IMG/VR virus record: IMGVR_UViG_3300023184_000103
Location: 4,273-68,272 of that record
Source: a virus
Length of the DNA stretch: 64,000 nucleotides
Strand: one strand, 5' to 3'
Positions 1 through 64,000 of this stretch are shown piece after piece. The notes beneath the pieces were generated by a model. It ran no database searches. It was not told the origin of the DNA and saw nothing but the letters and a program-made list of their open reading frames with translations. Numbering within the stretch: position 1 is the first letter of the stretch; every line of letters starts with the position of its first letter. Position numbers and translations under genes: made by a program.

Positions 1-32
1 CGTTATAAAAAAGCTGGCGGGGGCTACCGAGA

Positions 33-266
33 TTGAAAGCTCCGCAGCAGTCCCTGAAAGATTGGGGCGACCAGAAATGGCGAACCAAGTCTGGTAAACC
101 GTCGAGTAAGACGGGGGAGCGGTACTTGCCTGAAGCTGCGATTAAAAGTCTCAGCCCGAGTGAGTATGCGGCCACCACCAGAGCTAAAAGGGCGGGTAAA
201 GCTGCTGGAAAACAATTCGTAGCCCAACCCAAGGGCATAGCAAAGAAAACCGCAGGATTTAGATAA
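33..266 (+). CDS. Small basic conserved phage protein (DUF5872-like)
   Basis: 77-aa Lys-rich ORF (SLKDWGDQKWRTKSGK...GERYLP); its stop overlaps the next ATG. Confidence 0.6.
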   Translation: MKAPQQSLKDWGDQKWRTKSGKPSSKTGERYLPEAAIKSLSPSEYAATTRAKRAGKAAGKQFVAQPKGIAKKTAGFR

Positions 267-1183
267 TGACAACTTCGGGCGTTGCTAACTTTGACATGGA
301 CCTGAGTGAGGTCATTGAGGATGCGTTTGAACGCGCAGGCTCTGAACTTCGCACGGGCTATGACATGCGTACGGCGCGTCGGTCACTTAACATCATGTTT
401 GCTGACTGGGCCAACCGGGGCATCAACATGTGGACGATTGAGCAGGGGTCGTTTACCCTGACTCAGGGTTTGAACACCTATGCGCTGCCGGTGGACACCG
501 TAGACTTGCTTGAGCATGTCATCCGCACAAACGCCAACTCGACAGCCAACCAAGCAGATCTGACCATCACCCGGATTAGCGTCAGCACCTACGCCACACT
601 GCCTAACAAGCTGCAGCAAGCGCGGCCCATTCAGGTGATGATCCAACGTAACTCGGGACAGACTTCCGCTACAACCCTAACACTTAGTGGCGCAGTGACT
701 GCCACAGCGACAACTATCACTTTGGATTCTGTCGTGGGACTAGCCGCCGCCGGCTACATCAAGGTAGACAGTGAGATTATTTACTACGGGTATATCGTAG
801 GCAATGTCCTGACAGCTTGCTCCAGAGGTCAGGCAAATACCACCGCAGCCACGCATACAACGAGTACAGCAGTGTATGTATCAAACCCCCCTGCAATCAG
901 CGTCTGGCCCACTCCTGATGGCTCCCAGACCTATACCTTCGTGTACTGGCGGCTGCGTAGGAACCAAAACGCCGGGGACGGCTCGGATACGATGGATGTT
1001 CCGTTCAGGTTTATCCCATGTGTAGCGGCAGGGTTGGCGTACTACTTGGCGCTCAAGCTGCCTAACGGCATGGAGCGGCTGCAGGTATTGAAGATGCAAT
1101 ATGATGAGGCGTGGCAGTTGGCGCAGGATGAGGACCGAGAGAAAGCCGCGGTTCGATTCGTGCCCCGGCAGATGTTTATGTAA
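266..1183 (+). CDS. Head-completion/neck (tail tubular-like) protein, lineage A copy
   Basis: 305 aa; motifs EDAFERAG, RPIQVMIQR, VWPTPD, DVPFRFIP parallel those of 56993..57973 (DHAFRRC, RPNSYWFQR, IWPAP, EVPQRWL). Confidence 0.65.
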   Translation: MTTSGVANFDMDLSEVIEDAFERAGSELRTGYDMRTARRSLNIMFADWANRGINMWTIEQGSFTLTQGLNTYALPVDTVDLLEHVIRTNANSTANQADLTITRISVSTYATLPNKLQQARPIQVMIQRNSGQTSATTLTLSGAVTATATTITLDSVVGLAAAGYIKVDSEIIYYGYIVGNVLTACSRGQANTTAATHTTSTAVYVSNPPAISVWPTPDGSQTYTFVYWRLRRNQNAGDGSDTMDVPFRFIPCVAAGLAYYLALKLPNGMERLQVLKMQYDEAWQLAQDEDREKAAVRFVPRQMFM

Positions 1184-1185
1184 TC

Positions 1186-1569
1186 ATGGGTAATAGGTTC
1201 GCATCCGGCAAGAATTCGATAGCGGAATGTGACCGCTGCGGGTTCCGCTACAAGTTGAAGGAACTGAAGAAAGAAGTTGTCAAGACCAAAACTTACAACT
1301 TGCTGGTGTGCCCAACCTGTTGGACACCGGATCAACCTCAGTTACAGTTGGGGATGTACCCGGTAGATGACCCGCAAGCAGTGCGGGAGCCACGCAGGGA
1401 TTTGAGCTACTACGCTTCTGGCTTGCTGGTAGATGGGTATTCAGGCGAAGGAAGCCGAGTATTTCAGTGGAACTGGAACCCGGTGGGCGGGTCTAGGGCA
1501 AATGATGATGGACTGACACCAAATTACTTGGTAGCAGCATTGGAACTTGGTTCAGTTACAGTAACTTAG
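1186..1569 (+). CDS. Zn-finger structural-region protein
   Basis: CDRC...CPTC, then DxPQ...PR; same position and pattern as 57970..58269. Confidence 0.65.
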   Translation: MGNRFASGKNSIAECDRCGFRYKLKELKKEVVKTKTYNLLVCPTCWTPDQPQLQLGMYPVDDPQAVREPRRDLSYYASGLLVDGYSGEGSRVFQWNWNPVGGSRANDDGLTPNYLVAALELGSVTVT

Positions 1570-1577
1570 GAGTTGAT

Positions 1578-1766
1578 ATGGACAAAGAAGACTTGAAGCA
1601 GGACAAGAAGATGATAGCTGGGGCTGTGCACAAGCACGAGAAGAAGCTGCATCCCGGGCAGCCAATGACCAAGTTTGCCAAAGGCGGCAAGACCGACATG
1701 GACATGATGAAGTACGGTCGTGGTATGGCTAAAGTAATGAACCAGAAATCTGGTCGCGGAGGCTAA
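1578..1766 (+). CDS. Small basic protein with FAKGG motif
   Basis: AGGAG RBS; AVHKHEKKLHPGQPMTKFAKGGK nearly matches a segment of 56165..56554. Confidence 0.7.
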   Translation: MDKEDLKQDKKMIAGAVHKHEKKLHPGQPMTKFAKGGKTDMDMMKYGRGMAKVMNQKSGRGG

Positions 1767-1767
1767 G

Positions 1768-2004
1768 ATGATTAATAACAAATCAGCCGCGGCTTATGCC
1801 AAGCCACACACCATGTCCGGCAAGGCCGTGACCGTTGAAGCCAATCCCGGCGTACTGCCTGACCTAAGCATGTTAAAAAACACTCGCGTTGTGAGCGGAA
1901 ATATTTCCAGCAGTGAGCAACCCGGCGTAAAGGCCTCTGGCATCAAGATGCGCGGAACTGGCGCAGCGACTAAAGGTCTGATGTCTCGGGGTCCGATGGC
2001 ATGA
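1768..2004 (+). CDS. Small basic protein
   Basis: Ends GIKMRGTGAATKG..RGPMA; ATGA overlap with next gene. Confidence 0.65.
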   Translation: MINNKSAAAYAKPHTMSGKAVTVEANPGVLPDLSMLKNTRVVSGNISSSEQPGVKASGIKMRGTGAATKGLMSRGPMA

Positions 2005-2654
2005 ACTACGCTGCGTTGGTTGCTGCCGTTTCGTCGTACACGGAGAATACGTTTCCTACGACAGACATGAATGTGTTTATTACGCAGGCAGAGAAACGCA
2101 TATACAACGCTGTACAGATACCATCTCTACGCAAGAACGTCACGGGCAGCACAACAGCAAGCAACAAGTATTTGCAATGCCCCACTGACTTTCTGTCTAC
2201 CTTCTCTTTGGCAGTAATAGACCCGACTACGGGTGCGTACACGTACCTGCTGAACAAGGATGTGAACTTCATCAGGGAAGCGTATCCCAAGCCAACGTCC
2301 ACTGGAGCGCCCAAGTACTACGCCATATTCGGCCCCCGCTCAGACAACGAAACAGAACTGACGTTCATCCTTGGCCCCACACCCAACGCTGCGTACGGAA
2401 CTGAGCTTCACTACTTCTACTATCCAGAGTCCATCGTCACTGCCTCAAACACATGGCTCAGTGACAACTATGACCCCGCACTTCTGTATGGGACACTGGT
2501 TGAAGCCTACACCTACATGAAGGGTGAGCAGGACATGGTTCTGTTGTACAACACCAAGTTTGGTGAGGCTTTGGTACAGCTTAAACGTCTGGGTGATGGC
2601 TTAGAGCGTCAGGATGCATACCGCAGTGGGCAGGCTAGGATTCCAGTAACATGA
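2001..2654 (+). CDS. Head-to-tail adaptor-like protein, lineage A copy
   Basis: MNYAAL..., G.P.YYA, PTP, LLYGTLVEAY.YMK; homologous pattern to 13237..13869. Confidence 0.7.
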   Translation: MNYAALVAAVSSYTENTFPTTDMNVFITQAEKRIYNAVQIPSLRKNVTGSTTASNKYLQCPTDFLSTFSLAVIDPTTGAYTYLLNKDVNFIREAYPKPTSTGAPKYYAIFGPRSDNETELTFILGPTPNAAYGTELHYFYYPESIVTASNTWLSDNYDPALLYGTLVEAYTYMKGEQDMVLLYNTKFGEALVQLKRLGDGLERQDAYRSGQARIPVT

Positions 2655-3064
2655 TTGCCCAAACCCTAACCACATCCTTCAAGCAGCAACTGCTTCAAGC
2701 GGTACATGATTTCTCCACAGACACCTTCTACATGGCGCTGTACACAGCCAACGCCAGTTTAGGGGCGACTACCACTGTTTACACAACAAGTGGGGAGATT
2801 TCCGGTACAGGTTACACCGCTGCAGGTCAGGTGATGACAGGCATCTCGGTCAGTGTCACAGACACCACTGCTTTTGTAAACTTCACCAACGTGGTATGGA
2901 CTACAGGCGCGTTTACAGCACGGGGTGCCTTGATTTACAATTCATCCAAGGGCAATAAATCGGTGGCAGTATTGGACTTTGGCGCTGATAAAACCACTAC
3001 GACCTCGTTCACTGTTGTTATGCCCACCAACTCATCCACCACCTCATTGATAAGGCTACCATGA
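2651..3064 (+). CDS. Tail/baseplate structural protein
   Basis: SFKQQLL..HDF, GYTAAG, ARGALIYN, VLDFG motifs; coupled to neighbours. Confidence 0.65.
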   Translation: MIAQTLTTSFKQQLLQAVHDFSTDTFYMALYTANASLGATTTVYTTSGEISGTGYTAAGQVMTGISVSVTDTTAFVNFTNVVWTTGAFTARGALIYNSSKGNKSVAVLDFGADKTTTTSFTVVMPTNSSTTSLIRLP

Positions 3065-3639
3065 CTACCGAAAAACTTAAAGCCACTGACACTGTTTCCA
3101 GCGGCCTGACTTGCAATCTAAAGGCGGGGGAAGTTGCTCAAGCTACGGGCGTGTACCATATTGAGTGCCACGACAAAGACGGTAATCTAAAGTGGCAGGC
3201 AGATTCCAAGAACCTTGTAGTGAATGCGGGTCTAGCCTATATGGCTGGCAGTGCCTTAACTTCAGTCACGCAAATCACCTCTTGGTATCTTGGACTGTAT
3301 GGCGCTGGCGCTTCTAACACGCCTGCGGCAGGCGACACTATGTCTTCCCATGCTGGCTGGACAGAGGTTGTGGCCTACAGCAATGCAACCCGTGTGGCTG
3401 CTACGTTTGTAACAGCTACTACTGCCAACCCATCCGTAGTGACTAACTCAGCTTCTCCTGCTGCGTTTAACATCAACGGCACAACGACTGTGGGCGGGGC
3501 TTTCCTGACTAGCGGCAGTGCTAAGAGCGGCACGACAGGTACATTGTTCTCTGCGGCTGACTTTGGCTCCCCCGGTGATCGTTCTGTGGTGAGCGGCGAC
3601 ACTTTGTCTGTGACGTACACATTCAGCTTGGCAGGTTAA
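3061..3639 (+). CDS. Tail structural protein
   Basis: NLVVNAG, WYLGL, C-terminal GDTLSVTYTF beta strand. Confidence 0.65.
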   Translation: MTTEKLKATDTVSSGLTCNLKAGEVAQATGVYHIECHDKDGNLKWQADSKNLVVNAGLAYMAGSALTSVTQITSWYLGLYGAGASNTPAAGDTMSSHAGWTEVVAYSNATRVAATFVTATTANPSVVTNSASPAAFNINGTTTVGGAFLTSGSAKSGTTGTLFSAADFGSPGDRSVVSGDTLSVTYTFSLAG

Positions 3640-3640
3640 T

Positions 3641-4384
3641 ATGGCCGGGTGGGGTTCCGGTGGATGGGGGATATCAGGCTGGGGTGGTTCTGGCTATGAT
3701 TCTTCCATTGACGAAACTGCCACGGGGTCGGATGCGGTAGCAGCGTTAGCGGCTTTAACGGCCTCGGTTAGCGAGACAGGGACAGGGACAGATGCGGTAA
3801 CGAGTCTAGTTGGTGTTAGTTCGGCAGTTACTGAGACGGCGACAGGCACAGATGCGGTTATAGCGGGGCAAGGACTTAGTTCAGCGGTCACTGAGACGGC
3901 GGCAGGTAGTGATGTAATAACAGCAGTACCAACGTACCCCGCAACAGTAGCGGAGACAGCGACAGGATCAGATGCAGTATCTAGTGTGCCGGTGTATGCG
4001 GCGACTATCAGTGAGACAGGAACGGGTTCTGATGCGGTAAGTTCTAGCTTTACGTTCTTCGGGTCTATAACGGAGACGGCGACAGGATCAGATGCAATTG
4101 ACTCGCTACGGTCACTTAACTCGGCAGTAACTGAAAGCGCGACAGGTACGGATGCAGTTGCAACAACGGCAAGTTTGGGTGTATCGGTAGCAGAGACGGC
4201 GGTCAGTGCAGACACGCTAACAGCGGCAGCAGCCTTTGTAGCTTCCATCGTGGAGTTGGCAACCGGGACAGACGCAATAAATGGACGGCCATTCTGGGAT
4301 GTAATTGATGATACACAGAACGCCAACTGGCAGAATATCGGCAATACGCAGACAGCCAACTGGTCTGCTGTTCCAACGACTTAG
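3641..4384 (+). CDS. Ala/Thr/Ser-rich repeat fibre-like protein
   Basis: GWG N-terminus, ~10 copies of a 20-aa SxxETATGxDAV repeat, Trp-spaced C-terminus. Confidence 0.7.
   Translation: MAGWGSGGWGISGWGGSGYDSSIDETATGSDAVAALAALTASVSETGTGTDAVTSLVGVSSAVTETATGTDAVIAGQGLSSAVTETAAGSDVITAVPTYPATVAETATGSDAVSSVPVYAATISETGTGSDAVSSSFTFFGSITETATGSDAIDSLRSLNSAVTESATGTDAVATTASLGVSVAETAVSADTLTAAAAFVASIVELATGTDAINGRPFWDVIDDTQNANWQNIGNTQTANWSAVPTT
3700..4285 (+). repeat. Degenerate coding tandem repeat, 60-nt period, ~10 units
   Basis: gacagg..gatgc recurs at 3781, 3841, 3961, 4081 and 4141, with variants at 3721, 3901, 4021 and 4261. Confidence 0.85.
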
Positions 4385-4393
4385 GAGAAATTA

Positions 4394-5167
4394 ATGGCAA
4401 CGTCATACAGTTCAAATCTGGCTCTGGCCCTACCTGTTACGGGAGAGTTATCGGGTACTTGGGGCACAGTTGTAAACAGCAACATCACCAACATGCTCGA
4501 CGAAGCCTTGGGCTATCAGGCATTTTCAGCCACCGGGGGTGCAGACACGATCACCATCCCTGATGGCACAACGGGGGTAGCCCGGAGTATCTACATCCAG
4601 CTTAACGGCACAGGCGGCGGTAGTGTGGCAGTCCCCACAGCCAAAACAAAGATGTACTTTGTTTTCAACAACACCGCCTCTGCCATCACATTCAAGGTCA
4701 CAGGCCAGACCGGGGTGTCCATCCCAGCCGCAGCAAAGATGGCGCTAGTCAGCAACGGCACAGACATCATCGTTGCCCAGAACTACTTCTCTGCTTTGAC
4801 CCTCGGCGCTGCCCTGCCGGTGGCATCTGGTGGTACAGGCAGTACATCTACAACCTTTGTGAACCTTGCCACCAATGTAACTGGAACACTCCCCGTAGCC
4901 AACGGTGGTACAGGTTTAACCGCAGGAACTTCCGGTGGTGTTCTGGCCTACACAGCATCTGGCACATTGGCATCATCTGCCGCGCTGACTCAGTACGGTG
5001 TTGTCATTGGTGGTGGTGCAGGAGCCGCCCCAACGTCAACCGCTGCAGGCACAGCAGGGTATGTCTTAACTGCTAACTCAGGCGCGGCCCCCACCTTCCA
5101 AGCACCTGCTGCATCTGGCGCTACTAAAGGCCAAGCAATCGCTTTTTCAATGATCTTCGGTCTGTAA
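4394..5167 (+). CDS. Tail fibre protein
   Basis: AGGAG RBS; LPVANGGTG fibre repeats; C-terminal GATKGQAIAFSMIFGL shared with 59919..60149. Confidence 0.75.
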   Translation: MATSYSSNLALALPVTGELSGTWGTVVNSNITNMLDEALGYQAFSATGGADTITIPDGTTGVARSIYIQLNGTGGGSVAVPTAKTKMYFVFNNTASAITFKVTGQTGVSIPAAAKMALVSNGTDIIVAQNYFSALTLGAALPVASGGTGSTSTTFVNLATNVTGTLPVANGGTGLTAGTSGGVLAYTASGTLASSAALTQYGVVIGGGAGAAPTSTAAGTAGYVLTANSGAAPTFQAPAASGATKGQAIAFSMIFGL

Positions 5168-5176
5168 GGAACCATC

Positions 5177-5569
5177 ATGGCAAACCCCAACATAGTCAAC
5201 GTAACGTCCATTCTTGGGACAACGACCTACTACGTACCTAGCGGCACATCCGCAGTTGTTCTTGTGCCTAACGCCGCATCCAGCGGCACGGTGTTCAAGG
5301 TCAACCAGATTGTTGTGGCAAACACTACAGCGTCTGCGGCAAACGCAACGGTGGCGGTGTACTCAAACGGCGCTGTGGCCCAAGGCTCTGCTCCTTCTGG
5401 CGGTACGGCTTATCCTATTGTTTCAGCCGTGTCTGTACCTGCCAATGCCTCGCTGATTGCCGTTGACAAAACAACCGCTGTCTACCTAATGGAAGGCAAC
5501 TCCATCTCCATCACTTCGGGTACTGCAAGTGCGTTGACCTACACAATCAGCTACGAAGTCATAACTTAA
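5177..5569 (+). CDS. Tail-associated beta-sandwich protein (copy 1)
   Basis: AAGGA RBS; 130 aa, close homolog of 60675..61067. Confidence 0.8.
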   Translation: MANPNIVNVTSILGTTTYYVPSGTSAVVLVPNAASSGTVFKVNQIVVANTTASAANATVAVYSNGAVAQGSAPSGGTAYPIVSAVSVPANASLIAVDKTTAVYLMEGNSISITSGTASALTYTISYEVIT

Positions 5570-5581
5570 ACGGGTAGCACC

Positions 5582-6454
5582 ATGTCGATGCGCTACAAAG
5601 GCGGGGTCATCTCTGCCACTGCACCAACAACCTCGTCCAGCGCGGCTTCGGGTATCTGGACGCTTGAGCAGCAGATGCAAGCGCAGGGCGCGGGTAATTG
5701 GCCTGCTCAACCTATTGCCCCCGGCCAACAGGCGTATACGACTGCGGGTACGTTCTCTTGGGTTGCCCCTGCAACAGTTACTTCAGTTTCTGTTGTTGCT
5801 GTAGGTGGTGGGGGTAAAGGGACAACAAATGGGGCGGCTTGTTGCTATCCCGCAACTGGTAGTGGCGGTGGATTAGGGTATAAAAATAACTATACAGTAG
5901 TACCCGGAAATTCTTATACGGTTGTTGTTGGGCCGGGAACATCCTCTACGGCTTCTACAAATAACAGCTATTTTGTTTCTACTGCTGTGGTTAAAGGTGG
6001 CGGTGGCAGTGCCATTTTTTGTACCTCAACTCCACCGTACAGTGCTCCCGGTACTTATACAGGCGATGGTGGCGGTAATGGCGGTGCTGGTCGGTACTGC
6101 ACTGTATTCACTGGTGGCGGCGGCGCTGGGGGTTATGCGGGTAATGGCGGCAATGGTGGGGGAGCACCAACTTGCGGTGCTGGCGGCGGCGGCGGCGGGG
6201 CGTACAGTACCAATGGATACGGTGGTGGTGGCGTAGGGATTTTGGGGCAAGGGGCTAGTGGGGCAAAAGGTACTTCAGGTTCCAAAGCAGGAAAAGGCGG
6301 CTCTGGAGGGGCTGATGGCGACGTGTGCGGGTCTATTGGCGGCGCATACGGTGGTGGTGGCGGGTCAGGTAATGGCGGCAAGGGCGCAGTCCGAATCATC
6401 TGGGGCACTACAGTTACCCGCGCATTCCCATCAACAAATACAGGTGATTTGTAA
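5582..6454 (+). CDS. Glycine-rich tail fibre/receptor-binding protein (copy 1)
   Basis: VTSVSVVAVGGGG...GAVRIIW glycine-rich domain with scattered Cys. Confidence 0.75.
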   Translation: MSMRYKGGVISATAPTTSSSAASGIWTLEQQMQAQGAGNWPAQPIAPGQQAYTTAGTFSWVAPATVTSVSVVAVGGGGKGTTNGAACCYPATGSGGGLGYKNNYTVVPGNSYTVVVGPGTSSTASTNNSYFVSTAVVKGGGGSAIFCTSTPPYSAPGTYTGDGGGNGGAGRYCTVFTGGGGAGGYAGNGGNGGGAPTCGAGGGGGGAYSTNGYGGGGVGILGQGASGAKGTSGSKAGKGGSGGADGDVCGSIGGAYGGGGGSGNGGKGAVRIIWGTTVTRAFPSTNTGDL

Positions 6455-6927
6455 TGAACTTGTATATACAAACCCAAAACAATCAGCCTGTCAACCACCC
6501 AGCGTTTGAGGACAATCTCATTCAAGCGTTTGGTGTAGTCCCCGAACACTGGGAACCTTTCACTCGTATCGAGCGCCCTATACCCGGCGTGTATCAAATG
6601 TTGGAAAGCGGCGAGGCTGTCTACGCCAAAGTAGATGGTGTGTGGACTGATGTATGGACAGTGCGTGACCTGACTATGGAAGAAAAGACTGCCAAACAAC
6701 AGGCTGTGGTCACTGCGTTTAATGACCGCCCACAAGCATCTAACTGGTCGGCATGGGCGTTAGATGAAGCCACCTGCACAATGCAGCCACCCATCCCCCG
6801 GCCTGACCCAGTAGAAGGCAAAATTGTTTTCTGGTGTGGCGCAGATGCCAACTGGAAAGAAGCTCCGGCTCGTCCAGAAGGCGAGTATAAGTTTGATTTC
6901 TTTGCATGGGATTGGGTTGCACTATGA
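6454..6927 (+). CDS. Fibre-associated protein (copy 1)
   Basis: 157 aa, W.LDE.TC...PPIPRP motif; homolog at 62219..62692. Confidence 0.75.
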   Translation: MNLYIQTQNNQPVNHPAFEDNLIQAFGVVPEHWEPFTRIERPIPGVYQMLESGEAVYAKVDGVWTDVWTVRDLTMEEKTAKQQAVVTAFNDRPQASNWSAWALDEATCTMQPPIPRPDPVEGKIVFWCGADANWKEAPARPEGEYKFDFFAWDWVAL

Positions 6928-7610
6928 GCAAGGTAGTCAAAAAATGCAAAGCTGCCGAGTCCGTGGCTGAAGTCGTTCTGCAAACACAACTTCAAGTTGC
7001 GCACCACTTCCCGTGCCCAATCTATCTGATTGAGCGCCCTGACTTTTTGGAGACAGTTTCGTCTATCTCTGAAGAAAGTCTTGCTGAAGCCCGTAAGACG
7101 CAATCGCTCAATGAAATCTATCCCCTGTACATGACGGGCAACTACTTCGGTGACCCGCGCATGGCTAAGTTCTCTGAGTTTGTTGGGGCTACGGCTTGGA
7201 ACATCCTCAATGAGCAGGGCTACGCCATGCAGGACAAGGCCGTGCAGTTTACAGAAATGTGGACACAAGAGCACCACAAGCACTCGGCAATGGACGCACA
7301 CGTTCACGGGTTTGGCTCACAGATTGTGGGCTTCTACTTCCTTGAGACACCAGAAAACTGCTCTCGCGTTGTGTTCCATGATCCCCGTGCTGCCAAGGTG
7401 CAGATTGATCTTCCAGAGCAAGACATGGGCATGGCAACAGCCGCCAGCAAGATGATTAACTTCACGCCCAAACCCGGTATGATGATCTTTGCCAACTCAT
7501 GGCTGATGCACTCGTTCACGCGCCATGCGGCAGACAAGCCAATCAAGTTTGTTCATTTCAACTTGACGGTAATCCCCCAGCCGCAGTCCTGCCCCGCTGA
7601 AGTAATATGA
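6924..7610 (+). CDS. 2OG-Fe(II) oxygenase-like protein (TIGR02466-type), copy 1
   Basis: HVH motif, FHDPR, F.PKPG.MIF.SWLMH, FN ending; likely start MSKVV at 6924. Confidence 0.8.
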   Translation: MSKVVKKCKAAESVAEVVLQTQLQVAHHFPCPIYLIERPDFLETVSSISEESLAEARKTQSLNEIYPLYMTGNYFGDPRMAKFSEFVGATAWNILNEQGYAMQDKAVQFTEMWTQEHHKHSAMDAHVHGFGSQIVGFYFLETPENCSRVVFHDPRAAKVQIDLPEQDMGMATAASKMINFTPKPGMMIFANSWLMHSFTRHAADKPIKFVHFNLTVIPQPQSCPAEVI

Positions 7611-7861
7611 ACACCTACCAGATAAGGTTTAACAAAAGCCGAGGCCAAGCTGGTCGCGGCACGATGGATCATGTCTGGCGAGTCTTTGAGAACGGCAAAG
7701 AGTACCTGTTTAAGAATCTTGACATCTCGGTTCCCGTTAAGAGCGAGAAGGATATCAACGGGGTAGACTACAACATCGTGTGCAAAGGCTACTTGAGCAT
7801 TGACCGAGACACATCTACAGCAGTGATCGCTGCAAAAATCAAACAATTGGAACCAGCATGA
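7607..7861 (+). CDS. Conserved hypothetical protein (copy 1)
   Basis: IRFNKSRGQ.GRG..DHVWRVFE; near-identical second copy. Confidence 0.8.
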   Translation: MNTYQIRFNKSRGQAGRGTMDHVWRVFENGKEYLFKNLDISVPVKSEKDINGVDYNIVCKGYLSIDRDTSTAVIAAKIKQLEPA

Positions 7862-9876
7862 GTAAACGCTATCCGGGCGGGGTCATCACAAAGTCCCCAG
7901 CGACTCCTACTGGGCCGTTCCAAACTGGCGCTGCGCCGGGTATCTGGACGCTTGACCAGCAGTTGCAGTACCAACAGCAAGGTGTCTGGCCTACGGCGGG
8001 ACTATCGCCTAACTACATTGAGGATGTGTTTAGTACGTACCTATGGACTGGTAATGGAACATTATCTATACCTATTGTTAATGGGATTGACTTGTCTGGT
8101 AAGGGTGGATTGGTTTGGATGAAGGGAAGAAATACTGTAAATAACAACTATCTCTATGATACTGTTAGAGGCGTTTCAAGCGGATTAGTCAGCAATACAA
8201 CAAATGCCGCAGCAGATTACCAAGCACTTTCTGCTTTTAATTCTAATGGGTTTACCGATTCTTTTGGTTTTACTTCATCAGAAACCGCTGTCTCATGGAC
8301 ATTCCGCAAGCAGCCAAAGTTCTTTGATGTTGTGACGTATACGGGCGATGGGTCAACAAACCAAACTATTTCCCATAGTCTTGGATCAACTCCGGGCTGT
8401 GTAATTATTAAAAGTACAACAGAAGTTAAAAACTGGGCTGTTTGGCATACAACCATACCGTTTGAGATTGGAAAGTTAAACCTAACGGATGCTTGGACTA
8501 CTTTTAACTACTTTATTACCAGTTCTGGCATTAGCAGCACTACGTTTCAAGTAGGTGGTGGCAATAACTCTACTGCAAACAACCTAACAAATGTTTCTGG
8601 TAAAACCTATGTAGCCTACCTCTTTGCCCACAACGCAGGCGGCTTTGGCCTGACGGGTACGGACAATGTAATTTCGTGTGGGAGCTTTACGCTTACAGGC
8701 GGCACAGACATAATAAACCTTGGATATGAACCTCAATGGCTTTTGACCAAGAAAACCAATGGAACATCTAATTGGCAACTGACAGACAGCATGAGAGGAA
8801 TGACTGTATCAAACAGTGCCGCTTATTTATACCCAAATCTTGCTAACGCTGAAGTCAACGGCGGGTTCGGACTTGTGCCTACTGCTACGGGTATTAGCAT
8901 TAGGGCTGGCAGTACAGGTTCGCCGGGGGATACATTCATCTACATAGCCATACGCCGTGGCCCGATGAAAGTGCCTACGGATGCGACTAAGGTGTTTAGT
9001 CCGCAAACCGCAACATATTCATCTAATCAAGTTGTTACTACAGGGTTTCCTGTTGATATGTTGATGATGAAGGGGAGAACAATTACGTTGGGAACTTTGG
9101 TTTACGATAGACTCAGGGGCTTAGCTTCTACTAATACATCACCCTATGACGCCGCATTGTTTACAAGTGACACAAGTGCTGAAACAGCAGGCGACTATAC
9201 AAACACCGCTAACAATACAGGTTATCAAATTTCTCCGGGGTTTTCTGGATTTTCTTCGGTCAATTACAACTTTCAACGCGCCCCCGGCTTCTTTGATGAG
9301 GTTTGCTATACGGGGACTGGGAGTGCTACGACTGTGACGCATAACTTGACTGTTGCGCCTGAAATAGTAATTAATAAAAGAAGGAGCAACACTTCTGACT
9401 GGAACGTGTCCTACGGTAATTTTAGTAAATCCATGTACCTTAATACGTCAGACGATGACTCAGTAGTAGGTGCCAGTTATGTAACATCCCCGACTACAAC
9501 TTCGTTTTCTTTAAGTAATAACACATTTAACGTATCAGGTAGCACTTACGTAGCCTACCTATTTGCCACTTGTGCGGGTGTTTCTAAAGTAGGCAGCTAC
9601 ACAGGAAACGGCACAACCCAGACCATCAACTGCGGCTTTACAGGCGGGGCGAGGTTTGTGCTCATAAAGCGTACGGACTCAACGGGTGATTGGCGCGTAG
9701 TAGATACTGCCCGTGGCATGGTTTCTGGCACTGACCCCTATTTAAGCCTAAATAGCACTGCTGCCGAAGTAAATGCTAATAACGTTTACACCGTAACAAC
9801 GGGTTTCCAGTTGGTCAGCTCCGATGCCAACTTTAATGCAAATGGCGGTTCCTACATTTTCCTTGCGGTGGCCTAG
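7858..9876 (+). CDS. Large tail fibre/spike protein with internal repeats
   Basis: Repeated FFD.V.YTG.G...I.H.L...P...I.K and YVAYLFA units. Confidence 0.75.
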   Translation: MSKRYPGGVITKSPATPTGPFQTGAAPGIWTLDQQLQYQQQGVWPTAGLSPNYIEDVFSTYLWTGNGTLSIPIVNGIDLSGKGGLVWMKGRNTVNNNYLYDTVRGVSSGLVSNTTNAAADYQALSAFNSNGFTDSFGFTSSETAVSWTFRKQPKFFDVVTYTGDGSTNQTISHSLGSTPGCVIIKSTTEVKNWAVWHTTIPFEIGKLNLTDAWTTFNYFITSSGISSTTFQVGGGNNSTANNLTNVSGKTYVAYLFAHNAGGFGLTGTDNVISCGSFTLTGGTDIINLGYEPQWLLTKKTNGTSNWQLTDSMRGMTVSNSAAYLYPNLANAEVNGGFGLVPTATGISIRAGSTGSPGDTFIYIAIRRGPMKVPTDATKVFSPQTATYSSNQVVTTGFPVDMLMMKGRTITLGTLVYDRLRGLASTNTSPYDAALFTSDTSAETAGDYTNTANNTGYQISPGFSGFSSVNYNFQRAPGFFDEVCYTGTGSATTVTHNLTVAPEIVINKRRSNTSDWNVSYGNFSKSMYLNTSDDDSVVGASYVTSPTTTSFSLSNNTFNVSGSTYVAYLFATCAGVSKVGSYTGNGTTQTINCGFTGGARFVLIKRTDSTGDWRVVDTARGMVSGTDPYLSLNSTAAEVNANNVYTVTTGFQLVSSDANFNANGGSYIFLAVA

Positions 9877-9878
9877 AC

Positions 9879-10640
9879 ATGAACAGCGGGGTTTACCACA
9901 TTAAAAATTTATCTACAGGTGTAGTCTATTACGGACGCACTATAGACTGGTCTTCTCGCCGCCGCAGGCATTTGTCAGACTTGAGAGCGGGTCGGCACAT
10001 GAACCCACGGCTTCAACATTCGTGGAGTACACGGACAGAAAAAGAGTTTGATTTTGCTCTTGTGTGGCCCTCTGAATCTGAAACATTGGATGAATTAGAG
10101 TCTTTTGTTTTGGATTTTACTTTTGACACAGGTAAGTTATATAACGCGCACAAAAACTCTGTAGGTGGGTTTCTTGGTCAGAAACATTCTGAAGAAACTA
10201 AACGCAAATGGGGTAATGCTAGGCGTGGAAAAAAAGCATCAGAGCAAGCCAAAGCAAGAATTAAAGAAGGCTTGTCAAAAAGTGAAAGTGCAAAAAAACA
10301 CCAAGTTTGGCTGCAAACCCCGGAGGTTATTGCAGACAGATGCACAAAAGCGGCTACGCCTGAAGTAAGGGCAAAAGCTGTTGCAACACGCAAAGCAAAT
10401 GGGCATGAGCCTAATTGGGAGCAAGCTAGGCAAAAACAAATTGAGATTGCAAGACAAAATCTATTTAAAGCCTTGGATTGGGCTGTTGAAAACGAGGCGA
10501 CACGCGACCAAGCTCTGGTTAGGTTTGGTAGTTCTTGGGGGTCATTAAAGAAGTTTCAGCCGGAATGGGAAGTCGTGAACGGCACTTTAAATCTTTCTAA
10601 ACGAGCATCCGGCACACGCTGGCACGAAAGGAAAAAGTAA
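9879..10640 (+). CDS. Free-standing GIY-YIG homing endonuclease with NUMOD3-like motifs
   Basis: SGVYHIKN...YYGRT...R...H..DL...H.N..LQ; GQKHSEETKRK; visibly A/T-richer than flanks. Confidence 0.85.
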   Translation: MNSGVYHIKNLSTGVVYYGRTIDWSSRRRRHLSDLRAGRHMNPRLQHSWSTRTEKEFDFALVWPSESETLDELESFVLDFTFDTGKLYNAHKNSVGGFLGQKHSEETKRKWGNARRGKKASEQAKARIKEGLSKSESAKKHQVWLQTPEVIADRCTKAATPEVRAKAVATRKANGHEPNWEQARQKQIEIARQNLFKALDWAVENEATRDQALVRFGSSWGSLKKFQPEWEVVNGTLNLSKRASGTRWHERKK

Positions 10641-10642
10641 TC

Positions 10643-11125
10643 ATGGAAATCCGAATCAGAGAATCAGGCTCAGTTGTATTTGACAACGAGTTCCGCACCT
10701 ACGCCCAGACGCAGGGTGCCGTTTTTGGTACACCGCTGACCGAGGAATTTATCAACCAATACGGTGGCGACATCGTGCTGGAAGGCCCACAGGCCACAAC
10801 CACACCGCCGTACCAGTACAGCCAACGCAGCGGGGTTGAACAGCTTGATGGCAAGTGGTACACCAAGTACATCGCTGGGCCTGTCTTTACAGACGGCGAG
10901 ACAACAGCTGCCGAACAAGAGGCTGCGTACAAGGCCATGAAAGACGCAGAGCAAGCCAAGTCTGTACGCACCAGCCGGGACGACAAGCTCAAGGACAGCG
11001 ATTGGACTCAGATTGCCGACAGCACTGCGGATAAAGCAGCATGGGCAACCTACCGCCAAGCACTGCGCGATATTACTGCACAAGCAGGATTTCCTTGGAC
11101 CATAACTTGGCCGGACGCACCATGA
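10643..11125 (+). CDS. Tail fibre assembly chaperone
   Basis: C-terminal R..RD..L..SDWTQ.AD....WATYRQALRDI..Q.GFP..I.WP signature. Confidence 0.85.
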   Translation: MEIRIRESGSVVFDNEFRTYAQTQGAVFGTPLTEEFINQYGGDIVLEGPQATTTPPYQYSQRSGVEQLDGKWYTKYIAGPVFTDGETTAAEQEAAYKAMKDAEQAKSVRTSRDDKLKDSDWTQIADSTADKAAWATYRQALRDITAQAGFPWTITWPDAP

Positions 11126-11292
11126 GCGATATTGACATCCGATTGACGAGCCATGAGGCAGTGTGTGCAGAACGGTATGCACAGATCAATGCGCGGCTCA
11201 AAAGGCTTGAGGGCGTGATTATGAAAACTACGGGTGTCTTAATCGTCTCTATGTCAGCCATCGTTTACGCATCTCTGACATTTGGGCGATGA
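11122..11292 (+). CDS. Small membrane protein (holin/XhlA-like)
   Basis: HEAVCAERY coiled coil plus C-terminal hydrophobic helix; ATGA overlap at 11122. Confidence 0.6.
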   Translation: MSDIDIRLTSHEAVCAERYAQINARLKRLEGVIMKTTGVLIVSMSAIVYASLTFGR

Positions 11293-11311
11293 TGTGGAAC
11301 AAAAGGGACAA

Positions 11312-11767
11312 ATGATTGACGTAACCAAAGCCATCGGAGCAGTCGCAGCCAGCATTGCAGCAATTGGCGGCGGTTACACGCTTGCCGACAAGTTTGGTTG
11401 GTTTGACCGGGCTATCCTTGAGTGGTCGCCTGAGAATTTTAAGATTACTGCGGCGGCTGGCCAGCCTATCAATGTGACAGTGGCCCGGATCAAGAAACGC
11501 GATGACTGCTCGGTAGAGAGCTTTACCCCAAGCGTCCGTGATGCGGCGGGTATGGTACATGAAGCAACGACAACGGCAAGCAAATTCAGCGGCCCAGCGG
11601 GGCCAACGATTGACACGTTTACTTACCAACTCACAATGGTAAGAAAAGAAAAGATTGCACCCGGCACAGCCACACTGCTGGCAACAATCAAATACAAATG
11701 CCCGGAGGGTGAGCGCGTTGTTCAATACCCCCGCCATGCCAACTTGAGTTTTGACCTAAAAGGCTGA
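11312..11767 (+). CDS. Lysis-cassette protein with N-terminal hydrophobic segment and beta-rich domain
   Basis: N-terminal AIGAVAASIAAIGGG; two Cys; lies in lysis cluster. Confidence 0.55.
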   Translation: MIDVTKAIGAVAASIAAIGGGYTLADKFGWFDRAILEWSPENFKITAAAGQPINVTVARIKKRDDCSVESFTPSVRDAAGMVHEATTTASKFSGPAGPTIDTFTYQLTMVRKEKIAPGTATLLATIKYKCPEGERVVQYPRHANLSFDLKG

Positions 11768-11769
11768 TC

Positions 11770-12261
11770 ATGCTAACTCTATTTTCAACCCTGATCTCCT
11801 TCCTCGCTGGTGGCCTGCCCAAGCTGCTTGGGTTCTTTCAAGATCGTGCCGACAAGAGCCATGAGTTGACTATGGCGCGACTTCAGACTGAACGTGAACT
11901 GGAACTCCGTAAAGCAGGTTTTGAAGCCCAACAAAGGGTAGAAGAGATCAGGGTAGAGGGCCAAGCCATTGAGGCAGAGGCATCAGAACGGGCTGCACTA
12001 TACGCACATGACATAGCTATTGGGCAAGGTGCCAGCCAGTGGATGGTCAATCTCCGCGCTGGTGTACGCCCTTTGCTGACGTATGGCTTCTTCCTGCTGT
12101 TTGCGTTTGTTGAAATCGGCGGGTTTGTTTACGCTTGGAACCACGGGGTGGCCTTTGATGTTTTGTTGACCAAGCTGTGGGACTCTGACACCCAGATCAT
12201 CTTTGCGTCAATCATCAGTTTTCATTTCGGGGGCAGAGCGTTTAAAGGCGGCAAGGAGTGA
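11770..12261 (+). CDS. Holin-like membrane protein (3TM/GTA-holin-like)
   Basis: W..NLRA.VRP..TY, hydrophobic segments, F.FG.R ending; precedes lysozyme. Confidence 0.7.
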   Translation: MLTLFSTLISFLAGGLPKLLGFFQDRADKSHELTMARLQTERELELRKAGFEAQQRVEEIRVEGQAIEAEASERAALYAHDIAIGQGASQWMVNLRAGVRPLLTYGFFLLFAFVEIGGFVYAWNHGVAFDVLLTKLWDSDTQIIFASIISFHFGGRAFKGGKE

Positions 12262-12731
12262 AAGTCTCCCAGCGGTGCAAAGAACTTATAAAGCACCACG
12301 AGGGGGTGCGGCTAAAGCCTTACCGTTGCCCAGCAAAACTTTGGACCATAGGAGTTGGCCATGTTTTATACCCCGATCAAGGTCGTTTACCACTGGATCA
12401 AAGAGACGCTTTCCCGCTTAAAGCGGAAGATAACCGCGTATTTTCAGGAGCCGAAGTAGATGGAATCCTTGGTGCTGATCTCCGCCGATTTGAGGTTGGG
12501 GTCGCCAAACTTTTTCCTATGGTGCTGGCCCAAGGTCAGTTTGATGCTCTGTGCAGCTTTGCTTTTAATCTTGGTTTGGGAGGAGTTCAGCGGTCAACGC
12601 TCCGTCAGAAGGTTCTTCGGGGAGAGGTGGAAGCGGCTGATGAGTTCTTGAAGTTTACACGGGGCGGGGGCAAAATCCTGCCAGGTTTAGTTAAACGCCG
12701 CAATGACGAACGAGCTTTATTTTTATCTTAG
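12258..12731 (+). CDS. Endolysin, GH24 phage lysozyme
   Basis: IKHHEG..L.PY.CPA..WTIG.GH, QFDAL.SF.FNLG, LPGLVKRR.DE..LF. Confidence 0.95.
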   Translation: MKVSQRCKELIKHHEGVRLKPYRCPAKLWTIGVGHVLYPDQGRLPLDQRDAFPLKAEDNRVFSGAEVDGILGADLRRFEVGVAKLFPMVLAQGQFDALCSFAFNLGLGGVQRSTLRQKVLRGEVEAADEFLKFTRGGGKILPGLVKRRNDERALFLS

Positions 12732-12740
12732 GAGAAACAA

Positions 12741-12887
12741 ATGAAACCCGGACTTTACGCAAACATCCACGCCAAGCAAGAACGCATTAAGGCTGGGAGC
12801 AAAGAGAAGATGAATAAGGTTGGTAGCAAGGCAGCACCTACTGCCAAAGATTTTAAAGACTCGGCAAAGACTGCCAAAAAGAAATGA
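12741..12887 (+). CDS. Small basic protein (48 aa, not in ORF track)
   Basis: AGGAG RBS; MKPGLYANIHAKQERIKAGSKEKM...KTAKKK; ATGA overlap with next gene. Confidence 0.75.
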   Translation: MKPGLYANIHAKQERIKAGSKEKMNKVGSKAAPTAKDFKDSAKTAKKK

Positions 12888-13159
12888 AAGAGTCTGGCAA
12901 AAATCCAAAGGGTGGCCTAAACGCTGCAGGTCGGGCTGCTTACCATTCAGAGACTGGCGGCACATTGAGGCCACCCGTCAAGGCCGGCGATAACCCACGT
13001 CGGGCATCCTTCTTAGCACGGATGGGCAATATGCCGGGTCCAGAACGCAAAGACGGCGAGCCCACTCGATTGTTGCTTAGCCTCAAAGCGTGGGGTGCTA
13101 GCAGCAAGGAAGATGCACGGTCTAAGGCCAAATCAATTTCTGCAAGGAATAAAAAATGA
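12884..13159 (+). CDS. Small basic conserved phage protein
   Basis: KNPKGGLNAAGRA...RRASFLARM...SLKAW. Confidence 0.7.
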   Translation: MKESGKNPKGGLNAAGRAAYHSETGGTLRPPVKAGDNPRRASFLARMGNMPGPERKDGEPTRLLLSLKAWGASSKEDARSKAKSISARNKK

Positions 13160-13169
13160 CGCTTGTTTC

Positions 13170-13214
13170 CCAAATTGGGTTTATAATTCTTATCTGAGCA
13201 TATGCTGCAACAGC
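13170..13214 (+). promoter_or_regulatory. Putative promoter (TATAAT 13182-13187) plus leader hairpin TGCTGCAACAGC
   Basis: Same motif pair with identical 15-nt spacing at 56932/56953. Confidence 0.55.
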
Positions 13215-13236
13215 TGCTGTCATCAACGAGGCAATT

Positions 13237-13869
13237 ATGGCATATGTGATGACCTACGATAGTTTGTTAGTAGACCTACGCCGATATTTAGAGCGCGGGT
13301 TTACTGAAGCTAGCGACCAAATTGTTTACCAGCAGCTGCCTAGGCTTGTGACCATGGGCGAGCGCAGGATTTCCCGCGAACTAAAGATTCAAGGGTTTAT
13401 TCGCGCAATCACTACCCCGTTGTCCGTTGGAGTAGCGGTATACCTCAAGCCTGACCGCTGGCGCGATACGGTGTCAATGACCGTGGATGGTATCCCCATT
13501 TATGCAAGATCCTACGAATACCTGCGCAACTATTGGCCCGTGGAGGCGACAACCGGCAATCCGGCGTACTACGCTGACTATGACTATCAGCACTGGCTGA
13601 TCACGCCGACGCCGGCTGCAGCCAAAACGCTAGAGATCCTGTACTACGAGCAGCCGCGGTTTCTTGGTGACGATTTCCAAACGAATTGGGTCACAGAGTA
13701 CATCCCAGATGTGCTGCTGTATGCCGCCTTGCTTGAGGCCACACCTTTCTTAAAAAATGATGAGCGAATCCAGACTTGGCAAGCCATGTATGACCGAGCA
13801 GCGCAAGCAGTAAATGGCGAAGATTTGAAGCGCATTCTTGACCGCTCAGCCAACCGGAGTGAAGCATAA
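13237..13869 (+). CDS. Head-to-tail adaptor-like protein, lineage B copy
   Basis: MTYDSL, G.P.YYADYD, PTP, LLYAALLEA.PFLKNDER. Confidence 0.75.
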   Translation: MAYVMTYDSLLVDLRRYLERGFTEASDQIVYQQLPRLVTMGERRISRELKIQGFIRAITTPLSVGVAVYLKPDRWRDTVSMTVDGIPIYARSYEYLRNYWPVEATTGNPAYYADYDYQHWLITPTPAAAKTLEILYYEQPRFLGDDFQTNWVTEYIPDVLLYAALLEATPFLKNDERIQTWQAMYDRAAQAVNGEDLKRILDRSANRSEA

Positions 13870-15071
13870 TGCCTATCTATAACGACGTGTTTGGCGGCGC
13901 AAACATATATCCAAGTGAGATCAGTTACTCCGCCGTTACGCTAAGTGCAGACATCACACTCAGCTGGCCAACTGAGGCGTCTACAAGTGTAAACCTTGCC
14001 ACTCGCATTATGGACGTGACCGCCACAGCCGGCAGTTACGTAATCACACTGCCTGACGCCAAAAAGACCGGCACCGGCCAGACCATCCTATTCAACAATC
14101 AAGGGTCTTTCACTTTTATTGTCAAAGATGCGGCAGGTGTACAGGTAGCATCAATTGCTTCTGCAACGATCTGGCAAATTTATTTAACGAACAACACGAC
14201 AGTTGCCGGCAGTTGGGAGACTTTGCAGTTTGGGTCTACCACCTCTACCGCAAATGCATCAGCGCTCGCTGGCACCGGTATCGTGGCTGTTGGGACTGTG
14301 TTATCACAGTCCGTGCCAATCACCAACTTCAATACGAGCTATACGGCTGGCGTCACTGATCGTGCCAAGATGTTTGTGTGGACAGGCTCAGGCAGTGGGA
14401 CATTGACGTTGCCATCCGCACCCACGATGGGTGATAACTGGTTCCTCTGCTTCCGCAATGGCGGCGGTGGATCTGTCACAGTAGATCCATCAGGAACCCC
14501 TCTCATCAATGGTGCGGCAACTTTAAATTTCAATCCAGGCGATTCAGCAATCATTGCTACCGATGGGGTTAACTACTTCACGATTGGATTTGGCCAGTCT
14601 TCAACCTTTGCGTTTGACTACACCTCAATTTCAATTGCCGGTACAGGTAACTACACTTTAACCGGATCAGAACTGAATCGTATTGCTTACAACTTTACCG
14701 GCGTTTTGACAGGGAATAGGGTAGTCATTGTCCCGGCTACGGTGCAGCAATATTGGGTGACAAACGCCACCACAGGCGCATACACGCTGACAGTAAAAAC
14801 ATCGGCTGGGACTGGCGTAACTATTGCAGCCGCTAGCAGAGGCATATTTTATTGCAATGGGACAGACGTTGTTGATGCTGATACCAGCACAGTGTCTGTT
14901 CCAATTTCAATTGCTGACGGTGGCACTGGGGCTACAACCGCTGGTGGTGCTCGTATCAACTTGGGCTCTACAGCTACTGGTGATGCCATCTTTATTGCGG
15001 CAACTCAGCAAGCAGCTTGGACAGCCCTAGGCATAGCGCCAGCAGGCGTTGTCGTTGGCGGGACATTCTAA
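13869..15071 (+). CDS. Tail fibre/baseplate protein
   Basis: Repeated TLTLP modules, ISIADGGTGATTA..AR.NLG, C-terminal GGTF. Confidence 0.7.
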   Translation: MPIYNDVFGGANIYPSEISYSAVTLSADITLSWPTEASTSVNLATRIMDVTATAGSYVITLPDAKKTGTGQTILFNNQGSFTFIVKDAAGVQVASIASATIWQIYLTNNTTVAGSWETLQFGSTTSTANASALAGTGIVAVGTVLSQSVPITNFNTSYTAGVTDRAKMFVWTGSGSGTLTLPSAPTMGDNWFLCFRNGGGGSVTVDPSGTPLINGAATLNFNPGDSAIIATDGVNYFTIGFGQSSTFAFDYTSISIAGTGNYTLTGSELNRIAYNFTGVLTGNRVVIVPATVQQYWVTNATTGAYTLTVKTSAGTGVTIAAASRGIFYCNGTDVVDADTSTVSVPISIADGGTGATTAGGARINLGSTATGDAIFIAATQQAAWTALGIAPAGVVVGGTF

Positions 15072-16907
15072 ATGCCAGTACCTACCGTTGTACTAAAGTC
15101 TGCTCCTGGAATTAAACGGGACGGGACTAAATTTGACGGTGATTTTTACACCGATGGCCAGTGGGTGCGGTTTCAGCGTGGGCTGCCCCGCAAGATTGGC
15201 GGCTATAGGTCAATCAATAAATATTTGTCTCAAATATCGCGGGGCTTTACCTCATTCACCCAACAGAGTTTGCAGTATTGCCACTCTGGTGGTACTAGCT
15301 CATTAGAGCGCTTTACGATTGACAGTAGCAAAAACAGTTCAATCATTAGCAGCCGTGTTCCGGTCGCTGTTTATGCAACAGGCACGATTACTTTATTGAC
15401 CGGCGCTGGTGGCTCAATCAATAGCGTGACAGTCAATGGTGTAACCATCACTTCAGGTTCTGTTGCCTATACGACTAGCCTAGCCGTTACAGCTACTGCC
15501 CTTGCGGCAAACATCACGGCGTTTACGTCATCGCCTGACTACACGGCTGTGGCTGTTGGCAACACGGTCACCATTACGGCAACTACTGCAAGTGCGTCTG
15601 TGAATGGTTTTGTTGTTGCTGCAACGCTGACCACACTTACGGCCTCAACAACCAACATGACAGGCGGTAGCGCAGCATTGGTGAACTCGGTGTACAACAA
15701 ATGGATGTTCCAGTACATGTACAGTGCGTCATCCACCGACAACTCAATCATTGCGCATGTAGCCCCTAATGGTCAATGTATATGTAATGATGCTGGTGGC
15801 CAGATCTTTATTGGTGATGTTTTAACGACTGCCCCTTTAACCGAAATTCTTCTGCCTTCTGGGGCCAATGCAACTGGCGGCATCGTATCTCTACACCCTT
15901 ACTTGTTTTACTATGGCACAGCAGGGATTGTGGGTTGGTCTGTGCCAGGAAGCCCTAATGATTTATCTGGTTCCGGTTCTGGCATTGCTCGCGTATGGGG
16001 GCAAAAGATTGTTAAAGGTATGCCGCTGAGAGCAGGCTCAGGTTCTGCTCCTGCTGGTTTATTCTGGGCTTATGACGCTGTAATCCGTGCCACATTTTCA
16101 GGCGGTACTACCGTATTCCAGTTTGACGTGATTGCTACCGACACATCAATCATGTCTGAGGACTGTGTGGTTGACTACGACGGTGTGTTTTTCTGGGCCG
16201 GTGTTGATCGATTCTTGATGTTTAACGGAGTTGTCCGTGACGTACCAAACACGCTGAATCAAAACTGGTTCTTCAACAATTTGAACGAGAGCCAGCGCAG
16301 CAAAGTGTTTGCTTTCAAGATGCCGTACTATGGTGAGATCTGGTGGTGTTACCCACGGGATGACGCTACAGAATGCACGCATGCGGTCATCTACAACGTT
16401 CGTGAGCAGACTTGGTATGACACAGCGTTGCCAACATCAGGCCGCAGTGCAGGTGGTTTTAACAACGCTTTTGCATCACCTTTGCTGGTAGACGCATTGC
16501 CTGCAACAAGCGGCTATCGTGTCTGGATTCACGAGCAAGGCACGGACGAAATTGATGGCACCACATCAGCGCCTGTCCAGTCATACTTTGAAACTGCTGA
16601 CTTGTCATCGCTTGTCCAGGGCAATGACGCACGACTTCGCATCACTACGATTGAACCTGATTTCATTCAGTCTGGCCCAATGAGCGTGCAGGTAACAGGC
16701 CGCGCTAATGCTAGGGCTCCGGAGGTGCTTAGTCAGCAGTGGATTTTTGAAGAAACAGCTACGCAGCCTTATGAGCAAATTGTCATGATGAAGGAAATGC
16801 GCCGAGAGTTGCGGGTGCGTTTTGAATCTAACGCTGTGGGTGGAAACTACCAGATGGGCCAAATTATTGGCCACATTGATTCTGGCGACCGGACGGTGTT
16901 GGAATGA
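15072..16907 (+). CDS. Tail nozzle/stabilisation protein (P22 gp10-like)
   Basis: PGI.RDGT, WVRF..G.PRKIGG, EIWW.YP, beta-propeller-like composition; Thr/Ala-rich insert near 15360-15680. Confidence 0.7.
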   Translation: MPVPTVVLKSAPGIKRDGTKFDGDFYTDGQWVRFQRGLPRKIGGYRSINKYLSQISRGFTSFTQQSLQYCHSGGTSSLERFTIDSSKNSSIISSRVPVAVYATGTITLLTGAGGSINSVTVNGVTITSGSVAYTTSLAVTATALAANITAFTSSPDYTAVAVGNTVTITATTASASVNGFVVAATLTTLTASTTNMTGGSAALVNSVYNKWMFQYMYSASSTDNSIIAHVAPNGQCICNDAGGQIFIGDVLTTAPLTEILLPSGANATGGIVSLHPYLFYYGTAGIVGWSVPGSPNDLSGSGSGIARVWGQKIVKGMPLRAGSGSAPAGLFWAYDAVIRATFSGGTTVFQFDVIATDTSIMSEDCVVDYDGVFFWAGVDRFLMFNGVVRDVPNTLNQNWFFNNLNESQRSKVFAFKMPYYGEIWWCYPRDDATECTHAVIYNVREQTWYDTALPTSGRSAGGFNNAFASPLLVDALPATSGYRVWIHEQGTDEIDGTTSAPVQSYFETADLSSLVQGNDARLRITTIEPDFIQSGPMSVQVTGRANARAPEVLSQQWIFEETATQPYEQIVMMKEMRRELRVRFESNAVGGNYQMGQIIGHIDSGDRTVLE

Positions 16908-17134
16908 CCACCGTAACACGCCCATCGTACATGCAGCTTAATGATTGGGCCGACCAGATCGCGCTTGATTTAGATAGTTATGGTGCCTTTGGTAGGTTGG
17001 ACAAGGATGGAAACTGGCAAGACTGGGCTATGCAATTTTTGAACAATACCTCACTTGGCCATAATTTTCCAAGACCATACGACTTTAAAGATTGGCGTGA
17101 GTGGGCAGAACGTTTCTGCCAGACTTTGTCATAG
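16904..17134 (+). CDS. Small Trp-rich conserved protein
   Basis: WQDWA...P.PY.F.DWREWA; overlaps upstream stop. Confidence 0.7.
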   Translation: MTTVTRPSYMQLNDWADQIALDLDSYGAFGRLDKDGNWQDWAMQFLNNTSLGHNFPRPYDFKDWREWAERFCQTLS

Positions 17135-17142
17135 GACAAAAA

Positions 17143-18690
17143 ATGAATAAGCAGCAAATCTTAGATTTAGCCAAAAAAGACCCACGCTTTTCGCAAGCAG
17201 TGCTTGCCGTTGAGCAAAAAATGGGTGACACAGACATTGCGCCTGAGCAGCTTGATGAGATGGTCAAGATGCTTGAGTTTGCGCTCAACAACAAAGACCG
17301 ATACCCAGAAATTAGGGAAGCTCTGATCAAAGACAAGCTGGTTCATGCTGAGGACATGCCTGAGCAATTTAACCCTGTGGTCTTGATCTCCGTGCTAGTC
17401 GTGTTGTATGGCTTGCAAGAGAGGTCTAAGCAACAAATGGCTCGTGGCGGCCTAGCATCTGCCGCCCGTCAGCTTCGCAGAGCAGGGCGCAGTGGCGACA
17501 CGATGCTAGCGCACATCAATCCACGTGAAGCCCAGATGTTGCAGCAAGCTGGTGGCAGCGGGACAATCAATCCAGGCACCGGATTGCCAGAATACTTTGA
17601 TTTTGGTGACTTGTTTAAAGTGGTTTTGCCGTTTGCTATAGATCTTATTGCGCCCGGAATTGGAACTACGCTGGGTACAGCCCTTGGTGCTTCTGCATCA
17701 TTTGCTCCGGCTCTAGGCGGTGCATTGATTGGTGCTGGCACATCAGCCATAACCGGCGGCAATCCGCTTCAGGGTGCAATCATGGGTGGCATGAGCGGAG
17801 GTCTTGGCAATAACCTTGGACAAATGTTTGCCCCCAACGCAACAGCAGCCACTCAGGGTCTACTTGGTAGTGGGCTTGCTGGGGCTGTGGGTGGTATGGC
17901 TACTGGTCGCGGCCCATTGGAGGGTGCCGTTCAAGGGGCTTTAGGAAGCTATCTTGGGAATGCAGTAGCGGGTACAGGAGCTCAGGGAGCCCTTGGCACA
18001 GGCTTAGCTGCTGGCAGTGAGAATTTCAAGAATGCAATGGTAGCTGGCTACGACCCACAGACGGCTTTGGCCGGAGGTGCTTTGTCAGGCTTGGCTTCAG
18101 GCATGCTTAAACCGTCGCAAGCCGCAGTTGATGACTTAGCCAAACCAGCTAGTAGCTCGGCAAAATCAGGGTTTGGTCTTGACAAAATAGGTGCTTTACT
18201 GCCGCTTGCTGGACTGATGTCTACTGGGTCATCGGAAGCTCAGCAAGCTGTGAAATCTATGTCGCCTGAGCAACAAGAATATTTTAACCGACCGTCCATC
18301 AAATGGGATTGGCCCAAGATGCAACGGGATGCTGCAAACGCAAACATGAGCCTCTCGCAATACATGGCTCAGAATTGGCCTCAAGTTACTTCAGGAACTT
18401 ATAATAAGCCTACTGGCATGGCCAAAGGTGGCCCACTGTCGCAGATTGCTTATTTTGCCAAAGGCTCAGGGACTGGTCGTGATGACACGATTGATGCAAG
18501 GCTGAGCGACGGCGAGTATGTAATTGACGCAGAAACTGTTGCTTTACTCGGAGACGGATCTAGCAAAGCCGGAGCACAAAAACTTGACCAAATGCGCCAA
18601 GAAATCCGGAAGCACAAAGGCAAAGCATTGGCAGCAGGTAAAATTAGTTCTGATGCCAAGTCTCCACTTTCTTACATTCGGGGGATATGA
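17143..18690 (+). CDS. Putative internal virion/ejection protein
   Basis: AGGA RBS before 17143; GDTMLAHINP.EA..L...GGSGTINP.TGLPEY; glycine-zipper hydrophobic middle; G.DD.IDARLSDGEYV.DAETV. Confidence 0.7.
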   Translation: MNKQQILDLAKKDPRFSQAVLAVEQKMGDTDIAPEQLDEMVKMLEFALNNKDRYPEIREALIKDKLVHAEDMPEQFNPVVLISVLVVLYGLQERSKQQMARGGLASAARQLRRAGRSGDTMLAHINPREAQMLQQAGGSGTINPGTGLPEYFDFGDLFKVVLPFAIDLIAPGIGTTLGTALGASASFAPALGGALIGAGTSAITGGNPLQGAIMGGMSGGLGNNLGQMFAPNATAATQGLLGSGLAGAVGGMATGRGPLEGAVQGALGSYLGNAVAGTGAQGALGTGLAAGSENFKNAMVAGYDPQTALAGGALSGLASGMLKPSQAAVDDLAKPASSSAKSGFGLDKIGALLPLAGLMSTGSSEAQQAVKSMSPEQQEYFNRPSIKWDWPKMQRDAANANMSLSQYMAQNWPQVTSGTYNKPTGMAKGGPLSQIAYFAKGSGTGRDDTIDARLSDGEYVIDAETVALLGDGSSKAGAQKLDQMRQEIRKHKGKALAAGKISSDAKSPLSYIRGI

Positions 18691-20426
18691 TGGCTAGTCT
18701 ATTTACTGGGTCTCCACAAAGCGCCCCTTCTTATGCAACCTCGACGACTGAGACGCCGAAGTGGATGCAAGATGCGATCTATAACCAGATCCAGCTAGCG
18801 CAAAATATTGCAAACACGCCGTATCAAGGCTACACCTTACCGACTACTGCCGGTCTCTCACCGCTTCAGCAACAGGCTTACACAAATATTCAAGCCAACC
18901 AGGGGTCATGGTCGCCTCAGATGGCAGCTGCACAAACCGGCATGCAAAACATGACCGGGTCAAATGCAAGCTCTCAAGCTGGGCAAGCAGGGCTTAGCGC
19001 CCAATCTAACGTACTGAACGCGCTAAATAGCCGTTACATGGACGCTACAAATACCATCACCCCCTACGCGCAACAAGCGGCGGGGATGAGTGGACTGACT
19101 GCCGCACAGCCATACATGACAGACGCTTACATGAAGGCAGGCGAGGCTGGTAATATCAACACGGCAACCGGACTTCAGGCTGCTCAAAATCAATATTTGA
19201 ATCCTAACTTAGCAGCTTCAGCATCGGCAGCCGGACAGAGTCTTTACGGCCAAGCTGCTGGGATGGATGCCCTTGGCGCTGCTAGCCCATACTTGAACCA
19301 GTCTGGATCAGCAACCGCACAATCTTTGTCTGAGAGAGCGGCTGCAGCGGCTGACCCTTACATGAAGGCTGCAGCTCAAAGTTCTGCTCAGAATGTTGGT
19401 CAGTACATGAATCCGTACAACCAAAATGTTACTGATCAGATAGCAAAGTTAGGTGCACGCAACCTATCTGAAAATCTGCTACCTGCCGTATCAGATCAGT
19501 TTGTTCGTGCGGGGCAGTTTGGTGGTAACCGCATGGGTGAGTTTGGATCTAGGGCGCTGCGAGACACTCAAGAGTCCGTGCTTAACCAGCAAGCCCAAGC
19601 GTTGCAATCAGGTTATGGCCAAGCACTTGGTGCTTCACAGGCAGACCTTGCACGGCAAGCGCAATTGGCCGGAACAGCCGGATCTATTTCTGGTGCAGAT
19701 TTGTCACGCATTTTGCAAGGTGCTAGCCAGTACGGCAACTTGGGTCAAACTGCGGGTCAGTTAACGTCAACTCAAATGCAAAATCTTACCAACGTTGGCC
19801 AAGCGCAAACGGCGGCAGGACAAGCTCAGCAGCAGTTTGGACTCAGTTCAGCCCAAGCAGCCCAAGCAGCCCAAGCACAGGATGCAGCAAGGAAGTTGCA
19901 AGCATCTCAACAGATTGGCAACATCGGCCAAAACATTGCTGGCATGACGCAAGCTCAACAACAGGCGCTGCTTGCTAGTGGGCAAGCAATTTCTGGTGCT
20001 CAAGCACAAGCTATTTCTCAAGCTCAAGCAGGAGCTGCCCAGTATGGCCAGATGGGCGTCAATAATGCTAGCCTTGCTACAACAGATGCCGCACGGCAAA
20101 TGTCAGCGCTGAACCAAATGGCTAGCATGGCTCAACAACGCCAAGGCATGCAAACAGCAGATGCAGCAAGTTTAGAAGCCGCAGGAGCATCTCAGCAAGC
20201 GCAGCAACAGGCTCAGCTTAATGCCGCTTACCAACAGTTCCAGAATCAACAGCTTTATCCTAGGCAGCAAGCTGACTTTCTTAGCACGCAAATCCGAGGC
20301 ATGGCTCCGATTACGCCGCAAACAACAAACACCAGTGGCGCTACAACCACGTTTGCGCCATCACCGTTGTCACAACTTGCAACCGGCCTTTATACGTACA
20401 AAGGCTTAAATGCAGCAGGTCAATAA
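18687..20426 (+). CDS. Putative ejection (DNA transfer) protein, Gln/Ala-rich
   Basis: YMNPY...V, G.FGG.R motifs; helical Q/A composition; position after tail genes. Confidence 0.7.
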   Translation: MMASLFTGSPQSAPSYATSTTETPKWMQDAIYNQIQLAQNIANTPYQGYTLPTTAGLSPLQQQAYTNIQANQGSWSPQMAAAQTGMQNMTGSNASSQAGQAGLSAQSNVLNALNSRYMDATNTITPYAQQAAGMSGLTAAQPYMTDAYMKAGEAGNINTATGLQAAQNQYLNPNLAASASAAGQSLYGQAAGMDALGAASPYLNQSGSATAQSLSERAAAAADPYMKAAAQSSAQNVGQYMNPYNQNVTDQIAKLGARNLSENLLPAVSDQFVRAGQFGGNRMGEFGSRALRDTQESVLNQQAQALQSGYGQALGASQADLARQAQLAGTAGSISGADLSRILQGASQYGNLGQTAGQLTSTQMQNLTNVGQAQTAAGQAQQQFGLSSAQAAQAAQAQDAARKLQASQQIGNIGQNIAGMTQAQQQALLASGQAISGAQAQAISQAQAGAAQYGQMGVNNASLATTDAARQMSALNQMASMAQQRQGMQTADAASLEAAGASQQAQQQAQLNAAYQQFQNQQLYPRQQADFLSTQIRGMAPITPQTTNTSGATTTFAPSPLSQLATGLYTYKGLNAAGQ

Positions 20427-20446
20427 AACTATTTTAGGGACATACC

Positions 20447-23023
20447 ATGGGCTATGAACTTGATCGACTGATGCAGCAATATGGGGTTAGCACTCCGGTA
20501 CTTTCCTATTCTGGGATGCAAGCGCCGGTTAAACCGGCTGATTTATCAGCTACAGCTAGTACGATAGATAAGGCAAACTATGATGCCTTATTAGCCAAGT
20601 ACAATGCCGATTTGCCGTTGTACCAGTCTGATCAAGACAAATACAAGACGTATTCAGACGACTACAAAAATCGTTTGGCTACAACGTCTATGTATGACTC
20701 GCCGCAGTATCAAAAACTAGGCATGAGCAGCCCAGGCACCGGCTTGTACAGTGATCAATACTCTCAGATGTACCAAGATGTATTAGGCCGAGCACCTGAC
20801 CCTGCCGGCTTGGCTTATTGGAAAAGCAAGTTTGGCGACACAATCTCTCCGCAAGAGTACGCTGATTTTAGGCAGTCTGCACTTGGAGAAATAGCTAGCC
20901 GCACCCCAACTACTCTGCCTGTTACTACGGCACGAACGGTTCTGAATCAGCCTACCTATAGCACCCCAACACAAGCGGCTGCCCTTCAGACTGCTGCAAA
21001 CAATCCTGTTGTTACTACTCCTGTTGTAGTTGAACCTCCGGCTGGTGGAGAGAAACCTACTGTTACAACACCTGATTGGGATACAACAGACAAAATTGGC
21101 AAGATTGCGTCTAAATTGGGATTAACCACGATAGGGGGTTATCTGCAAGACCAAGCCTACCTAGGTAGCAGTGTTCCGGGTGGCGGAGTTGATCCGGCCA
21201 CAGGGCTGCAAGGTCAAGGTAATAAAGGTCAAACCGGCTTGTACGGTGATGCAGCTGCAGGTACTAATTTGAGTACTGGGCTTGCAACACCTAACGCTAT
21301 GACCGCTCCAATGTCTGAGGAGGGTGCTTATCTAGGCGTTCCAAGTGGTCCAGCAATTTTTGATTTTACCGGGCCAGACGTTAACCCAGAAGGTATTTCA
21401 GAAGCGGAAGCAGCGTTCAATGGACGCCCCGGGGGTGGGGGTGTGCCACAAGGCGATCCAAATGCCCCCGATCCTTTTGGTGGTACTGCGCCGGGATGGG
21501 GGGGTTCAGATAATGGTAGTAATGATGGCGGTAATTATGGCGGCAACGGCAGTGGCTATATGGCCAAAGGCGGTTACATCGGTCACTATGCCAAAGGCGG
21601 TTACATAAAAGGCTATGAGGGTGGTGGCCCAGTTGATTCTCGGCTTTATGGGGAGACTGATGAAGTTGCAACTGGCCCTGGCTATTCAGTCCCTCCGATA
21701 GATCCTCGCTTGCAAAGTTTAGCTAGCAAATATCAAGAGCCCGGTTTCCAACCTAGCTTTGCTTCAGGCAGCGTTGATCCTGGCCAGTCTCAAATGGACA
21801 TGATCAGGGCGGATGCACTTCAAAATGGGCTTGGTGCTCCGGTAATAAACATCAGCGCTGATAAGCCAGCAATGAGTCCAAACATGGCCGCGCTGCAACA
21901 GATGCTAATGGCCAACCAATCCCAAGCATCTCCCTATGCAGTCGAACTGCGTTCTGCTATGGCTGCGGCAAATAGCCGGACGCTTGCGTTTAACAAAATG
22001 CTGCAGGATGCAATCAAAGGTCAAGAAGACAGTCGCCCGTCAAAAGCTGAAACGTACTTCCGTCTTGCCGCTGCGTTTGGCGCACCTACAAAGACCGGGC
22101 ATTTTGCTGAGGGTTTGGCCGAAGCAAATAAGAGCATGGCTGAGCAATCCAAAGAGACACGTCTGTCAAACAAAGCGGATCAAGCACTCAGGCTGCAACT
22201 TGGCTTAGAAGGTGCTAAAGCAGGAATGGCTGCAGCAAGAGAAGATGTCAACGCGCTGCGAGCATTGACAGGCGAAGAGATGAGGGATAAAGCAGCTTAT
22301 CAACGTGAGTTGATTAAGGAATATTTCAAATCCGGCGAAGCCCAGTCATCTGCAGGGAAGCGAGCGATTGATGAAGGGTTTGTACAAGGTTCGCCTGAGT
22401 TTCAAGCTCGCGTGACAACCATCTCCGACGAAGAGTTTAAGAAGCTGACTGCTGGGGTTGATGCCTCCGTTGCTGCTGCTCAAGCGACTATGGCTAGTAT
22501 TGCTAAGGGTGACGCAGCTGCACAACTTGCTAGAGAAAAGTTTGAGCAGCAACAAAAGAACGCCGCCAAACTTACAGCCCCTGAGATGAAACTCAAGGTT
22601 GATGCTGAAGATATGATTGGGCAGACTGAGCAAGCTATGGCTAACTTGCGTCGTGCATTTGCTCTCAACCCAAATACTTTTGATACATCGGTCATTGACA
22701 GCGTACAACGGAAAGCTCTTGAGGCTGCTGGTAGTAAAGACCCGAAAGTTATAGCTACGCGAGAGCTAGAAAACATTCTTGAGAGGGCAGCGCTCTCAGC
22801 TCTTAAAGCTACATTCCCAGGTGCAATCTCTGATGGTGAGCGCAAGGCTCTGATGAATACTGTGGGCTTGGGTTCAAAGAGCATAGAAGAACGTGGCAAG
22901 ATTATGATGAGTGGCTATGAAGCACTTAAGTCTGTCAAAGAACGAGCTAAGGCACGTCTCAAGCGTATAAATGAAGGTGGTTACCGAGATACCACCCCAT
23001 CAATCACAGGGGAGATTGAATAA
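20447..23023 (+). CDS. Putative ejection/internal virion protein
   Basis: 858 aa; DUF4214-like YQDVLGRAPDPAGLAYW; low-complexity middle; FPGAISDGER C-terminal motif. Confidence 0.65.
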   Translation: MGYELDRLMQQYGVSTPVLSYSGMQAPVKPADLSATASTIDKANYDALLAKYNADLPLYQSDQDKYKTYSDDYKNRLATTSMYDSPQYQKLGMSSPGTGLYSDQYSQMYQDVLGRAPDPAGLAYWKSKFGDTISPQEYADFRQSALGEIASRTPTTLPVTTARTVLNQPTYSTPTQAAALQTAANNPVVTTPVVVEPPAGGEKPTVTTPDWDTTDKIGKIASKLGLTTIGGYLQDQAYLGSSVPGGGVDPATGLQGQGNKGQTGLYGDAAAGTNLSTGLATPNAMTAPMSEEGAYLGVPSGPAIFDFTGPDVNPEGISEAEAAFNGRPGGGGVPQGDPNAPDPFGGTAPGWGGSDNGSNDGGNYGGNGSGYMAKGGYIGHYAKGGYIKGYEGGGPVDSRLYGETDEVATGPGYSVPPIDPRLQSLASKYQEPGFQPSFASGSVDPGQSQMDMIRADALQNGLGAPVINISADKPAMSPNMAALQQMLMANQSQASPYAVELRSAMAAANSRTLAFNKMLQDAIKGQEDSRPSKAETYFRLAAAFGAPTKTGHFAEGLAEANKSMAEQSKETRLSNKADQALRLQLGLEGAKAGMAAAREDVNALRALTGEEMRDKAAYQRELIKEYFKSGEAQSSAGKRAIDEGFVQGSPEFQARVTTISDEEFKKLTAGVDASVAAAQATMASIAKGDAAAQLAREKFEQQQKNAAKLTAPEMKLKVDAEDMIGQTEQAMANLRRAFALNPNTFDTSVIDSVQRKALEAAGSKDPKVIATRELENILERAALSALKATFPGAISDGERKALMNTVGLGSKSIEERGKIMMSGYEALKSVKERAKARLKRINEGGYRDTTPSITGEIE

Positions 23024-25002
23024 TGGCTGATAAAGTTGACCCCTACCTCAACACTGCCCGTGCGGTGTTGGGTCAAGGTCTTGGCATGGGCTGGGGCGAT
23101 GAGGCTGAGGCTTGGCTGAGGTCAAAGCTAGGCAATGAGTCTTATGAAACCTTGTTGCCAAAAATACGTAGTGAGTACGGCCAGTACGCTAAGCAGTATC
23201 CCATCACCCAAGGTGTGTCTGAGTTCGTTGGCGGCGCTGCACCGGGTGTAGCTATGATGTTTGTGCCTGGTATGCAACCGGCAGGCTTAGCACGACTAGG
23301 CGCATTGGGTGCAGCAAGTGGAGCTATATCAGGCGCTGGCTCAGCTACCGAAGGCGACCGAATGAGTGGTGCAGGCGGTGGGGCATTAATTGGAGGTGGG
23401 CTAGGTGTTAGTCTACCTTTAGCCTTACGCGGTACTGGTGGTGCTGCTAAATGGCTTCAGGAGCGTCTTTTCTCAACCCCCAAAGTTGTGCAAGACCGGG
23501 CATTAGAAAAGATGACAGACGCTATGCGTCAAGCCAAAGTTAATCCTCAAGATGTTGCGGCAAAGATGGCACAAGACCGGGCGATGGGCGTACCGTCGGT
23601 TGTGGCCAATGCGAACCCCGCTTTTAGAGATCTAGCTGAAGCAGTTGCTCAACGTGCTGGTGCGGGTAGTAATGTAATTGAAAAGAATTTGACAGCCCAA
23701 AGACTAGGTGCAAGAGACCGTGTTCAAGCCCAAACAACAGCCGCGCTAAAGCCGGTTGACTATTACGGCCTGGAAGACAATCTGACTGAACAACTAAGAA
23801 ATAATGCAAAAGGTCTGTACGAAAAGGCATATGCTCACGGTGACGTTGATGACCCTAGGATTGTTGAGGTGCTTAAAAACCCGCAATTTAAGGCGTTCTT
23901 TGACAAGGCTCGGGCTATAGCTGACACAGAAGCTCAGACAGCAAAACTCAAAGGTGAAGATCCACTGAAGTTTGCATTGCCTGAGATTTATAAACCGTCT
24001 GGTCGATTTGATGCCAATGGCACCGAGATATTGGATCTAGTCAAGCTGCCTGATGTACGGACACTAGACTACATCAAGCGTGGTATTGATGCCACCATTG
24101 ACTCCGGGTTCCGTGGCAAAGGCATGAGCACAGCAGAAGCTTCAGCGCTCAGAGATTTGCGCAAGCAATTTGTCAATGCGATTGATGAAAACGTACCTGC
24201 CTATAAATCTGCCCGGCAAACATACGCCGGCGACTTGGAAACTTTGGATGCCTTGCGTATGGGCAGAGATGAGTTTAAGAATCTTGACCATGAGCAAGTC
24301 AAAAAGATGGTTGATGCAATGGGAACAGGCGAAAAAGATGCATTTAGGACTGGCGTTGCACGCAGCATTTATGACACTATCATGGTGCCGTCTAACAATC
24401 CAAATACGGCGCAACGTGTCATTGGCTCTCCAGATATGCAAAAGAAATTAGCAACGCTGTTTGACAATCCAGCCGATTTTGAACTATATAAGGCTGCGCT
24501 AATGCGTGAGTCACAGTTGTTTGGAGAATCAAACAAAATTCTAGGTAATTCGGCAACCGCTAGACGTACTGAACTTGGCAAGTCTTTAGACGAAGACACT
24601 GGGATGATTGAAAGTGCAGCAAAAGCAGCCACAGGAAACTTTAGCGGTGCGTTGAGTAACCTAGTTATGGGTGCAATCAGATCTGGCCAGATGTCTAAAG
24701 CACGTGCTGAAAAAATGGCTGAGATGCTGATGGCTAAAGACCCGCATGAAGTAGCTGCAGCCGTACAAATGATTGAAGACTACGCAACCAAGCAAGCGCC
24801 TAGGCAGTTCAAGGCTACACTAGGTGAAGCTGGCACTGTGACGGGCACAACTAGCGCAATCTATCCAGCACCCGCAGCCACTGAATTTGACATGACTTCA
24901 CCGACTACTGACATTGAGCAAGCGCTGCAAAATCGTAGTGAGAACCCAATTCAAGGGCCAGACATTGAAGAAGCATTGAGGAACCGCGACAAAGTAAAGT
25001 AA
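23023..25002 (+). CDS. Putative ejection/internal virion protein
   Basis: GQGL.MGWGDE.EA start, glycine-zipper, LDYIKRGID, GNSATARR; last gene before terminator. Confidence 0.65.
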   Translation: MADKVDPYLNTARAVLGQGLGMGWGDEAEAWLRSKLGNESYETLLPKIRSEYGQYAKQYPITQGVSEFVGGAAPGVAMMFVPGMQPAGLARLGALGAASGAISGAGSATEGDRMSGAGGGALIGGGLGVSLPLALRGTGGAAKWLQERLFSTPKVVQDRALEKMTDAMRQAKVNPQDVAAKMAQDRAMGVPSVVANANPAFRDLAEAVAQRAGAGSNVIEKNLTAQRLGARDRVQAQTTAALKPVDYYGLEDNLTEQLRNNAKGLYEKAYAHGDVDDPRIVEVLKNPQFKAFFDKARAIADTEAQTAKLKGEDPLKFALPEIYKPSGRFDANGTEILDLVKLPDVRTLDYIKRGIDATIDSGFRGKGMSTAEASALRDLRKQFVNAIDENVPAYKSARQTYAGDLETLDALRMGRDEFKNLDHEQVKKMVDAMGTGEKDAFRTGVARSIYDTIMVPSNNPNTAQRVIGSPDMQKKLATLFDNPADFELYKAALMRESQLFGESNKILGNSATARRTELGKSLDEDTGMIESAAKAATGNFSGALSNLVMGAIRSGQMSKARAEKMAEMLMAKDPHEVAAAVQMIEDYATKQAPRQFKATLGEAGTVTGTTSAIYPAPAATEFDMTSPTTDIEQALQNRSENPIQGPDIEEALRNRDKVK

Positions 25003-25018
25003 AATATTGACGCAGTTG

Positions 25019-25204
25019 TCAATTTTCTACCCCGCTTTGGCGGGGTTCTTTTATGAGCGTTCGGTAAGCCGCAATGGCATCTTTGAGGTCACCTCTTAAC
25101 TGTTCAATTTGATCTTGTTGGACCTGTAACTGCAGGTAAGCGTCCAAAGCAAACTTGTCCAGTGTTGTCCGTTCCCAGGCTGCAAAATTCGGCAGATCGT
25201 TCAA
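25019..25204 (-). CDS. Hypothetical protein
   Basis: DLPNFAAW...L.KFA.DAY..L coiled coil; last gene of minus-strand block. Confidence 0.55.
   Translation of the reverse strand: MNDLPNFAAWERTTLDKFALDAYLQLQVQQDQIEQLRGDLKDAIAAYRTLIKEPRQSGVEN
25029..25052 (+). terminator. Intrinsic terminator at convergence of the two transcription blocks
   Basis: accccgc-tttg-gcggggt stem followed by tctttt. Confidence 0.75.
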
Positions 25205-25388
25205 TTTGATTCCTCATCCATTGTGGCCCCAGCCGCATCAGTGCAATGCGCTGGCTTTGTGTTACTTTGATCGAGTAGACCACTGCCAGTGGTTCACCCA
25301 CCCGCTTTGCTTTGGCAATGCGCTTGTCTCTCATATTGTACTTTTGCTCATGCATGATGCGTTCAAAGTCCTCATCATCTTTTACCAC
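25104..25388 (-). CDS. Hypothetical protein, possibly ribbon-helix-helix-like
   Basis: VYSIKVTQSQR..LMRLG.QWMRNQIE; true end uncertain because it overlaps the next ORF. Confidence 0.45.
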   Translation of the reverse strand: MVKDDEDFERIMHEQKYNMRDKRIAKAKRVGEPLAVVYSIKVTQSQRIALMRLGPQWMRNQIERSAEFCSLGTDNTGQVCFGRLPAVTGPTRSN

Positions 25389-25477
25389 GGTGCGTCCTCG
25401 TGATTGGCTGGATTGAAAGGGATGGGCTTGTTTGGCTGCGGCTTTGGCAACTCGGTAGGAAAGGGCCAGTTATCCAT
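25382..25477 (-). CDS. 31-aa Pro-rich micro-protein (not in ORF track)
   Basis: MDNWPFPTELPKPQPNKPIPFNPANHEDAPW; AAGGA RBS; paralog at 28754..28846. Confidence 0.7.
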   Translation of the reverse strand: MDNWPFPTELPKPQPNKPIPFNPANHEDAPW

Positions 25478-25778
25478 TGCGTTCCTTCAAGACGGCTGAA
25501 ACTTCTTTGTAAAAGCCGGTGCTGTCAAATGTTTTAGCGACCAAATTGGTGTCCGTCATTTTGTCGTACCCTGCATTGACCAGCTTGCTGTGCTTCTTTA
25601 TGTAAAACTGTACCTCCTCCTCTGTCAGCCCTACCCACGGGCGTTGTGCTGGCAGGGATGGTGTGATTACCCTCCCCTTCATTTCCACAAGCAGCTTCTC
25701 AATTTCTTCAATGGAAAACCAACCTTCAAGAAGAAAGCGGTCTACGCCGTAAGTTTTTTCTGTGTATTCAGTATCCAT
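25470..25778 (-). CDS. Mosaic hypothetical protein (RPWVGL family)
   Basis: AQRPWVGLTEEE motif, ends LKERNG; AGGAG RBS. Confidence 0.65.
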   Translation of the reverse strand: MDTEYTEKTYGVDRFLLEGWFSIEEIEKLLVEMKGRVITPSLPAQRPWVGLTEEEVQFYIKKHSKLVNAGYDKMTDTNLVAKTFDSTGFYKEVSAVLKERNG

Positions 25779-26217
25779 TGCGCTCCTTTAGTTTGGCTTC
25801 AACGGCTCGGGTTTGCGCTTGGTAATCAGAGTTGTATGAGTCCTGCACCTCTTCAATCTCCAGCCCTACCCACGGGCGCTGTGCTGCTTTCCACTGAGCA
25901 ACAAAAGCAATGGCGTCCAGCCCGTACTCAGCTAAGATGTTCTTAATTAATTCCCATTCGGCGGGTGGCTGTGCTGCGGTGACATAGCCAAACAATTCCA
26001 AAAACTCAGGCACCGTATATGTCCCCCGCGACCCATCGTCAAAGGTAATGTCTGGCGATCCACCAGCGGTCAGCGACACAACCTCCCCAAGACTTTCGTC
26101 TTCTAGGCAGATAATTTTGTCGCCCACTTTTGGCATACGCATTGACACCGGCTCCTGCTCTTGCTGCTCCAGTGCTTTGCGTAGGGCTGCTATCAAATTG
26201 TCAGTATGTTGAATCAT
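25768..26217 (-). CDS. Mosaic hypothetical protein (QEPV/RPWVGL family)
   Basis: ALEQQEQEPV and AAQRPWVGL motifs, ends LKERNGY. Confidence 0.65.
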   Translation of the reverse strand: MIQHTDNLIAALRKALEQQEQEPVSMRMPKVGDKIICLEDESLGEVVSLTAGGSPDITFDDGSRGTYTVPEFLELFGYVTAAQPPAEWELIKNILAEYGLDAIAFVAQWKAAQRPWVGLEIEEVQDSYNSDYQAQTRAVEAKLKERNGY

Positions 26218-26578
26218 TTTTCTTCCTTAAGATAATTTGGGCTTTGTACATTCCTGAATGAAACGCCAGCTTTAGCCGAGTATCAAATTCAGCAGACGCT
26301 ATTGCAACTTCTTCATCTGTCAGCCCTACCCACGGGCGCTGTGCTGCTTCCCATTTAACGTAGAGGGGCATTGGCGGCACATCAACAATAGTTGGTGCTG
26401 AAATGTGCGTAGGCATTGCCCAGTAAAAGCCCTTATGTGGGTGGTAATACGCCACCGGCTCCTGCTCTGGCTGCTCCAGCGCTTTTATCAGCATATTTGC
26501 TGCTAACTGCTGATGGTATGGATTGCCACTATCCAGCAAAATAAGCGCCTGCTGCGCGGCTTGTCTTAAGTCACTCAT
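26201..26578 (-). CDS. Mosaic hypothetical protein (QEPV/RPWVGL family)
   Basis: Likely start MSDLRQAAQQAL at 26578; ALEQPEQEPVA and AAQRPWVGLTDEE. Confidence 0.65.
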   Translation of the reverse strand: MSDLRQAAQQALILLDSGNPYHQQLAANMLIKALEQPEQEPVAYYHPHKGFYWAMPTHISAPTIVDVPPMPLYVKWEAAQRPWVGLTDEEVAIASAEFDTRLKLAFHSGMYKAQIILRKKNDSTY

Positions 26579-26784
26579 GCTGCTTTCCTGCCGCAGGTAC
26601 ATACGTGGTCGCTCAGTTTGCCGAGATAGAAAGTCACTTTGCCACCACACTCCTTGGTGTATGTGTGCTGCGTAATTTTTGTCCATTTGCATTTCAAAGT
26701 GCCATACTCTGCGATGTAGCCTTGTGCATCGTCATCGTCCAGCTTGGCTTGAGCCATCTGGCGCTTTGATTTAAATCCTGTCAT
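26575..26784 (-). CDS. Hypothetical protein
   Basis: MTGFKSKRQMAQ; several Cys; coupled overlaps on both sides. Confidence 0.55.
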   Translation of the reverse strand: MTGFKSKRQMAQAKLDDDDAQGYIAEYGTLKCKWTKITQHTYTKECGGKVTFYLGKLSDHVCTCGRKAA

Positions 26785-27452
26785 GGTGCATCCTTCAATT
26801 CGTAGTCTTTAAACACCGTCCCCTTGCTGGCATTGCCCCGCCAACATTCCTTGACCCAGCCCCGTTTGCCAGACTTGTATGTACGCCAGTGGCCTCTGGC
26901 CTGATGCCTGCGTGGGCTTGCGTGTGTTCCACCGCGAGACTCTGCCTGCGGCTTGGGCGGCTCAATGACTATTGTGTGCCAGTCGTACAAAGGCCTCAAT
27001 CCATGCTTGGCTCTGCTTACGTTGGCCTTGTGTGGTGTTGGGATGTAAGCCTCTACGGGCATATCCAACGATGCGTAAAACATAGCCACAATCGCGCACA
27101 TCATTGACTGGTCTTGCGGGTCAATTGGTTTGTCTACCGGTCCAACTTTTGGCTCCCCGTTATCTTCAGCAAAAAGAAAAGTCCCAAGGGTTTTGTACCC
27201 CGTTGGTTTCATGATCCAACCCGTCACAATGGTTGCCGCTGGTTCAGCCAACACTGACAGCATAAAGTCACCCTGCGCTGTCTTGCCGCACAACATCATG
27301 TTTTTGTAAGGCGCTGGGTGGAGCAAGTATTTGCGTTGGTCATAGCCAATGTATTCCTTGATTGCTCCGGTTACGTCAAACCATTGCATCTGAGTTGGGT
27401 CAAGATCAGCCACCGATACCATCTTGATCATTTCTTTGACTAGCGGTGTCAT
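26781..27452 (-). CDS. Conserved phage protein
   Basis: 223 aa, C-terminal GTHASPRRH..RGHWR.....K..WVK..W.G motif. Confidence 0.75.
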   Translation of the reverse strand: MTPLVKEMIKMVSVADLDPTQMQWFDVTGAIKEYIGYDQRKYLLHPAPYKNMMLCGKTAQGDFMLSVLAEPAATIVTGWIMKPTGYKTLGTFLFAEDNGEPKVGPVDKPIDPQDQSMMCAIVAMFYASLDMPVEAYIPTPHKANVSRAKHGLRPLYDWHTIVIEPPKPQAESRGGTHASPRRHQARGHWRTYKSGKRGWVKECWRGNASKGTVFKDYELKDAP

Positions 27453-27574
27453 TGCGGCTTCTCCTCGTCTCCAAAGTCCATATCAACAGGGTGCGGCACA
27501 TCGTCATGCACGATAACGCCATGCTCATCTTCCGGTAAAAACTTACCGCATACTACGCAGTAATATCCTGTCAT
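27449..27574 (-). CDS. 41-aa CxxC micro-protein (not in ORF track)
   Basis: MTGYYCVVCGKFLPEDEHGVIVHDDVPHP...; fills the gap with overlaps at both ends. Confidence 0.55.
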   Translation of the reverse strand: MTGYYCVVCGKFLPEDEHGVIVHDDVPHPVDMDFGDEEKPQ

Positions 27575-27900
27575 CACATCCCCTCATCGGCCAAGCATTC
27601 GGCCAAGATTAAGTAAAAAAGTGGGTAGTCAGGCTCACCATGAAATTTAACTGAAAAATCATCCGCAGCGGCATGGGCAACTCGATGCTGCCAGCTAAGA
27701 TTCCACCCATGATCTTCAGCCATCTCCCGCAGCGCCGTGCTGATCGGGCCATAGGCCAAGTGAGCGTCATCCGGGTGGATGCGGTAGTGGCGCATAGTGT
27801 CAATAAAAAGAAATTGGTTGTCTGTTTGCCACACGACAGAATCATTCCATTTTGTCTGTATCCTCGCTCCACGGGCGGCAGCGTGTAGTAGTCGGCTCAT
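27574..27900 (-). CDS. Hypothetical protein
   Basis: Likely start MSRLLHAAARGARIQ (ATGA overlap with upstream gene); YRIHPDD. Confidence 0.6.
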   Translation of the reverse strand: MSRLLHAAARGARIQTKWNDSVVWQTDNQFLFIDTMRHYRIHPDDAHLAYGPISTALREMAEDHGWNLSWQHRVAHAAADDFSVKFHGEPDYPLFYLILAECLADEGM

Positions 27901-28175
27901 GTGTTTCCCCTTGCTCTGATGGCGGCTTGCAACGCGCAGAAGGCATCGTGGGCTTTGCGTGTTGTTTCCATGTGCTTGTTGGTGGCACAGTGAATTGACC
28001 ACCACTTTTTAGCAGCCTCACCCACCACCTCCGCACACTCCTCACGCTCGGCAGCGGAAACAAGGGTGGCAAATTTCTCTGCGTACTCAAAGCCAACAAT
28101 GGGCATCCAGTTCACATCGGTTGCCAGATGCAACCCAGCCTCATGCGCCATGCGGATAACGTCGTCTTTGGTCAT
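27897..28175 (-). CDS. Hypothetical protein
   Basis: MTKDDVIRMA.EAG...AEREECA...AIRARG pattern common in small phage genes. Confidence 0.7.
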   Translation of the reverse strand: MTKDDVIRMAHEAGLHLATDVNWMPIVGFEYAEKFATLVSAAEREECAEVVGEAAKKWWSIHCATNKHMETTRKAHDAFCALQAAIRARGNT

Positions 28176-28291
28176 GTTAAGTACCCCGCAAAAAAGAACA
28201 GCGCAGCAATAGCAAGCAGCGCGAGGACAATGGCGATGGCGGTGTCAAGCCAGCCGTAGGCAAATAAATCTTCTACTTCATCGTCTTTCAT
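28172..28291 (-). CDS. 39-aa membrane micro-protein (not in ORF track)
   Basis: MKDDEVEDLFAYGWLDTAIAIVLALLAIAALFFFAGYLT; AAGGAG RBS. Confidence 0.6.
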   Translation of the reverse strand: MKDDEVEDLFAYGWLDTAIAIVLALLAIAALFFFAGYLT

Positions 28292-28518
28292 TTGGCTTCT
28301 CCTTTAGCTATAGCTGCACGGGCAATCATGTTGCCCTCACTGTTGCCGTAGTGGTCGCCGTTCCCCAGCCGTGCCAGCTTCTCCAACGCCTCCAGCAGTT
28401 CAGTGTTTACCTCATGGAGTCGGCGCAGTTCGGCGGCTGCTCTCCGTGTTGGCACTTCCATGCTGGCGTCGTTCCACTCCATCCAATCAGCCAGCCGCAA
28501 GGCTTCTGGTTGTGTCAT
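28288..28518 (-). CDS. Hypothetical protein
   Basis: MTQPEALRLAD...AAAELRRLH...ELLEAL...ARAAIAK. Confidence 0.7.
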   Translation of the reverse strand: MTQPEALRLADWMEWNDASMEVPTRRAAAELRRLHEVNTELLEALEKLARLGNGDHYGNSEGNMIARAAIAKGEAK

Positions 28519-28757
28519 GCTTCCCTCGCTTTCAGCATAGCCAATTCCCTCGTTTTCAGCATAGCGTCTGCCATGACGTAAGCGTCACAAGCGTACAAAT
28601 CCTCGACATGCCGAGTGTAGCCATGGGCTAATATTCCCTGCAATGCCAACGCCGCAAAGTAATCGCGCAGGGTCATGCCAGATTCGTGGGTAGTAGTAAC
28701 GCCGTGCCCGTGGTCTAGGATGTTGCGCGGAAACGCTGGGCCTCCTGTGTTACTCAT
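28515..28757 (-). CDS. Conserved small phage protein
   Basis: TGGPAFP...GMTLRDYFAA.A.Q...AY..ADAML motif. Confidence 0.8.
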   Translation of the reverse strand: MSNTGGPAFPRNILDHGHGVTTTHESGMTLRDYFAALALQGILAHGYTRHVEDLYACDAYVMADAMLKTRELAMLKAREA

Positions 28758-28846
28758 AGTGGACTCTCCTCATGGTTGCTGGGATTAAATGGCATCGGCG
28801 GTACAGGCCGGTTAGGTGGTAGCTGGGTGGGGAAAGGCCATGTCAT
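28754..28846 (-). CDS. 30-aa Pro-rich micro-protein (not in ORF track)
   Basis: MTWPFPTQLPPNRPVPPMPFNPSNHEESPL; ATGA overlaps at both ends. Confidence 0.7.
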   Translation of the reverse strand: MTWPFPTQLPPNRPVPPMPFNPSNHEESPL

Positions 28847-29076
28847 ATCCGATTCCCCCGTGAGTTTGTTACCCTGTCAAAAGCTCTTCCCAAATCGCGG
28901 TTGCGATCTTTAGCGCCAACAAGTATCTGTGCTTTGATGAACAGGTTGGTATTGGCCTCGGCTTCCTCAAATGATTTGGCAAGCCACACTGCTTCGGGTC
29001 GCAACTTCCTTTTCGCAATCGCTTGCTTGATCTGCAAGTCAATGGCTCGTCTAGTCATTGTCTCGGCGTCACTCAT
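28843..29076 (-). CDS. Hypothetical protein
   Basis: GGAG RBS; coupled overlaps. Confidence 0.55.
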   Translation of the reverse strand: MSDAETMTRRAIDLQIKQAIAKRKLRPEAVWLAKSFEEAEANTNLFIKAQILVGAKDRNRDLGRAFDRVTNSRGNRI

Positions 29077-29273
29077 GTTTGTTTCTCCGCGTCCGCTAAA
29101 AATTTACGTAACCGTTTGATGCGTGCGTCTTCATAACTCACCACACTGGTGGCGTACTCCACGGCACTGTGAGCTTCCAGCTTGTGCAGTTCAGCTTCTG
29201 CTAGTTCAGTAGCTGCCATCTCAACGGGCGTGAGCCGCCTAGTCATCCGTTTAAATTGTTGCGTTAGGTTCAT
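29073..29273 (-). CDS. Hypothetical protein
   Basis: TP.EMA..EL.EA....LEA.SA.EYA...V.Y...RI.RL helical pattern. Confidence 0.65.
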   Translation of the reverse strand: MNLTQQFKRMTRRLTPVEMAATELAEAELHKLEAHSAVEYATSVVSYEDARIKRLRKFLADAEKQT

Positions 29274-29536
29274 GATGCCACCGCTAGCTTCTCGGCTTTC
29301 TTTTTGAGGTAGTACTTACGTGCGTACTCTTGCTGTTTTAATATTTGTTTGGTTGTTTTAACTTTTGGCTTTGGCGTCGGCGCTGCCTTTGGCTTGGGCC
29401 GTATCGCGTTATGCAGGATCGTCACCCCGCTCTTCAGTGCCGTAAGTTCCATTCGAGTGCTCTTCAGCATGACCTGCAGGTGCAGGTTCGCAGTCTCAAG
29501 CTCGTTAAGGCGGCGGAAGATGTTTAAGTTTTTCAT
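29270..29536 (-). CDS. Hypothetical protein
   Basis: Coiled coil plus basic C-terminus (EYARKYYLKKK); AAGGA RBS. Confidence 0.6.
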   Translation of the reverse strand: MKNLNIFRRLNELETANLHLQVMLKSTRMELTALKSGVTILHNAIRPKPKAAPTPKPKVKTTKQILKQQEYARKYYLKKKAEKLAVAS

Positions 29537-29721
29537 GGTTGTTTTCCTTGTTTTAATATTTCCATTCGCTCTCGGTTGGCTCTCACAGTGCAGTACCTTT
29601 GATGGATACGCTCTAACATTGACACTCTACGGTGTTTAGTTCGTTCTTCCTCCAATAAAGCCAATAAGTCAGCCTCACTGTAATTTGGAAGTTCACTTTG
29701 AAACTTTCTCCAAGTCAACAA
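29533..29721 (-). CDS. Conserved hypothetical protein
   Basis: L.EE...RR..MLERIHQRY...R..RER motif. Confidence 0.65.
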   Translation of the reverse strand: MLTWRKFQSELPNYSEADLLALLEEERTKHRRVSMLERIHQRYCTVRANRERMEILKQGKQP

Positions 29722-29857
29722 TTTTCTTCTCCAGTTCGGTGATGTGGGCGGTCACCTTTTGATAAGCCCGTGATGCACTGTTGTGCGTCCGGGTGCGGAT
29801 TGCAAGTTCAGCCTGAGCGGCCCTCAACTTAGCTTTGAGTTGGGTAAGTCTGTTCAT
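29693..29857 (-). CDS. 54-aa coiled-coil protein (not in ORF track)
   Basis: MNRLTQLKAKLRAAQAELAIRTR...; first gene after the putative promoter, very short leader. Confidence 0.55.
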   Translation of the reverse strand: MNRLTQLKAKLRAAQAELAIRTRTHNSASRAYQKVTAHITELEKKIVDLEKVSK

Positions 29858-29865
29858 GTCAAGAA

Positions 29866-29895
29866 GTTTAGCACAAGTAAATTGTTTGTTGCAAC
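29866..29895 (-). promoter_or_regulatory. Putative sigma70 promoter for the small early genes
   Basis: Minus strand TTGCAA-18nt-TAAACT with TG extension. Confidence 0.5.
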
Positions 29896-31904
29896 TATTT
29901 TTTGAGCATCATGCCGCTAGCAGTGCCAGGGTCAATGACGATCCAGCCGTTCTCATAGGCTTCAATCAATCCGGCCTCAATCAGCTTTGTGATATATGGT
30001 GCTTTACCATCAATCAAATTTCGCCTAGATCCTTTCTCTTTTGACTTGGGGAAGGCCGAAATTCCGTTAATCACAGCATAGTCACGCATCACTGATTTAG
30101 TAAGGTACGGTGCCCCTCCTCGATCTTCTGCGCCGGATGACCACCATGCTTTCTCAAAGTCTGAAAAAAGTTCTCCGTTGTTCTTTTGCTTAGACTCTGG
30201 CATCTGACCCTTGACAATCACTGCGCTAGTGACGGGTTCGCCATCCTCATCAAACCAGTCAGGGATTGCCACTGACTCAAGATCAACATAAATTGGAGTG
30301 GTCATCTCAGCATCTTTGCTCTTGCGCTGCACGATCTCAATAGACTTGTCACCCTTAGCAGGAACTACGCTGATCTCAATGTCCAATGCGCCACGCCATG
30401 CGGATGAGCCTCGCGCTCGGTGCTGGGCTTCCTCGCTGACGCCTGTGTGGTGAACGAGAATGACGGTGCAGCCAAACTCTTGCATAAGTGCAGCACAAGC
30501 GTCTAGCATGGTCTTGGCGTCTTGGGCGCTGTTTTCATCACCGGCCATAAACCTGTGCAGGGTGTCCACCGTGATCACATCAGGCTTGATTTTGAGCGCC
30601 CTTATGGCTTCCACCACTTTTAGGTACCCCTCGGCGGTGTTGAGGTCTACACCAGACTTGCTGACCCACATATTTAAGTTGCTAACGTTGTTGTGGTGCT
30701 TCCATGCTGCTATCCGACTTCGCAATCCGTGATGACCTTCACCAGCCAAATACACCATGTTGCCTGGTCTGACCTTGTGACCAAACCATTCAGTCTTTCC
30801 ACTAGCAATGTGCAGCATCCAGTCCAGCGTCACGAATGTCTTACCGCCACCGCTTGGACCATGCACCATCACCAAAGCCTTGTCCTGTATCCAATGCTTC
30901 ACAAGCCATGCAATGGGTGCAGGCTGCTCTGAAAAGCTATCTGCATGAATAAGGTAGTCAGTTGCTACAACAGGCTTTAAAAGCAGCGCCAAGTCATGCC
31001 CTGCTTGAACGTAATCATTGGCATCTCCTAGCACTGGCGGTGTTGTCATGCGTACCCCATACTTTGCGCTAGCCTGCTCAGCGTAGCGTTGCCCAACTCC
31101 ACTAGCGTCATGGTCGGCCACGATGCAAATGTCTAGCGTCGGATGGCCTTCTTTCAGGATCCCGGTCACCGGCACTAGGTTGCTGGCGCTGTATGCCACC
31201 GCGCAGGGCTGGCCTGTGACCTCCGCTATGGTGGCGGCTGTGGCAAAGCCCTCGGCAATGTAGAGAGTGGTCGCATCATCCATGCTTCCAAGCATCCAAA
31301 ACATTGAGCCGGTCTGGCCACCAGGGTGATACAGCTTGTTGCCTTGATGGTCAATATACTGGATGCTAGAGAGTTCTCCGTCTACTGAGTAAAGTGGCAC
31401 CATCAGTCTGCCGTCGCCTGTAATCCTTGCGCCATGCGTCTTAATGCTTTTGCGCTGCAAGTATGGATGCTCAGGGCTTGCTGCTCCTGCCTGCGACCAG
31501 ATCAGATCAACGGTGTTAGCGGCAACTTCTCTGGTCTTTTTCTGCTCTGCATCACGCTGGGTCTTGGCTTCTGCCAAGCGCCGAGACTGTGCCATTTCCT
31601 CTACCGGTGTCAGACTGCGACCAATGTCTGCCTTCCAACTTGATTCAAAACCCGAGCGCCAGCAACCAAAGCGCCCTGCCGGTACGCCATCGGAGAAGAC
31701 CACATACCAACCAGGCTTGTCGTGACCTTTCTCGCCCTTTGTGCCTGAGTTAAATCGGTGCAACTTGCCGTCAAGATGGATGGCGTCTGGTGGTTTTAGC
31801 CCTGCGGCCAGCATGGCGTCCTTTAACTGGATGTCAGGCGCATCAACGTGCTTTTGAGGAGGTGGCGACCAAGGGCCACCGAGGATGCTTGCGAGGTCTG
31901 TCAT
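29895..31904 (-). CDS. Primase-helicase (Toprim + RepA/AAA_25 helicase)
   Basis: HPYL..K.I, IAEGFATA, ADHD..G, D.ND Toprim motifs; Walker A GPSGGGKT, VDTL, LVHH.G, RGSSA. Confidence 0.92.
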   Translation of the reverse strand: MTDLASILGGPWSPPPQKHVDAPDIQLKDAMLAAGLKPPDAIHLDGKLHRFNSGTKGEKGHDKPGWYVVFSDGVPAGRFGCWRSGFESSWKADIGRSLTPVEEMAQSRRLAEAKTQRDAEQKKTREVAANTVDLIWSQAGAASPEHPYLQRKSIKTHGARITGDGRLMVPLYSVDGELSSIQYIDHQGNKLYHPGGQTGSMFWMLGSMDDATTLYIAEGFATAATIAEVTGQPCAVAYSASNLVPVTGILKEGHPTLDICIVADHDASGVGQRYAEQASAKYGVRMTTPPVLGDANDYVQAGHDLALLLKPVVATDYLIHADSFSEQPAPIAWLVKHWIQDKALVMVHGPSGGGKTFVTLDWMLHIASGKTEWFGHKVRPGNMVYLAGEGHHGLRSRIAAWKHHNNVSNLNMWVSKSGVDLNTAEGYLKVVEAIRALKIKPDVITVDTLHRFMAGDENSAQDAKTMLDACAALMQEFGCTVILVHHTGVSEEAQHRARGSSAWRGALDIEISVVPAKGDKSIEIVQRKSKDAEMTTPIYVDLESVAIPDWFDEDGEPVTSAVIVKGQMPESKQKNNGELFSDFEKAWWSSGAEDRGGAPYLTKSVMRDYAVINGISAFPKSKEKGSRRNLIDGKAPYITKLIEAGLIEAYENGWIVIDPGTASGMMLKK

Positions 31905-31933
31905 TTATTTTTCAATCTTTTGTTAAAAAGTTG

Positions 31934-31968
31934 TTGACACTGTAACATGAACCCGTGCTACAATGCAA
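31934..31968. promoter_or_regulatory. Overlapping divergent sigma70-like promoters
   Basis: Plus: TTGACA (31934) and extended TGcTACAAT (31956-31964); minus: TTGCAT-18nt-TACAGT; lies between divergent genes. Confidence 0.6.
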
Positions 31969-32018
31969 CCACGTTACGAACTGAGTCCAGACGGTAACGC
32001 AAACTGAAGGAGAGCCAT

Positions 32019-32684
32019 ATGGCTATATCATTAAAACGCACCGGCGGCATTTCGTCCAATGGTGTCAAGCTGCTTGTCTATGGGCAAGCGGGTGCTGGTA
32101 AGACTAGCTTGATCAAGACATTACCACACCCAGTGGTTCTGTCAGCTGAGGGGGGTTTGCTGTCCATCCAAGATGCTGACTTGCCTTACATTGAGATTAC
32201 CTCAATGGAAGACTTACGTGAGGCTTACAGCTGGGTACTGGAGTCTGACTACAAGAGTGTGGCTTTAGATTCAATTTCCGAAATTGCTGAAGTCTGCCTT
32301 AACCATGAGAAGAAGATCAACAAAGATCCGAGGGCGGCATACGGTGCAATGCAAGAGCAAATGGCTGACATCATTCGCTCATTCCGCGACCTTCCGAGCA
32401 AGCATGTGCTTATGACCGCCAAGTTGGAGAAGACCCAAGATGAGATGGGGCGTGTGCTGTACAGCCCATCAATGCCGGGTAACAAGACCGGGCAGGCGCT
32501 GCCTTACTTCTTTGATGAGGTCTTGGCTTTGAGGGTTGAGAAGGATGCCGAGGGCAACACCCAACGCGCTTTGATGTGTGATTCTGATGGCTTATGGCTT
32601 GCCAAGGATCGTAGCGGCAAACTTGGAACCTGGGAAGCGCCTGATCTAGGCGAGATCATCAACAAGATTGGGGGTGTGGCATGA
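32019..32684 (+). CDS. AAA_24/Sak4-like NTPase (recombination)
   Basis: LVYGQAGAGKT, SAEGG, LDSISE, AKDRSG; AAGGAG RBS. Confidence 0.88.
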   Translation: MAISLKRTGGISSNGVKLLVYGQAGAGKTSLIKTLPHPVVLSAEGGLLSIQDADLPYIEITSMEDLREAYSWVLESDYKSVALDSISEIAEVCLNHEKKINKDPRAAYGAMQEQMADIIRSFRDLPSKHVLMTAKLEKTQDEMGRVLYSPSMPGNKTGQALPYFFDEVLALRVEKDAEGNTQRALMCDSDGLWLAKDRSGKLGTWEAPDLGEIINKIGGVA

Positions 32685-32875
32685 GTAAGCCTTCAGTCGG
32701 ACTAATTGCCTTGTGGACAGGCGAACTGGTTGCTAATGTTGAACACATGAAAGACATGGCAATCCACCAGATGGATGATGCTCAGTTGGATCAGTTTGCC
32801 AAATATGTCAAAGAAGCGGGTTACTCGCTAGCGTCCATCACCAAGTACGTTAGAGAATGTCAGGAGCAGCCATGA
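32681..32875 (+). CDS. Hypothetical protein
   Basis: 64 aa with ATGA overlaps on both sides. Confidence 0.55.
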   Translation: MSKPSVGLIALWTGELVANVEHMKDMAIHQMDDAQLDQFAKYVKEAGYSLASITKYVRECQEQP

Positions 32876-33246
32876 GCACCCTTTACCAACGCTGGCTTGA
32901 TGCCAAAAAGCTGGAGGCTACTGCGGTGGCTGAGCGCCGGGAACTGGAAGACCAAATGGTCGCTGAGTTCTCTATTCCCAAAGACTTGGACGGCACTCTT
33001 AAGCGTGAGGTTGACGGCTACATCATTAAGATGGAAGGACGTATCAACAAGAAGATTGATGCTGACAAGTTGCAGATGCTGGCCGCTGAGGCTGGTTTGT
33101 CCGAACACCTTTCCAGCTTGTTTCGCTGGAAGCCCGAGATCAATGCAAAGGCATGGGGTGCTGCGGCTGACGCCGTAACCCTGCCCCTGCTTGGTGCCAT
33201 TACGTCCACCCCTGGACGCCCCACTTTCACAATTTCTAAGGACTAA
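32872..33246 (+). CDS. Conserved replication-module protein
   Basis: W..AK..E..A...RR..ED; FRWKPEI; PGRP.F; AGGAG RBS before 32872. Confidence 0.7.
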   Translation: MSTLYQRWLDAKKLEATAVAERRELEDQMVAEFSIPKDLDGTLKREVDGYIIKMEGRINKKIDADKLQMLAAEAGLSEHLSSLFRWKPEINAKAWGAAADAVTLPLLGAITSTPGRPTFTISKD

Positions 33247-33248
33247 TC

Positions 33249-33740
33249 ATGGCTTTCCTCGACGAAGAATTTAGCATTGACACTCTCCCCATTGGCAACA
33301 CCGGAAACTTTGAACCATTGCCCGAGGGCTGGTACAACGCTACCATTACGGGCGCTGAAGTCAAGCCTACCAAAGCAGGTGACGGCAAGTACATTGCCTG
33401 CAAGTACACCATTACAGGGCCGACCCATCAGGGGCGCGTGGTGTTTGGCAATTTGAACATTAAAAACGCTAGTACCAAGGCCGAGGAGATTGGACGCCAG
33501 CAGCTTGGAGAGATCATGCGAGCCATCGGCCTTGCTAAGGTAACTAACACCGACCAATTGATTGGCGGGAACTTAGGCATCAAGCTGGTGGTCAAAACGG
33601 GCGAGTACGCCGGCAATGAGATCAAAGGCTACCGCGCACTAAATGGCGTTACACCGGCTGCTGTTGCACCGTTCAAACCAGTTGGGCCTGCTGCTGGTGC
33701 TGCACCGGCCAAGTCTGCTCCACCTTGGATTAAGAAGTAA
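33249..33740 (+). CDS. DUF669 family SSB-like protein
   Basis: FEPLPEGWY.A.I..AE.K.TK.G.G.Y; GR..F.NLN; NEIKGY; APPW tail. Confidence 0.85.
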   Translation: MAFLDEEFSIDTLPIGNTGNFEPLPEGWYNATITGAEVKPTKAGDGKYIACKYTITGPTHQGRVVFGNLNIKNASTKAEEIGRQQLGEIMRAIGLAKVTNTDQLIGGNLGIKLVVKTGEYAGNEIKGYRALNGVTPAAVAPFKPVGPAAGAAPAKSAPPWIKK

Positions 33741-33742
33741 GC

Positions 33743-33773
33743 AAAAAAAGACCCCGCTTGTGACGGCGGGGTC
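33743..33773 (-). terminator. GC hairpin with 5' A-tract (terminator for minus-strand transcripts)
   Basis: aaaaaaa-gaccccgc-(8 nt)-gcggggtc. Confidence 0.55.
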
Positions 33774-33804
33774 AAGATAGCAACATACAACAGGAACCAC
33801 CAAC

Positions 33805-34815
33805 ATGAATATTCCAGAGCCAGAGATTACCATAACTTCCTTGATTGACCAAGCCCATCAATCAAGGACTGAGAAGCCCCGAGCTCATATGGGGTGTAGC
33901 ACTTTGGGCCACCACTGCGAACGCTGGCTTTGGCTGTCATTCAGGTGGGCAGTGCAAGAAAAATTCCAAGGCAGGATCTTGCGACTTTTTAGGCGCGGCT
34001 TTAATGAAGAGGCCACCATCATTAACGACTTGAGGGCCATTGGCATGAGCGTGTCAGGAACCCAGCGCCGGGTTGACTTTGGCAGTCATGTATCCGGCAG
34101 CCTAGACGGTATCGGCAAGGGCGTACCCGGTGCGCCAAAGACTGAACACGTTTTGGAGTTCAAAACCCATAGCCTAAAGTCATTCAATGACCTAGAGAAG
34201 AATGGCGTGGCAAAGAGTAAACCCATGCACTTTACACAATGTCAGGTTTATATGCACGGCACCGAGTTGAAACGTGCTTTGTATGTGGCCATCTGCAAAG
34301 ACGATGACCGCATCTACACCGAGCGCCTGGAGTATGACCGTGATCATGCAGTGAAGGCAATTGAGAAAGGTCAGCGGCTGGCTCTGACTGACCGATTGCC
34401 ACCACCCATCAGCACTGACCCAACATGGTATGAATGCCGCCAATGTTCAGCGCATGATATGTGCCACGGTAGCAAGACCACCAAAGAGGTCAACTGTCGC
34501 ACGTGCGCTCACATTACGCCATTGTCAGATTCAACCTGGCACTGTGCCAAGTGGGATGCCATTGTGCCGTTGGATGCCCAGCTTACAGGCTGCGAGTCTC
34601 ACGTTATCCATCCTGACTTGGTGCCGTGGAAACGCATTGAAGGTCTTGACTGGGTAGCAATCTATGAGATCAACGGGCAAAGCATTGCCAACGGTGAGCC
34701 AGGTGAAGGGGTGTATGGCTCCAAAGAATTGTTGGCCAATGCTGCGGCCTGCGTGGACGCTGACCCGCAAGTGATGGCATTGCGGAAGGAATTTGACGGA
34801 AGGATAGTAGGATGA
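33805..34815 (+). CDS. Cas4-like PD-(D/E)xK exonuclease
   Basis: G.S..G..CER.LW; GSLDG; LEFKT; Q.Q.YM; C..C.....C cluster. Confidence 0.85.
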   Translation: MNIPEPEITITSLIDQAHQSRTEKPRAHMGCSTLGHHCERWLWLSFRWAVQEKFQGRILRLFRRGFNEEATIINDLRAIGMSVSGTQRRVDFGSHVSGSLDGIGKGVPGAPKTEHVLEFKTHSLKSFNDLEKNGVAKSKPMHFTQCQVYMHGTELKRALYVAICKDDDRIYTERLEYDRDHAVKAIEKGQRLALTDRLPPPISTDPTWYECRQCSAHDMCHGSKTTKEVNCRTCAHITPLSDSTWHCAKWDAIVPLDAQLTGCESHVIHPDLVPWKRIEGLDWVAIYEINGQSIANGEPGEGVYGSKELLANAAACVDADPQVMALRKEFDGRIVG

Positions 34816-36515
34816 AATATCTGTCCGTTTGCTCTGGCATTGAAGCCGCAACAGTTGCATGGCATCCGCTCGGTTGGACGCCAGTTGGGTTTGGGGAAAT
34901 TGAGAAGTTTCCATGCCAAGTGCTAGCGCATCATTACCCAGATGTGCCAAATTTTGGTGATATGACTAAATTTAAGGAGTGGTCAATTGAATCAGATGTC
35001 AATGTTCTCGTCGGAGGAACTCCTTGTCAATCATTCAGTGTCGCCGGACTCCGAAAGGGATTGGATGACCCTCGTGGCAACCTCATGCTTACATACCTTG
35101 CCATTGCTGCAAAGTATCGGCCCCAGTGGCTGGTTTGGGAGAACGTCCCCGGCGTCTTATCCTCTAACGGAGGACTCGACTTTGCCTCCCTCCTTCGAGG
35201 GATGGGGGAACTCGGGTATGGGTTCGCATACCGGGTTCTTGACGCTCAGTACTTCGGAGTGGCCCAGCGAAGGCGTCGCGTGTTTGTTGTCGGATATCTT
35301 GGAAACTGGCGACCTGCCGCAGCGGTTCTTTTTGAGCGCCATAGCCTGTGCGGGTATCCTGCGCCGAGCAGAAAAAAGAGGGAAAGTGTTGCCCCTAGCA
35401 TTGGAACAGGCGCTCCTGTCAGTGACTACGATGTCGCAGGAACCCTTGACAAAGGAGTGCCGGGACGAGGAATAGGACACAACGGCAACTACGATTCACA
35501 AGTTGTATCAGTCAGTCGTAACAACCACGAAGAGTGTGTAAGTTGGCCAGCTGAGATTAGCAGCACCTTAGACACAACCTTTGGCACAAAACAAGGATTA
35601 GAAAATCAGCATGTCAATGCGGGATGTCCCATGTTTGTGCCTGTGCAAACTTTTTCTACGCCAGCGATTGGTAGCATCAGGGAAGATTCATTGTCATCTT
35701 GCATCACTAAAAATACAGGCGGTGGTGGAGAAACTCAAAACCCTGCATTTGTATTGCAGCCAATTGCTCTTGCTGAGAACACCATAGGACGCAAGCCTGA
35801 GAATGGTGGCAACGGTGATGGTTTTACTGATGGCGGCCCGATGTACACGCTCAACGCAACTGGGGTGCATGGTGTGGCGCAGCCGATCCCAATTGACACA
35901 ATGAACATCAGAAGCAGACCATCTGATGATCGTAGAGGAAACCGTATTGGCCGTGGCTATGGTGAGGAAGGTGACCCAATGTTCACCATCACAAGAACAG
36001 ATCATCATGCGGTAGCGCAGCCGATTGCATTTGATGCTTACAACCAAACTACATCAGATATTGTTAGCGCATTACGTTGTGCCGCAGGTGGCGTATTTGA
36101 TAACACGATAGCGCAGGCAATGGCGTTCCCTTGGCAATTAGCACTTGACCCAATCGGAAATCCTGCGGATCTAAGCGGCACACTGGTTAAAAATCAAACG
36201 ATGGCGGTAGCGCAACCAATTGGTTGGTCAGAAGAATTCACCGCAAGTGTAGACATGGCTGGCACTCTCCAATATGGCGGTCAAGGTGGTCGCCATGATG
36301 GTGTGATGACCCAAACCATGCAAGTCCGCCGCCTCACCCCCACGGAATGTGAGCGCCTGCAGGGCTTCCCTGACGGCTACACCGACATCCAACACAAGGG
36401 CAAGGCAACACCTGATGGCCCTAGGTACAAGGCGTTAGGCAATAGCATGGCAGTGCCAGTGATGGCGTGGATCGGCAAAAGGATTCAACAGGTTGAGGCT
36501 ATCCATGCTTCGTGA
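34812..36515 (+). CDS. DNA cytosine-C5 methyltransferase with expanded variable region
   Basis: SVCSGI (I), GGTPCQSFS (IV), ENVPG (VI), QRRRRVF (VIII), RRLTPTECERLQGFPD, YKALGNS (X). Confidence 0.95.
   Translation: MKYLSVCSGIEAATVAWHPLGWTPVGFGEIEKFPCQVLAHHYPDVPNFGDMTKFKEWSIESDVNVLVGGTPCQSFSVAGLRKGLDDPRGNLMLTYLAIAAKYRPQWLVWENVPGVLSSNGGLDFASLLRGMGELGYGFAYRVLDAQYFGVAQRRRRVFVVGYLGNWRPAAAVLFERHSLCGYPAPSRKKRESVAPSIGTGAPVSDYDVAGTLDKGVPGRGIGHNGNYDSQVVSVSRNNHEECVSWPAEISSTLDTTFGTKQGLENQHVNAGCPMFVPVQTFSTPAIGSIREDSLSSCITKNTGGGGETQNPAFVLQPIALAENTIGRKPENGGNGDGFTDGGPMYTLNATGVHGVAQPIPIDTMNIRSRPSDDRRGNRIGRGYGEEGDPMFTITRTDHHAVAQPIAFDAYNQTTSDIVSALRCAAGGVFDNTIAQAMAFPWQLALDPIGNPADLSGTLVKNQTMAVAQPIGWSEEFTASVDMAGTLQYGGQGGRHDGVMTQTMQVRRLTPTECERLQGFPDGYTDIQHKGKATPDGPRYKALGNSMAVPVMAWIGKRIQQVEAIHAS
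34987..35475 (+). CDS. Nested +1-frame ORF, M.EcoHK31I beta-subunit-like
   Basis: AAGGAG (34974-34979) 7 nt before TTG 34987; LSDILE....P.RFFLS..AC.GILRRAE.RGK.LP..LE.AL. Confidence 0.7.
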   Translation: MNQMSMFSSEELLVNHSVSPDSERDWMTLVATSCLHTLPLLQSIGPSGWFGRTSPASYPLTEDSTLPPSFEGWGNSGMGSHTGFLTLSTSEWPSEGVACLLSDILETGDLPQRFFLSAIACAGILRRAEKRGKVLPLALEQALLSVTTMSQEPLTKECRDEE

Positions 36516-38919
36516 CTACCAAACCCGCACCATTGACCAGCTTTACGCTTGGTTTGAGGCAGGTAATCGGGGCAACCCATGCCTTGTCCTGCCTACAGGG
36601 TCAGGCAAATCTCACATCATTGCCGCCTTGTGCAAAGACGCGCTGCAAAGCTGGCCGGAGACGCGCATTCTGATGCTGACCCATGTCCGTGAACTGATTA
36701 GCCAGAACGCCGACAAGATGCGTTACCACTGGCCGAATGCACCAATGGGCATCTACTCTGCCGGGTTGCGCCAGAAGGAACTTGGGGAGCCAATTACGTT
36801 CGCTGGCATTCAATCAGTCAGAAAAAAATCCAAAGAAATTGGCCACGTTGACTTGGTTGTTATTGATGAATGCTTTGTTGCTGGAACCAAGATTTCAACA
36901 CCAAAAGGACAAATAGACATTGACAAAGTGAGGTGCGATGACTTAGTATTTAATACACGCGGAGTTGGCACGGTAGAGGCCGTTAGCTGCCGTAATGTTT
37001 TAGAAACTTTACTTGTGGAACTTGATGATGGAACAAAATTTGAATGTACCGGAAATCACCCAATTTTTACTGACTGTGGATGGCAAAAGGCAGAACAATT
37101 GGAGGTCGGAACGCATCTTTTCCGCATTGAAGATATGTCCAGCCTGTGGAGCAGAATTCAGACCTTGGATCAAAAAAGACGACAGCGGAAAAGTAATTTC
37201 AGCAATGTCGGAACCATTTTGGAAAAAGCAAAATCATTGCTCCGTGAAGTGTGCAAAGAAATCACACCCGACGGTGCTGAATGCAGAAGCACGCAAACGA
37301 ATGCGGGAAACTTTGAAAAGAATCAGGCATCAACCTATTCAACGTGGAGGAAACGGGCAATTGCTGCCTTTGCCACAGTTAGCACTGCTTCATGCGTTGG
37401 GGGAAGGATGGATAGCAGAATATGCAATCAAGACCAAAGCGGGACATTTGAACGGGACATATCCGAATGCGTACAAAGTGGACATTTGCTATCCGGAAAA
37501 GATGATTTGCATCGAATTGGATGGGGGGAGTCACGGCAGCGAAGAGAGGAAAATGCAGGACAGGAAAAAAGACCAATATCTTGCGGGCCTCGGGTGGCGC
37601 ATGTATCGCATATCAAACGAGAAAGCCCTGTACTTGTATTCAACCTTCAAGTCAGTGGACATCCTTCTTATTTCGCTAATGGAATAGCTGTACATAATTG
37701 TCATCTAGTCAGCCACAAAGACGAAGGCGGCTATCGGACACTTCTATCGGACATCTATCGGACAAACCCAAATGTGAGGGTGATAGGATTAACCGCTAGC
37801 CCCTACCGATTAGGACACGGTTACATCACCGACAAGCCAGCCATTTTTGACGCGCTGATTCAACCTACTAGCATTGAGGAATTGATTCACAAGGGGTTTC
37901 TATCAACCCTACGCTCTAAACTGACCCGTACCAAGCTGGAGGTGGACGGGGTGCATAAGCGTGGCGGGGAATACATTGAAGCTGAGTTACAGGCTGCGGT
38001 GGACACCATTGACAAGAACCGGCTGGTGGCCGCTGAGATAGTGCGCTTGGGGCATACCCGCAAGTCTTGGCTGGTGTTTTGCGCTGGGGTTGCCCATGCC
38101 CAGCATATTGCCGAGGCATTGAATAACGAGGGCATCACCACCGAATGCGTGACCGGAGATACACCATCCAATGAGCGTGACCGCATCTTGACCGACTTCA
38201 AGGCAGGGCGAATTACAGCATTAACCAATGCCAATGTGTTAACGACGGGTTTTGACGCGCCTGGGATTGATTTGATCGCCATGCTGCGCCCTACTATGTC
38301 ACCCGGCCTGTACGTACAAATGGCGGGTCGTGGCCTGCGGATCGCGCCCGGTAAAACTGACTGCCTGGTCCTAGACTTTGCAGGCGTAGTTGAACAGCAT
38401 GGCCCCATTACCGCCGTGAAGCCGCCACCAAAAAAGGGTGAGAAGCAGGGCGAAGCGCCAGTAAAGGTGTGCGACCATTGTCAGGAGATCTGCCATCTGA
38501 GCGTGAGGGTTTGCCCAGCTTGCGGTGAGGCATTCCCCGAGCCCGAGCGCCCAGCGCTACGCTTACACAATCATGACATCATGGGCGTGGAAGGCGTGGA
38601 CATGGAGGTCAGTAGCTGGACATGGCGCAAGCACATCAGCAGGGCTAGCGGCAAAGAAATGCTCAGTTGCACGTACTATGGCGGCCTATCAGATCTGCCA
38701 GTTACTGAGTACTTGGCGGTGACGCACGACGGGTATGCAGGGGAGAAGTCGCGCCGATTACTAACTGAAATCGCGCATCATGCCGAGGTCACGCTGGAAC
38801 ATGGCACCGCTGACCTGCACCAGATGGCGCAGCAAATGACTGAGGGCTTAAAACCATTATCAATAGAATTCAAAAAAGAAGGCAAGTTTTTCACTATACT
38901 AAAAAGGACATGGATATGA
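36505..38919 (+). CDS. SF2 DExH helicase (RadD/YejH-like) with intein and C-terminal Zn ribbon
   Basis: LRDYQ, PTGSGKS, IDE|intein|CH, GLTASP, LTTGFD, QMAGRGLR, CxxC..CxxC. Confidence 0.93.
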   Translation: MLRDYQTRTIDQLYAWFEAGNRGNPCLVLPTGSGKSHIIAALCKDALQSWPETRILMLTHVRELISQNADKMRYHWPNAPMGIYSAGLRQKELGEPITFAGIQSVRKKSKEIGHVDLVVIDECFVAGTKISTPKGQIDIDKVRCDDLVFNTRGVGTVEAVSCRNVLETLLVELDDGTKFECTGNHPIFTDCGWQKAEQLEVGTHLFRIEDMSSLWSRIQTLDQKRRQRKSNFSNVGTILEKAKSLLREVCKEITPDGAECRSTQTNAGNFEKNQASTYSTWRKRAIAAFATVSTASCVGGRMDSRICNQDQSGTFERDISECVQSGHLLSGKDDLHRIGWGESRQRREENAGQEKRPISCGPRVAHVSHIKRESPVLVFNLQVSGHPSYFANGIAVHNCHLVSHKDEGGYRTLLSDIYRTNPNVRVIGLTASPYRLGHGYITDKPAIFDALIQPTSIEELIHKGFLSTLRSKLTRTKLEVDGVHKRGGEYIEAELQAAVDTIDKNRLVAAEIVRLGHTRKSWLVFCAGVAHAQHIAEALNNEGITTECVTGDTPSNERDRILTDFKAGRITALTNANVLTTGFDAPGIDLIAMLRPTMSPGLYVQMAGRGLRIAPGKTDCLVLDFAGVVEQHGPITAVKPPPKKGEKQGEAPVKVCDHCQEICHLSVRVCPACGEAFPEPERPALRLHNHDIMGVEGVDMEVSSWTWRKHISRASGKEMLSCTYYGGLSDLPVTEYLAVTHDGYAGEKSRRLLTEIAHHAEVTLEHGTADLHQMAQQMTEGLKPLSIEFKKEGKFFTILKRTWI
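36871..37698 (+). mobile_element. Intein (276 aa) in helicase motif II, no in-frame endonuclease
   Basis: Block A CFVAGTKI, block B CTGNHPIF, block F VFNLQV..HPSYFANG, block G VHN followed by Cys+1; excision restores VIDECH. Confidence 0.95.
37013..37687 (+). CDS. Zn-finger + DUF559/Vsr-like endonuclease nested in the +1 frame of the intein
   Basis: CPACG..F...HCSVKC; YKVDICYPEKMICIELDGGSH....DRKKD..L...GWRMYRISN; start uncertain (37013, 37025 or 37028). Confidence 0.85.
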   Translation: MWNLMMEQNLNVPEITQFLLTVDGKRQNNWRSERIFSALKICPACGAEFRPWIKKDDSGKVISAMSEPFWKKQNHCSVKCAKKSHPTVLNAEARKRMRETLKRIRHQPIQRGGNGQLLPLPQLALLHALGEGWIAEYAIKTKAGHLNGTYPNAYKVDICYPEKMICIELDGGSHGSEERKMQDRKKDQYLAGLGWRMYRISNEKALYLYSTFKSVDILLISLME

Positions 38920-39107
38920 GACACCCTGAACCAGAAATTGTTACAGCTTATAGGGCTACATTAAATGCACCAGTGCCGCAAGTCTGCACGACGTGCGACC
39001 ACTACACTAAGGACGGGGTTTGCTCACAATTTAATGAAGCACCGCCAAAGGAATTTGCTAACGAGCCCGGTGAGTGTAGTTTTTGGGTTTGGGAGGTACC
39101 CTTCTAA
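38910..39107 (+). CDS. Small Cys-rich protein
   Basis: C.TC.HY...G.C..F...PP..F.....C..W...VPF. Confidence 0.7.
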   Translation: MDMRHPEPEIVTAYRATLNAPVPQVCTTCDHYTKDGVCSQFNEAPPKEFANEPGECSFWVWEVPF

Positions 39108-39397
39108 TGGCAACGATTGGCAAACAAATCCGCGCCATTTGCGCCATCATTAACGCTCAGGGTCCAATGACTTACCGACAGGTAGCTGAGCAGCTTCCAA
39201 TGATTCAACTAACTAATGTACACAAGTGCTTACAACGCGCCTGTATTTTTAGTATCGTAATATGTAATGAGAAGGTTTACAACTTGTCACCTGACTGGAA
39301 GAATACGATTGAACAGTATGAAAAGTTAAATCGTAAGCCAAAAATTGTCAAAAAGAAGAAAATTATTAATTCAGTATGGAGTCTAGCCAATGTCTGA
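39107..39397 (+). CDS. Possible winged-helix DNA-binding protein
   Basis: GGAGG RBS; GPMTYRQVAEQL...NVHKCL; ends INSVWSL. Confidence 0.5.
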   Translation: MATIGKQIRAICAIINAQGPMTYRQVAEQLPMIQLTNVHKCLQRACIFSIVICNEKVYNLSPDWKNTIEQYEKLNRKPKIVKKKKIINSVWSLANV

Positions 39398-39770
39398 TTC
39401 TTTACCAAGTGAGCACCTTGAACAGGTCAGATTAGTCTCATGGTTTCGGCGAAGTTACCCTGATGTTCGTATATTTGCGGTGCCAAATGGCGGTTATCGA
39501 GGTATTGGCCAAGGCATTTCTTTGAAGGCTGAAGGAGTTAGCTCTGGCGTTCCTGACCTTTTTATCCCTGCCTGGATATGCTGGATAGAAATGAAGCGCA
39601 GCACCGGCGGCGTGGTGTCACCGGTTCAAAAGGACTGGATAGCTTACCTCAAAGGTATTGGCCATCAAGTCATTGTTGGCTGGGGCTTTGAGGATGCCAA
39701 GCGTCAGGTTTTAGAACTGAACTCATCTTTAGGAACAAACTTACTTACTGTCACCCAGACCCAGGCTTGA
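39390..39770 (+). CDS. VRR-NUC nuclease
   Basis: SEH.EQ, IFAVPNGG.R, GVPDL, WIEMK, S..QK.W. Confidence 0.88.
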   Translation: MSDSLPSEHLEQVRLVSWFRRSYPDVRIFAVPNGGYRGIGQGISLKAEGVSSGVPDLFIPAWICWIEMKRSTGGVVSPVQKDWIAYLKGIGHQVIVGWGFEDAKRQVLELNSSLGTNLLTVTQTQA

Positions 39771-39910
39771 CACTTACCTTGATCAAGGTCATCGTATGTG
39801 AATCCCTCCTCTGGACCCTCATTGCTAATGTCAATGACAACCTGCCCGTCTTCCACCTCCGCCCCCATTTCCGGCTTAAACCGTGCTTCGCAACAATATT
39901 CAGTGTCCAT
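39704..39910 (-). CDS. Acidic hypothetical protein
   Basis: 68 aa, end of the minus-strand cluster; overlaps VRR-NUC 3' end. Confidence 0.45.
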   Translation of the reverse strand: MDTEYCCEARFKPEMGAEVEDGQVVIDISNEGPEEGFTYDDLDQGKCQAWVWVTVSKFVPKDEFSSKT

Positions 39911-40052
39911 GCTTTTCCCCTTCCCATTGGCTATCTATCCAGTCAGTTGGGTCATGTGGTTCGTAGTACAAGTATTCCATGGCCTCCTGACGGCACCAGC
40001 CATAAAGGGACATCAGGTGCCGAATCTTGTCAGTAATGTCATGGTCTAGCAT
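39900..40052 (-). CDS. 50-aa protein (not in ORF track)
   Basis: MLDHDITDKIRHLMSLYGWCRQEAMEYLYYE...; GGAG upstream. Confidence 0.55.
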   Translation of the reverse strand: MLDHDITDKIRHLMSLYGWCRQEAMEYLYYEPHDPTDWIDSQWEGEKHGH

Positions 40053-40333
40053 TCTCCACTCCCGTTGCACTTAAAGCAAACAGCTTCCTCAGAATTGCTT
40101 TCGCCAGATCCGTTGCAAGCCGAGCAAATGTCAAGCTCATCGTTATAGGAATCATTACTTGGAACTGGCTCAATGTTGAAGGGACTAGACTCAAGCCCCA
40201 TCATTTTGCAGTAGTCAGCATGGTCAAGGTAGCCAGCCTCGCCACAGAACTCATCCAGAACATCGTTAAGAGAGTCAGCATCTGACTCAAATTCCACAGA
40301 AGTTTTGTTGTCTTGCCAAATTTGGTATTTCAT
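40046..40333 (-). CDS. Acidic protein with DnaJ-type CxxCxGxG zinc finger
   Basis: CSACNGSG and CFKCNGSG; AAGGA RBS. Confidence 0.65.
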   Translation of the reverse strand: MKYQIWQDNKTSVEFESDADSLNDVLDEFCGEAGYLDHADYCKMMGLESSPFNIEPVPSNDSYNDELDICSACNGSGESNSEEAVCFKCNGSGEC

Positions 40334-40356
40334 GATGGTGTCCTTGGTTGGGGCGA

Positions 40357-40686
40357 TCATGCTGCCACCAACTCAGTGACGGCAATAACTTGACCATCTT
40401 TACGGATGGCTGTAGCGCCCGTTGCTGGAGCATAAACATTGACCGTGCCGGTCGGCAGAGCAGCCAAGACCATTCCGCTGACGATGCAGGGCAGCGGGAC
40501 GCCGTTGTCGTCGCGCACAAGACCCGTCACCGGGCCATAGCTGTTGCGGACAACAGAAACACCTGCCACCACCTCGCCTGTTAGCGTAGCAATGGTGGAA
40601 ACACGGGCAAGCTGGCCCGAAGGTGGGAATGTCACATCACCAGCAGGCGTCCGCAGGGTGATAGCGTGGGGGGTCAAATTAATCAT
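40357..40686 (-). CDS. Conserved phage protein (INLTPH family)
   Basis: INLTPH.I...PSG..ARV...IVS..V......R..GQ..AV. Confidence 0.75.
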   Translation of the reverse strand: MINLTPHAITLRTPAGDVTFPPSGQLARVSTIATLTGEVVAGVSVVRNSYGPVTGLVRDDNGVPLPCIVSGMVLAALPTGTVNVYAPATGATAIRKDGQVIAVTELVAA

Positions 40687-40898
40687 AAAAAATCTCCTGC
40701 TGCGTAGCGACCAGTTTTGTCAAACCCTTGGCGGTCAATTCCCCAAACGTCATAGCCCTCGGCGTCAAAATGTCCATCGTGGCTAGCACCAAGGCGGTCA
40801 AACCCTTGCGCGTCAAAGCCAGCCGAGTCGTAACCATCAGCGTCAATGACGCCAGTGGTTACAGATATTGGGGGCCATACTTGTCCCGGCGTTCTCAT
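40683..40898 (-). CDS. G[YF]Dxx pentapeptide-repeat protein
   Basis: GIDADGYDSAGFDAQGFDRLG...GYDVWGIDRQGFDKTG-type repeats. Confidence 0.65.
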   Translation of the reverse strand: MRTPGQVWPPISVTTGVIDADGYDSAGFDAQGFDRLGASHDGHFDAEGYDVWGIDRQGFDKTGRYAAGDFL

Positions 40899-41182
40899 GC
40901 CATCTCTCCCAACTGCTCACGGGCAGCAGCTAGCTCAGTTGCCGACAGCGGGGAGCCATCGGCGTGATAGACACGGGCGTTACCGCCCTCGCCGCCCAGA
41001 TCAAACCAATTTGCCACGATGGTGGCTAGACTGGTTGACCGACGGGCTACTCTGTCAGAGTAACCCGAGACCCCTGCGTCATTGACGCAGAGGATGTAGC
41101 CGCCCTTACTGGCGGCGTGGATGGTTGGGGTCTGTGCAACCCCGTTAACAAATTTGGTCACTGTGACGGGTGATGAGTACAT
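40895..41182 (-). CDS. Hypothetical protein
   Basis: AAGGA RBS; first gene of the minus-strand cluster. Confidence 0.6.
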   Translation of the reverse strand: MYSSPVTVTKFVNGVAQTPTIHAASKGGYILCVNDAGVSGYSDRVARRSTSLATIVANWFDLGGEGGNARVYHADGSPLSATELAAAREQLGEMA

Positions 41183-41280
41183 GATGTTGTCCTTGGGTTA
41201 AGACCCTGTGCAAAGTGCTGGGGTATGGATAGAGTGTAACTGATTTTGATGCGTGCAACAAGTTTTATTGCATTATTTTC

Positions 41281-41438
41281 TAGGTGTTTACCCTAGTAAG
41301 GTTGTTAGGGTTTACCCTTACATAGTTTGCATAGTTCATGCATAGTGCAACTATGCAAATATTGGCAAAACATAGGGTATACCCTTACATACTTTGCACA
41401 CACTCCTTTAGGAGTGTGCAAAGTGTGTATCCCTATGC
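41281..41438. repeat. Intergenic repeat/palindrome cluster (origin or packaging-site candidate)
   Basis: 26-nt direct repeat at 41306-41331 and 41373-41398 (2 mismatches), catagt iterations, hairpin at 41391-41424. Confidence 0.7.
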
Positions 41439-41701
41439 GGACGAAATAGTGCAATGTTTGTTAGTAGGCACTAACATTACGGGGTCATGTTCCAAAAGTA
41501 CCAAATCATCGGAAAACTAAAAAGAACAGCAGCAAACATGGCTTGCAAAAGTTGGGTCAGGAACTTCTTCATGGCGCATCTCAAGTGTCACGGCAACATC
41601 GCCGTTCTAACAGTGTAAAAGATTTTGTAGCAAGTGAAGTTATTTTTAGGATAAAAATTTTGATGGGGTACAATCTGTAACAGACAATCTGACCGAAAGG
41701 G

Positions 41702-42190
41702 TTGATTATGCAATTACGAACTGCTAGAAAAGATGGACCGGATAAAGGCGGCGCTCTGCCTGGGTCAAACAATGGCGGTGGTGCTAGGCCGGGAAGCACA
41801 CGTCCTGCTGGGTCAGGTCGACAACCTGGGACTCCTAACAAGGTGACTCTGACCGCCAAACTGGCGATTGCTGAGTTTGTTGACGGCAATGCCCATCGAT
41901 TGACCGGCTGGCTTGATGCCGTGGCTGAAGGCACCCCGCAGCTTGATGCTAAAGGTCAACAGGTTTATGATCAGGACGGCAACAAGGTCTATGTGACTCG
42001 GCCAAACCCTGAACGTGCATTCAACCTGTTCCAAAGCGTGGTTGAGTATCACGTGCCTAAGTTGGCTCGCAGTGAGATTAGCGGACCCGGCGGTGGCGTG
42101 ATACCGATTGCTGCGGTTGATCTTAAGGGACTGAGTGATGTAGAGCTTGATACTATGCAACAACTCTTGTCCAAGGCGGCGGGTCAATGA
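41702..42190 (+). CDS. Terminase small subunit-like protein
   Basis: GRQPGTPNK.T, EY..PKL.R.E..G..GG; upstream of terL. Confidence 0.7.
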   Translation: MIMQLRTARKDGPDKGGALPGSNNGGGARPGSTRPAGSGRQPGTPNKVTLTAKLAIAEFVDGNAHRLTGWLDAVAEGTPQLDAKGQQVYDQDGNKVYVTRPNPERAFNLFQSVVEYHVPKLARSEISGPGGGVIPIAAVDLKGLSDVELDTMQQLLSKAAGQ

Positions 42191-42420
42191 ATGATTTTAA
42201 AAAGAATCTTTTCTCGCAAGGGCAAACACTGTTTACCCAAAATGAGTTTAATCAAGCTATTTCTGAAGTTAGAGAAGAAATAGTTAATATGGCAATCCAA
42301 GCGACCCACATGGCTGTGGCCATGGAACGTGAAGCCTGCGCAACGCTTGCTGACAATTGTTTGGACATTGAGAAACTAGGCGAACAGATCCGCAACAGAA
42401 TACCCGCCCAACGTCAATGA
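42187..42420 (+). CDS. Hypothetical protein
   Basis: EREACA motif; ATGA overlaps on both sides. Confidence 0.6.
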   Translation: MNDFKKNLFSQGQTLFTQNEFNQAISEVREEIVNMAIQATHMAVAMEREACATLADNCLDIEKLGEQIRNRIPAQRQ

Positions 42421-43994
42421 ACGCCCCTCTCAGCCCGGCAGCAATGCTTGGCATGGTCAAGTATGAGCAAGACCGCCGTAAGGCTGAGGGAAGCCTGTAT
42501 GACTTTGTTAAGCAATCATGGCATGTCGTTGAGCCTGGCATACCATTTGTGGCAAGCTGGCATATCCAAGAGATCTGCGAGCACCTTGAAGCCATTTCTA
42601 GTGGCGACATTCGGCGGCTGCTAATTAATATACCGCCTAGGCATTCCAAGTCAACCATCGTATCGGTCATGTGGCCGATGTGGGAATGGCTAAATACGCC
42701 AGAGGCAAAGTTCTTGTGCGCCAGTTACGCAGGCAACCTGTCTATCCGAGACAACCTTAAGGCTCGGCGCTTGGTGCAGTCACCTTGGTATCAAGAGCGT
42801 TGGGGCAGTCTGTTTGAACTGTCTGGCGACCAGAACGCCAAGCAGCGGTTTGAGAACTCCAAGACCGGCTACCGCATAGCTACCTCACCGGGAGGTATGG
42901 CAACCGGCGAGGGTGGCTCTCGGCTGGTGCTGGACGATCCCCACGGGGCTCAAGAGGCCCAGTCCGATGCCATGCGTGAGAGTACGCTGGAATGGTTTGA
43001 CATGGTCTGGTCAACACGGCTTAACAACCCCAAGACTGATGCCATGGTGGTGGTGATGCAGCGGCTGCACGAGCGTGACATCAGCGGCCACATACTCGAG
43101 GACATCAAGGGCTGGGAGCATATCTGCATTCCTGCCGAGTGGGACGGCAAGGTGCGACGGACGGTGCTGGGTCCATACGACCCACGCACAAAGAAGGGCG
43201 AGCTCATCTGCCCTGAGCGCTTTGGCGAGAAAGAGATCACGGCACTCAAGCAGCTGCTCGGCTCGTACGGTACAAGCGGACAATTGCAGCAGGATCCTGT
43301 GCCAAGTACCGGCGGCCTGCTCAAGACCGACTTCTTTGAACTCTGGCCACACGCTGACCGGCTACCGCAGTACGAGTACATACTTCAGAGTTATGACTGT
43401 GCATTCACCGAAAAGACCACCGGCGATCCGACGGCTTGCACAGTCTGGGGCATTTTTACGCACAACAAAGAGCGGCACTGCATGTTGCTTGATGCATGGG
43501 ATGAGCACTTGAGCTATCCTGACTTGAGGACAAAGGCGGTCAAGGACTGGACGACTGAGTATGGTGGCGACAATAATAGTGGCGCTGGAATGCCGACTCG
43601 TGCTCGGCGACCCGACAGGATCCTAGTCGAGGCCAAAGCCAGTGGGCAGTCGCTGCTGCAAGATTTAAGATTAGCCAGAGTGCCGGCCATAGGATATAAT
43701 CCGGGTAATGCCGACAAAGTAAGCCGCGCTCATCAAGCGGCACCCACTCTGGAGCTTGGACTATTGTGGATACCCGAGTCAAAGCGCAACCCTGGACAGC
43801 CCGTCAGCTGGGCAGCGTCATTCCTCAAACAGCTTACCAAGTTCCCATTGGCCGAGCATGACGACTATGTGGACACATTTACTCAGGCTATTATCTACCT
43901 CAAGAATGACGGCTGGTTTGAACTGCCACAAGCCAAAGACGTTGATGAACGTAAGCCTAGAAACAAAGACAAGGTGAACCCCTATGCCGCGTGA
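42417..43994 (+). CDS. terL: Terminase large subunit
   Basis: INIPPRHSKS (Walker A variant), LVLDDPH, MQRLHE.D, QSYDCA, VEAKASG, FP...HDDYVD. Confidence 0.95.
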   Translation: MNAPLSPAAMLGMVKYEQDRRKAEGSLYDFVKQSWHVVEPGIPFVASWHIQEICEHLEAISSGDIRRLLINIPPRHSKSTIVSVMWPMWEWLNTPEAKFLCASYAGNLSIRDNLKARRLVQSPWYQERWGSLFELSGDQNAKQRFENSKTGYRIATSPGGMATGEGGSRLVLDDPHGAQEAQSDAMRESTLEWFDMVWSTRLNNPKTDAMVVVMQRLHERDISGHILEDIKGWEHICIPAEWDGKVRRTVLGPYDPRTKKGELICPERFGEKEITALKQLLGSYGTSGQLQQDPVPSTGGLLKTDFFELWPHADRLPQYEYILQSYDCAFTEKTTGDPTACTVWGIFTHNKERHCMLLDAWDEHLSYPDLRTKAVKDWTTEYGGDNNSGAGMPTRARRPDRILVEAKASGQSLLQDLRLARVPAIGYNPGNADKVSRAHQAAPTLELGLLWIPESKRNPGQPVSWAASFLKQLTKFPLAEHDDYVDTFTQAIIYLKNDGWFELPQAKDVDERKPRNKDKVNPYAA

Positions 43995-46900
43995 TCAAGT
44001 CCGTGCTACGCCTCGTAGCTCCCCGCTGGGTGCATTGGCTGACTTTTTGGCAAAGAGTTATTCTCCAGAGCGCACCCAACAGATGCAGGGCGTGGCAAAG
44101 TTTCTGGATATGCCAGCAATCAGTGAGACTCTAGACCGATTGTCTTATGGCGAGCCACTGACCACTGGTGCTGGAGGACTTGGCGGCACCACACGGTTTC
44201 GCCCTGAGGTGCTTGACGCCGCTATAGCTGTAGCGCCAAGCGCAGGTGCGCTCGGCAAACTTGCTGGCCAAGGGGCTTTGGCAGCAGGGCGTGCCGGCGC
44301 TCGCCTTGCTGAACGCGCTGTGCCAAGGATCATGGAACGTGGCGGTGTGGGCGCTGACATATTGCAAGGCATGAGCAGGGGCACGGTTAGCCCGATGGAT
44401 GTGTACCACGGCAGTCCATACAAGTTTGACAAGTTTGACGCCAGCAAGATTGGAAGTGGTGAAGGCGCTCAGGCGTATGGGCATGGGATATATACGGCTG
44501 AGTTACCGGGGGTTGCTCAAGTTTACAAAGATACGCTTGCTTATAAAGCATTTGATGTTGCTCCAGAAGCTGAAAAACTTGGATTAAAACTTAATGCTGG
44601 TGCAAGGGGTGAATTTATTAGACAAGCCGCAGTAAATAAATCTCCAGAGGCAAAGGCAAAAAGTTTGCAAAATGCAAATATTGCAGCTAGAGATTTACCA
44701 AAAGAAAAATTGGCTAAATTGTTTAAGGCATACGAGGAACAAGGCGGTGGAAACCTATACAAAGTAGACCTACCAGACGAGCAAATCGCCAAGATGCTGG
44801 ATTGGGATAAGCCGTTAAATGAGCAATCACCTTATGTGCAAGCAGCAATAAAAGCATCAGATCATCCAATGATGAAATATTGGGCAAAAAAATCTGTTGA
44901 GAATTCAGCTTACAACGGAGCTGATTTATTAACAAGGTTGGCAGGCGAAAAAAGCGATAGAGTTAATGCCTCTGAATTGTTGCGTCAAGCAGGAATCCCC
45001 GGCATCAAATACTTAGACGCTACAAGCAGAGGTGCTGGCACAGGCACCCGCAACTTTGTCACCTTCCCCGGCGAAGAACAAAACCTGACCATCTTAGAGC
45101 GCAACGGTCAGCCTATGGTTGCTCCAGCAGTGCCAGAAGAGCACAAAATGTTGCAGGGGTTTTACCGAGGTTATGCAGGTGAAAACCTTGACACACCTGA
45201 GTTGTTTGTTTCTCCACAAAAACGTATTGCTGATTATTATGCTGATAAACGCGCAAGGCAAACAGGCACAGAGCCCCATGCTGAGATGCTGATGGTTGAC
45301 CCGTTTGCAGGGGTAACTTACGGCCACAGCACGATGGGTACAGGTAGGGAGCCGCCCATGTTCACTAACGCTCGCAAGATAAAGCCGGAAGATGTAGTTG
45401 AGAGCACTCAGCTTTACCAATCAGGTGGCGTTGTCAAGTTGTTAAAAAGTATGCTGAGTGGGGGTGAGGCTGCTGCGGTTGTTGCTGCTGAGAAAGCGTT
45501 GACTGCCGCTCAACGTGCAGAGGCTGGCCGTGCTGCTGCAGCACTCATCAAGTCGCAGGAACAGGTCAAGGCATCTGAGGCACTTGGTCAGCAGATGGAG
45601 AAGGGCTTCAAGCGCACGACCACAACGCAGGCTGACCGCACCCGTGTGGGCGGCGGCAATATTGGTGGCGCACCATTTCCCGCCCTTAGCCAAGCTGACC
45701 CAGCTTATGCCGGCAAGGTGTGGGGCGTGATGGACGAGGGGACTGCCTCAAGGCTCAAGAACCTGACGACACCTGACACCGCTTGGACAACAATGCTTGG
45801 CTCAGCAACTCAACTCAAGACCAACCCTGTGGTTTTTGATAAGCTGAAACGCCAGTTCATTGAATCCATGAAGCAGGGTAACCTGTCTGACGAACTAGCT
45901 GGGAAGATCAATCACAACTTATCGCTGACCTTTGGCGAAGGCGCTGACATCCGTGACCCAGGCATCTGGAAGCTGGCTGACACGTTTGAAAAACGTGCCG
46001 CACTAGCTGACGCAATGATGGGCCAAGGCATTGCCCCAAGCAAGGGAGGCGTTGCCCTTGGCGGCGAGAAGAGCGGACGCGGAGTGATCTTTCGCCCAAC
46101 TGATACGCTCATTAGAGAGACTGAACCCTATCTGCTCCCTGTTGAATTCGGCGGCAACGTGCCGACCTATGCGGCTGGCCCCCGCCTGTTCTCACTAGAG
46201 CAGGAGTCAATGTATCGACCTGACTTGCACCCCGGATTCCCTACCCTGATTAAAGGTGAGGACTTAGGTGTCAACATGGCTCCTACGCCCACTGAGGTTT
46301 ACTTGCCTGACTGGCATGCTAAGTTCAAGAAGGACAACCCTGAGCGCCAAGCCCCCGGCTACTACGACCTTGCTTTGGGCGTAAAAAATGAGGGCTTGCC
46401 AAGCCAAGAGCTCAATGACGAGTACATTCGCCATTTGTTGCGTGAGGGGTTTGCTGAGGGCGGTGCAGTCCATATGGAAGACGGCGGTGCAGCCTTTGGC
46501 GTATTCCCGCAGATGAAGCCCCGCCGGGCACTGCAAGACCGTGAGGCTGCAGCCAACGCTCCACTATCTGCACTCCGAGGCTACGCAGCAGGCACTGCAG
46601 GATTGCCAGGAGACATTGAAGGATTGGCCCGTATGGCAATGTCTCAAGTGCCCTCACAGTTCCTTAATGCTCTACCTGCGCTACGTGCATTTGGCATAGG
46701 TAGCAGGGCAGACCCTACACCGCAGCTACCAACCACTGAGTTCTACAACGAGTACCTGCCGGGTGCTCAGCTAAACGCAACCCCGACCGGCAAAGCATTT
46801 ACTACGGCAGGCAATGCGCTCGGCGGCACAGGTGCTTTACGCATTGCAGGGCTAGGCGTTAAGGGAGCTAAGGCAACAGGCCAAGCACTAGGGCCAACAG

Positions 46901-48756
46901 CAGCACGAATGGCTGAGGATTATTTGCAGCGGCAAGGTTTGATGCCCGGTGTCATCAAACCGTTCGGCGGCAACTTCCTGACCGGGCGGACTGAAAAGGA
47001 TTTGAAGCCCTTGAGGCAAACAACTGCTGCCGGCAGTGACGCTACTGAAATTCTTCGGCAAATGCGGGAAAAATACACTCCTGAAGCAATTGCAAGTTTG
47101 CCAGAGCACATGAGGGCGCGTATTGTTGGCAACATTGTGGACTTGGAAAAAGACGCCGCCCTCAACAAGTGGGTTGACAGCAACCTGACCAATTACGTCA
47201 AGAAGCAGATGGGCACGCCGGATGACCCAGTGCGTAAGCTGGCTGAGCAAGGCATTACGCACAAGCCTGCGCTTTTAGATGAGTACTTACACGAGCCGTT
47301 TAGTGGCCCTCAATTGCGCCGTGCTGAAAATGTCCAAGAAAAGCGCAGGAAAGCCGGATTTCCTGAGGAAGGTCTAGGCCAATCTCCTATGGCCAAGGCT
47401 TGGGAGTTAGCTTCTGACGAGGTTATTGCAACGCATCGAGCTGGTGACATTCAAGGAATGCCGGAGCGATATGCCAAGTTTCAAGAAGCTGAGCAAAAAA
47501 TGCGGACTGCCAGAGAGGCGGTTGATAGGAAATTTGCACAGCAGATGAAAAATGCTGGGATTGAAGACCCAGAAAACGGCATATATTACGGGATTACTAG
47601 TGCTGAAAAAGCAAAAATTGTTGGCGATACGGATCTGGCAAAAGCCAACGCTGAGTACAAATCGCTTCAATCGCCAATGATGGAGTCTTACATAAGGCTA
47701 GGGAAAGAGAACCCTTGGATCTCCAAGGTGAACCCAGAGACCCCGGTGTACACGTCATTCACCAACGACCTTGGCTTTGACCACATCATGGACGTGCTGC
47801 GCGAAGATGTGACTGCCGGACGCATCCGCCCAGATCAACTTAACAAAGTCAGCATGGAGCAGGCCGTGCGCCGTACTTATGAGTACGACCAAGAACTGGC
47901 GGCCAAGGCGAACGCTAGCAGGGCTGCGGCTCGAGAAGGACTGCCAACCTACAAAGAGTATCCTGAAGGCTACAAGTGGATTGAACTCAACCAGCCCGGA
48001 TCGTTTGCGCAAGAGTCCGAGGCCATGGGACACTCAGTCAGGGGCTACGAGCCGCCCAAGGGTCATCCTGACTGGATTGAGGCTTCAGGTGATGCTGGGA
48101 GCTCTAGCTACGGCCACGGAGGCTGGGAGGCCATCAAAAGCGGCAAGGCCAAGGTGTACTCTCTGGTTGATCCCAAGGGCGCTCCGCATGCAACGGTTGA
48201 AATCAAGCAAATAGGAATGACTCCAGAGCAACGCCAGTACAAAGTTGGATTTTTAGCTACGCAATTAGAAAAAGAAGGACAAACGGCGGAAAACGCATTG
48301 CGTCAAGCTGAAAAAATTTATCCAGACGAACTTAAAGAAAGCATTACCCAAATCAAAGGCAAAGGCAACCGCGCACCTAACGAGGAGTATTTGCCCTACG
48401 TTCAAGACTTTGTGAAAGGCGGTCAGTGGTCTGGTGTTAATGACTTGCAGAACTCCGGGTTGCTTCGAATTGGAGACAAGTATGTGGACGAAAACAAGTA
48501 CCGCGAGGTGGCTGGCAATTTGAATCCAGATTACATCAGCAACTTGATTAACAATCGCGTAAAAGATCTTTCACCAGATGATGCAGAGATCATCCGCCGT
48601 TTGCAGGAACCAGAGCCCGGCTTTGCCCACGGCGGCTTAGTGTCAACCCATTTTGACCCAATTAGAATCAAACAGATCATTGCCAGCTTGGATGATGAGT
48701 ATGATCCTGAACGAATTCAGCAAATAGTTGCGCAACGTGAAAGTGCATATGCCTAA
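43984..48756 (+). CDS. Large polyvalent protein (ADP-ribosyltransferase-like modules, C-terminal PcfJ-like domain)
   Basis: YHGSP..FDKFD..KIG.GEG.QAYG.G.Y.AE; FYRG...FVSP....A..YA; E...MGHSV...VYSL.D..G.PHATVE...QIKGKGN. Confidence 0.7.
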   Translation: MPRDQVRATPRSSPLGALADFLAKSYSPERTQQMQGVAKFLDMPAISETLDRLSYGEPLTTGAGGLGGTTRFRPEVLDAAIAVAPSAGALGKLAGQGALAAGRAGARLAERAVPRIMERGGVGADILQGMSRGTVSPMDVYHGSPYKFDKFDASKIGSGEGAQAYGHGIYTAELPGVAQVYKDTLAYKAFDVAPEAEKLGLKLNAGARGEFIRQAAVNKSPEAKAKSLQNANIAARDLPKEKLAKLFKAYEEQGGGNLYKVDLPDEQIAKMLDWDKPLNEQSPYVQAAIKASDHPMMKYWAKKSVENSAYNGADLLTRLAGEKSDRVNASELLRQAGIPGIKYLDATSRGAGTGTRNFVTFPGEEQNLTILERNGQPMVAPAVPEEHKMLQGFYRGYAGENLDTPELFVSPQKRIADYYADKRARQTGTEPHAEMLMVDPFAGVTYGHSTMGTGREPPMFTNARKIKPEDVVESTQLYQSGGVVKLLKSMLSGGEAAAVVAAEKALTAAQRAEAGRAAAALIKSQEQVKASEALGQQMEKGFKRTTTTQADRTRVGGGNIGGAPFPALSQADPAYAGKVWGVMDEGTASRLKNLTTPDTAWTTMLGSATQLKTNPVVFDKLKRQFIESMKQGNLSDELAGKINHNLSLTFGEGADIRDPGIWKLADTFEKRAALADAMMGQGIAPSKGGVALGGEKSGRGVIFRPTDTLIRETEPYLLPVEFGGNVPTYAAGPRLFSLEQESMYRPDLHPGFPTLIKGEDLGVNMAPTPTEVYLPDWHAKFKKDNPERQAPGYYDLALGVKNEGLPSQELNDEYIRHLLREGFAEGGAVHMEDGGAAFGVFPQMKPRRALQDREAAANAPLSALRGYAAGTAGLPGDIEGLARMAMSQVPSQFLNALPALRAFGIGSRADPTPQLPTTEFYNEYLPGAQLNATPTGKAFTTAGNALGGTGALRIAGLGVKGAKATGQALGPTAARMAEDYLQRQGLMPGVIKPFGGNFLTGRTEKDLKPLRQTTAAGSDATEILRQMREKYTPEAIASLPEHMRARIVGNIVDLEKDAALNKWVDSNLTNYVKKQMGTPDDPVRKLAEQGITHKPALLDEYLHEPFSGPQLRRAENVQEKRRKAGFPEEGLGQSPMAKAWELASDEVIATHRAGDIQGMPERYAKFQEAEQKMRTAREAVDRKFAQQMKNAGIEDPENGIYYGITSAEKAKIVGDTDLAKANAEYKSLQSPMMESYIRLGKENPWISKVNPETPVYTSFTNDLGFDHIMDVLREDVTAGRIRPDQLNKVSMEQAVRRTYEYDQELAAKANASRAAAREGLPTYKEYPEGYKWIELNQPGSFAQESEAMGHSVRGYEPPKGHPDWIEASGDAGSSSYGHGGWEAIKSGKAKVYSLVDPKGAPHATVEIKQIGMTPEQRQYKVGFLATQLEKEGQTAENALRQAEKIYPDELKESITQIKGKGNRAPNEEYLPYVQDFVKGGQWSGVNDLQNSGLLRIGDKYVDENKYREVAGNLNPDYISNLINNRVKDLSPDDAEIIRRLQEPEPGFAHGGLVSTHFDPIRIKQIIASLDDEYDPERIQQIVAQRESAYA

Positions 48757-51310
48757 AAATACAGACCTGACCATTGAAGATGATGAAGACGAAATCGTTG
48801 AGGTAGATGATGACGAGTCAGACACCGAGGATACTGATGACGGTGGAGCAATGGTCAAACTCAAGAACGAGGATGACCAACGGCAAAAGCAAGCGCACTT
48901 TGCCAACATTGCTGATGAGGTTGACCAAGGTGACTTGCAAGACGCCGTTACAGACCTGCTAGACAAGGTTGCCAAGGACAAGGACGCACGGCAGAAGCGG
49001 GACAAGCTGTATGAGGAAGGCTTGCGCCGTACTGGTTTAGGTGACGATGCACCGGGCGGGGCTCAGTTCACTGGCTCAACAAAGGTTGTCCATCCCATGC
49101 TAGTGGAAGCCTGTGTTGACTTTAGCTCTCGAGTGATGAAGGAGATTTTCCCTCCCGGCGGTCCTGTCAAGAGCAAGATCTTAGGCGAAAAAGAGAAGGA
49201 CAAAGTCGCCAAGGCCGAGCGCAAGACTGACTTTATGAATTGGCAGACTACTGAGCAGATGCCCGAGTTCAGAGGTGAATTAGAGCAACTCAGTACGCAG
49301 CTGCCTTTGGGCGGTGCTCAGTACCTCAAGATGATGTGGAGCACTCAATACTTGCGACCATGCGCTGAGTTCATCCCCATTGATGATGTGTACCTGCCTT
49401 TTGCGGCCACCAACTTCTACTCAGCAGAACGCAAGACCCATGTCCAGTACGTGACCGAGATGGAGTACCAGCGCCGTGTTAGGTCTGGGATGTACATTGA
49501 CGTTGACCTTGGCTCACCAGAACAGCCAGACTTCAGCAAGGCATCAATAGCCAATGACAAAATTGAAGGGCGCAAGGACACCTCCTACAATGAAGACGGT
49601 CTGCGTACCATCTTTGAGATCTACACGCACCTAGACTTTGGCGATGGTGTTGAGCCTTACATCATCAGCATTGACAAAACCAGCGGCAAAGCTGTGGCAC
49701 TGTACCGCAACTGGGAGCCTGAAGACGAGCGCCGTGTAGAGCTTGACTGGATTGTGGAGTTCCCATTTGTGCCTTGGCGTGGTGCTTACCCTATCGGCTT
49801 AACACACATGATTGGTGGCTTGTCGGGTGCAGCCACAGGCGCACTACGCGCCTTGCTAGACTCAGCGCACATTCAAAACATCCCAACCCTGCTCAAGTTG
49901 AAGGGTGGCCCTGGTGGACAGACGCTCAACGTCCAGCCAACTGAGGTTGTGGAGCTTGAAGGCGGTGCGCTTATCGATGACGTGCGTAAGCTAGCAATGC
50001 CACTGCCATTCAACGGACCGAGCCCGGTACTGTTCCAACTGCTTGGTTTTGTCGTTGACGCTGGTAAGGGCGTTGTGCAGACCAGCTTTGAGAAGCTGAG
50101 CGATGCCAATCAAGCGCAACCTGTTGGTACAACCTTAGCTCTTATTGAGCAGGGTATGGTGGTCTTCAGCAGCATCCACTCCCGCATCCATAGCTCAATG
50201 AGCCGTGTTTTTAAGATCCTGCACCGGATTAATAGCGCCTACCTAACCATTGAAGACATCAAAGCCCAAGCATCCGGCTTAGACGTCAAGCCTGAAGACT
50301 TTGACGGCCCGATGGATGTTGTGCCGGTAAGTGACCCAGCAATTTTCAGTGAGACGCAACGCTTTGCTCAGACTCAAGCAATCATACAACGCGCAGCAAC
50401 TGTGCCGCAAATGTATGACCAGCGCAAAGTTGAGCAGATGTTTTTGCGCACACTGAAGATCAGTGCTGACGATGTACTACAACCTGCTCCTGGCACCGAG
50501 GACATTGACCCAGTAAGCGAGAACGTGGCTGCCGTAATGGGAACGCCTGTTTACGTCTTACCACGGCAAGATCACATCGCTCACCTCAAAACACACTTGG
50601 CGTTTCTAAAGTCTCCGCTATTTGGCCAGAACCCGGCTATCGTCAAAACGTACATGTTCCCAATGGCCACTCACCTGCGCGACCACTTGCTGAACTACTA
50701 CCTGACCGAGGCGCATGAGGCAGTAGACGTTGCGCAGAAGAAAGACTTGATTGAGAAAGAAGCAGAGCAGCAGGTGGGCGTGATCTTGAAGGTGCAGCAA
50801 ATCATTGAGCAGCAGCTTGGTGGCTTTGCCCAAGAGTTGGCACAGATTGACCAAGCCGCTCAGCAGTTCAAGCCCCAGCCGCCTATGCCGCCTGACAGCA
50901 GCATGCAGATAGCTCAAATGAATGCACAGTTGCAAGGCCAAGCACTGCAGCAACGCACACAACTTGACCAAGCAAAAATGCAGCAGGCCGCTCAAGCTGA
51001 GCAGGCAAAAATGCAGCAGACCATACAAGCTGAGCAGTCCAAACTGCAACTGGAGCAAGCCAAGTTGCAACTGGAGCAAACCAAGATCCAGCAAGATGCC
51101 CAGCAAAATGCACAGCAGATGACTGCAGATGCTCAGCAAACAATGCTCAGAGAGCAAGCAGAGAACGAACGCACAAAGGTTGAACTGCAAACCCGCTATC
51201 AAATGAACACAGACGACAACAACACCGCCCTACGTCTAGCCGCAACCGAGCTAGCCACAGGCGAGAAGTTTGCCGTCTCAACAGGCACAGGCGTCAATCC
51301 CGGCGCTTGA
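48749..51310 (+). CDS. Portal protein
   Basis: HPML.EA...F......FP.GGPVK, GTT.AL.EQ, C-terminal Gln-rich coiled coil; likely start 48749. Confidence 0.85.
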   Translation: MPKNTDLTIEDDEDEIVEVDDDESDTEDTDDGGAMVKLKNEDDQRQKQAHFANIADEVDQGDLQDAVTDLLDKVAKDKDARQKRDKLYEEGLRRTGLGDDAPGGAQFTGSTKVVHPMLVEACVDFSSRVMKEIFPPGGPVKSKILGEKEKDKVAKAERKTDFMNWQTTEQMPEFRGELEQLSTQLPLGGAQYLKMMWSTQYLRPCAEFIPIDDVYLPFAATNFYSAERKTHVQYVTEMEYQRRVRSGMYIDVDLGSPEQPDFSKASIANDKIEGRKDTSYNEDGLRTIFEIYTHLDFGDGVEPYIISIDKTSGKAVALYRNWEPEDERRVELDWIVEFPFVPWRGAYPIGLTHMIGGLSGAATGALRALLDSAHIQNIPTLLKLKGGPGGQTLNVQPTEVVELEGGALIDDVRKLAMPLPFNGPSPVLFQLLGFVVDAGKGVVQTSFEKLSDANQAQPVGTTLALIEQGMVVFSSIHSRIHSSMSRVFKILHRINSAYLTIEDIKAQASGLDVKPEDFDGPMDVVPVSDPAIFSETQRFAQTQAIIQRAATVPQMYDQRKVEQMFLRTLKISADDVLQPAPGTEDIDPVSENVAAVMGTPVYVLPRQDHIAHLKTHLAFLKSPLFGQNPAIVKTYMFPMATHLRDHLLNYYLTEAHEAVDVAQKKDLIEKEAEQQVGVILKVQQIIEQQLGGFAQELAQIDQAAQQFKPQPPMPPDSSMQIAQMNAQLQGQALQQRTQLDQAKMQQAAQAEQAKMQQTIQAEQSKLQLEQAKLQLEQTKIQQDAQQNAQQMTADAQQTMLREQAENERTKVELQTRYQMNTDDNNTALRLAATELATGEKFAVSTGTGVNPGA

Positions 51311-51328
51311 CACATAGGAGAAACCGAA

Positions 51329-51457
51329 ATGAACAATACCCCCGCAGTCCCAATGAATAACGGCGCAGTCAAGCAACACCACCGCATGGCGGCAGGAGAG
51401 CCTGTAACTGGCCAGACCTTGCCTGCACCACCCGCAATGCCAAAGACGCCTGCGTGA
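51329..51457 (+). CDS. 42-aa protein (not in ORF track)
   Basis: AGGAG RBS; MNNTPAVPMNNGAVKQHHRMAAGE...; GTGA overlap with next gene. Confidence 0.6.
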   Translation: MNNTPAVPMNNGAVKQHHRMAAGEPVTGQTLPAPPAMPKTPA

Positions 51458-51651
51458 GAATAGAAGACGTTTTATTGCATCGGCTTAAAGCCGCGCAAGC
51501 TAGTTTTGCGCTTGAATCACTCAAGCGTCCCCAAAACCGCGATAGCTTTGAGTACGGCTATCGCGTGGGCGTCGTATCCGGTTATGACGCAGCGTTAGAT
51601 GTACTTTTTAACATTTTGGAAGAGGAGAAAAACAGTGGCAATGACTTATGA
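51454..51651 (+). CDS. Small conserved head-module protein
   Basis: FEYG.RVG...G...A helical hairpin. Confidence 0.65.
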   Translation: MRIEDVLLHRLKAAQASFALESLKRPQNRDSFEYGYRVGVVSGYDAALDVLFNILEEEKNSGNDL

Positions 51652-52042
51652 GGACGCACTAGCAGAGGCTTTTCCGGCTGCAGAAGCCGGCATTCAGCCT
51701 TTTGGGAGCCGTGTTCTGGTACAAATTCGTAGTCCCAAACAACGTACTGCTTCGGGCATTATTTTGGATGTTGGCTCCCGAGACACTGAAAAGTGGAACA
51801 CTCAGGTAGCCAAAGTCATCTCAATTGGCCCTTTGGCGTTTAAGAACCGTAACACTATGGCCAGTTGGCCGGAGGGTTCTTGGTGCGAGGAAGGTGAGTA
51901 TGTGCGAGTTGCCAAGTATGGTGGTGATAGGTGGGAAGTTCCCATGTCAAATGGCGAATCGGCGCTGTTTGTAATCTTTAATGACTTGGACATCATCGGG
52001 CGAGTTAACGTCGATCCGTTGTCCATTCGTGCATTCATCTGA
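51641..52042 (+). CDS. groES: GroES/Cpn10-like co-chaperonin
   Basis: IQPFGSRVLV, TASGIIL, AKVISIGP, KYGG, IFND.DI.G. Confidence 0.88.
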   Translation: MTYEDALAEAFPAAEAGIQPFGSRVLVQIRSPKQRTASGIILDVGSRDTEKWNTQVAKVISIGPLAFKNRNTMASWPEGSWCEEGEYVRVAKYGGDRWEVPMSNGESALFVIFNDLDIIGRVNVDPLSIRAFI

Positions 52043-52055
52043 AAGGAGATGAGAA

Positions 52056-52976
52056 ATGGCTGAAACACTGAATGAGCAAGACGAGGACATTAAAAAGACC
52101 ACGGAAGATATTGTCATTGTGGAAGACAAACCACAACGTGACGATGCTGACGAAGATGATGACCGCATTAAGGCTGACGAAGACAGTGGCACTGATTCTG
52201 AGCGAGAAGCAATCCGTGAACGCCGTAGGCTAGAGAAAATTGAGCGCCGTGACCGCAAAGACAAGGCCATCACCCGCGACAAAACGGAACTAGACTTCCT
52301 CCGCAAACGCAATGATGAGCTAGAACGCCGTATGGGGGCGCAAGAGCAGCGTGCTCACCAATCTGACTTGCAAAACATTGATGCACATATCAGACGTGCG
52401 CAAGAAGAAGCTGAATTGTCAGACCGAGTCATTGCCAAGGCTGTTGAGTCAAGCAACGGTGCTGATGTAGCGCAGGCGCTGAGGTATCGGGATCAAGCAC
52501 TAGCCAAACTCAATCAACTGAATGCCATCAAGGCGCAAGCAACACAAGTTCAGCCAAAGCCGCAAGCGCAACTTGATGAAACTTCCATGCGTCATGCAAA
52601 AGAATTCATGGCTGAGAACCCTTGGTATGACTCTGATGGGCGTGATGAGGAGAGCGCAATTGTCTTGGCGATTGACAAATCGTTGCACCAAGACGGATAT
52701 GACTCCAAATCTGACGAATACTGGACAGAACTCAAACGTCGTGCCGCTCGCCGATTGCCGGAGCGGTTTAAGACCGAAACACGAGTTGCTCGAGGTGGCC
52801 CTGCCGTTGGCTCTGGCCGAGAACATGCGCCAACCTCAACTCGAAACGAGGTTTATATCAGTCCAGAACGAAAGCAAGCTCTGATTGAGGCTGGTGTGTG
52901 GGATGACCCCATTTTGCGCAAGAAATACGCTGCTCGATACGCAGAATACGACCGAAATCAACGCAGTCAAGCATAA
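52056..52976 (+). CDS. Scaffold-like protein
   Basis: Acidic N-terminus, long coiled coil, NPWY, upstream of capsid genes. Confidence 0.65.
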   Translation: MAETLNEQDEDIKKTTEDIVIVEDKPQRDDADEDDDRIKADEDSGTDSEREAIRERRRLEKIERRDRKDKAITRDKTELDFLRKRNDELERRMGAQEQRAHQSDLQNIDAHIRRAQEEAELSDRVIAKAVESSNGADVAQALRYRDQALAKLNQLNAIKAQATQVQPKPQAQLDETSMRHAKEFMAENPWYDSDGRDEESAIVLAIDKSLHQDGYDSKSDEYWTELKRRAARRLPERFKTETRVARGGPAVGSGREHAPTSTRNEVYISPERKQALIEAGVWDDPILRKKYAARYAEYDRNQRSQA

Positions 52977-52996
52977 ATATTTTATTTTTTGAAAAC

Positions 52997-53031
52997 GGGG
53001 TTATAATCCCCCTAATCGCTGAAAGGAGCGA
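52997..53031 (+). promoter_or_regulatory. Putative promoter (TATAAT 53002-53007) and RBS-containing hairpin
   Basis: gggg-ttataat-cccc; tcgct-gaaagg-agcga overlaps the AGGAG RBS. Confidence 0.5.
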
Positions 53032-53033
53032 AT

Positions 53034-53564
53034 ATGTCCGACGAACGCTTAAAGAAATCCGCTGGTGACAACCGCGAACAACGCGCTGTGCAAGACCGCA
53101 CGGCGACTGAGAACCGTGAGTTGTCCGATGATGAGCGAGTTGAAATGTTCCGTCAACAGTTTTTTCAGTCCTCGTTACCTGATTTACCAAAGCTGCCCGG
53201 CTGGCATCCTTGCTGGCTAACAACGACGAACCCACGTGATTCAATCCAAACACGTATCCGCTTGGGCTATCAGCCCATCAAGCCAGAAGATGTTCCTGGC
53301 TGGGAATACGCCACCCTTAAAACAGGTGATTGGGCAGGATTCATTGGGGTCAATGAAATGCTTGCGTTTAAGTTGCCCATGAGCCTGTATGAAAAGTACA
53401 TGCGCGAAGCCCATCATGATGCCCCTCTGCGCGAAGAGGAAAAGCTCACAGATACGGCTGATTTCTTGGAGCAACAAGCACGATCATCTAAATCGAAGTT
53501 GACGCTGGGCGACGGTAATACAGAATTGGGACAAAAGCGGCAAGCTCAGTTTGATCTTGCTTGA
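53034..53564 (+). CDS. Conserved head-module protein
   Basis: LP..PGWH.CW, R..LGY.P, IGVNEM.AFK.P. Confidence 0.7.
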   Translation: MSDERLKKSAGDNREQRAVQDRTATENRELSDDERVEMFRQQFFQSSLPDLPKLPGWHPCWLTTTNPRDSIQTRIRLGYQPIKPEDVPGWEYATLKTGDWAGFIGVNEMLAFKLPMSLYEKYMREAHHDAPLREEEKLTDTADFLEQQARSSKSKLTLGDGNTELGQKRQAQFDLA

Positions 53565-53594
53565 CAGACTTTTAACCATCTTAGGAGAAAGCTA

Positions 53595-54194
53595 ATGTCT
53601 TCGACTAGCGCACCCTTTGGTTTTAGGGCTAGTTTCCACAACAGTGGTCAAATTCGTCCCAAAGCCTATGTTATCGCGAGCGGCTATGCTGCCAACATCT
53701 TTCAGGGCGACCCTGTAAAGCTGGTGGACGCTGGCGTTGTTCAACTCGGCACGTCTGATGGTACTCGTTCGGGTACTGTTGATGGTATTTTGCTGCTTGG
53801 CATTTTTGCCGGCTGCCAATACACCGATTCTTTGGGCAAACCCACCATATCACCGTTCTGGCCTACCGGCACTACAGCAACGGATGTTACGGCTTGGGTC
53901 TACGACGATCCAGAAACTTTGTTTGAAGTGCAGTACACCAATCCGGGTACACCTGGCACCACGACAATGCAAACTGCCGTTGGTGAGGAAATGGACTGGA
54001 CGGTGGCTTCACCGGGTGGCTCTACCTCAACGGGTTTGTCAAACACCCAAATCGGCGTCATCCAAGCTACTTCTGGTCAATTCCAGTTGACTGGCTTTGC
54101 TGGCGAAATCAACGACTCCCTGACAGATGCATATATTGTAGCTATTGTTCGTATCAACGAGCACATCTACAAAGCTGCTGTCAACTCAATCTAA
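53595..54194 (+). CDS. Capsid decoration/minor capsid protein
   Basis: APFG.R, IF.GD.V, G.F.GC.Y, V.DDP...F.VQ; immediately upstream of MCP. Confidence 0.7.
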   Translation: MSSTSAPFGFRASFHNSGQIRPKAYVIASGYAANIFQGDPVKLVDAGVVQLGTSDGTRSGTVDGILLLGIFAGCQYTDSLGKPTISPFWPTGTTATDVTAWVYDDPETLFEVQYTNPGTPGTTTMQTAVGEEMDWTVASPGGSTSTGLSNTQIGVIQATSGQFQLTGFAGEINDSLTDAYIVAIVRINEHIYKAAVNSI

Positions 54195-54207
54195 GGAGGG
54201 CTAAAAC

Positions 54208-55122
54208 ATGGCTACCCCAATGAGAAGTACCGACTTTAGGTCGGTTGTTGAGCCGATAATGAACGAGGTGTTCGACGGCATTTACGAGCAACGTGCTGAC
54301 GAATGGAAGATGGTCTTCCGTGAGCAAAAAGGTATTCCTCGGAATTACCACGAAGAACCCGTCCTGTACGGTTTCGGCGCGGCTCCTGAGTTGCCTGACG
54401 GCATGGCTGTGACCTACCAAAGCGGTGGTGTGCTCTTCATTCAGCGTTACCTTTACAAAGTGTATGGCCTTGCCTTTGCTTTGACCAAGGTGCTTGTTGA
54501 AGATGGCGACCACATCCGCATTGGTCAGACCTATGCCAAGCACTTGGCTCAGTCGCTGATTGAGACTAAAGAAACTCTATCCGCCAATGTCCTGAATCGT
54601 GCCTTCAACAGCGCGTATCTGGGTGGTGACGGTGTTTCTTTGATTTCAACTTCACACCCGATTGTCAATGGTGTGTTTAGCAATCAGTTGAGCACCGCTG
54701 CTGCACTGTCGCAGACCTCGCTTGAGCAACAGTTGGTTCAGATCCGCAACGCTGTTGACAACAATGGCAAGCGTATCCGTCTGACACCTAAGAAGATCGT
54801 TTCTGGACCCAGCAATGTGTTCCAGGCCGAAGTTCTGCTCAAGTCTGTTCTGCGCACCGGCACGGCTGACAATGACATCAACCCGGTCAAGTCCATGGGC
54901 TTGCTGGCTGAAGGTCAAGGCAATCTGTCGCGTATCACATCTACCACCGCTTGGTGGATCCAGACTGATGCACAGGATGGCCTGAAGCTGTTGATGCGTC
55001 GGGGCTTGGAGAAGTCTATGGAAGGCGACTTTGAGACTGACTCCATGCGCTACAAAGCCACTGAGCGTTACACGGTGGGTTGGACTGACCCACGCGGTTT
55101 GTACGGCACCGCTGGAGTCTAA
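54208..55122 (+). CDS. Major capsid protein (Mu gpT-like family)
   Basis: AAGGAGG RBS; GFG.AP...G, ETKE..ANVLN.AF, GGDGV.L....HP, DFET...RYKA.ERY..GW.DPRG. Confidence 0.9.
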   Translation: MATPMRSTDFRSVVEPIMNEVFDGIYEQRADEWKMVFREQKGIPRNYHEEPVLYGFGAAPELPDGMAVTYQSGGVLFIQRYLYKVYGLAFALTKVLVEDGDHIRIGQTYAKHLAQSLIETKETLSANVLNRAFNSAYLGGDGVSLISTSHPIVNGVFSNQLSTAAALSQTSLEQQLVQIRNAVDNNGKRIRLTPKKIVSGPSNVFQAEVLLKSVLRTGTADNDINPVKSMGLLAEGQGNLSRITSTTAWWIQTDAQDGLKLLMRRGLEKSMEGDFETDSMRYKATERYTVGWTDPRGLYGTAGV

Positions 55123-55133
55123 GACTACGGCTT

Positions 55134-55162
55134 TAACCCTCAACTCACAAGGTTGGGGGTTA
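55134..55162 (+). other. Hairpin after the MCP stop (no adjacent U-tract)
   Basis: taaccctcaact pairs with ggttgggggtta, 12 bp including two G-U pairs. Confidence 0.55.
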
Positions 55163-55174
55163 TGGAGGTAGTTT

Positions 55175-55243
55175 TAATGCGTCTGACAGCTTAGCCTCAA
55201 GCTGACGACATGCAGACGGACGCATTACACTTGCATGTAAGGA
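55175..55243 (+). ncRNA. Pseudoknotted cis RNA downstream of capsid gene (Mu-gpT-DE motif candidate)
   Basis: P1 55175-55185/55217-55227, P2 55187-55192/55199-55204, pseudoknot 55208-55214/55232-55238 abutting the RBS. Confidence 0.6.
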
Positions 55244-55249
55244 AACATC

Positions 55250-55729
55250 ATGGCATCTACGACTTTTACCGGCCCAGTCACATCGCTAAACGGCTTTATC
55301 ACTGGTTCAGGCTCACTTGTTCAAATTACGGCTGCAACTACAGCCACTAGCGCAGCAAATGCTGGGCGTTTGAATCTGTTTAATGCGGCTGCTGGGGCAA
55401 TAGTTACATTGCCTGCTGCTACTGGCAGTGGCAATCAGTACAATTTTGCCGTGCAAACCACGGTCACTAGCAACAACTACGTTGTCCAAGTGGCAAATGC
55501 AACTGATGTGATGGCAGGTCGTGCACTTATGTTGCAAGACGCTGGTGATACGGTAGTCGGCTTTGAAACCGTTGCCGCATCTGACACTATTACTCTAAAC
55601 GGCACCACTAAAGGCGGCACCAAGGGCGATACAATCTACATCACGGATATCGCCAGTGGGTTGTTTTTGGTACATTGCAATTTGACCGGCACCGGCACAG
55701 AGGCTACACCATTCAGCGCTGCTGTTTGA
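55250..55729 (+). CDS. Head-associated structural protein
   Basis: TTFTGPV.S.NGF start, VTLPAATG.G, DTITLNGTT.GG. Confidence 0.7.
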   Translation: MASTTFTGPVTSLNGFITGSGSLVQITAATTATSAANAGRLNLFNAAAGAIVTLPAATGSGNQYNFAVQTTVTSNNYVVQVANATDVMAGRALMLQDAGDTVVGFETVAASDTITLNGTTKGGTKGDTIYITDIASGLFLVHCNLTGTGTEATPFSAAV

Positions 55730-55742
55730 TCGGGAGATCAAC

Positions 55743-56153
55743 ATGGCTGACGCAGTAGCTTCACAAACTCTACTTGACGGTGAACGGCTGTTCATCGCCA
55801 AGTTTACAAACATTTCCGATGGCACTGGTGAAACAGCTGTCGTAAAGATTGATGTCACCACTCTTGCACGAAATGCATTTAATTTAGCGTGCAATGGGGT
55901 AAAAATCAACAAAATCTGGGCGACTACGCATGGTATGGAAGTACGTATCCTTTGGGATGCATCTACTGATGTGTTTGCGTGGCTAGTTCCTCAGAATACA
56001 AACTACCTTCTAGACTTTTCGTCTTTTGGTGGCTTACAAAACAACGGCGGGACAGGTGTGAATGGGAATGTACTATTTACCACCTCTGATGCTTCAGCCG
56101 GTGACATGTACACTATTGTTCTTGAGTGTATTAAGACCTACGCAAGCGCGTAA
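55743..56153 (+). CDS. Conserved structural-region protein
   Basis: MADAV.SQT..DG.R....KFTN.SDGTGE.AV.K.DV; GGAG RBS. Confidence 0.75.
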   Translation: MADAVASQTLLDGERLFIAKFTNISDGTGETAVVKIDVTTLARNAFNLACNGVKINKIWATTHGMEVRILWDASTDVFAWLVPQNTNYLLDFSSFGGLQNNGGTGVNGNVLFTTSDASAGDMYTIVLECIKTYASA

Positions 56154-56164
56154 AAGGAAATAAC

Positions 56165-56554
56165 ATGGGCTGCACTTACGTTAAAGAGTTTAGTTTCGGC
56201 GGCAAGGTTACTCCTGCTGCGGCTGTGCATAAGCATGAGAAAGCCTTGCACCCTGGCAAACCCATGACCAAGATGGCCAAGGGTGGCAAGGTGATGGAGA
56301 AAGCCACAGGGGAAACCTACCCAAGCCGCAAAGCCATGATGATGCATGAGAAGGAGGAAACTCCTAGGATGCAACGCGAAGAGATCATGCAAAAGTCTAG
56401 TGTGCGTGCACCTCGTCGTGCAATGCCTGTGGCTCCAATGAACCCGCTCATTCCAATGAACAAGGGCGGTGCAATGCACAAAATGCCTGATGGCAAAATG
56501 ATGAAAAACTCTGCCATGAAAAAAGGCGGCATGGCTAAAAATCCAAATTGCTAA
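56165..56554 (+). CDS. Small basic Met/Lys-rich protein with multiple xxKGG motifs
   Basis: MAKGG, MNKGG, MKKGG; HKMPDGKMM. Confidence 0.7.
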   Translation: MGCTYVKEFSFGGKVTPAAAVHKHEKALHPGKPMTKMAKGGKVMEKATGETYPSRKAMMMHEKEETPRMQREEIMQKSSVRAPRRAMPVAPMNPLIPMNKGGAMHKMPDGKMMKNSAMKKGGMAKNPNC

Positions 56555-56923
56555 ATGCCTTCTTCATCAAAAGCTCAACACAACTTTATGGAGGCAATAG
56601 CTCACAGTCCGAGCTTTGCCAAAAAAGTTGGTGTCCCGCAGTCCGTAGGTAAAGACTTTTCTAACGCCGATAAAGGCAAAACTTTTAAAAGAGGTGGCGG
56701 TATGGCTACTAAAATTTCTCCTTTTATGGGTAAAGAAAGCAAAGCTGAAGAAGCTAAAGAAATGAAGATCAAGGCCAAGAGCCCTGCCATGTACATGAAA
56801 GGCGAAAAAGCCGAAGGGATTCATGGCAAATCTGGGATGGAAAATCCAAGCAACTATGCTCGTGGCGGTGCGTCCAAAAAGACACCGATGAAAAAAGGCG
56901 GCATGACAAGGCCAAATTGCTGA
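56555..56923 (+). CDS. Small basic protein with xxxGG motifs
   Basis: MPS.SK.QHNFM.A.AH.P.FAKKVG.PQSV.KDF..ADK. Confidence 0.75.
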   Translation: MPSSSKAQHNFMEAIAHSPSFAKKVGVPQSVGKDFSNADKGKTFKRGGGMATKISPFMGKESKAEEAKEMKIKAKSPAMYMKGEKAEGIHGKSGMENPSNYARGGASKKTPMKKGGMTRPNC

Positions 56924-56924
56924 T

Positions 56925-56985
56925 TTGAGTTTATAATTTAGTCTTCCGGGCGTGCTGAAACAGCGGCCACTTGACCCCAACCCGG
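56925..56985 (+). promoter_or_regulatory. Putative promoter (TATAAT 56932-56937) plus structured leader
   Basis: TGCTGAAACAGC 15 nt after TATAAT; outer ttccggg/cccggag stem covers the GGAG RBS. Confidence 0.55.
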
Positions 56986-56992
56986 AGCTAGC

Positions 56993-57973
56993 ATGGCGTT
57001 TTCTGGCAATGTAAGCGGCACAACATTCAATGCGTTGAAGGTAGTTGACCATGCCTTTAGGCGTTGCCGTTTGCCTGCGCAGGCCATTACTGCTGAAATG
57101 CAGACCTATGCACTAGAGTCTCTCTACTTGCAGTTGTCAGACATGGCAAATGTCAAGACTCCGAGTTGGTGCATTGAAAAACTCATCCTGCCGTTTTACG
57201 AAAACCAGCCCCTCATTCCGTTGCCCGTTGGTACGATTGAGGTGCTTAATGCCAACTATCGAGTCATTCAGCCAGTAACCGGCACCACTGTAACGGCTAG
57301 CACTTCTTACACTGTAAATTTTAGCTCAGCCACGGTGGTAGACACCATTGGCATTAAATGGTCTGGCACCTCGGTCAACGTCACGTTCCAAGTCTCAACA
57401 ACGGGCACAACGTGGGTTACAGTAGGCAGCTCATCGGTAACCGCCGCTGCTGGTGATATAGTTTGGACAGACATCTCCGGAGCTCTTGCGTACCAGTACT
57501 TCAGGATCACCTCGGCTAGTCCAATCCTTTATACGGCGATCACGCTGGGCAACATGCCGCAAGAAATACCTTTTGGCGTGTTGAATCGAGATACTTACGT
57601 TGCTCAGTCAAACAAGGTCTTCCCTGGTCGGCCCAACAGCTACTGGTTTCAGCGGGACATTCCAAAGCCTGTGATGCACATCTGGCCAGCACCATTTGCC
57701 GGCGCTGAGCAAGCCCAACTCATTGTTTGGCGGCATCGCCACATCATGGACACTGAAAACCTACAGCAAGACGTTGAGGTGCCTCAGCGCTGGTTGGAAG
57801 CCATTGTGAATGGCCTAGCTGCCAAGATGGCTGCAGAGACGGCTCAAGTGGATCTTAATTTGATTCCAATACTTGAACAGAAATACATGGCATCCCGTCA
57901 AACCGCTTGGGACGGTGACAACGATGGCTCGCCAATTTTCATCCAGCCAGCTATTGGTGCATACACCAAATGA
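56993..57973 (+). CDS. Head-completion/neck protein, lineage B copy
   Basis: Motif correspondence with 266..1183, with a different central insert. Confidence 0.65.
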   Translation: MAFSGNVSGTTFNALKVVDHAFRRCRLPAQAITAEMQTYALESLYLQLSDMANVKTPSWCIEKLILPFYENQPLIPLPVGTIEVLNANYRVIQPVTGTTVTASTSYTVNFSSATVVDTIGIKWSGTSVNVTFQVSTTGTTWVTVGSSSVTAAAGDIVWTDISGALAYQYFRITSASPILYTAITLGNMPQEIPFGVLNRDTYVAQSNKVFPGRPNSYWFQRDIPKPVMHIWPAPFAGAEQAQLIVWRHRHIMDTENLQQDVEVPQRWLEAIVNGLAAKMAAETAQVDLNLIPILEQKYMASRQTAWDGDNDGSPIFIQPAIGAYTK

Positions 57974-58269
57974 TATACCTTGACGTTTCTGGCCAGTCTA
58001 CTTATGGCATTGCCATTTGTGGGCGCTGCTCACGCAAGTTTTTGCTTGCTGAACTTGCGCCAGATCCAAACTCGCCAGGGCTTATGGTCTGCAAAGAAGA
58101 CCTAGATGACTATGACCCGTATCGACTTGCACCTCGCGCACCTGACCAGATCGTGCTGCCTTTCACCCGACCTGACACTCCTATCAATACCCACCCAGCA
58201 GGTTTGATACAGGAAGCAGGTGACGAATTCATCATTACCGAAGACGGCGACGGATACTTGGAGTTCTAA
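57970..58269 (+). CDS. Zn-finger structural-region protein
   Basis: ICGRC...GLMVC...D.YDPYRL...RPD. Confidence 0.7.
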   Translation: MIYLDVSGQSTYGIAICGRCSRKFLLAELAPDPNSPGLMVCKEDLDDYDPYRLAPRAPDQIVLPFTRPDTPINTHPAGLIQEAGDEFIITEDGDGYLEF

Positions 58270-59919
58270 ATGTCTGACGTTCCAAGCAACCTAATACCCA
58301 CGCGAATTACGCAGCTGCCAACAGCTCCTGTGGCTGACGAAAACAGCCTGATGATGATTGTCTATCAGGGCAATAATTACCAGATCCGTGTTGGTGACTT
58401 GCTCAGTGTGACCGGAGTGCCTATAACTAGGCAAGTGATTGCTGGTACGGGTCTGACAGGCGGCGGTGCGCTCTCTAGCAACGTGACGCTTAGCGTTGCT
58501 GTTGGTGGGATTGGTGGCACTCAGCTTAACTCAACTGGCGTGACTCCCGGTGTTTACGGTAACTCCACGAACATTCCGGTTTTTACCGTTGACACAAATG
58601 GTCGGGTGTCTGCAGCAACTACCATTCAAGCTGCCGTCCCATCGGTCACAGGAACCCCAGACCAAATTGCCATTTCAGCAGGGCCAACTGTAGCCATAGC
58701 TAGCAACCCAGTTCTGCCGGGTAGTGGCGGTGTTGTTGTGCCATCAGGTACTACCGGCCAACGTGGGGCGTCTACGTTAGGAAACATCCGCTACAACTCA
58801 ACAACAGGCTTGTTTGAGGGCTACAACGGCACTTGGACTGCATTTGCATCAGGTTCTGGCGTTACTTCTATTTCCACTGGAACTGGCCTTACGGGTGGCC
58901 CAATTACTTCCACCGGGACAATTTCTCTTGCGGATACGGCAGTGACGCCGGGTGCGTACACAAACGCAAATGTGACGGTTGACCAGCAGGGCCGAATTAC
59001 CTTGGCCTCAAGTGGCGCAGCGGGTGGTGTAACAACATTTAGTGCTGGCACCACGGGGTTCACGCCAAGCACTGCAACATCAGGCGCAATTACTTTAGCT
59101 GGCACTTTGGCAGTAGCCAATGGCGGTACAAACATTACGAGCTACGCTGTTGGCGACATTATCTACGCCAGCACAACGGGCGTATTGTCCAAACTTGCTG
59201 ACATAGCCACAGGCAATGCATTGATTACAGGCGGCGTTGGTGTTGCGCCAAGCTACGGCAAAATTGGACTTACCACACACGTTTCTGGCAACCTGCCGGT
59301 TACCAACTTGAACAGTGGAACCGGAGCAACTTCCTCCACATTTTGGCGTGGTGATGGTACTTGGGCGGCGGCTGGTACGGGTTCGGTCACCAGTGTTGCC
59401 CAGTCGTTTACGGGTGGCATCATCTCGGTTGCTGGCTCACCAATTACGACCAGCGGCACTTTGGCATTGACGGTTGCCGGGACAAGCGGTGGGATTCCCT
59501 ACTTTTCTGGGACAACTACATGGGCAACCTCGGCGGCTCTTGCGGCCAATGCCTTAGTTATTGGTGGCGGTGCCGGAGCGGCTCCTGCAACCACCACAAC
59601 AGGCACTGGCGTAGTTACCGCGCTAGGGGTGAATACAGGTACTGTCGGCGCTTTTGTGGTCAATGGCGGCGCTTTGGGTACGCCGAGCAGCGGTACGTTG
59701 ACTAGCGCAACGGGCTTGCCACTAACCACTGGAGTCACAGGCACATTGCCCATTGCAAACGGCGGCACTAACTCAACTGCTACGGCAACCGCTGGTGGTG
59801 CAGGGTATGGGACTGGAACTGCTCATGCATACACTGCAGCAGGTACAGCAGGCCAGGTATTAACATCAGCGGGTGCAAGTGCTCCCGTGTGGGCAGGAAT
59901 CTCAGGAGGTACTTTCTAA
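58270..59919 (+). CDS. Tail fibre protein
   Basis: AGTGLTGGG, GVTPG.Y......TVD..GR, IRYN.T...FEGY, LPIANGGT repeats; ends GGTF. Confidence 0.85.
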   Translation: MSDVPSNLIPTRITQLPTAPVADENSLMMIVYQGNNYQIRVGDLLSVTGVPITRQVIAGTGLTGGGALSSNVTLSVAVGGIGGTQLNSTGVTPGVYGNSTNIPVFTVDTNGRVSAATTIQAAVPSVTGTPDQIAISAGPTVAIASNPVLPGSGGVVVPSGTTGQRGASTLGNIRYNSTTGLFEGYNGTWTAFASGSGVTSISTGTGLTGGPITSTGTISLADTAVTPGAYTNANVTVDQQGRITLASSGAAGGVTTFSAGTTGFTPSTATSGAITLAGTLAVANGGTNITSYAVGDIIYASTTGVLSKLADIATGNALITGGVGVAPSYGKIGLTTHVSGNLPVTNLNSGTGATSSTFWRGDGTWAAAGTGSVTSVAQSFTGGIISVAGSPITTSGTLALTVAGTSGGIPYFSGTTTWATSAALAANALVIGGGAGAAPATTTTGTGVVTALGVNTGTVGAFVVNGGALGTPSSGTLTSATGLPLTTGVTGTLPIANGGTNSTATATAGGAGYGTGTAHAYTAAGTAGQVLTSAGASAPVWAGISGGTF

Positions 59920-60149
59920 TGGCACAAACAGGCTATACCCCAATATCGCTGTACTACAGCACGACAGCTTCTGCGGCTCCAACTTCTGGCAATCTTGTTG
60001 CTGGTGAGCTAGCGCTCAATACGCTTGATGAAAAGTTGTATTTTAAGAATAGTGCCGGTACTGTAAAACTGCTTGCAAGTAACGCTGCTGCAACTGGCGG
60101 AGCTACTAAAGGCCAAGCAATCGCTTTCTCAATGATCTTCGGTCTCTAA
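59919..60149 (+). CDS. Short fibre adaptor protein (76 aa)
   Basis: AGGAGG RBS; P....L..GELA.N..D.KLYFK domain joined to GATKGQAIAFSMIFGL. Confidence 0.7.
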   Translation: MAQTGYTPISLYYSTTASAAPTSGNLVAGELALNTLDEKLYFKNSAGTVKLLASNAAATGGATKGQAIAFSMIFGL

Positions 60150-60158
60150 GGAACCATC

Positions 60159-60662
60159 ATGGCGCTTACCCAAGAAATGGTGAAGGAGATGTTTGACTAC
60201 CGTGCAGACGGTAATTTAATTCGTCGCCATTCAACAATGGGTAACGGTAACTATGCGGGTGCTGTAGTTGGCACAAAACCAACAGGCGCTCGTAACTACA
60301 GGTACGGCGCAACTACAATTCGTGGTGAGCATTGGTGTATGCACAAGCTGATTTATTTGTATCATCACGGGGTTGTTCCGGAGCAGTTAGATCACATTAA
60401 CCAGAATCCAGCAGACAATAGAATTGAAAATTTGCGTGTTGCTAATGGTTCAGAAAATGCTTGTAATCGTAAATTGTTTGCCAATAGTACGTCTGGTTGC
60501 AAAGGCGTATCGTGGCATAGAGCGCGATCACGCTGGTTTGTTTATGTTGATGTCAAAAAGAAACGCAAGAATATTGGTTATTTTGACGATCTTGAACTAG
60601 CTGATTTGGTAGCGACAGAAGCAAGAAACTTGTACCACGGCGCTTTTGTCCGCCACGTTTAA
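60159..60662 (+). CDS. Free-standing HNH-AP2 homing endonuclease
   Basis: H..IY...HG..P..LDHIN....DNRIENLR......N..N; SG.KGVSW.....W......K...IGYF; absent from copy 1. Confidence 0.92.
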   Translation: MALTQEMVKEMFDYRADGNLIRRHSTMGNGNYAGAVVGTKPTGARNYRYGATTIRGEHWCMHKLIYLYHHGVVPEQLDHINQNPADNRIENLRVANGSENACNRKLFANSTSGCKGVSWHRARSRWFVYVDVKKKRKNIGYFDDLELADLVATEARNLYHGAFVRHV

Positions 60663-60674
60663 AGGAAAAATACC

Positions 60675-61067
60675 ATGAGTTCTCCAAATATTGTAAATGT
60701 CACCTCAATCATTGGGACGACAACGTACTACACTCCCACAGGTACAACTGCTGTAGTGCTTGTACCTAACGCCGCATCCAGCGGTACGGTGTTTAAGATC
60801 AATCAGATTGTGGTGGCTAACACCACGGCTTCAGCAGCTAATGCAACTGTGGCTATATACACCAACGGCGCTGTAGCCCAAGGCTCCGCCCCTGCTGGCG
60901 GTACGGCAAACCCAGTGGTATCGGCGGTGTCTGTCCCGGCAAATGCCTCGCTGATTGCTGTTGATAAAACCACTGCCATCTACCTGATGGAAGGTACGTC
61001 AATCTCCATCACTTCGGGTACAGCAAGCGCGTTGACCTACACCATCAGCTACGAAGTCATAACTTAA
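60675..61067 (+). CDS. Tail-associated beta-sandwich protein (copy 2)
   Basis: Homolog of 5177..5569; AAGGA RBS. Confidence 0.8.
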   Translation: MSSPNIVNVTSIIGTTTYYTPTGTTAVVLVPNAASSGTVFKINQIVVANTTASAANATVAIYTNGAVAQGSAPAGGTANPVVSAVSVPANASLIAVDKTTAIYLMEGTSISITSGTASALTYTISYEVIT

Positions 61068-61079
61068 ACGGGTAGCACC

Positions 61080-62219
61080 ATGAGTACGCGCTACAAAGGC
61101 GGGGTCATCTCTGCCACTGCACCAACAACGTCAACCAGCACGGCTAAAGGTATCTGGACGGCTACCCAGCAGATGCAGTCTGTGGGCGCAAGTGTTTGGC
61201 CTCGTAGCCCCGGCGCTCCTACTATTGGTACTGCTACTGCTGGGGCTTCTTCTGCCACTGTTACTTATACCGCGCCTTCAGACTTGGGAGCAGGTTCTAT
61301 TACTTATACCGCTACATCAACTCCGGGTAGTTTTACTGGGACAGGCTCATCACCTATAACAGTTTCAGGACTAACCAATGGTACGGCGTACACATTTACT
61401 GTTGCCGGAGCTACTCCGGGCGGGACTGGCCCATCTAGTGCGGCTTCAAATAGTATTACTCCAATAGCTATTGGCCAACAAGCATATACAACCCGAGGCG
61501 TATATACATGGGTTGCTCCAGCAAGTGTTACATCGGTATCCGTTGTAGCCGTAGGCGCAGGTGCGGCAGGTGCGGGTAACAGGGGCGGTACAATGTATGG
61601 TGGTGGTGGTGGCGCTTTGGCTTATACAAATAATATTAGCACCACACCCGGAAGCTCCTATACAGTGAAAGTTGCTGGGTGCAACGGTTGCGGTGCTTTT
61701 ACCTATAACGCCTCATCTTTTGTTTGCAACCCCAAAGCGGGTAATGGCGGCTGTGGAAGTGGCCTGCAAGGTTGGGGGTCTACTGCTGGTACTGTGATAG
61801 CTGGCACTGGCTACAGCGGCGGCACTGGCAGATATGGCCCGTTTTGCGGGAACGCTTACGGCTTGGGCGGCGGCGGTGGCGGCGCGGGTGGATATTCGGG
61901 CGTAGGAGGCAATGGCTCTACAGCATGTGGTACTGCTTTTTATAGCAACGGAACTAACGGCTCTGGGGGTGCTGGCGGCGGCGGCGGGGTTGCGGGCAAT
62001 GGCGGCGGGGTTGGTATTTTGGGACAAGGCTCAAGTGGAACAGCAGGGGCCGGAACAATTAGTACAGTCTCCAATGGAACTCCGGGTAGCGGCGGCTGTG
62101 GTAAGTTTTATGGTGGAGGGGGCGGAGGCAACGGAAATGCCGGTGGTAATGGCGCAGTCCGCATTATCTGGCCCGGAACTTCACGCTCATTTCCATCTAC
62201 TTGTACAGGTGATTTGTAA
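61080..62219 (+). CDS. Glycine-rich fibre protein with fibronectin type III domain (copy 2)
   Basis: PGAPTIGTATAG...Y.ATS.PG...SPITVSGLTNGTAYTFTV......G..SAASNS, then glycine-rich domain. Confidence 0.8.
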   Translation: MSTRYKGGVISATAPTTSTSTAKGIWTATQQMQSVGASVWPRSPGAPTIGTATAGASSATVTYTAPSDLGAGSITYTATSTPGSFTGTGSSPITVSGLTNGTAYTFTVAGATPGGTGPSSAASNSITPIAIGQQAYTTRGVYTWVAPASVTSVSVVAVGAGAAGAGNRGGTMYGGGGGALAYTNNISTTPGSSYTVKVAGCNGCGAFTYNASSFVCNPKAGNGGCGSGLQGWGSTAGTVIAGTGYSGGTGRYGPFCGNAYGLGGGGGGAGGYSGVGGNGSTACGTAFYSNGTNGSGGAGGGGGVAGNGGGVGILGQGSSGTAGAGTISTVSNGTPGSGGCGKFYGGGGGGNGNAGGNGAVRIIWPGTSRSFPSTCTGDL

Positions 62220-62692
62220 TGAAGCTGTATATTGAAACTGAAAACGGGCAGTTTAAGAATCACCCTGCGTTTGAGGACAACCTAATGCAAGCGTTTGGTG
62301 CAATCCCTGAACATTGGGAGCCATTCACTCGTATCGAGCGCCCTACACCCGGCGTGTACCAATTGTTAGAGGGCGATGAGCCTGTCTATGCCAAAGTAGA
62401 TGGCGTGTGGACTGACGTATGGTCGGTGCGTGACCTGACTGTGGAAGAAAAGACTGCCAAACAACAGGCTGTGGTCACTGCGTTTAATGACCGCCCACAA
62501 GCATCTAACTGGTCGGCATGGAATCTGGATGAGGAAACTTGCACAATGCAGCCGCCTATCCCTCGGCCCGCATTTGTAGAGGGCAAAATTGTTTTCTGGT
62601 GTGGCGCAGATGCCAACTGGAAAGAAGCTCCGGCTCGTCCAGAAGGCAATTACAAGTTTGATTTCTTTGCATGGGATTGGGTTGCAGTATGA
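62219..62692 (+). CDS. Fibre-associated protein (copy 2)
   Basis: Homolog of 6454..6927. Confidence 0.75.
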   Translation: MKLYIETENGQFKNHPAFEDNLMQAFGAIPEHWEPFTRIERPTPGVYQLLEGDEPVYAKVDGVWTDVWSVRDLTVEEKTAKQQAVVTAFNDRPQASNWSAWNLDEETCTMQPPIPRPAFVEGKIVFWCGADANWKEAPARPEGNYKFDFFAWDWVAV

Positions 62693-63384
62693 GCAAAGTA
62701 ACCAAGAAACCAAAGGTCTGCAAAGCCGCTGAGTCAGTGGCTGAAGTTGTGCTGCAAACGCAACTACAGGTTGCCCACCACTTCCCCTGTCCAATTTATT
62801 TGATTGACCGCCCTGACTTTTTAGAAGTTGTTGCGTCTATCTCTGAAGAAGCCTTGGCGGAATCCCGTAAGACGCAATCGCTCAATGAAATCTACCCCCT
62901 GTACATGACGGGTAACTACTTTGGTGACCCCCGCATGGCTAAGTTTTCTGAGTTTGTTGGGGCTACGGCTTGGAACATCCTCAATGAGCAAGGCTACGCC
63001 ATGCAGGACAAGGCCGTGCAGTTTACAGAAATGTGGACGCAAGAGCACCACAAGCACTCAGCTATGGACGCGCACGTTCACGGTTTTGGCTCACAGATTG
63101 TGGGCTTCTACTTCCTTGAAACACCAGAAAACTGCTCTCGCGTTGTGTTCCATGACCCCCGTGCTGCCAAGGTGCAGATTGATCTTCCAGAGCAAGACAT
63201 GGGCATGGCAACAGCCGCCAGCAAGATGATCAACTTCACGCCCAAGCCCGGTATGATGATCTTTGCCAACTCATGGCTGATGCACTCGTTCACACGCCAT
63301 GCCGCTGACCTGCCGATCAAGTTTGTCCACTTCAACCTGACGGTAATCCCCCAGCCGCAGTCCTGCCCCGCTGAAGTGATATGA
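62689..63384 (+). CDS. 2OG-Fe(II) oxygenase-like protein (TIGR02466-type), copy 2
   Basis: Near-identical to 6924..7610. Confidence 0.8.
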   Translation: MSKVTKKPKVCKAAESVAEVVLQTQLQVAHHFPCPIYLIDRPDFLEVVASISEEALAESRKTQSLNEIYPLYMTGNYFGDPRMAKFSEFVGATAWNILNEQGYAMQDKAVQFTEMWTQEHHKHSAMDAHVHGFGSQIVGFYFLETPENCSRVVFHDPRAAKVQIDLPEQDMGMATAASKMINFTPKPGMMIFANSWLMHSFTRHAADLPIKFVHFNLTVIPQPQSCPAEVI

Positions 63385-63635
63385 ACACGTACCAAATTCG
63401 GTTCAACAAGTCTCGCGGCCAAGCTGGTCGCGGCACGATGGATCATGTCTGGCGGGTCTTTGAGAACGGCAAAGAGTTTTTGTTTAAGAACCTTGACATC
63501 TCGGTTCCCGTTAAGAGCGAGAAGGATATCAACGGGGTAGACTACAACATCGTGTGCAAAGGCTACTTGAGCATTGACCGAGACACATCTACAGCAGTGA
63601 TCGCTGCAAAAATCAAACAATTGGAACCAGCATGA
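63381..63635 (+). CDS. Conserved hypothetical protein (copy 2)
   Basis: 83/84 aa identical to 7607..7861. Confidence 0.8.
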   Translation: MNTYQIRFNKSRGQAGRGTMDHVWRVFENGKEFLFKNLDISVPVKSEKDINGVDYNIVCKGYLSIDRDTSTAVIAAKIKQLEPA

Positions 63636-64000
63636 GCGAACGCTTCCCCGGTGGCATCATCACAAAGTCCCCAGCGACTCCTACTGGGCCATACCAGACA
63701 GGCACTGCGCCGGGTATCTGGACGCTCGACCAACAGATGCAGTACCAACAGCAAGGTGTCTGGCCTACCGCTGGGCTGTCGCCTAACTACATCGAGGACG
63801 TGTTTAGCACGTACCTTTATACAGGTAATGGCTCTACACAGACGATCACCAACAACATTGACTTGTCTACGTATGGTGGGTTGGTTTGGATTAAAAGCAG
63901 AAGTGGGACGTTCGCCCATAGATTGACTGATACAGCACGGGGCGCAACCAAAGAGTTGGTAAGCAACGCAGTTACTATTGAAGCGACTGTTGCAAACGGC
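63632..64000 (+). CDS. Large tail fibre/spike protein (copy 2), truncated by window end
   Basis: MSERFPGGIITKSPATPTGPYQTG...NYIEDVFSTYLYTGNG, homologous to 7858..9876. Confidence 0.8.
   Translation, partial: MSERFPGGIITKSPATPTGPYQTGTAPGIWTLDQQMQYQQQGVWPTAGLSPNYIEDVFSTYLYTGNGSTQTITNNIDLSTYGGLVWIKSRSGTFAHRLTDTARGATKELVSNAVTIEATVANG

What the first reader, a model, noticed from the sequence alone, without database searches (positions are those of the whole stretch)
36871..37698. Intein whose endonuclease is overprinted in the +1 reading frame
Seen: a complete contiguous intein (CFVAGT, TGNH, VFNLQV, VHN|C) splits helicase motif II (IDE|CH). Its in-frame middle has no LAGLIDADG or HNH motif and reads like off-frame sequence. 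The +1 frame is open from 37013 to 37687, wholly inside the intein. It encodes a CxxC...CxxxC zinc finger and a DUF559/Vsr-like nuclease (YKVDICYPEKMICIELDGGSH...DRKKD...GWRMYRISN). Known: inteins normally carry the homing endonuclease in frame, and Vsr-like endonucleases are known from phage introns and free-standing between split-intein halves. Inference: a dual-coding mobile element in which frame 0 splices the host protein and frame +1 supplies the homing nuclease as a separate product, by internal initiation at 37013/37025/37028 (only a weak GGAA upstream) or by frameshifting. I do not know of this arrangement being characterised.
Basis: partly seen in the sequence, partly recalled or inferred. 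Interest (0 to 1): 0.93.

Follow-up and report, generated by a model that had tools for sequence, protein, structure and literature searches.

The report
Helicase intein with overprinted homing endonuclease
A lake-phage helicase gene carries a self-splicing intein whose middle also encodes, one base out of step, a separate DNA-cutting "homing" enzyme; the double coding is real and kept by selection, but this kind of layout was already described for other inteins in 2025-26.

Summary
The window is a complete 68-kb phage record from a lake metagenome. Its SF2 helicase gene (36493-38919) is split in motif II (DE|CH) by an 828-nt class-1 intein (36871-37698).

- **Frame 0:** folds as a Hint mini-intein with a low-confidence linker of about 150 residues.
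- **Frame +1:** an ORF at 37028-37687 encodes a zinc-finger plus EDxHD/Vsr-like (DUF559) nuclease.
- **Selection:** in the middle, dN/dS is 0.12 in frame +1 and 1.70 in frame 0. Wobble periodicity switches frame at about 37066 and back at about 37620.
- **Census:** 76 of 80 viral relatives, 5 of 5 GenBank phage lineages checked and 27 of 66 genome-contig relatives have the nuclease +1 to an open host frame, never +2.
- **Start signal:** a conserved ATG, usually with GGAG 7 nt upstream (GGAA here), points to internal initiation.
- **Sequence integrity and mobility:** independent contigs show no indels. One contig fits an intein-less allele.

Novelty is limited. Out-of-frame intein endonucleases were reported in 2025-26 preprints, though not this family in what I could search. 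This scan also found the same layout before on other DNA.

The parts
36493..38919 (+). SF2 (DExH) helicase gene, the host of the intein. It is 808 codons with the intein. The start is TTG 36493 or the ATG at 36505.
   Evidence: ORF. Pfam ResIII 3.6e-15 and Helicase_C 2.4e-17. The helicase of GenBank MW202867 is 80% identical over the N-extein and 60% over the C-extein, and it lacks the intein.
36871..37698 (+). Class-1 intein in frame 0 (276 aa), inserted between E and C of helicase motif II (DE|CH).
   Evidence: Translation. C1, T60, H63, H275 and N276 are invariant in 38 relatives. NCBIfam intein_Cterm scores above its cutoff. The homologue without it reads IDECHLV contiguously.
36871..37140 (+). 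N-terminal Hint splicing lobe (intein residues 1-90; blocks A and B, C1 and TGNH).
   Evidence: AF2 pLDDT 91-97 for residues 1-90. Foldseek hits to inteins. dN/dS in frame 0 is 0.25.
37141..37590 (+). Frame-0 linker (about residues 91-240). It is kept open but is not conserved as protein. It is the shadow of the +1 gene.
   Evidence: pLDDT is mostly 29-64. Over 37138-37599, dN/dS is 1.70 in frame 0 and 0.12 in frame +1. None of 53 risk contexts forms a stop.
37591..37698 (+). C-terminal Hint lobe (residues 241-276; VFNLQV...GIAVHN), followed by the +1 Cys at 37699-37701.
   Evidence: pLDDT 94-96. Wobble periodicity returns to frame 0 at about 37620. Over 37600-37698, dN/dS is 0.36 in frame 0 and 1.01 in frame +1.
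37028..37687 (+). Homing-endonuclease ORF in the +1 frame (219 aa plus TAG). A second ATG lies at 37025. The ORF lies wholly inside the intein.
   Evidence: ORF. The ATG is conserved in 11 of 11 close relatives, and an ATG sits 36 codons before the CxxC across the subfamily. AF2 mean pLDDT is 80.8.
37017..37020 (+). Weak Shine-Dalgarno-like GGAA, 7 nt before ATG 37028. Most relatives have GGAG or GAGG here, formed by the frame-0 V-E codons.
   Evidence: Alignment (GGAG or GAGG in 9 of 11; the window has GGAA and L010 has GGAT); 44 of 68 distinct loci have an ATG with an SD-like 4-mer, against a background of 11.2% of positions.
37136..37252 (+). Zinc-finger-like module of the nuclease (C37, C40 ... 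C71, C75).
   Evidence: The four Cys are nearly invariant (90% or more) in 51 sequences. pLDDT is about 90 for residues 31-80.
37346..37645 (+). EDxHD/Vsr-like nuclease core (residues about 107-206). Candidate catalytic residues are E163, D165, H169, D178 and K181 at 37514-37570.
   Evidence: These residues are invariant in 51 sequences. PF04480 scores above its cutoff. The PDB profile search gives 3hrl at 9.5e-7 and 3r3p at 0.03. VIA-align gives 3hrl Z 9.8, 3r3p Z 9.3 and Vsr 1cw0 Z 8.6.
36920..36949 (+). Promoter-like site (TTGACA, 18 nt, TAGTAT) about 80 nt upstream of the nuclease ATG. This is a lead only.
   Evidence: 10 of 12 matches. The region's count is not above shuffles (2 found, 1.4 +/- 1.3 expected). 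Each hexamer is kept in 8 of 11 relatives, but this cannot be separated from protein constraint.

Best explanation
This is a mobile intein made of two overlapping genes.

**Frame 0.** Ribosomes translating the phage helicase read straight through. They make N-extein, a Hint N-lobe, a disordered linker of about 150 residues, a Hint C-lobe and C-extein. The Hint lobes splice themselves out and restore helicase motif II (DECH). Splicing is inferred, not shown.

**Frame +1.** Ribosomes starting internally at ATG 37028 or 37025 make a separate 219-220 aa protein. It has a zinc-finger module and an EDxHD/Vsr-like nuclease. This product is also inferred. The SD position is GGAG in most relatives and weakened to GGAA here.

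**Homing.** The nuclease probably cuts intein-less helicase alleles near the DE|CH site during co-infection. Repair then copies the whole intein in.

**Selection.** It acts on three things at once. The Hint ends are constrained in frame 0. The nuclease is constrained in frame +1. Stops must be absent from frame 0 across the nuclease gene, which constrains the nuclease's wobble positions (no T before AAN, AGN or GAN codons).
For: - **Both products are recognisable.** The frame-0 model matches solved inteins: 2lwy with TM 0.86 to the target, and the gp41-1 intein 6qaz with 0.81 (41 hits at E <= 0.001). Its confident ends flank a low-confidence middle. The frame +1 model (pLDDT 80.8) matches the I-Bth0305I catalytic domain, DUF559 protein 3hrl and Vsr. 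DUF559 scores above Pfam's cutoff. E163, D165, H169, D178 and K181 are invariant in 51 sequences.
- **Selection is frame-specific.** Seven relatives align without gaps over 1308 nt. The most variable codon position is frame-0 position 3 in the exteins and Hint ends. From about 37066 to 37620 it is frame-0 position 1, which is the +1 wobble. In the middle, dN/dS is 0.12 (+1), 1.70 (0) and 1.24 (+2).
- **Frame 0 is held open.** In the 82 loci chosen for having the host frame open (so the zero is by construction), 0 of 3660 risk contexts are preceded by a T-ending codon. Elsewhere the figure is 2311 of 9551. The evidence is each locus's chance expectation: the median P of no stop is 1.4e-6. The third frame has a median of 11.5 stops.
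- **The layout is conserved.** The nuclease is +1 to the annotated helicase CDS in 5 of 5 GenBank phage lineages checked: Pseudomonas MR14, Corynebacterium phi673, Vibrio 104E43.1, CP-T1 and K391. The same holds in 76 of 80 viral contigs and 27 of 66 genome contigs. It is never +2.
- **Start signals.** An ATG at the 37028 position is present in 11 of 11 close relatives, although frame 0 would also allow GAC or AAC there. GGAG or GAGG lies 6-7 nt upstream in 9 of 11. +1 stops lie just upstream of this ATG in several relatives and never between it and the zinc finger. 67 of 68 distinct loci have an ATG before the first CxxC, and 44 of 68 have one with an SD-like 4-mer, against a background of 11.2%.
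- **Mobility.** Synonymous divergence is about 1.6 in the exteins and 0.5-0.76 in the intein. MW202867 has an intein-less homologue. One contig in run X5 skips 982 nt with 154 letters between, which is exactly 828 nt fewer, and the same sample also holds intein pieces. Contigs of X16 and X17 match only 36841-37730 and then run on unlike the window.
Against: - No protein, RNA-end or activity data exist for either product. Contigs from RNA libraries do not show transcription.
- The window's own SD is weak: GGAA rather than GGAG. It does not score as an SD-like 4-mer in my count.
- 24 of 68 distinct loci lack an SD-like 4-mer at any candidate ATG.
- Initiation inside a translated ORF is expected to be inefficient.
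- Pfam's intein models score below their cutoffs on frame 0.
- The profile match to I-Bth0305I itself is weak (E 0.03).
- The intein-less reading of the X5 contig rests on one contig of depth 3.6, and I could not see its 154 letters.
- The seven sequences used for selection are related, so the 21 pairs are not independent.
Confidence: 0.85

Rival explanations
1. Programmed +1 ribosomal frameshifting. Ribosomes translating the helicase slip into the +1 frame between 37004 and about 37130. They make an N-extein / Hint-N / nuclease fusion rather than a free nuclease.
For: The +1 frame is open from 37004, upstream of the zinc finger. The window's SD is weak. 24 of 68 loci show no SD-like 4-mer at a candidate ATG.
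Against: The ATG is kept in 11 of 11 close relatives where frame 0 does not require the T. An ATG sits exactly 36 codons before the CxxC across the subfamily. In relatives, +1 stops lie 3-5 codons upstream of that ATG (L014, L019). That leaves little room for a shift site. I saw no shared slippery motif in that alignment, though I made no formal search. In the distant lineages L001-L005 the ATG lies directly before the zinc finger, and four of the five (not L002) have GAGG 6-9 nt upstream.
Confidence: 0.07
2. The +1 ORF of this particular phage is a recently silenced relic. The intein persists as a mini-intein with a long linker, and the nuclease is no longer made.
For: The SD is weakened to GGAA in the window. 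No expression data exist.
Against: The ORF is intact and all invariant catalytic residues are present. In the clade that includes the window, dN/dS in frame +1 is 0.12. The intein is 2-3 times less diverged than its exteins at synonymous sites. Intein-plus and apparently intein-less alleles occur in one sample.
Confidence: 0.05
3. A sequencing or assembly artefact. The nuclease is really in frame with the intein, and two compensating indels in this record create the apparent frame change.
For: The frame switches fall near the domain borders (about 37130 and about 37620), as two indels would produce.
Against: An independent study's contig (X2) covers 36775-37900 with 5 mismatches and no gaps, and no insertions or deletions are listed in any of four runs. 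Six other metagenome contigs align to the window without a gap over 1308 nt. The same +1 offset occurs in 5 isolate-phage GenBank records and in 76 of 80 viral contigs. Frame 0 would not stay open by chance (P about 2.4e-7).
Confidence: 0.01

Closest known systems
Non-canonical actinobacteriophage inteins with the endonuclease outside the intein frame (Gosselin, Arsenault, Gogarten; bioRxiv 10.1101/2025.01.02.630785; I read the abstract and passages)
   Same: The intein frame is open and splicing-competent. The endonuclease is a separate ORF overlapping the linker. The in-frame middle gives no recognisable structure. The authors propose invasion of a mini-intein by a free-standing endonuclease gene.
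   Different: Their cases are antisense LAGLIDADG, antisense VSR-like and a frame-3 endonuclease VII-like ORF. They sit in DNA polymerase, minor capsid, terminase and thymidylate synthase of actinophages. This one is a sense-strand +1 EDxHD/Vsr-like ORF in an SF2 helicase, mostly in phages of other hosts.
Cyanobacterial dnaX intein with an out-of-frame LAGLIDADG ORF (Phillips, DeSimone, Gogarten; bioRxiv 10.64898/2026.09.14.751524; I read the abstract and sections 11 and 17)
   Same: It has a sense-strand out-of-frame endonuclease ORF over a disordered intein middle. dN/dS is low in the endonuclease frame and high in the intein frame. There are SD motifs before the start, and intein-plus and intein-less alleles coexist.
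   Different: The nuclease family differs (LAGLIDADG, not EDxHD) and the offset is +2. The host gene is cellular (dnaX) rather than a phage helicase.
Fractured genes: split inteins with a free-standing Vsr-like endonuclease gene between the halves (Dassa et al. 2009, PMC2677866; passages)
   Same: The endonuclease family is the same and the hosts are phage DNA-metabolism genes, including helicases. The endonuclease ORF overlaps the downstream intein part by 6-69 bp. The frame-0 model here resembles the gp41-1 intein from that work (6qaz). Relative L069 has exactly this fractured layout.
   Different: In the window the host frame has no stop and no restart. The intein is contiguous (cis-splicing) and the endonuclease gene is wholly overprinted. 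That paper states that Vsr-like endonucleases were not known inside inteins.
[quoted passage not shown] 2011, PMC3239194; passages)
   Same: It has a Vsr-like catalytic core with the conserved E, D, H and D residues. An N-terminal DNA-binding region precedes a C-terminal nuclease. It is phage-borne and associated with homing.
   Different: I-Bth0305I is encoded in a group I intron of recA and has NUMOD/helix-turn-helix motifs at its N end. This protein has a four-Cys zinc-finger-like module and lies inside an intein in another frame. Sequence similarity to 3r3p is weak (E 0.03).
ShiLan insertion: a hidden out-of-frame HNH endonuclease in a phage methylase (Arsenault et al. 2025, PMC11855218; abstract and section 4.3)
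   Same: A homing-endonuclease ORF is hidden in another frame of an insertion that stays open in the host frame.
   Different: It has no splicing domain, its nuclease is HNH, it uses a GTG start without an RBS, and the insertion is thought to be tolerated as a loop.

Membership tests
Intein (class 1, Hint fold) | N-terminal Cys/Ser, block B TxxH, and a C-terminal His-Asn followed by Cys/Ser/Thr | tested here: met
   C1, T60/H63 (TGNH), H275-N276 and C+1 are present. All are invariant in 38 relatives.
Intein (class 1, Hint fold) | Hint fold | tested here: met
   The AF2 ends have pLDDT 91-97. Foldseek gives 41 PDB hits at E <= 0.001, all of the listed ones inteins, bacterial intein-like domains or hedgehog Hint domains; the top hits are 2lwy and the gp41-1 intein 6qaz.
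Intein (class 1, Hint fold) | Curated profile score above threshold | tested here: inconclusive
   TIGR01443 intein_Cterm scores 21.2 against a cutoff of 15.6. TIGR01445 intein_Nterm scores 20.5 against 24.5. Pfam Intein_splicing scores 31 against 35.8.
Intein (class 1, Hint fold) | In-frame insertion at a conserved host site, absent from homologues | tested here: met
   It splits motif II as DE|CH. The MW202867 helicase reads IDECHLV without it. A contig in run X5 is 828 nt shorter at this place.
Intein (class 1, Hint fold) | Protein splicing activity | not testable with these tools
   It needs an expression assay.
EDxHD / Vsr-like homing endonucleases (DUF559, PF04480) | Profile match above the curated threshold | tested here: met
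   PF04480 scores 29.3 bits against a cutoff of 20.6. The profile built from 51 sequences hits DUF559 structure 3hrl at E 9.5e-7 and I-Bth0305I 3r3p at E 0.03.
EDxHD / Vsr-like homing endonucleases (DUF559, PF04480) | Conserved E, D, H and D catalytic residues | tested here: met
   E163, D165, H169 and D178 (plus K181) are invariant in 51 sequences. I equated them with the family motif by pattern, not by structural superposition.
EDxHD / Vsr-like homing endonucleases (DUF559, PF04480) | Vsr-like nuclease fold | tested here: met
   VIA-align gives 3hrl Z 9.8 (rmsd 2.2, 81 aligned), 3r3p Z 9.3 (3.4, 88), 1cw0 Z 8.6 (2.8, 94) and 1vsr Z 8.2 (2.8, 91). 3r3p is the top Foldseek hit.
EDxHD / Vsr-like homing endonucleases (DUF559, PF04480) | N-terminal NUMOD/helix-turn-helix DNA-binding region, as in I-Bth0305I | not tested
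   The N-terminal half has four nearly invariant Cys. I ran no NUMOD search.
EDxHD / Vsr-like homing endonucleases (DUF559, PF04480) | Site-specific cleavage of the element-free allele | not testable with these tools
   It needs an in vitro cleavage assay.
Non-canonical inteins with an out-of-frame endonuclease ORF | The endonuclease ORF lies inside the intein in another frame while the host frame stays open | tested here: met
   ORF 37028-37687 lies inside 36871-37698, and frame 0 is open. The same holds in 76 of 80 viral relatives.
Non-canonical inteins with an out-of-frame endonuclease ORF | Purifying selection on the endonuclease frame, not on the overlapped intein frame | tested here: met
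   dN/dS is 0.12 against 1.70, and the wobble periodicity switches frame.
Fractured gene / split intein (Dassa et al. 2009) | A stop after the N-intein part and a new start for the C-intein part | tested here: not met
   Frame 0 is uninterrupted in the window. Relative L069 does have this layout.

The most novel reading that the evidence does not exclude
The +1-overprinted layout may be the stable, dominant architecture of a very large intein family in phage helicases, not a short-lived intermediate.

- Its nuclease start signals are built from codons of the splicing domain itself: V-E gives GGAG and [D/N]-G gives ATG. The nuclease therefore cannot easily be lost or moved without touching the intein.
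- The same nuclease clade also shows the rarer states. Two loci have it free-standing next to an intein-less helicase gene (L061, L078). One is fractured (L069). One has it fused in frame (L082).
- One family would thus hold every step of the proposed route by which inteins acquire endonuclease domains, and the route could be tested directly by phylogeny and experiment.
Probability: 0.45. Interest if true: 0.7.

Novelty: new member of a known kind. Interest (0 to 1): 0.5.

Why it matters
**Annotation.** Gene callers report only the long helicase ORF. In GenBank the five phage records I opened annotate no nuclease gene here. An active mobile nuclease therefore goes unseen in many phage genomes.

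**Biology.** The case shows three simultaneous constraints on one stretch of DNA, and both frames can be read off the substitution pattern.

**Evolution.** Free-standing, fractured, overprinted and in-frame forms of one nuclease clade give concrete material for the 'mini-intein invaded by a free-standing endonuclease gene' model (Dassa et al. 2009; Gosselin et al. 2025).

**Practical use.** The Hint part is a natural mini-intein that tolerates a linker of about 150 residues. The nuclease is a candidate EDxHD enzyme with a target in a conserved helicase motif.

Tried and rejected
- **TTG 37127 as the start.** It lies just before the zinc finger, and a GGAGG sits 21 nt upstream with a possible small hairpin between them. 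I rejected it because it is TCG in 5 of 11 relatives.
- **TTG 37013, the ORF-list start.** The +1 frame has a stop at or after that position in relatives L014 and L019, while the ATG at 37028 is kept.
- **An internal promoter at 36920-36949.** The site matches 10 of 12, but the number of sites in the region is not above shuffles. Its conservation cannot be separated from the protein constraint. I keep it as a lead only.
- **Boundary finding by simple patterns.**
  - 55 of 82 loci gave full intein boundaries of 258-356 aa. One of these, L003, had its C end set too early.
  - In the other 27 the pattern missed the N end or stopped early.
  - I therefore make no claim about exact intein lengths for those loci.
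- **RNA libraries X16 and X17.** They hold the intein as contigs, but this does not show transcription, and contigs cannot show strand or ends. I draw no conclusion from parts without cover in any run.
- **Weaker genome-contig relatives.** The 39 that matched only the nuclease core (many Brevundimonas, Rhizobium and Hyphomonas) have an ORF of their own. I take them as ordinary stand-alone DUF559 proteins, not as this element. L119 counted as '+1' has all three frames long and no junction motif, so the firm count may be 26 rather than 27.
- **Literature searches for this exact family.** I ran the searches. They found the general layout, but no paper that describes a sense +1 EDxHD ORF in a helicase intein. 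The library does not hold most subscription journals, and supplements were closed.


Full report
**What is there.**
The window is 64 kb of a 68,272-bp virus record that CheckV rates complete. Its DNA is held by lake and freshwater metagenome runs. An 808-codon ORF (36493-38919, + strand) carries ResIII and Helicase_C domains. It follows a C-5 cytosine methyltransferase gene, and a weak VRR-NUC-like ORF lies downstream.

Between the E and C of helicase motif II lies an 828-nt insert, 36871-37698. It begins CFVAGT, contains TGNH, and ends VFNLQV...GIAVHN, followed by Cys.

A related helicase in GenBank MW202867 is 80% identical over the N-extein and 60% over the C-extein. It reads ...IDECHLV... 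without the insert.

**Two frames, two proteins.**
In frame 0 the insert scores as an intein only in part. TIGR01443 is above its cutoff, while Pfam Intein_splicing, PT-HINT and TIGR01445 are below theirs. A model built from 38 relatives is clearer:
- Residues 1-90 and 241-276 have pLDDT 91-97.
- Residues about 100-240 are mostly 29-64.
- The model matches solved inteins. There are 41 hits at E <= 0.001, led by a bacterial intein-like domain and the gp41-1 intein.

In frame +1 an ORF lies wholly inside the insert:
- It hits DUF559 (PF04480) above the cutoff.
- A profile of 51 relatives hits the DUF559 structure 3hrl (E 9.5e-7) and, weakly, the I-Bth0305I catalytic domain (E 0.03).
- Its model has mean pLDDT 80.8, and only residues 1-16 fall below 50.
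- The model aligns to 3hrl (Z 9.8), I-Bth0305I (Z 9.3) and Vsr (Z 8.6 and 8.2).
- E163, D165, H169, D178 and K181 are invariant, and four Cys in the N-terminal half are nearly so.

I therefore file the +1 protein with the EDxHD/Vsr-like homing endonucleases of Taylor et al. 2011 (PMC3239194, passages).

**Not an artefact.**
- An independent study's contig covers 36775-37900 with five mismatches and no gap. No insertion or deletion is listed for any of four runs.
- Six other viral contigs align to the window without a gap over 1308 nt.

**Selection.**
In those seven sequences the most variable codon position is frame-0 position 3 in both exteins and in the Hint ends. From about 37066 to about 37620 it is frame-0 position 1, which is the wobble position of frame +1.

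Nei-Gojobori estimates over 21 pairs:

| Region | Frame | dN/dS |
|---|---|---|
| Exteins | 0 | 0.09-0.10 |
| Hint-N | 0 | 0.25 |
| Middle, 37138-37600 | +1 | 0.12 |
| Middle | 0 | 1.70 |
| Middle | +2 | 1.24 |
| Last ~30 codons of the +1 ORF | +1 | 1.01 |
| Same stretch | 0 | 0.36 |

In the last stretch only the Hint C-lobe is constrained. The pairs are not independent.

Frame 0 is nevertheless held open:
- In the window none of 53 +1 codons beginning AA, AG or GA is preceded by a T-ending codon. The rate elsewhere is 33 of 132 (P about 2.4e-7).
- The third frame has 10 stops in the same stretch.
- In the 82 loci chosen for having the host frame open (so the zero is by construction) the figures are 0 of 3660 against 2311 of 9551. 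The evidence is the chance expectation for each locus: median P 1.4e-6.

**How widespread.**
- **GenBank phages.** A tblastn of the +1 protein hit 42 records, and 40 of the matches lie under a long annotated CDS. I opened one record from each of five groups: Pseudomonas MR14, Corynebacterium phi673, Vibrio 104E43.1, CP-T1 and K391. In all five the match is +1 to the annotated CDS, which reads through.
- **IMG/VR.** The scan found 270 relatives and kept the best 80. In 76 the nuclease is +1 to a host frame of 409-1504 codons that is open across it. In none is it +2.
- **The four exceptions.**
  - L061 and L078 have the nuclease as a free-standing gene directly upstream of an intein-less helicase gene.
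  - L069 is a fractured gene: the N part ends in a stop, the nuclease is +1, and the C part resumes in the same frame as the N part.
  - L082 has the nuclease core in frame inside an intein of a different helicase.
- **Insertion sites.** Most are DE|CH, but other C-junctions occur, such as HN|SS and HN|CQ.
- **Species-representative genomes.** 27 of 66 relatives have the +1 layout. They lie in contigs labelled with many phyla, mostly MAGs. The other 39 are weak core-only matches with an ORF of their own.

**How the nuclease is probably made.**
- In 11 close relatives a +1 ATG at the position of 37028 is always present. It is formed by frame-0 [D/N]-G codons that always use T where C would also serve.
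- GGAG or GAGG lies 6-7 nt upstream in 9 of the 11, formed by frame-0 V-E codons. The window has GGAA.
- +1 stops occur just upstream of this ATG, and never between it and the zinc finger.
- Across 68 distinct loci, 67 have an ATG before the first CxxC. 44 have one with an SD-like 4-mer, against 11.2% of background positions. 31 of these sit exactly 36 codons before the CxxC.
- In the distant lineages the ATG lies right before the zinc finger, and four of the five (not L002) have GAGG 6-9 nt upstream.

Internal initiation is therefore the best-supported route. Frameshifting is not excluded. A promoter-like site at 36920-36949 is only a lead.

**Mobility.**
- Synonymous divergence is about 1.6 in the exteins and 0.5-0.76 in the intein.
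- One contig of run X5 skips 36810-37791 with 154 letters between. That is exactly the 828 nt of the intein fewer, and other contigs of that sample hold intein pieces.
- Contigs of X16 and X17, which come from one study, match only 36841-37730 at 90-95% and then run on unlike the window on both sides.
- This fits an intein that moves between diverged helicase alleles. The X5 inference rests on one low-depth contig.

**What is known.**
It has been described for other inteins.
- Gosselin, Arsenault and Gogarten report antisense LAGLIDADG, antisense VSR-like and frame-3 endonuclease VII-like ORFs. These sit in inteins of four actinophage proteins, none of them a helicase. They cite Gorbalenya 1998 for antisense cases, which I did not read.
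- Phillips, DeSimone and Gogarten describe a +2 LAGLIDADG ORF in the dnaX intein, with the same selection pattern.
- Dassa et al. 2009 found Vsr-like genes between split-intein halves.
- My six searches found no paper on a sense +1 EDxHD ORF in helicase inteins. Supplements were closed.
- This scan has noted the same layout before on other DNA. One search lists 39 findings in at least 32 genomes, and the eight shown agree with my reading. I reached that reading before looking at them.

**Verdict.**
This is a real, selected dual-coding intein and a new member of a recently described kind.
- **Shown:** both folds, the frame-specific selection, the conservation of the layout, and the integrity of the sequence.
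- **Inferred:** splicing, the +1 product and its start, and cleavage and homing.

Noticed in passing
window 34812-36515 (+): The C-5 cytosine DNA methyltransferase just upstream of the helicase is long (567 aa). Pfam DNA_methylase matches it in two stretches, the best covering only residues 1-164. The middle holds three similar ...VAQPI... segments, which suggests an enlarged or repeated target-recognition region.
   Followed up: partly
L061:2902-3543 and L078:2797-3426: Relatives of the nuclease are free-standing genes here. Their 3' ends overlap the start of an intein-less helicase gene, like phage free-standing homing endonuclease genes placed beside their likely target.
   Followed up: partly
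L069:2004-4490: This is a fractured version of the same element. N-extein plus Hint-N ends in a stop, the nuclease ORF is +1 and overlaps both parts, and Hint-C plus C-extein resumes in the same frame as the N part. The nuclease N end still carries the ME..L.A..T...DG shadow of Hint block B.
   Followed up: partly
L082:1792-4293: Here the nuclease core, without the zinc-finger half, is fused in frame between Hint lobes. The host is a different helicase, with junctions DE|C and HN|CQD. This is the only in-frame case among the 80 viral loci.
   Followed up: partly
window 36901-36966: Synonymous diversity among close relatives dips here (frame-0 position 3 at about 0.12-0.15, against 0.25-0.4 in the rest of Hint-N). 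The dip falls over the promoter-like TTGACA/TAGTAT site, which hints at an extra constraint at the nucleotide level.
   Followed up: partly
window 39390-39770 (+): A small ORF has a weak VRR-NUC match (21.8 bits, below the 23.8 cutoff). Together with the methyltransferase and helicase it looks like a typical phage replication and recombination module.
   Followed up: no
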